Part shown: positions 1 through 20,000 of the stretch, piece by piece
How positions within the stretch are numbered: the first letter of the stretch is position 1
How the letters are laid out: each line of letters starts with the position of its first letter
Virus record (IMG/VR): IMGVR_UViG_3300032116_000172
DNA from: an uncultured virus (IMG/VR IMGVR_UViG_3300032116_000172)
Taxonomy: Duplodnaviria; Heunggongvirae; Uroviricota; Caudoviricetes
Reading direction: 5' to 3' (one strand)
Length of the DNA: 20,000 nucleotides
Position numbers and translations under genes: made by a program
The notes under the pieces: model-generated
Database searches by the model: none
What the model saw: the letters and a program-made list of their open reading frames with translations, nothing else
Told to the model about the DNA's origin: nothing

Positions 1-1737
1 TGTATCAGTTACATAAGAATTTATGTCATGGGACGCCGCAATGGTGTTGTTGTACCCACGAACGCACCCGGTAAACGACGCAGTGGTTACGCCTGTGTAC
101 GCAATAAGCTCGCTGTCGATTTGTATAACGCCGGTGTTAGGGTAACTAAGTGCGCTGTTCACCGGAATAGTCGTAGCAGTGCTATTTATAGCCGCCGCCA
201 AAGTAGTGCGCTGCACCCCTAACGCCGCTTGCGGATATGGCCTTAGTGCACTATCCAGCCAAGCAGTACGGTTTAACGTGCCGTAATACCAGACGTGGTC
301 TAGGTAATTAAATATGACGTAGCGGTCGATTACATTGCTGTTCTTTGAGCAATAGAACCACCAAACTTCACTGTACCCTTCGTTAGTCCCGGCAAAAAAT
401 TGCGCGGATTGGGTCATGTTTATATTGCTAAACACATATTGGCGCAACGTAGAAGGTAGAGTTTCAACTCGGCCCGAGTACATATAGAACTTATCTATAC
501 CCATCCAGTATGTGATACCGTTTGCGGTAACCATAGAATTAGGACTAGCTATAGATATGTTGTCGGCCAACAAAGTAAATCCGTACACCCCGCCAGAAAT
601 TCCTAGGTATTGCATGGAGTAAATAGCGGAATCGGTCCACACCAAAATTTCTTGGCGGGTCTGTAATGCGCTCATAATGAATGAGCCATGCGATAGTCGG
701 TAGTCACCAGCTTGACTTCCAACAGAAGACGCCGGGTTCCAGTTTGTGTAGCTCTCTTGGTCTGACCACCGAATCTGCATCGGGTCTAACACAGTTGTGG
801 CATACGTGCCAGACGGGTCGTTACAACCAAAAGCGATAGTAATCCGACTAGCGTCAGACACCATAATTTTATTTATTAGGCTAGGCACATACGTACCGGA
901 TACTACTGTACCGCGAGTTGCATATGCCGGTACCGCAGCCGAACCGGGGTCCCAAACATAGAAAGGTCCACCACGCGGGCAAAACAGTAGGCGCTCACCA
1001 AAGTTTGATTGGCTCCACAAACGTAACTGCTGCCCTATCCCTGTGGTGTATCCAGAACCCCATCCACCTCGGCTCCACGGACCAGTACTCCAGCCAGTAC
1101 CAATTGAATACACGGGTTCGCCGGGGGCTATTTGATATGCGGCACTAGCTGATGCGCCACCACCCGAAGCGGTAGATAAAGACGTAACAAACGGCCCGGG
1201 AGTAGTTATAGATGTCCCTGCGGCCCGAGCGTAGATAGTATACGTAGTGGCGGTTTTATAGACAATCTCGTATTCTTGGTTTAGCACCCCTGCGGTAATC
1301 TCTGCGTTGATGCCAGTTGCTCCGCTAAAAGTAACGTAGTCCCCGGTTTGAAACCCAACAGCGGCGGCATCGGTTACCGTTATTTCATACGAACCTGTTG
1401 TAGCGGCAAACGCAACCGCCGTAGTAGGCACCGGCGCTGATGGCCCCGTGGAGATACGCAAAGGAGTGATGTCGTAATATACGCCACCGTTCTCAACATA
1501 AAACTTAAGATTAGTGCCTACCCCTAGTAAGTTATAGCTCTTTAGCGTTATCCAATTCCACAACGACCGCGCTGTGCCTAAATACTTATTGTAAGAAAGT
1601 ACTGCCCATCCCCCGATTTTCTCTGGGAAACCGGAACGAAAACGAACTTTGTCGCATTCAAACCAACCACCTTCGTTGGCGAGCGTAGTCCCCTCTCGAT
1701 TTACCCCGGGCTTAAAAAGTAATTTCTGTAAAGGCAT
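1..1737 (-). CDS. Tail nozzle / P22 gp10-like packaged-DNA stabilisation protein (5' part; runs off the left edge)
   Basis: Not in the ORF track. ATG at 1737 with AAGGA upstream. Translation starts MPLQKLLFKPGVNREGTTLANEGGWFECDKVRFRSGFPEKIGGW and includes DPMQIRWSDQE, AGDYRLSHGSFI, RQEILVWTDSAIYSMQYLG and WMGIDKFYMYSGRVETLPS, typical of beta-propeller nozzle proteins of podovirus-like phages. The same frame is coding at position 1. Confidence 0.8.
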   Translation of the reverse strand, partial: MPLQKLLFKPGVNREGTTLANEGGWFECDKVRFRSGFPEKIGGWAVLSYNKYLGTARSLWNWITLKSYNLLGVGTNLKFYVENGGVYYDITPLRISTGPSAPVPTTAVAFAATTGSYEITVTDAAAVGFQTGDYVTFSGATGINAEITAGVLNQEYEIVYKTATTYTIYARAAGTSITTPGPFVTSLSTASGGGASASAAYQIAPGEPVYSIGTGWSTGPWSRGGWGSGYTTGIGQQLRLWSQSNFGERLLFCPRGGPFYVWDPGSAAVPAYATRGTVVSGTYVPSLINKIMVSDASRITIAFGCNDPSGTYATTVLDPMQIRWSDQESYTNWNPASSVGSQAGDYRLSHGSFIMSALQTRQEILVWTDSAIYSMQYLGISGGVYGFTLLADNISIASPNSMVTANGITYWMGIDKFYMYSGRVETLPSTLRQYVFSNINMTQSAQFFAGTNEGYSEVWWFYCSKNSNVIDRYVIFNYLDHVWYYGTLNRTAWLDSALRPYPQAALGVQRTTLAAAINSTATTIPVNSALSYPNTGVIQIDSELIAYTGVTTASFTGCVRGYNNTIAASHDINSYVTDT

Positions 1738-1746
1738 TTTTAATCC

Positions 1747-2124
1747 TTACGGAAGAATGCTGACCGTAGCAAGACGACTCATGTCACCACCGCCCCCGAC
1801 CCCGTACGGGCTGTTTTCTTGGCTATAGACGTCTACTACTTCCCCGTCCACATCTCTCATAGCAAAAACACAGTACCACAAAGTGTCATCTTCTAGGGCT
1901 TGGAACGCGTGTTCAAACTCTTTCTTAATCACTATGAAAGTAGGCGCAGTAAATTCTTTTGGTTCATGTCCAGTAACCGTGACTTTAACCTTTCCTTTGG
2001 CTAACAAAGTCACATGGTCAAAACTGTGCGCATGGCCTTGCTGCTTATCGCCAGCTTTAGCCAGTACGTTCTGGCGCACCCAGACGTTTCCAAAAAAAGC
2101 AAGGCGCTGATTGTCTACGCTCAC
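1747..2124 (-). CDS. Cupin-fold protein (paralog 2)
   Basis: GHAHSFDH...LAKGKVKV...IKKEFEH cupin motifs. GTG start overlaps the upstream stop (GTGA). Confidence 0.8.
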   Translation of the reverse strand: MSVDNQRLAFFGNVWVRQNVLAKAGDKQQGHAHSFDHVTLLAKGKVKVTVTGHEPKEFTAPTFIVIKKEFEHAFQALEDDTLWYCVFAMRDVDGEVVDVYSQENSPYGVGGGGDMSRLATVSILP

Positions 2125-2501
2125 TTTGGTACCTCGATAGACGTGTTTTCCAGCACAGTAAAATCCCCCTCGGCTGAACCATAAGGGCTGTTGTCGCCGC
2201 TGTATATGTCTGTGACGTTACCGTCAATATCCCGCAAAGCAAACACACAGTACCAAACAGACTGATCTTCTAGTGCTTCAAAGTGGTGCTCGTATTCTTT
2301 TTTTATGACGATGAAAGTCGGCGCAGTGAATTCTTTAGGTGGATGACCAGCAACCGTTACGCGCACTTTTCCTGTGCACAACAAAGACACGTGATCAAAA
2401 TGATGTTTGTGCCCACGCGTTACGTCACCTGCTTTAGCCAGCATGTTTTGGCGTACCCAGATGTTTCCGAAATAACCTAACGTGTTTTCCTCTACCGTCA
2501 C
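2121..2501 (-). CDS. Cupin-fold protein (paralog 1)
   Basis: GHKHHFDH...LCTGKVRV...IKKEYEH. GGAGGT SD upstream of a GTG start that overlaps the upstream stop. Confidence 0.8.
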   Translation of the reverse strand: MTVEENTLGYFGNIWVRQNMLAKAGDVTRGHKHHFDHVSLLCTGKVRVTVAGHPPKEFTAPTFIVIKKEYEHHFEALEDQSVWYCVFALRDIDGNVTDIYSGDNSPYGSAEGDFTVLENTSIEVPK

Positions 2502-2854
2502 GGCATCACCTCCACTTTAGTGGTTATTGTATAAGGAGGGTCGTACGCTTCTTCCACATATCTTTCAACCAACACAGCGCGTTTAGAAAGCGTCTCGGCT
2601 GCCGTGCCTTCTGATTCGTGCGTTCCAGTATAGTAATTAAACACACTGTAAACGCCTTCGGTAGTTTCTAACAAATCAAAAACACGTGACCAAGTGGTAT
2701 CCGCGCCATGCTGTTCTATTTTTACAATCGGAAAGTACTCGACACATTTTTGTCGCAGCTTTGCTTTGAACAGCGCGAGGGTATCTAACAACTGTTCTTC
2801 CGATACTGATACAGTTTCATCAGTCGTATAGTCGGTTATGTAGTATGTCGTCAT
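2498..2854 (-). CDS. Hypothetical protein (acidic; tail-fibre-associated by position)
   Basis: 118-aa ORF coupled by 4-nt overlaps on both sides, directly after the adhesin gene. Confidence 0.7.
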   Translation of the reverse strand: MTTYYITDYTTDETVSVSEEQLLDTLALFKAKLRQKCVEYFPIVKIEQHGADTTWSRVFDLLETTEGVYSVFNYYTGTHESEGTAAETLSKRAVLVERYVEEAYDPPYTITTKVEVMP

Positions 2855-3894
2855 GCCACGGCTCCATACGCTCTGCCAGAACTAGCTGTACCGCCAACCC
2901 ATGTAACTGTCTTGGTAGATGTGTTAATTGCTTTACCGCCCGCCAACGTAGTAGAACTAGGATTGGGGGAACCGTCGCCGCCCGCGTTTCCAGCAGAACC
3001 CCCGGCACCCGATGTGCCTGACGATGTTGCGCCTGATCCCCGACGACCACCTGCCGCGCCGTAGCCACCACCTCCGCCTCCCCAATATAAGCTTCCACCA
3101 TCTTGGCCTGTGCTACCGCTACCGCCAGCGCCCCCACCAAGACCAAAATTGCGAACACCGGGGCCGCCAGCTACGCTTGCCCCGCCTGTACCGGGCATGA
3201 TACGGCCACCATTACCACCGGTAGAGTTGTTAGCATTTAGGTTCGTTCCATTCGCCCCTGTAGCGCCCGGAGAAGCTGCGGCTGCTGCATTATTTCCGCC
3301 AGCACCGCCGCCTGCCCCACCACCTCCACGACCAACAGCACTGTAGGAAGCGCCGCCGTTCCCGCCCCCACCACCGCCACCAATATATCCGTTTTGATTA
3401 TTGATCGTGATACTTGTCGTACCAATACCGGAAATATTTAGTGCGGGGCCACCAGCAGTAGCAGCAAGCGTGTTGTGGTACCCACGGCCCCCCATACCCA
3501 TAATGAACCCGTCGTTCACAAGAGTGATGGTGTCACCTGTCGTACCGCCGGTAATGGTCAAAGCGTAAACTGCTGTGTCTGTAGAATACACATAAACACC
3601 GGCGTTGACTGTGATGGTGACGTCTGTGCTGCCTGCCACATACCCAGAAAGTGCAGAAACGTTTATAGTCGCGCCTGTTGTGTTAGCGCTGTATGTTTGA
3701 GAAGCGGTGGGCCTGTTGGATTTGCCATATGCCGCACTCATAGAGATTGCGCCACTAGGTACTTGCAGCAATGTGCGTACGTTAGCGTCATTCAGGCTGA
3801 TCGTAGCGGTGGCCGACTGCCCTAATTCAAGGTTAATCGACTGACCGACAGTTGAGCCGCCCATACTGAGCGGACCAGTGCTGTTCATCGTCAT
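2851..3894 (-). CDS. Glycine-rich receptor-binding adhesin, T-even gp38-like
   Basis: [23 protein letters not shown] and [15 protein letters not shown] followed by many poly-Gly segments. It follows a fibre with a C-terminal autocleaving chaperone; ATGA overlap. Confidence 0.7.
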
Positions 3895-6194
3895 TTGACT
3901 TGGCTCCTAAGTTCAGCAACTTCGGCCTGCAATTCTTTAACTGCCTCAATAAGCAGCGCTACTATACGGTCGTACTTGACTGCTTTAAATCCGTCTTCTC
4001 GTTCGGCAACAACTTCAGGAAGAACCACTTCAACTTCTTGGGCGATTACACCAACATCATGCTTACGTACAAAGTACCCGTCCTCACCGCCACCGCGTTC
4101 GATTTCTTCTTGCGTCCAATCAAAAGTAACTCCGCGAATTTGCGACAGTTTGTACAACGCATTGGATATTGGCTGGACGTTCTCTTTTAGCCGCGCATCC
4201 GATGAGTAGTAAGCAGTGATGTTGTTAGTAGCTCTAATCTCACCGCTTGTCGCGCTGGCTGCTGTACCTACGCCAAGTGCTCCAAATTGAACCCCGGAAG
4301 TCGTCGTTATCGCTTGCGGGATTGAGATGCTAATAGACCCAGCCCCGTTAGATATTGTGACGCCCGTACCTGCTGTTAAAGTAGTGCGGGTGAAGCCGCT
4401 TGTAGTACTGTTGCCAATATCTAACACGCCGTTAGTTGGGGCTGAAGAAAGTCCCGTGCCGCCATTAGCAATAGGTAGGACTCCAGTAACGTTGGTAGTC
4501 AAGTTACAGAAAGTTGTTGCTGTGCTTCCTGTACCACCGTTAGAAGTTGGGAGCGCTGTGCCAGAGAACGTAACTGCAAAAGTTCCAGACGTAGTAATCG
4601 ACGAAGGCGATACTGCTAGGAACGCCGGTACTGTCATACCTACAGAAGTAACCGTGCCGGTACCGGCTGCCGGGGTTGCCCACGTACCATCGCCACGCCA
4701 AAATGTAGTGGCTGATGCGCCGGTGCCACTGTTCAAGTTCGATACAGGTAAGTTGCCCGACACATGGGTGGACAACCCAATCTTACCCCAGCTAGGAGCA
4801 ACACCAACTCCGCCAGAAATTAGCGCATTACCTGTAGCGACGTCAGCTAAAGATGCCCAAGTATTTGAACCAGAAGCGTAAAGCAGGTCGCCCGTAGTAG
4901 CCGAAGTTAAGCCGGTGCCGCCATTAGCAACAGGTAGCGTACCTGATACGTGGGTAGTCAGCCCAACTTTGCCGTAGCTAGGGGCTACACCTACACCACC
5001 AGAAATTAATACGTTGCCTGTAGCTACATCCGATAGTTTAGATATAGTAGTGGCGGCAGACGCGTATAGCAGATCGCCAACTGCATAGGATGTTTGCCCA
5101 GTGCCCCCATTAGCTGCGGCAAGAGTCCCGCTAACAGACACCGCGCCAGACGTAGCGGTTGAAGGGGTAAGTCCAGTGCTACCAAAAGTAATAGATGTTA
5201 CGCCAGACGTAATAGTGCCAGACACCACGCTATTCCATGTCATCGCGGTAACGCCTACCGTGTCGGTAGATTTGAACGTAGTTACATACTGAGTACCACC
5301 GTTAGCGGAACCAGATTGAACATTAACAAACGAACCGGCAATCTCTGCGGCAGTGCTCGCGTCATCCGCCCTAGACCAAGACCCGGCAGCAACTACATAT
5401 ATACCGTTGTTCGCCGCAGTTGTTTGATCTTTAACCAGCACCCGGTTGCCAGCCACAACAGCTATACCGTCAATAGTAGTGGTACCGGCTAGGCTGGTAA
5501 GGTTAGCGGTGGTAGCGCACAGTACTGTTTTGACTCCGGGCACTGCCCACGAAGTGCTAGTCCCATCCGTGGTTAGAAATGACCCCGCATTACTTGTTTG
5601 TGTGGGGATTATTGAGGCCCAAGAAGTGTTAGTCCCGTCAGACGACAACACCTTACCATTTGCTCCACTCTGCGATGGAAGTAGTGCGTTTATTGCAGCG
5701 TTAGCTGTAACTTGCCCAGTACCGCCAGAAGTTATGGGGAGAGGGGTTCCAAGTGCTAGGGTGCTTGCATAATCTAAAGCTACGCGCACATTGTTAGCGT
5801 CGCAGAAAATCGGCATTGTTTTCCCGGCGGGAATTGTTACTGTAGTGCCGCCAGTTGGTGTGGTGCCGTTAAGCGCAGTCGCCGCCGAAATGGTAACTGC
5901 GTAAGTTAAGTTTGAGTTATAGATTACGTAATATTTTTCAGCCGGGGGGATATAAACGGTATACGCTCCTGCATGAGACGTATCCAGTTTAATAACCATG
6001 TTGCGAGACTGATCGGCTCCGCCGTTAACTGCGGTCAGCGCTTGAGACGCACTTGTAGTCGTAACCGCTACATACCCGGCAACAGCGTCTTCGATTAACG
6101 TACCAAGGTTGGTGTTTGTTGTATCGCCCCAAACACCGGATTGATCGCCGTTGGCTATAAGTTCGATACGTAAGTTGGGGGAGTATGTTGACAT
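3891..6194 (-). CDS. Tail fibre protein with C-terminal intramolecular chaperone (Peptidase S74-like)
   Basis: 767 aa, Thr/Gly/Ser-rich, with repeated LPxxNGGTG fibre motifs. C-terminal [12 protein letters not shown]...[15 protein letters not shown]...[15 protein letters not shown] is the chaperone signature (3891-4202). Confidence 0.88.
4764..5135 (-). repeat. Two tandem 62-aa (186-nt) repeats inside the tail fibre
   Basis: [13 protein letters not shown]...GDLLYAS...[27 protein letters not shown], then [13 protein letters not shown]...GDLLYAS...[28 protein letters not shown] third VSGNLPV start follows at the same 186-nt spacing. Confidence 0.9.
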
Positions 6195-6203
6195 TTTGGT
6201 TCC

Positions 6204-6683
6204 TTAACTAAGGTATAGTGCACGCTCGTCGTTGCGTCTGTTTACCAAGCCTTTAAGTACTTTGCCACCGGCTTTGGTGTATTTCAAGAACTCTTCTGCT
6301 GCGCCAGCGTAGTCCCCGCGATTAAATTTTTGCCGTAGGGTACTGCGCTGTAACGTACCAAGTCCTACGTTGAAGCTAAAGCTAACCAGAGCGTCGAGCC
6401 AGCCTTGACGAGTGCCAGCAGCAGGACAAAATTTAAGTACTCCGCGCTCAAATCTCTCAAGGTCTTTTGCAAGGATAGCATCCACTTCCTCCATAGTAAA
6501 CGTGCGGTTCCAGCCCGGTGGGCAGGGCAAACCTGCCCTTTCCTCGATCTTTAGCTTACCGTGGTTTGGGTCAATCACATGCCCTACCCCGATAGTCCAA
6601 AGCTTGGCTGGACATTGATATGGTTTAGTCCGCACACCCTCGTGGTGGCGGATCATTTCTAGTGCTTTTTTGCTAACAGGCAT
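6204..6683 (-). CDS. Endolysin, GH24 phage lysozyme (RrrD-like)
   Basis: HHEGVRTKPYQCPAKLWTIGVGH gives the E-x8-C-x5-T triad; also DALVSFSFNVG, STLRQKFN and LKGLVNRRNDE. ATG at 6683 is preferred; GTG at 6689 is possible. Confidence 0.93.
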   Translation of the reverse strand: MPVSKKALEMIRHHEGVRTKPYQCPAKLWTIGVGHVIDPNHGKLKIEERAGLPCPPGWNRTFTMEEVDAILAKDLERFERGVLKFCPAAGTRQGWLDALVSFSFNVGLGTLQRSTLRQKFNRGDYAGAAEEFLKYTKAGGKVLKGLVNRRNDERALYLS

Positions 6684-6685
6684 GA

Positions 6686-7201
6686 TCACTTCCCGAAGGC
6701 TCTACCGCCAAAATGGAATGCAATGATTGAGGCAAACAGCGCCTGTGTCTCGGAATCCCACAGCATTTCCGCCAGTTCTTTGAAGTCAGTACCACGGTGC
6801 CATCCGTAGGCAAACAGGCCAACGTCAACGAAGACCAGCAGGAAGAAGAAACCAAATGTAATGATCGGCCTTACACCCGCCCGGAGGTTTTTCATCCACT
6901 GCGACGTACCCTCGTTCAGGCTCATGTCGTGCGCGTAGATCGCCTGCATCTCAGCCTGCTGGGCTTGGATCAAGGACTGCTTTTCTTGTGAAGCAGTCTC
7001 GGTACGGATTTCTTCGAGTTTGATTTCCTCGATTTTTTGCTGCGCAGCATAGCCAGCGGCCAGTAGCTGCATTTCCCGTTCGGTCTGCATTTTGGCGAGC
7101 GTTAGTTCGTGGGACTTGTCCGCACGGTCTTGGAAGAAGTCCAGAATCTTGGGCAAGCCACCCATCAAGAACGAAATAAGTGTTGACAAAAGTGTAAGCA
7201 T
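6686..7201 (-). CDS. Putative holin (GTA-type 3TM holin-like)
   Basis: Hydrophobic N-terminus, HEL coiled-coil region, W..NLRAGVRPIITFGFFFLLVFV transmembrane segment and C-terminal FHFGGR. Lies immediately upstream of the lysozyme. Confidence 0.75.
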   Translation of the reverse strand: MLTLLSTLISFLMGGLPKILDFFQDRADKSHELTLAKMQTEREMQLLAAGYAAQQKIEEIKLEEIRTETASQEKQSLIQAQQAEMQAIYAHDMSLNEGTSQWMKNLRAGVRPIITFGFFFLLVFVDVGLFAYGWHRGTDFKELAEMLWDSETQALFASIIAFHFGGRAFGK

Positions 7202-7500
7202 TATTCTCCCCTATTTTGGTTTTCCAACATAAGTTTTATACGCAACTCACGCATCTTTCGGATTTCTTGAATTGCAGCCTCAGTAGCATTGTGCATGTCC
7301 AAATAAGCCATCCCAAGCAAAGGTATTGCTACTACGAAAGTCAAGGCCATTACTGCCAGACATACCACGATAACCCACGGTATGTGTGACTCGTCCTTAT
7401 CAGAAGAAACACGCCCCACATCCACCCCACTACGAACAGGATTGCCCCAATCCAAGTTGCCAGCGCTTTTAACTGGTTTACCGCCCTTCTGCGTCGCCAT
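7201..7500 (-). CDS. Single-TM membrane protein of the lysis cassette
   Basis: TM segment IPWVIVVCLAVMALTFVVAIPLLGMAYL followed by a charged coiled coil. Stop overlaps the holin start (TAATG). Start uncertain: ATG 7500 preferred, the ORF extends to 7569. Confidence 0.6.
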   Translation of the reverse strand: MATQKGGKPVKSAGNLDWGNPVRSGVDVGRVSSDKDESHIPWVIVVCLAVMALTFVVAIPLLGMAYLDMHNATEAAIQEIRKMRELRIKLMLENQNRGE

Positions 7501-8054
7501 ACAACAGTCTGTGTCTTGCGCATCTCGTCGGCAAGCGCCTCGTTTTGTTCTTGAACGATCTGCTGCCACATTTTTTCAAAGCGCGTCCACACATCTCCCA
7601 ATTCAGGCGGCGTCTGGTACACCATCATCTCGCGTACCTCGGCCAGCATTGCGTCAAGCTGAGTCCTTATTTGTATTCGCCGTAGCGCCCTACGGGCTAA
7701 AGACTCATTCCCTTTGTACAGTTTCTTGGCGTTGGCTTCCTCTTCTATAAACGCCTTGGCCAGCTTGTCGTACTCATCAACAAAAGTGCCAAGATAGTCC
7801 CAGATGTTGTTCAGTGCGTCTATCGGATTCGTCTTGGCAACGGTCTGGACGCGCTTTATTTCTTCGTTGTACTGTCGCGTCTGCTCGGGCGACGGATCAA
7901 CGAGTTTGTGGTACTGCTCTTTCAAATCTTTCAGCACATCGCCGACTTCGCCTGCGGTGGCCTTGACTTCCTTGTAGAACGCAATCCCTTGTTTGGCTAG
8001 GTCTATCGCAGTCGTTGCCGCCTTGAAACAAGCAACAATAGTCAGCGGATCAAT
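7350..8054 (-). CDS. Coiled-coil membrane protein with C-terminal TM (lysis cassette); probable ATT start
   Basis: Long helical ORF ending LATWIGAILFVVGWMWGVFLLI. An AGGAG SD (8062-8066) lies 7 nt before in-frame ATT-GAT-CCG (IDPLTIVACF). Confidence 0.72.
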   Translation of the reverse strand: MDPLTIVACFKAATTAIDLAKQGIAFYKEVKATAGEVGDVLKDLKEQYHKLVDPSPEQTRQYNEEIKRVQTVAKTNPIDALNNIWDYLGTFVDEYDKLAKAFIEEEANAKKLYKGNESLARRALRRIQIRTQLDAMLAEVREMMVYQTPPELGDVWTRFEKMWQQIVQEQNEALADEMRKTQTVVWRRRRAVNQLKALATWIGAILFVVGWMWGVFLLIRTSHTYRGLSWYVWQ

Positions 8055-8064
8055 TTTTTCACTC

Positions 8065-8454
8065 CTACGACGGCTCGTCTGGCCACACAATGTTCAGCGG
8101 GTCGGTCTGCGTCTGGGGAATGTCCCGCAACGCCTGAACATAATTAAGCAGCGACATAAGCAAAGTGTCGTCTGTCAAGTTTAGCGCCACTCTGTCTCGC
8201 TCTCGATCGATGCGCCAGCGTACAGCCTCAATACGTTTATTTCTCTCAGCGCGGACAACGGCCCATTCGCCCGGCAGGTTTGGTGTCCAGTTACGCTCTT
8301 CCGGCACATACGTGTACACCCCGCCATCAAGCGGGTGCATCCACGACGTAACATCGTGGTCGTCAGGATGCTGTCTGTCTCCACAATAAATAAAAGACAT
8401 ATCGTCATGCTTGACGTACGTGGGCATTCCCACAGGCTGTGTTTCAACTGGCAT
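8065..8454 (-). CDS. Tail fibre assembly chaperone
   Basis: WAVVRAERNKRI...YVQALRDIPQTQTDPLNIVWPDEP is the typical C-terminus of phage tail assembly chaperones. Directly follows the large fibre gene; GAGGA SD. Confidence 0.85.
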   Translation of the reverse strand: MPVETQPVGMPTYVKHDDMSFIYCGDRQHPDDHDVTSWMHPLDGGVYTYVPEERNWTPNLPGEWAVVRAERNKRIEAVRWRIDRERDRVALNLTDDTLLMSLLNYVQALRDIPQTQTDPLNIVWPDEPS

Positions 8455-8462
8455 GTAATCCT

Positions 8463-11400
8463 CTACTGAACATAGTCGCCTACCATCGTTGTTCCAAACG
8501 GCATAATCAGAACGCGGTAAAACGTACCGACCGTAACAGTAAGGCTGAATCCATCCGAGTTCATACCGTTAGAAGCAGCGTTGGCAATAACGCTTACAAC
8601 TGGGTTGACCGTGGACTGGTTATAGTCACCAGTGGTGCCGTACGTGATCAAATACCCCCGAGCGCCATAGCCCAGATACATGTTACGCGCAAATGTGGTG
8701 GCGGTTGCTTTGAAAACCCCTGAGTCATAAACGCAACCGGGCGGTGAGACTCGCGTATAACGCCATTGCCCGATACCAGCGGTAGCCATCATTGTCTTCA
8801 TCTCACGCTGGCTAGAGAACCACCAGTCATCAAACGAATACCCGTCCGTCTCGCCGTTGCTCGTATCGCGGGAGTTATCACCACCAAGCAAATCAAAATC
8901 GTTATAGCCGCTAGAAGGACCGGGAACAAACCGCAGCGTGATAGTTGCTGCTCCTGCCACACCTGCGTTGCGGTTACGGCTTAAGAACACTTGATGTAGC
9001 CCTGTACCGAACGCGTCCCATGCAATACCAACAACTCGGGCATTGTCGATTGTTGCACTGGTTGTGGCTATGCCTGAGCCGGTTGCCGTGTACTGCTTGG
9101 GGCCTATAGCGAGAGCGGCTTGCATAGCGCGTACCGCCGTGTTATTGGCCGCTGAGTTCTGAGTAGTAAAATAGTCGTTAATACCTGCGTCAGCCGTTGC
9201 TGTAAATGTGACATCAGGAAAAGCGCAAGTACCAGTCGTTGCGCCGCTGTTAACGCCCGCCAGTTCGTTAGTAAATACCCCTGATATGTTATTAGACTTC
9301 GCAACAAATATTGCGTTGTCTGGCATCTGTAAATAGCCGCCGTTGCCTGTAGAACCGTTACACCGCACAAACGTAAGCGTCACCCCGTTAGTTGTCGCAG
9401 TAGCGGCGCGGGCACCGTTTCTGTCATACAGAGTAAATGTTTTTTCGCCATATCTGATGAACGCATAGACGTGGGTTGTAGTCGGTATGCCTGCTGCGGT
9501 AACTAAAAACCGTCCTGTGTTTCTAGAAAAACCAGCCGTTGTTTTAGACAGCGTAACTGTGTCGCTTCCGTTGACAATATCGCCCGTAAGCGTAAACGAA
9601 TCCGCAGCAGAGCCCACGATGGGGCCGTCCCAGTAAGTGTCGGACCGAATGTTTGCGCCGATGCCCCAGCTTGAACCGCGCAAGTACCCACGGAAGCCGA
9701 AGTTATTGCGGCAAGAAAACGGAACGTCTTGACCGCCATTGTTGCCCGCGTTAACCCAACCGGTATCACCGGCATCGACGTCAATCAGCGCTGTGCCTTG
9801 TGGAAGGTATGCGCCCCAGCACTCCGGCACAACTTGCAAGTAATCAACCCGCCCTTCGAAACCGTTGGCAGTGCCGTCAGCAGTTGCTCCTATATTGAAC
9901 CATGCCGTAGACGCACTGAAAGGCTGCGAAGCGGTCTTGAACATCATGGCCCCATTGACATAGAGACGGCCGGGGAATGCGGTATCAAGAGGATTCCACA
10001 CAAAAGTAACAATGATCCATTCCCCGTTGCCGTTAAATTGCCAGCACTTCAGGGAGGTAATAATAGCCGCAGGCACCGTAGTGGCCAGCGTGATTGACAA
10101 ACGGCGGTCTACCGACCCCTCGTTCACCATAACTTTGATTCCGTTGGCAGCCGCCGCAGTGTTGGCAATCCAGAACACGTTTTGGTTGAGTGTTGTTATG
10201 TTGTCGACACGGAACCGACACTGAATAGTAAACGGACGTGCCACCGCATTAGTTGTCAGCGGCAAAGCCAGTGCCTTACTGGACCACAACCTTTCAACAC
10301 GCGCAGACGTAAATACGAACCCATCAACATCGCGCCAAAAACCGCCGTTGTAGTTTCCTCTGTTTGTGTTCTGAATGTAGGCTCGCCAAATAGTGTCGCC
10401 TTTGTCTCCTGACTGCGCAGCGTAGGACCAGTTAGCAGTCGCCGTGCTACTAAAGAACACTTTTACAAAAGTGCGAGCAATAATATCGCCTTCGCACCAG
10501 TAGTTGTAATAGAACGTAGTATTAGCGCCAAACGTTACGGTGTTGAAATACTCGCCATATCCGCCACCAGTTTGTCGAATGCTTACGGCTCCGTCTGCGG
10601 TCCACGCAGTGAAAACATAACGCCGTCCGTTAACGTGAATACGGACTTCTGAAGTTGTAGTAACCGCTTGGGACAAAATTGTCGGCGCAGCAGTTGTGCC
10701 GCTAATAAGAAAGTTACCGGTAACAGTGGTGCCAGTAGGGACCTGAGACGCGTTTCCTTGAAACGGGATCAAATACGCGTACGTGTAGCCCTTATCAGGC
10801 GTGTCGTCTCCTTCTAACCAGTTAGCCCCGAGCACAAGCTCAGACATGGCGCGAGTTGCGCGAGGGTTGTTAACCCAGTTCGCCTCACCCATGTAAATCA
10901 TTTCGCGCTGATACCACCGACCGTTCTGCCAGTAATAACGACGAAGAAAATTGTTTCTGTCAGTAGAAGAACGAGGATACCCAATACCGTAATTAGAGCC
11001 ATCGCTGTTCTGCTCGTCTTTGTCCCAGTAAAACAAATCCGGGACGTCGGTATTGTTAAAGCCCCCGCCAAGCTGTTTAAAGAAAAACGTGCCTTGGTTA
11101 GTGTTGTTCAGCCAAGGCGAATCTCCCCAAAACTCTCCGTACGTGTACCAATACGTACGGTGCCACCACAGACTAATATTGGCTGTGTTGGATCGCTGAT
11201 TTAAAGCGCGGATACCTGTATTGACAACGGTAGGATTGCCTGAAACACCATTTCCGTTACCAACAGTAATGCCGTCCCCAGCAGCAATACTTCTACTGAG
11301 AAAATTGTCTGTTGATGTGTTCCACGCCAACATACCTGATGCAGGGTCAAGAGTGCTTATACCTAATCCGTTTGTGATCCTAACAATACCGGTACTAAAA

Positions 11401-11726
11401 CTAGCAAGGTATGCAAGTGTCACCGCTTGCGCAGCCGCATAAGTCATAAATACATCTTTGGTCCCCGCACTAAAGCTGACCAACGACCCGCCATTAGACG
11501 ACGCATACACTTGCGTTCGAGAAAGCACGTTAGCCGGAATGTACGTGCCAACCCCGACCTCCCACTCATTCGTACCGGGGTTAGTGATGGTGTAAAAAGT
11601 CGTGTCAAACCCAGCCATGACAGACGCAAACGTACGGAACCCGAGTACAGCGCCGCCCAGCGTAAAACTGCCGGTCCCCGACGTCGTTGAAGTTTCTCGA
11701 ACCCTGTCCCTAAGAATGAGCGCCAT
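8463..11726 (-). CDS. Large tail fibre / receptor-binding protein with a LamG (ConA-like lectin) domain
   Basis: 1087 aa. N-terminal MALILRDRVRETSTTSGTG attachment-type module. LamG-like FTIQCRFRVD...WIIVTFVW...RLYVNG...FNIGA...FEGRVDYLQV at about 9830-10270. A chaperone gene lies downstream. Confidence 0.8.
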   Translation of the reverse strand: MALILRDRVRETSTTSGTGSFTLGGAVLGFRTFASVMAGFDTTFYTITNPGTNEWEVGVGTYIPANVLSRTQVYASSNGGSLVSFSAGTKDVFMTYAAAQAVTLAYLASFSTGIVRITNGLGISTLDPASGMLAWNTSTDNFLSRSIAAGDGITVGNGNGVSGNPTVVNTGIRALNQRSNTANISLWWHRTYWYTYGEFWGDSPWLNNTNQGTFFFKQLGGGFNNTDVPDLFYWDKDEQNSDGSNYGIGYPRSSTDRNNFLRRYYWQNGRWYQREMIYMGEANWVNNPRATRAMSELVLGANWLEGDDTPDKGYTYAYLIPFQGNASQVPTGTTVTGNFLISGTTAAPTILSQAVTTTSEVRIHVNGRRYVFTAWTADGAVSIRQTGGGYGEYFNTVTFGANTTFYYNYWCEGDIIARTFVKVFFSSTATANWSYAAQSGDKGDTIWRAYIQNTNRGNYNGGFWRDVDGFVFTSARVERLWSSKALALPLTTNAVARPFTIQCRFRVDNITTLNQNVFWIANTAAAANGIKVMVNEGSVDRRLSITLATTVPAAIITSLKCWQFNGNGEWIIVTFVWNPLDTAFPGRLYVNGAMMFKTASQPFSASTAWFNIGATADGTANGFEGRVDYLQVVPECWGAYLPQGTALIDVDAGDTGWVNAGNNGGQDVPFSCRNNFGFRGYLRGSSWGIGANIRSDTYWDGPIVGSAADSFTLTGDIVNGSDTVTLSKTTAGFSRNTGRFLVTAAGIPTTTHVYAFIRYGEKTFTLYDRNGARAATATTNGVTLTFVRCNGSTGNGGYLQMPDNAIFVAKSNNISGVFTNELAGVNSGATTGTCAFPDVTFTATADAGINDYFTTQNSAANNTAVRAMQAALAIGPKQYTATGSGIATTSATIDNARVVGIAWDAFGTGLHQVFLSRNRNAGVAGAATITLRFVPGPSSGYNDFDLLGGDNSRDTSNGETDGYSFDDWWFSSQREMKTMMATAGIGQWRYTRVSPPGCVYDSGVFKATATTFARNMYLGYGARGYLITYGTTGDYNQSTVNPVVSVIANAASNGMNSDGFSLTVTVGTFYRVLIMPFGTTMVGDYVQ

Positions 11727-11735
11727 GCGTTAACC

Positions 11736-13262
11736 TCAAGTGTCTATAGTCTGCCAACTCTGTGGCTGAGATGTATCGTCAGTATCCCACGATGGGGTTT
11801 GCGTGTCAGAAATAACTTGCCATGTAGAAGGTTGTTCTACAGGCAGTGTACTCCATGAATTTGGTTGGTTGTTGTTTGGAACAGTCCACACCGGCGTCTG
11901 GTTATTAGCTGTTGACTGCCATGTTGAAGCTTGTGGGTTGTTTATGTCTCCCCAACTAGATGTTTGCTGATTGGCAACAACTGCCCAGTTGGGGGTCTGC
12001 GTACTTTGCGCATTTAGCCAGCTAGGCGCATTTTCACTTGCAACAACCGTCCACGCTCCGGGCTGGCTGTCGTTGATCAGCGCCCAGTTCGGCGTCTGGT
12101 CATCAATAATAAGTTCCCACAGATAACGACCAAGAACAACATCATTAAACTGAGCGTAAGCAAACGCAGAAACAACGTACGAAGCGCCGCCAGATGTGGC
12201 CGCCAACAGTTGGACAATTTGCTGTACTTGCGCAGAAAAATTGGCCTGCACCGAGTTAACGTCATTAAAAGACGCACTTTCGTTTTGCTGAGTGTTTGTT
12301 ATAAAGGAAGCAACTAAACTGTCTGAACCCTGCACGGATTCGGTTACCGTCCGAACAAATACGACCGTAACACTTTGCTGGTCGCTCGCGGTCAGCGCTT
12401 CGGCAACTTGCGCTTGCGTAAGGACAAAAGCAGCATTAACGTCCAAGAACTGGGCATCTTCATCTACGTCGGCGACAAAATCTGCTTGTGCGGACTGAGT
12501 ATCCTGTACAGCCGCATTCTCATCGTACGACGCAGCAAACGCCGCCTGCACACTCTGCGCGTCATACACATTTATAGTGGTAAGTAGCTCCCCCGCCGCA
12601 GTAAGCTGGGCGTTTTCTGTGGAAGTCATCTCTACGCGGTCTTCTACAATGGACAAAACTACGCCAGAACCGTAAGCCAAGGCGTAGGCTTCCACAGTTT
12701 CTGCGATTAGACCTGAAAATGGGGACGTACCTACAAATGTGTCGCTTATATGGACGTGTTCGTCTTGGGCGGCGAAAACAAAACGTAAGACTACAAAGTT
12801 GTCAGACCCGGAAATTTGTTCGGTAATATCGGCTGCAAAAGAGGCATCCGCCGATACAGTATCACTTGTGTCTACCTGCTCAACAGTAAAAGCAACGGCA
12901 GTTTGTGTATCATCAAACACCGCAAAAAACTGTGCGTCTTCATCGACGTCTGCGGCCAGATCGCCAACAGCGGAGACAAGTTCAGAGAAATTGGCGGCCT
13001 CAAGAACGGTAGCAACAAAATCAGTCTGCCCTGTAAAGTCGGCAACAAACTGCGCAGTCTGCGCGACTTGAACCGCAAAGTCGGCGTTACTGGTAAGGAA
13101 ATCAGAAAATCTGGCTATTTCTGATACGACGGCATTTGTATTAAGAGTGCACGTCTCCGCATCAGAAAACCTTACCGTTTCTGATATAGAAACCGCAAAT
13201 ACAGTACCGGTTACAGGGAGCGTAGAGAACGGGACTGTTGAAAACGGCGCGAAGCCAAACAT
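11736..13262 (-). CDS. Acidic repeat-built virion protein (candidate fibre scaffold or ruler)
   Basis: MFGFAPFSTVPFS N-terminus, 18 x 20-aa repeats and Trp-phased 11-aa repeats, no lysine. ATG at 13262 (the ORF track uses TTG at 13265). Confidence 0.8.
   Translation of the reverse strand: MFGFAPFSTVPFSTLPVTGTVFAVSISETVRFSDAETCTLNTNAVVSEIARFSDFLTSNADFAVQVAQTAQFVADFTGQTDFVATVLEAANFSELVSAVGDLAADVDEDAQFFAVFDDTQTAVAFTVEQVDTSDTVSADASFAADITEQISGSDNFVVLRFVFAAQDEHVHISDTFVGTSPFSGLIAETVEAYALAYGSGVVLSIVEDRVEMTSTENAQLTAAGELLTTINVYDAQSVQAAFAASYDENAAVQDTQSAQADFVADVDEDAQFLDVNAAFVLTQAQVAEALTASDQQSVTVVFVRTVTESVQGSDSLVASFITNTQQNESASFNDVNSVQANFSAQVQQIVQLLAATSGGASYVVSAFAYAQFNDVVLGRYLWELIIDDQTPNWALINDSQPGAWTVVASENAPSWLNAQSTQTPNWAVVANQQTSSWGDINNPQASTWQSTANNQTPVWTVPNNNQPNSWSTLPVEQPSTWQVISDTQTPSWDTDDTSQPQSWQTIDT
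11739..12119 (-). repeat. 11-aa Trp-phased repeats (12 Trp at exact 11-residue spacing)
   Basis: WELIIDDQTPN / WALINDSQPGA / WTVVASENAPS / ... / WDTDDTSQPQS / WQTIDT. Confidence 0.92.
12120..13199 (-). repeat. 18 tandem degenerate 20-aa repeats
   Basis: Units such as FAVSISETVRFSDAETCTLN, FAADITEQISGSDNFVVLRF and FVADVDEDAQFLDVNAAFVL. Glu is common at position 7 and Asp at position 13, with no indels. Confidence 0.85.
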
Positions 13263-13279
13263 CAATCAGCCCCGCATAA

Positions 13280-13459
13280 TTAGGCAGAAACCAACTGCGC
13301 TTCGTCAAACCAACGCTCGTGTTCGACCCCGGCGTTGTCAGTCCAACCCACTAAATACTGGACATTACCATCGTCGTCCATACGTAACGACATAACCGCA
13401 CCTTGAGGTACAGTCACAATAAGTTTTACCTCATCGCCTTTTTTAAAAATCGTAGCCAT
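13280..13459 (-). CDS. Small SH3-like beta-barrel protein (YodC/DUF2158-like), 59 aa
   Basis: Not in the ORF track. AGGAG SD. MATIFKKGDEVKLIVTVPQGAVMSLRMDDDGNVQYLVGWTDNAGVEHERWFDEAQLVSA fills the intergenic gap. Confidence 0.8.
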   Translation of the reverse strand: MATIFKKGDEVKLIVTVPQGAVMSLRMDDDGNVQYLVGWTDNAGVEHERWFDEAQLVSA

Positions 13460-13470
13460 AAAATCTCCTG

Positions 13471-14043
13471 TTAAACAGCATCGGCTGAGAAGGTGTACGT
13501 AACGTTCAACGTGTCCCCATTGGCCACACTCTTATCGCCGCCAGTAAAATCACCTTCAGAGAAAAGAACACCTGATGAACCAGATGCCACAGTACACAAA
13601 AACGCGCCAGCTACGATTGTGGTGTTGTTGATGTTAAACACTGCGGGCGACGCAGAATTGCTAAGTACGGACGGGTCAGCCAGCGTCGGGGTACCAAACG
13701 TCACCGATTTACGGTTTCCTGTGTAGTTAGTATCTTCAGTCCATCCGGCATGCGTAGTAAGCGTGTCGCCCGCCGCATACGTGGTACCAGAACCGGGGCC
13801 GGTGATCAGACCAAGATACCAAGCGGCGGTGTAACCCGACGCTTTAAAATACTTGTTGTTTAAGTCTTGCAGACCTTCATTAACGACGAGATTGTGGAAA
13901 GTATCTTCCCACTTAAAATTACCATCTTTGTCAAAACAAGTGACTGTAAAAACACCACCAAAACCGCCACGTTCTTTTTCTTGCGAGGTCGTGCCTACGC
14001 CAGCTTGGACAGTTTCACCCATTGTTGATTTTGCTGTAGGCAT
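13471..14043 (-). CDS. Virion structural protein (fibre-subunit-like)
   Basis: FKWEDTFHNLVVNEG...WYLGL...GWTE...YTGNRKSVTF...VANGDTLNVTYT pattern of small beta-sandwich phage structural proteins; AAGGAG SD. Confidence 0.7.
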   Translation of the reverse strand: MPTAKSTMGETVQAGVGTTSQEKERGGFGGVFTVTCFDKDGNFKWEDTFHNLVVNEGLQDLNNKYFKASGYTAAWYLGLITGPGSGTTYAAGDTLTTHAGWTEDTNYTGNRKSVTFGTPTLADPSVLSNSASPAVFNINNTTIVAGAFLCTVASGSSGVLFSEGDFTGGDKSVANGDTLNVTYTFSADAV

Positions 14044-14052
14044 ACTAACTCC

Positions 14053-14478
14053 TTAAGGGAAACGAATTAAAGCCGTAGTTGCCGTGTTTGCTGGCATTGT
14101 TACGGTGTTATTAATCGAGGTAAAAACTTTATCCGCGCCAAAATCCAATACTAAAACGGACTTATTGCTACGGGTGACGTTGTATATTAACGCCCCGCGA
14201 GCAACAAAATTTGCCCCGGGGAAAGACACGTTATTAAAGTTCATGTACACCGTGCCGGTGTTTACATCTGTGGCTAAAGTAGCTCCAGTAACCTGAACTC
14301 CCCCCGCTGTATACCCCGTACCAGATACTTCATCCGCTGCTGTATACGCAGTGGTAGTGGAGCCTATAGTCGCTGTACCCGTGTACAAAGACATTTTTAA
14401 GGTGTCCGTCAGCAAGTTCTGCCCCGCTTGGAGCATCTCCTGTTTAAAGCTGTTAGTCAGTCCTTGTTGGATCGCCAT
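14053..14478 (-). CDS. Virion structural protein (fibre-subunit-like)
   Basis: SFKQEML...LKMSLYT...TTAYTAADEVSGTGYTAGG...ARGALIYN...VLDFGADK pattern; TAATG coupling. Confidence 0.72.
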   Translation of the reverse strand: MAIQQGLTNSFKQEMLQAGQNLLTDTLKMSLYTGTATIGSTTTAYTAADEVSGTGYTAGGVQVTGATLATDVNTGTVYMNFNNVSFPGANFVARGALIYNVTRSNKSVLVLDFGADKVFTSINNTVTMPANTATTALIRFP

Positions 14479-15149
14479 TACGGATTCACCTTAATCTTAG
14501 CCTGACCATCACGGTACGCATCCCCACGCTCAAGACCTGTGCCCAGACGGTTCAACTGACTTATAGCGTCTTGGAATTTCTTCTCGTAATACGCCATCAT
14601 GTCCTGTTCACCCTTCATGAAGATGTACGCTTCCACCAGACAGCCGTACAGCAAAACGGGGTCGTAGTTGTCTCCAAGCCATGAAGTACCTGCTGTGACA
14701 ATCGATTCTGGGTAATAGTAATAATGTAGTTCTACAGCATACGCAGCATCCGGTGTTGGCCCAAGAATAAAACTTAACTCCGTAGTGATAACGTTAGAGG
14801 TTACAGTAGGGCCAAACAGCGCGTAGTACTTAGGTAACCCTTTGTCCGCATTCGGGTTTGGGTAAGCTTCCCGCATGAAATTGACATCTTTGTTTAGTAG
14901 ATATGTGTACGCGCCAACGCCATCTACTACAGCCAAAGAAAACGACGCCAAAAAATCATTAGGGCAAGATAGATACTTATTGTTTGCGGAGGTTAATCCC
15001 ATCACGTTCTTACGTAGTGCAGGGATTTGTACGGAGTTGTAAATACGTTCTTCAGCCTGTTGGACAAAAACAGGGATACTCGCCACGAACGTTGATTCGT
15101 AGTTCTGTGTGTAAGACTGAATATCAGCTACCAACGCCGCATAGTTCAC
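14478..15149 (-). CDS. Head-tail adaptor / connector protein
   Basis: MNYAALVADIQSY...FVQQAEERIYN...PKYYA...LGPTPD..Y.VELHYYYYP.SI...WLGDN...LLYGCLVEAYIFMK. GTG start with AAGGAG SD. Confidence 0.72.
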   Translation of the reverse strand: MNYAALVADIQSYTQNYESTFVASIPVFVQQAEERIYNSVQIPALRKNVMGLTSANNKYLSCPNDFLASFSLAVVDGVGAYTYLLNKDVNFMREAYPNPNADKGLPKYYALFGPTVTSNVITTELSFILGPTPDAAYAVELHYYYYPESIVTAGTSWLGDNYDPVLLYGCLVEAYIFMKGEQDMMAYYEKKFQDAISQLNRLGTGLERGDAYRDGQAKIKVNP

Positions 15150-15159
15150 AGCTTACTCC

Positions 15160-15417
15160 TTACGCCATAGGGCCACGGCACATAAAACCTTTAGTCGCAG
15201 CGCCAGCACCACGCATCTTTATGCCGTCCCGCTTCACGTCGTCACGCCCGGGGTCGCCTGCGCTTACACGCTGCACGCCCGTGCGAGGGCCAAGCTCTTT
15301 AGCACTCTTAGTTTGCGGATCAGACTTGTCGCTTGGGGGCATCATGGTGTGGGGTTCGGCGTAAAACTCAGCAGAACCTACCTCTTTACCCATCAGTTTC
15401 TTAGAAAACTTAGCCAT
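15160..15417 (-). CDS. Small basic protein with C-terminal KMRGAGAATKG motif
   Basis: 85-aa ORF coupled to the upstream gene (TAATG). The motif resembles those in the 17.1-18.4 kb cluster. Confidence 0.75.
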   Translation of the reverse strand: MAKFSKKLMGKEVGSAEFYAEPHTMMPPSDKSDPQTKSAKELGPRTGVQRVSAGDPGRDDVKRDGIKMRGAGAATKGFMCRGPMA

Positions 15418-15575
15418 TATCGACCCCTTCCAGTGGACTTTTGGTTCATAGCACGAGCCAGATTACGGCCATACTTGCGCATGGACTCGCCCGTCACGCC
15501 GCCTTTAGCCATCTTGTGCATACGTTTTTCATGAGCTTTAACTTCTGCTTTAGCTACTTGCTTCATCTTATCCAT
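15417..15575 (-). CDS. Small basic protein with MAKGG motif, 52 aa
   Basis: Not in the ORF track. AGGAG SD. MDKMKQVAKAEVKAHEKRMHKMAKGGVTGESMRKYGRNLARAMNQKSTGRGR; stop overlaps the next ATG. Confidence 0.8.
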   Translation of the reverse strand: MDKMKQVAKAEVKAHEKRMHKMAKGGVTGESMRKYGRNLARAMNQKSTGRGR

Positions 15576-15584
15576 AACTTACTC

Positions 15585-15992
15585 CTATGTGATTGTCACA
15601 TTGCCCACTATCCCTGCCGATGTCAGGTAGTTGGGCGTTAACCCTGCATCGTTTGCACTTGCTCCGCCTACCGGTGCCCAACCCCACTGAATCACCCTAC
15701 TACCTTCGCCCGGGGGTCCTGCATCGTATGCAGTTGGTAGCTGTAGCCCGGTGTTCCCAGAGGAGTAATAGCTGTGGTCTGGGCGTGGCTCCCGCACTGC
15801 TTGCGGGTCGTCCACTGGGTATAGACCCAATTTTAACTGCGGATGGTCGGGGTCCCAACAAGTTTTGCAAACCTTCTCGTTGATGATATTACCTTTAACC
15901 ACCAACTTCCTAAGTTCTTTTAGCTTAAACCGGAACCCACACCTATCGCACTCGGCAATAGACCTATACCCGGCTGCGTACTTATTACCCAT
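15585..15992 (-). CDS. Putative Zn-ribbon virion (neck) protein
   Basis: CDRCGFRFKL...VCKTCWDPDHPQL...DPQAVREPRPD with two CxxC pairs, located between adaptor genes. Confidence 0.7.
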   Translation of the reverse strand: MGNKYAAGYRSIAECDRCGFRFKLKELRKLVVKGNIINEKVCKTCWDPDHPQLKLGLYPVDDPQAVREPRPDHSYYSSGNTGLQLPTAYDAGPPGEGSRVIQWGWAPVGGASANDAGLTPNYLTSAGIVGNVTIT

Positions 15993-16918
15993 TATCTCGA
16001 CCTAAATATTCTAGGTACAAACCGAGACGTGGCTTTCTCCCTATCTTCTCCAGCCGCCAAGTCAAATTGTTCGTCGTACGCCGTCTTCAGCATCTGTAAC
16101 CGGTCAGCGCCCTCGGGTATCTTCATGGCGATGTAGTACGCCAAACCTGCGGTAATACAGGGCAAGAACCTAAAGCTCATGTCCGCAGTTTGTACGCCAC
16201 TACCGGCATCCTCAATACGGCGCATACGCCAGTAAACAAACTGATACGGGGTAGAGTTATCGGGCGTAGGCCAGACCGTTATGGTCGGTGGGTTCGGCAC
16301 ATACACAGGAGCGGCGGAGGTATGCGACGCCGCCGTAGTATTAGCTTGCCCCCGCACACAGTTCTCTAGTGACTGAGTAGCGGTGTTCAAATACCCGTAG
16401 TAGATAATTTCATTGTCAATCTGTACAAACCCGGCGGACGCCAAGTTATATACAGAACCTACGGGGATAGTAGTAACGGTAGCGTTAATCGTAGACGCCA
16501 ATGTAGTCCCAGACGGGGACTTCTGCCCAGAAAGCCGCTGTACCCATACCTGAATAGGTCTGGCTTGCTGTAACTTGTTTGGGATCGTGGCGTAAGTAGA
16601 AACTGAAATCCGCGTGATGTTCAAGTCGGCTTGGGTGGACTCGACGTTAGCCCCAGTACGGATAACGTGTTCCATCAAGTCTACCGTGTCGTACGGCAAC
16701 GCGTAGGTGTTTACGCCGGGGGTAAGGTTGATAGTACCTTGCTCAATCGTCCACATGTTAATGCCACGATTGACCCACTCGATGGTCATCAAGTTCATGC
16801 TACGGCGGGCAGTACGCAGGTCGTAGCCAGAGCGCATCTCGCGCCCTGCGCGTTCAAATGCCTCTTCTGCTATCTCGACAAATTCAAGATCAAATTGCGT
16901 TGTGCCCGATGTAGTCAT
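15992..16918 (-). CDS. Head-tail adaptor / tail tubular A-like protein with an inserted beta domain
   Basis: MTTSGT...EEAFERAG...GYDLRTARRSMNL...W.NRGINMW, ITRISVSTYATIPNK, VWPTPD and RFLPCITAGLAYYIA motifs of phage connector proteins. Confidence 0.72.
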   Translation of the reverse strand: MTTSGTTQFDLEFVEIAEEAFERAGREMRSGYDLRTARRSMNLMTIEWVNRGINMWTIEQGTINLTPGVNTYALPYDTVDLMEHVIRTGANVESTQADLNITRISVSTYATIPNKLQQARPIQVWVQRLSGQKSPSGTTLASTINATVTTIPVGSVYNLASAGFVQIDNEIIYYGYLNTATQSLENCVRGQANTTAASHTSAAPVYVPNPPTITVWPTPDNSTPYQFVYWRMRRIEDAGSGVQTADMSFRFLPCITAGLAYYIAMKIPEGADRLQMLKTAYDEQFDLAAGEDREKATSRFVPRIFRSR

Positions 16919-17095
16919 TTATTTGCCCAATTTCTTCAATGTCTGAGCTAAACGTGCTCTCTTGCCCACTTTCCCGGGTTTTTGGGCAGCGGCAGCAAGC
17001 TTCTTTGCCGGGATGGGCTGTCCTTCTTTTGCGCCAAGTTGAGCACGTAGCGCACCGGGCTTCTTTATTGCCTTCTGTATCCATTTTTCAGCCAT
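16919..17095 (-). CDS. Small Lys/Ala-rich protein, 58 aa
   Basis: Not in the ORF track. MAEKWIQKAIKKPGALRAQLGAKEGQPIPAKKLAAAAQKPGKVGKRARLAQTLKKLGK. Start overlaps the upstream TGA and the stop abuts the next ATG. Confidence 0.82.
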   Translation of the reverse strand: MAEKWIQKAIKKPGALRAQLGAKEGQPIPAKKLAAAAQKPGKVGKRARLAQTLKKLGK

Positions 17096-17340
17096 CACTT
17101 CCTCGCCATTCTCATGTTGTCGATTAAGTTTGGATACGGCCTACCAGCGGCTTTGGCTGCTGCTTTTGCTTTAGCCTTTTTGGCAGGACTTAAAGGGGTG
17201 GATTTTTTCTTGGGGTTGGGGCTGTCCCATACCTCACCACCCTTTTTGTACAGCTTAACGGGTTCGTTGCCGTCACGTTTTACCGTGGTCTTAGGCATCT
17301 TTTTGGGATTAATAACCCCCATTCCCCGAGAGGCCCTCAT
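17095..17340 (-). CDS. Small basic protein (RGMG and YKKGG motifs)
   Basis: 81 aa, Lys-rich, ending KAKAAAKAAGRPYPNLIDNMRMARK; coupled on both sides. Confidence 0.78.
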   Translation of the reverse strand: MRASRGMGVINPKKMPKTTVKRDGNEPVKLYKKGGEVWDSPNPKKKSTPLSPAKKAKAKAAAKAAGRPYPNLIDNMRMARK

Positions 17341-17341
17341 A

Positions 17342-17677
17342 TCAGCACTTACCGCCGTAAGCCATCTTGACGATCTTACCTTTGGTTTTACCCTTTTTGG
17401 CTAGACCATCAATACTAGGAGCCGCAGTCTTGACCGCGCCACCTTTTTTCATGCCTTTCATTTCGGCTTTTTCATGCTTGATCATGGCTTTAGGAGCGCC
17501 TTTTTTCTTCATGAACGCAACTTCTTCCTTAACCATCTTTTTTGACTCAGCCATACCGCCTCCAGATTTAGTAAACTCTTTCCCCACAGATTGCGGCACA
17601 CCGGCCTTCTTAGCAAATGCAGGGTTGTGGGCTACAGCCTGCATAAACCGTTCTTGCTTTTTACTAACGGCGGGCAT
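17342..17677 (-). CDS. Small basic protein (MKKGG, IDGLAKKGKTKG and MAYGG motifs)
   Basis: 111 aa beginning MPAVSKKQERFMQAVAHNPAFAKKAGVPQSVGKEF; TAATG coupling. Confidence 0.8.
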   Translation of the reverse strand: MPAVSKKQERFMQAVAHNPAFAKKAGVPQSVGKEFTKSGGGMAESKKMVKEEVAFMKKKGAPKAMIKHEKAEMKGMKKGGAVKTAAPSIDGLAKKGKTKGKIVKMAYGGKC

Positions 17678-17919
17678 TACACCATCCGCCCTTTAGTTTT
17701 ACCGCGTTGAGCGCAACCGTCTGCGCGTTTGGAAGCTGAACTAATTACTCCACCTTTAGCTTTTTTAACAGGTTTAGTCGGCCCTTCGTCAGGCGACGGC
17801 GGCTTCATACCTTCCCTAAAGATGTCAGCTTCTTTTTTGTCCTTACCTTGCGCGGGCGGAACGTAGGGCTTCTCTTCCCTCAACTGTTTTTTAAGTTCTT
17901 CAAAAGTGGGCGCGGCCAT
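17677..17919 (-). CDS. Small protein ending KAKGG...SASKRADGCAQRGKTKGRMV
   Basis: 80 aa; TGATG coupling; shares an identical 18-aa C-terminal motif with the upstream gene. Confidence 0.8.
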   Translation of the reverse strand: MAAPTFEELKKQLREEKPYVPPAQGKDKKEADIFREGMKPPSPDEGPTKPVKKAKGGVISSASKRADGCAQRGKTKGRMV

Positions 17920-18377
17920 CAGATCACCCTGCCTTTCGTCTTACCACGCTGGGCGCAGCCATCAGCACGTTTGGAGGCAGAACCCACGGAACCACCTTTC
18001 TTGTACCCAACGCCAGCTTTCACACGCTCAACTGCCAAGTCCATTTTGCGCTTGTCACGCGTAGCTCTAGTTTCTTTGTCGCGGTTGTATTTGTCTAGCG
18101 GGGAAGAATCAGAACCATCGCGGGTAGCTTGACCACGCTTCATCACATCTGCGCCAGATTCCATAGTGTTTACACTGATAGGAAATTCCTGCGCACCTCT
18201 AAGACGGGGGCGGGGCATTTTAGGGCGAGGACGGGGGCGTGGGGTAACGTCAGGTTCCAGCGCAAGATTCCTGCCGGGACGCATACCATCGTCTTCAGCA
18301 GGAGAACCGGCAAAAATTTTATATTTGCCTTCTTCGTCGCTCATACCACCAACGGCATACCGTTTGGTTTTCTTCAT
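17919..18377 (-). CDS. Low-complexity charged protein ending YKKGG...SASKRADGCAQRGKTKGRVI
   Basis: 152 aa; ATGA overlap; contains YAVGG, a PRPRPRP tract and the shared C-terminal motif. Confidence 0.8.
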   Translation of the reverse strand: MKKTKRYAVGGMSDEEGKYKIFAGSPAEDDGMRPGRNLALEPDVTPRPRPRPKMPRPRLRGAQEFPISVNTMESGADVMKRGQATRDGSDSSPLDKYNRDKETRATRDKRKMDLAVERVKAGVGYKKGGSVGSASKRADGCAQRGKTKGRVI

Positions 18378-18628
18378 GACTTACCCCCAAAAAAGTGCAC
18401 CACTAGCGCGGTTATAATGTTACTTACGCCGCCTATAAACATGAGTACCTTCCAGCCGCCTTCGGCCTGTGACAACTTCTTGTCAATATTTTGAAGGGAT
18501 TGCTTTATGGACTCCATGTCGGAGACGAGCTTATCCATATCGTCTTGCAGATGTTTTATGTCGTTAGCATGAGTAGCTAACTCACGCGCAGTTTCAATTT
18601 CTGGAGCTACCATGTTTAACACTTCCAA
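18374..18628 (-). CDS. Coiled-coil protein with C-terminal TM helix (XhlA/holin-like topology)
   Basis: Heptad region IKHLQDDMDKLVSDMESIKQSLQNIDKKL, then GGWKVLMFIGGVSNIITALVVHFF. The start may be ATG 18613. Confidence 0.65.
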   Translation of the reverse strand: MEVLNMVAPEIETARELATHANDIKHLQDDMDKLVSDMESIKQSLQNIDKKLSQAEGGWKVLMFIGGVSNIITALVVHFFGGKS

Positions 18629-18870
18629 GCTCTCAAAGATTTATTAATGCGGCTATTCGGGTCGTTAGCTGTCTTAGATGAAGTCAGCTTTTTCTTCATC
18701 CCTGACATACGGGCACAGAATGATTTCTTCCGTGGCCCGCCTTCAGGTTGAGGAGCCTTAAGACCCGGTTTCCCCGGGTTGGCTTTGTTATAGGAAGCGC
18801 GTCCTTTGGCGTTCAAGCCACCCTTCTCGGACTTGCCCTCTTTACGCTGCCATGCCGGAGTCTTAGCCAT
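18616..18870 (-). CDS. Small basic conserved phage protein (DUF6321-like)
   Basis: MAKTPAWQRKEGKSEKGGLNAKGRASYN...RKKSFCARMSGMK...DPNSRINKSLRAWKC. Start at ATG 18870 rather than 18912. Confidence 0.75.
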   Translation of the reverse strand: MAKTPAWQRKEGKSEKGGLNAKGRASYNKANPGKPGLKAPQPEGGPRKKSFCARMSGMKKKLTSSKTANDPNSRINKSLRAWKC

Positions 18871-19135
18871 AGAACACCACGATGGTTGCGCTAGACAGCG
18901 TGGCATGTACATCAGTGTTGAACTTGATGCCTTCGCCGGGGAACAGAATATGCTCTGACCCTGCTGCCGCTGGTGCCGTAAACGAAAACCGCGTAGTACC
19001 GCTAGAACCGCCGTCCTTCAGGACAACCGTACCACCAGAGGCGTAGCTAACCGTCACCGCTTTTACACGGGTTGTATCAGCGTACGCCGTATTGGTAGAG
19101 GTTACCTGCGCGGCTTTTACGTCTGTTTGCATCAT
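18863..19135 (-). CDS. Small beta-rich virion protein (candidate capsid decoration)
   Basis: 90 aa, ending FPGEGIKFNTDVHATLSSATIVVFYG; AAGGAGG SD; second gene downstream of the capsid gene. Confidence 0.65.
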   Translation of the reverse strand: MMQTDVKAAQVTSTNTAYADTTRVKAVTVSYASGGTVVLKDGGSSGTTRFSFTAPAAAGSEHILFPGEGIKFNTDVHATLSSATIVVFYG

Positions 19136-19150
19136 GGCGATGCCTCCTTA

Positions 19151-19645
19151 TTAGACGTTTTGCATTCCGACATACGGGTCTTCTACGTAGTACACAATGT
19201 ACCCTGAACAAGGGCCTGTACCAGCGGATGCGCCAGTACGTGCAGTCAGGTAAACCATTTGTGTCAACGACATAGGAACGGCAAACGAAGCACCGGGCAA
19301 CGTAGCTGTAGCTAGTGTAGTAGTTGTACGAGTAGTCGGTTGCTCGTTAATCAAAGCAGCAGGGCTGGCTGTACCAGAAGTGTACAAGGTGAAACCGAAG
19401 TCCAACGTACCTGCGGTAGTAGATGCAACAGTAGTTGCGATCTCAATGATTACCGCGCCCGCTGGCAGGATAATGTTTTGACCAGTAACGGAAGCAGTAG
19501 TAGCTTGGTTTTTGAGGTTGCCAGCTTGAGTAGCAATATCAGCGACGTACCATTCGGCAGTCATAACGCCTGTGCCACAATACGCGGTGCGAGTTTGATC
19601 GCCGCCGCCCGAACGCCAAATACTTTGAGTGGTAGAAATACCCAT
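19151..19645 (-). CDS. Putative capsid decoration / minor capsid protein
   Basis: 164 aa, Thr/Ala-rich beta-sandwich pattern (IILPAGAVIIEI...GTLDFG...GYIVYYV), immediately downstream of the major capsid gene. Confidence 0.65.
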   Translation of the reverse strand: MGISTTQSIWRSGGGDQTRTAYCGTGVMTAEWYVADIATQAGNLKNQATTASVTGQNIILPAGAVIIEIATTVASTTAGTLDFGFTLYTSGTASPAALINEQPTTRTTTTLATATLPGASFAVPMSLTQMVYLTARTGASAGTGPCSGYIVYYVEDPYVGMQNV

Positions 19646-19654
19646 TTGAATTTT

Positions 19655-19730
19655 CCCTCATGCGGTTAGGTATGTCGATCTGCATGAAGTCAGGCCGGGA
19701 CCTGTTCGACATACCGGATATTCCCGGAAT
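19655..19730 (-). ncRNA. Pseudoknotted structured RNA, probably the Mu-gpT-DE (Mu-like gpT downstream element) motif
   Basis: Three perfect interleaved helices on the minus strand: CCGGGA/UCCCGG (19722-27 with 19695-700), GGUAUGUCGA/UCGACAUACC (19706-15 with 19669-78) and UCAUGC/GCAUGA (19682-87 with 19658-63). Located just 3' of a gpT-like capsid gene, the context described for that motif. Confidence 0.7.
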
Positions 19731-19735
19731 ACTTC

Positions 19736-19746
19736 CTTATATCATA
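19736..19746 (-). promoter_or_regulatory. Possible -10 / extended -10 element upstream of the RNA element
   Basis: Minus strand TATGATATAAG contains TATGAT and TGnTATAAG. No convincing -35 is present. Confidence 0.25.
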
Positions 19747-19747
19747 T

Positions 19748-19774
19748 AAAAAAGGGGGCCGGAACCCCCTTTTT
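19748..19774 (-). terminator. Rho-independent terminator after the major capsid gene (potentially bidirectional)
   Basis: Minus strand AAAAA-GGGGGT-TCCG-GCCCCC-TTTTTT directly after the tandem stops TAA TGA; A/T tracts on both flanks. Confidence 0.88.
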
Positions 19775-19776
19775 CA

Positions 19777-20000
19777 TTACGCACCAGCGGAGCCAAAAGC
19801 GCCCAGCGGATCAGAGACGCCGAAGCTATAACGCTCACGAGCCTTGTAACGAGCGTTGCCAGTATCGAAATCTCCGTCCATCGACTGCGACAGCGGCATA
19901 CGAATGAAGTGCTTCAGGCCGTTAGGCACATCTGTCGTCAGGAACCAAGCGTTCGGATCAGTCAGATAGTGGTTAACGGTGTAGCCTTCAGGGATCGAGC
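19777..20000 (-). CDS. Major capsid protein, Mu gpT-like (C-terminal fragment)
   Basis: Not in the ORF track (truncated by the window). Translation SIPEGYTVNHYLTDPNAWFLTTDVPNGLKHFIRMPLSQSMDGDFDTGNARYKARERYSFGVSDPLGAFGSAGA, followed by a terminator. Confidence 0.88.
   Translation of the reverse strand, partial: SIPEGYTVNHYLTDPNAWFLTTDVPNGLKHFIRMPLSQSMDGDFDTGNARYKARERYSFGVSDPLGAFGSAGA

Follow-up and report, generated by a model that had tools for sequence, protein, structure and literature searches.

A predicted double-pseudoknot leader ahead of a capsid cement-like gene in aquatic phages and its proposed kinship with the orphan motif Mu-gpT-DE

Structured RNAs that govern translation initiation are known from riboswitches as well as from protein-bound operators. 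The preQ1, SAM-II and guanidine-III translational riboswitches are pseudoknots over the Shine-Dalgarno (SD) sequence, and the scaffolding protein of phage P22 is subject to autoregulation. Phage T4 gp32 represses its own mRNA at a structured operator (PMC535899), as does E. coli S15 at the pseudoknot of rpsO (PMC3985624). The described motif closest to our element is Mu-gpT-DE (RF03012), which comprises 53 positions in Rfam, is filed as an sRNA and has no catalogued function. It reportedly originates from the work of Weinberg et al. in 2017. The term 'gpT' is absent from the main text of PMC5737381, while Table S1 of PMC7657543 gives a ZWD version of the motif with 11 pairs, versus 9 in Rfam, together with two extra covarying pairs which, as far as that table reveals, may overlap pairs described here.

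The DNA analysed here, called the window, is a stretch of 20,000 nt from the uncultured virus IMGVR_UViG_3300032116_000172 (Caudoviricetes), in which a preliminary description had noticed a double-pseudoknot RNA behind the capsid gene. All coordinates of the element refer to the minus strand, where the capsid stop (19777) precedes it and the ATG at 19645 follows. According to its ORF and its relative in locus L003, the upstream gene is the 3' end of a gpT-like major capsid protein gene (19777..19998, minus strand), which runs off the window and whose product we take to be HK97-type. The full-length relative in L003 showed 91% over the window part and matched PF25209 (E 6e-13) and PF10124, Mu-like_gpT (E 9e-11); the closest cultured relatives of the capsid protein were MinM2, Pag-Yong1 and Pra-JY27 (72%), followed by HTVC027P, DSL-LC04 and HTVC023P (62-65%) and by CRP-901 and CRP-902 (56%). 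Downstream, the gene at 19151..19645 (minus strand) encodes a 164-aa protein for which structure prediction suggests a capsid cement-like architecture of a flexible N-terminal arm and a jelly-roll body.

Between these genes, three perfect helices are interleaved in the order P1-P2-P1'-P3-P2'-P3' along the RNA. The 5' strand of P1 (CCGGGA, 19722..19727) pairs with 19700-19695 over 6 bp, and the main helix P2 has 10 bp between its 5' strand (19706..19715) and its 3' strand (19669..19678). P3 joins 19687-82 with 19663-58 over 6 bp, or 8 bp counting G-U. Enclosed by P2 are two further segments, the first of which (19691..19705) consists of the junction base A19705 and the hairpin P4 (19704-01 with 19694-91), its loop 19700-19695 being the 3' strand of P1. 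The second (19679..19690) comprises the junction base A19690, the lone pair C19689-G19680 (P6), an 8-nt loop that contains the 5' strand of P3, and the junction base A19679. Behind P2, the hairpin P5 (19656..19665), of 2 bp in the window (CC 19665-64 with GG 19657-56), presents the 3' strand of P3 as its 6-nt loop 19663-58, and its 3' side overlaps the SD sequence GAGGG (19655..19659), which is followed by the ATG 9 nt further on. Four of the five SD bases of the window are in this way inside P3' or P5'. A competing hairpin P0 (19727-24 with 19717-14) uses the first four bases of the P1 5' strand.

These helices are real. The interleaved 6/10/6 pattern appeared in none of 1500 dinucleotide shuffles of the 102 nt and any 10-bp helix in 6 of 1500, and scanning the window in 398 tiles per strand revealed the pattern at this place only. 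The three helices, the CAGG/CCUG stem with its UCCCGG loop (here P4), the competing CCGG hairpin and the 3' strand of P3 running into the SD had all been pointed out in the preliminary description and are indeed present; two elements, P5 and the lone pair, it had overlooked. Nested folding predicts the terminator of the capsid gene together with P2 and P4, the latter two amounting to -17.5 kcal/mol in nested energies.

Relatives were collected through the two flanking proteins, resulting in 160 viral loci. Helix search without constraints and a descriptor gave false placements at loci with a bulged P2, and alignment A1 excludes six loci with false descriptor placements (L035, L037, L061, L063, L113 and L149). 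From 87 aligned instances we built a covariance model, R1, on P2 and P4 only, which had matches in 94 sources out of 100 and in 47 out of 73, 87 of these 141 being its training sequences, and which later found the true motif in five of the six excluded loci, not in L149. The 32 sources without an R1 match consist of 15 loci with the short form discussed below, two variants recognised by eye (L291 and L338) and 15 unclassified ones. After removal of two cut matches and of duplicates, 135 distinct instances remained, in which the strands of P1, P2 and P3 paired far better with their own partners than with swapped ones (0/200 swaps each). P1 had at least 5 bp in 134 of the 135 instances, and the three pairs of P4 were formed in 129, 133 and 135 of them.

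Covariation analysis led to the same structure. In alignment A4 (47 rows), 22 of 23 pairs showed both-sided change, the covariation score was 0.674 versus 0.225 for shuffled alignments (0/500), and P1 was 96.6% paired although it is absent from R1; P3 reached 60.6% because the model misregisters P3'. Under a tree-aware null applied to 85 rows of standard spacing, from which 46 non-standard rows (the window included) and four duplicates had been excluded, all of the top 24 column pairs were proposed pairs. Fifteen of them had E<0.05, namely seven of the nine pairs of P2, six of P3, one of P1 and one of P4, with P3' positioned by its pairing and the values for P3 therefore partly circular. When 143 rows, the window among them, were used in a second run, 11 pairs had E<0.05. 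The helices P1 to P4 of the preliminary description do covary across the 135 distinct relatives. A scan of metagenomes with the core pattern, blind to the flanking genes, provided 79 distinct loci among the 80 matches listed, four of which look like chance matches; P2 was present in 73, P1 in 74, P3 in 69 and P5 in 65 of the 79, and a capsid gene lay at most 900 nt upstream in 63. All five near-complete genomes carried one motif match per record, the long form, i.e., that of the window, is present in DSL-LC04 and HTVC023P, and the core is kept in both freshwater and marine phages. Judged by this sequence conservation, the roughly 70 bases preceding the cement-like gene form a conserved, doubly knotted RNA.

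By comparison of the relatives, the core of this RNA is a three-way junction of P2, P4 and the lone pair P6 joined by three single-A linkers. The junction base corresponding to A19705 is A in 131 of 135 instances, all three junction adenines together are near-invariant (124/135), and the bulge (A-C ... G-A) has 12 nt, as in the window, in 121 of the 135 long forms. P6 is C-G in 118 instances, U-A in 13 and U.U in 4; a scan for variants without the C gave 127 matches, of which 11 were distinct and carried P1 and P2, and all 11, spread over several P3 subtypes, have U at this position with A (8) or G (3) as partner and can still pair. Under the tree null the lone pair remained below significance (E 0.58-0.68; seven same-branch changes). 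In L084, L103 and L106, P6 has grown to 3 bp, and the loop of this stem is an anti-SD sequence that pairs with UGAGG. Hairpin P5 has 3 bp in most relatives, its three pairs flanking P3' so that the latter becomes a 6-nt loop; the main subtypes are CUU/AAG (32), CUC/GAG (31) and GUG/CAC (22). All three pairs are Watson-Crick in 88 of 132 relatives, compared to a mean of 24.8 and a maximum of 40 in 2000 swaps, and collapsing to 42 types left 1.98 versus 1.20 pairs, while no single P5 pair was significant under the tree null (E 0.11-4.8 per pair).

The three junction strands are all R-A-Y in 115 of 135 instances and covary in a ring, the sets being GAC/GAC/GAC in 52, AAC/GAC/GAU, the type of the window, in 42 and GAC/GAU/AAC in 8. 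Such a threefold R-A-Y junction could be the pocket of a riboswitch, in which an ion or a small molecule would dock P3 and P5 over the SD; the compact fold with two pseudoknots at the ribosome-binding site and the maintenance of the core across freshwater and marine phages and ahead of unrelated products would agree with it. The small fold and a last helix that takes SD bases are indeed shared with the preQ1, SAM-II and guanidine-III riboswitches; their topology is different, however, and the window has neither an Rfam match nor a ligand-related gene context. Moreover, near-invariant unpaired positions number only about three, all helix sequences vary freely, the regulated gene is a structural one, and no Rfam riboswitch matched, so we consider a riboswitch improbable.

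The preliminary description had connected the element with Mu-gpT-DE. RF03012 did not match the window at gathering, nor at E up to 10 (membership cut-off 49 bits), and no other Rfam family reached gathering in the window or in 20 loci; in 20 more loci, searched at E 0.05, a single sub-threshold match lay over a terminator, and the nine weak matches in the window at E up to 10 were far below gathering, eight of them overlapping the terminator. The run in which RF03012 matched sister phages in the same slot (L111, 67.4 bits; L119, 57.5 bits) detected none of 17 long-form loci, and its cut-off was reached by none of five related records. Identity with RF03012 is ruled out, as the model misses the window and 17/17 long-form loci; the part of the proposal that stands is kinship, expressed in a shared core and a shared slot. 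Both RNAs follow a gpT-like capsid gene, recognised for the window by PF10124 in the L003 capsid, and precede a gene whose N-terminal arm is of the same kind; both have the core P2-A-P4-A-C-loop-G-A-P2', for which the Rfam consensus reads GAC three times, and the register of the P3 strand is the same. The window shows the outer stem, the single A, the inner hairpin and a 3' bulge AC...GA within the 12-13 nt of Mu-gpT-DE. Its outer stem does not take up the SD in the 3' strand, and the AUG is not 12-13 nt past the bulge. Unlike RF03012, whose P2 of 4-6 bp contains the SD and whose P3 lies on the start codon, it has a 10-bp P2 without the SD, the added P1, a separate P5/P3' hairpin and SD and AUG at the 3' edge.

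The form catalogued as RF03012, the short form, was collected by a pattern scan giving 78 distinct sequences, whose bulge measures 13 nt in 66 cases and 12 nt in 11. R1 matched none of 15 short-form loci, meaning that neither model detects the other form; L211 and L295 answer to the short-form pattern as well as to R1. In the short form, start codon and codon 2 (AUG-GCU/GGU) are paired by the hexamer that precedes the last GA, with 5.18 Watson-Crick pairs versus 4.72 for swapped partners (0/2000; n=78), a difference that comes mainly from one covarying pair among related sequences, G-C in 54 and C-G in 18 of the 78, tracking Ala or Gly. The structure line of Rfam leaves the 13-nt bulge unpaired and shows neither the lone pair nor this start-codon pseudoknot. 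UUG-start short forms (L167, L189 and L231) retain the pairing of the start-codon region. The short form occurs in CRP-902, and P1 is absent from it as well as from L291. In a capsid tree made quickly from 125 rows, five changes are needed to place the seven short forms, at least three of them forced by well-supported branches; long and short forms are interleaved and the arm types of the products mixed, which suggests that leader and gene are exchanged as a cassette. Since core, slot and intermediates are shared, we infer that the two forms are kin. The long form is a larger, uncatalogued relative of RF03012, and in our set of loci the catalogued form is in the minority. We found no description of the long form in the literature, where the supplementary data of PMC5737381 and PMC10690425 may contain it or the short-form pseudoknot.

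With regard to its position, P3' is followed by the start codon after 9-15 nt in 126 of the 135 instances, whereas the distance from the capsid stop to P1 varies from 33 to 1572 nt. More than 150 nt, mostly with an ORF, separate the capsid stop and the element in 41 of 129 loci, and in those 41 the element remains beside the downstream start. Because the spacing to its start is kept and the capsid distance is variable, the element belongs to the downstream gene, with which it travels, and not to the capsid gene. ORFs are inserted between the capsid terminator and the leader in many relatives, e.g., L045:1618-2403, a GIY-YIG/NUMOD3 protein, and L110:2320-2910, without a Pfam match, and the slot looks like an insertion hot spot.

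After the capsid stop, the window has an intrinsic-terminator-like hairpin (19746..19777, minus strand) with a 10-bp core (19774-65 with 19758-49) and a U tract, which a simple terminator scan of the window did not call; in some relatives the motif follows directly after the terminator. A putative -10 box TATAAG with a TG before it (19736..19741, minus strand) would place the transcription start near 19730, 2-3 nt before P1. A TATA or TANNNT word at -16 to -12 from P1 was found in 108 of 134 relatives, versus 11 and 9 in two control windows; the consensus promoter scan of the window did not call the proposed promoter. The loop of the capsid terminator hairpin contains the putative -35 position or lies close to it (window 19759-19765, minus strand; likewise in L033, L044 and L339). 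In several relatives this loop reads TTGCAA, and a TTGAC, TTGCC or TTGCA word stands at the -35 position in 52 of 134. The -10-like box just upstream suggests that the element is a 5' leader.

This placement raises the possibility of a leader that works free of any factor, the knot protecting the 5' end, whose first bases are bound up in P1, and setting a fixed low or delayed initiation by its folding kinetics. The -10-like box, which puts the start at P1, would suit it, and so would an RNA independent of the product sequence. P0 occurs in 79 of 135 instances and is thus not universal; kept in 55 of 58 CCGGG types, it could order the folding, but only 1 of 24 CUAGG types has it. The missing P1 of the short form and of L291 also speaks against such a leader, a plain hairpin would do for the purpose, and the near-invariance of the junction adenines suggests a recognised surface or a precise fold. 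On balance we regard it as a serious but rather unlikely explanation.

Several different architectures close on the ribosome-binding site. In the long form, P5 usually takes up the beginning of the SD; P3' and P5' together cover at least three SD bases in 99 of 132 relatives and none in 21, whose fold abuts the SD without covering it (the GUG/CAC subtype totals 22). In the short form, P2' is itself the SD and P3 takes the start codon, and in HTVC027P the P3 partner overlaps AGGAG. By their sequences, long form, short form, anti-SD variants and HTVC027P would all end in pairing SD or start-codon bases, the closing helices being short and the junction unchanged. Two other leaders were noticed. 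That of Pag-Yong1 (L337:3404-3520), before a 'minor capsid protein' gene, is different: the loop of a GC-rich hairpin is able to pair with the SD region, and another segment with the start codon; it is possibly an independent route to the same closure. The remote variant L328:2423-2523, without an R1 match, has an outer stem and two inner hairpins, and one loop could form pairs immediately ahead of the start codon; the gene concerned is of a different arm type.

Of the functions offered in the preliminary description, covariation and geometry uphold a structured RNA that acts on the ribosome-binding site behind it, whereas the ribozyme option found no support. That the element might set the ratio of capsid to accessory protein is plausible. 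A small self-cleaving ribozyme would free the cement message from capsid read-through transcripts, and size and double pseudoknot resemble small ribozymes; one subtype even contains CUGACGA, similar to the conserved hammerhead core CUGAnGA (PMC10085705). The window, however, has CUGACUU and other subtypes CAGACU or CAGAUG, i.e., no hammerhead core, and no Rfam ribozyme matched in the window and 40 related loci. As a promoter of its own would make cleavage unnecessary and the short form overlaps SD and AUG, self-cleavage is very unlikely. Two loop-mediated pairings among head genes could also be intermolecular and belong to a trans-acting or multimerising RNA for head assembly. Loop-loop pairing between molecules is known from the prohead RNA of phi29. 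Our motif has no terminator after it, though, its spacing to SD and AUG is fixed, and the start codon is part of the short form, which makes this the explanation we would least expect to hold.

The controlled gene gave no match in Pfam or PHROG, and these searches did not find an RNA-binding domain in its product either. Its AF2 model (pLDDT 81) is a jelly-roll with a disordered N-terminal arm, and the best three structural matches in both searches were the cement-bearing entries of Pam1 (7EEL), KHP40 (7DOU) and GP4 (8H89). Their Foldseek E values range from 3.6e-3 to 7.8e-3, none reaching 1e-3, and their Z scores of 8.1 (rmsd 3.0, 104 aligned), 8.0 (4.7, 113) and 7.5 (3.3, 119), at 14-18% identity, are scarcely above those of unrelated jelly-rolls (Z 7). 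With moderate confidence, we assign the modelled protein a fold like that of solved cement proteins. The same-slot gene has been deposited as 'cement protein' in DSL-LC04 and as 'minor capsid protein' in Pag-Yong1. Cements of the Pam1/KHP40/GP4 type are trimers at three-fold axes, and the Pam1 cement's N-terminal loop contacts the capsid protein (PMC9698820); the window product shares their jelly-roll body, N-terminal extension and, as a prediction, the trimer. A three-copy model scored 0.89 versus 0.00 for the best of three controls, which a likeness to solved cement trimers may explain; of 30 solved pairs 20 came up to the score mark, as did 1 of 23 single chains, and the runs had a contact agreement of at least 57% and a pLDDT of at least 78. 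The product is thus predicted to be a homotrimer.

Among 119 products, those standing behind the same RNA subtypes fall into at least seven BLAST clusters, and three N-terminal arm types occur. A pattern search for arms misses the THLGP class, so that its 'no arm gene' rows are unreliable. In L081, L082, L089, L100, L300, L324 and L340, the downstream genes have a conserved arm of the type M-x-x-TTFSGPVRS fused to bodies in separate BLAST clusters, which suggests a shared capsid anchor with exchangeable surface domains. Elsewhere in the window (17342-18377, minus strand), three adjacent small basic ORFs, none with a Pfam match, end in a repeated motif, KKxxGG...SASKRADGCAQRGKTKGR in two of them and a looser copy in the third, and similar tails occur in L003.

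Considering fold, position and gene together, the RNA probably limits the amount of cement-like protein made. With middling confidence, we propose a translational operator whose folded state would be OFF and which a phage structural protein probably keeps closed. Against it speak the 21 of 132 long forms that leave the SD uncovered, the single-pair results for P5 and the lone pair under the tree null, the promoter scan and the relatives whose motif comes right behind the terminator. With a promoter just upstream, a transcript separate from that of the capsid gene and its terminator would begin with the element as its first ~75 nt. P0 would form first and might occupy the 5' end until P2 is wound. 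In the three-way junction, as the comparison shows, both loops are captured: the 5' end takes L4 (P1), the P5 loop takes L6 (P3). P2 and P4 are expected to be constitutive and dominant once transcribed, with P3 adding a marginal 6 bp, so the switch would lie in marginal short helices, P3/P5 in the long form and P2/P3 over SD and AUG in the short form, whose closure would hide the SD and block initiation. In the weakest step of the scheme, the junction would be the recognised part to which the structural protein binds, keeping the fold shut, and free repressor drawn off onto capsids would let the cement be translated. Where a cement gene has a promoter of its own, the most economical logic would be repression by a protein that capsid assembly draws off. 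The operators of T4 gene 32 and rpsO/S15 and the scaffolding protein of P22 likewise combine structured RNA at the initiation region with a product matched to its assembly partner, and, as in the first two, a pseudoknot lies at or over the ribosome-binding site of the controlled gene; in contrast to these operators, the fold of the window differs and its product would be a capsid-surface protein without a known RNA-binding role.

Two candidates for the regulator come into question, the unassembled trimeric product itself, because a pseudo-three-fold junction suits a trimer, and the free major capsid protein. The mixing of RNA subtypes with at least seven product clusters and three arm types counts somewhat against sequence-specific autoregulation by the product, and since RNA subtypes are shared by unlike products, a shared factor such as the capsid protein is favoured. 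A bolder version of the operator, in which the pseudo-three-fold junction is a symmetric site, three R-A-Y strands ringing three adenines, and is read either by capsid-surface trimers that differ in sequence or by a small ligand of matching symmetry, we consider unlikely.

For the orphan Rfam motif, the present analysis means a testable function and a corrected structure, with the lone pair and the start-codon pseudoknot added. It would be unusual for a capsid decoration gene to be controlled at the level of RNA, and whichever ligand it may have, a multi-pseudoknot of 70 nt whose junction is ring-paired makes a good target for structural work. Should the symmetric-site reading be true, it would be a new class of regulatory RNA coupling virion assembly to translation, in which one core has been rewired several ways onto the SD or the start codon in a very abundant group of aquatic phages, and orphan RF03012 would gain its function.
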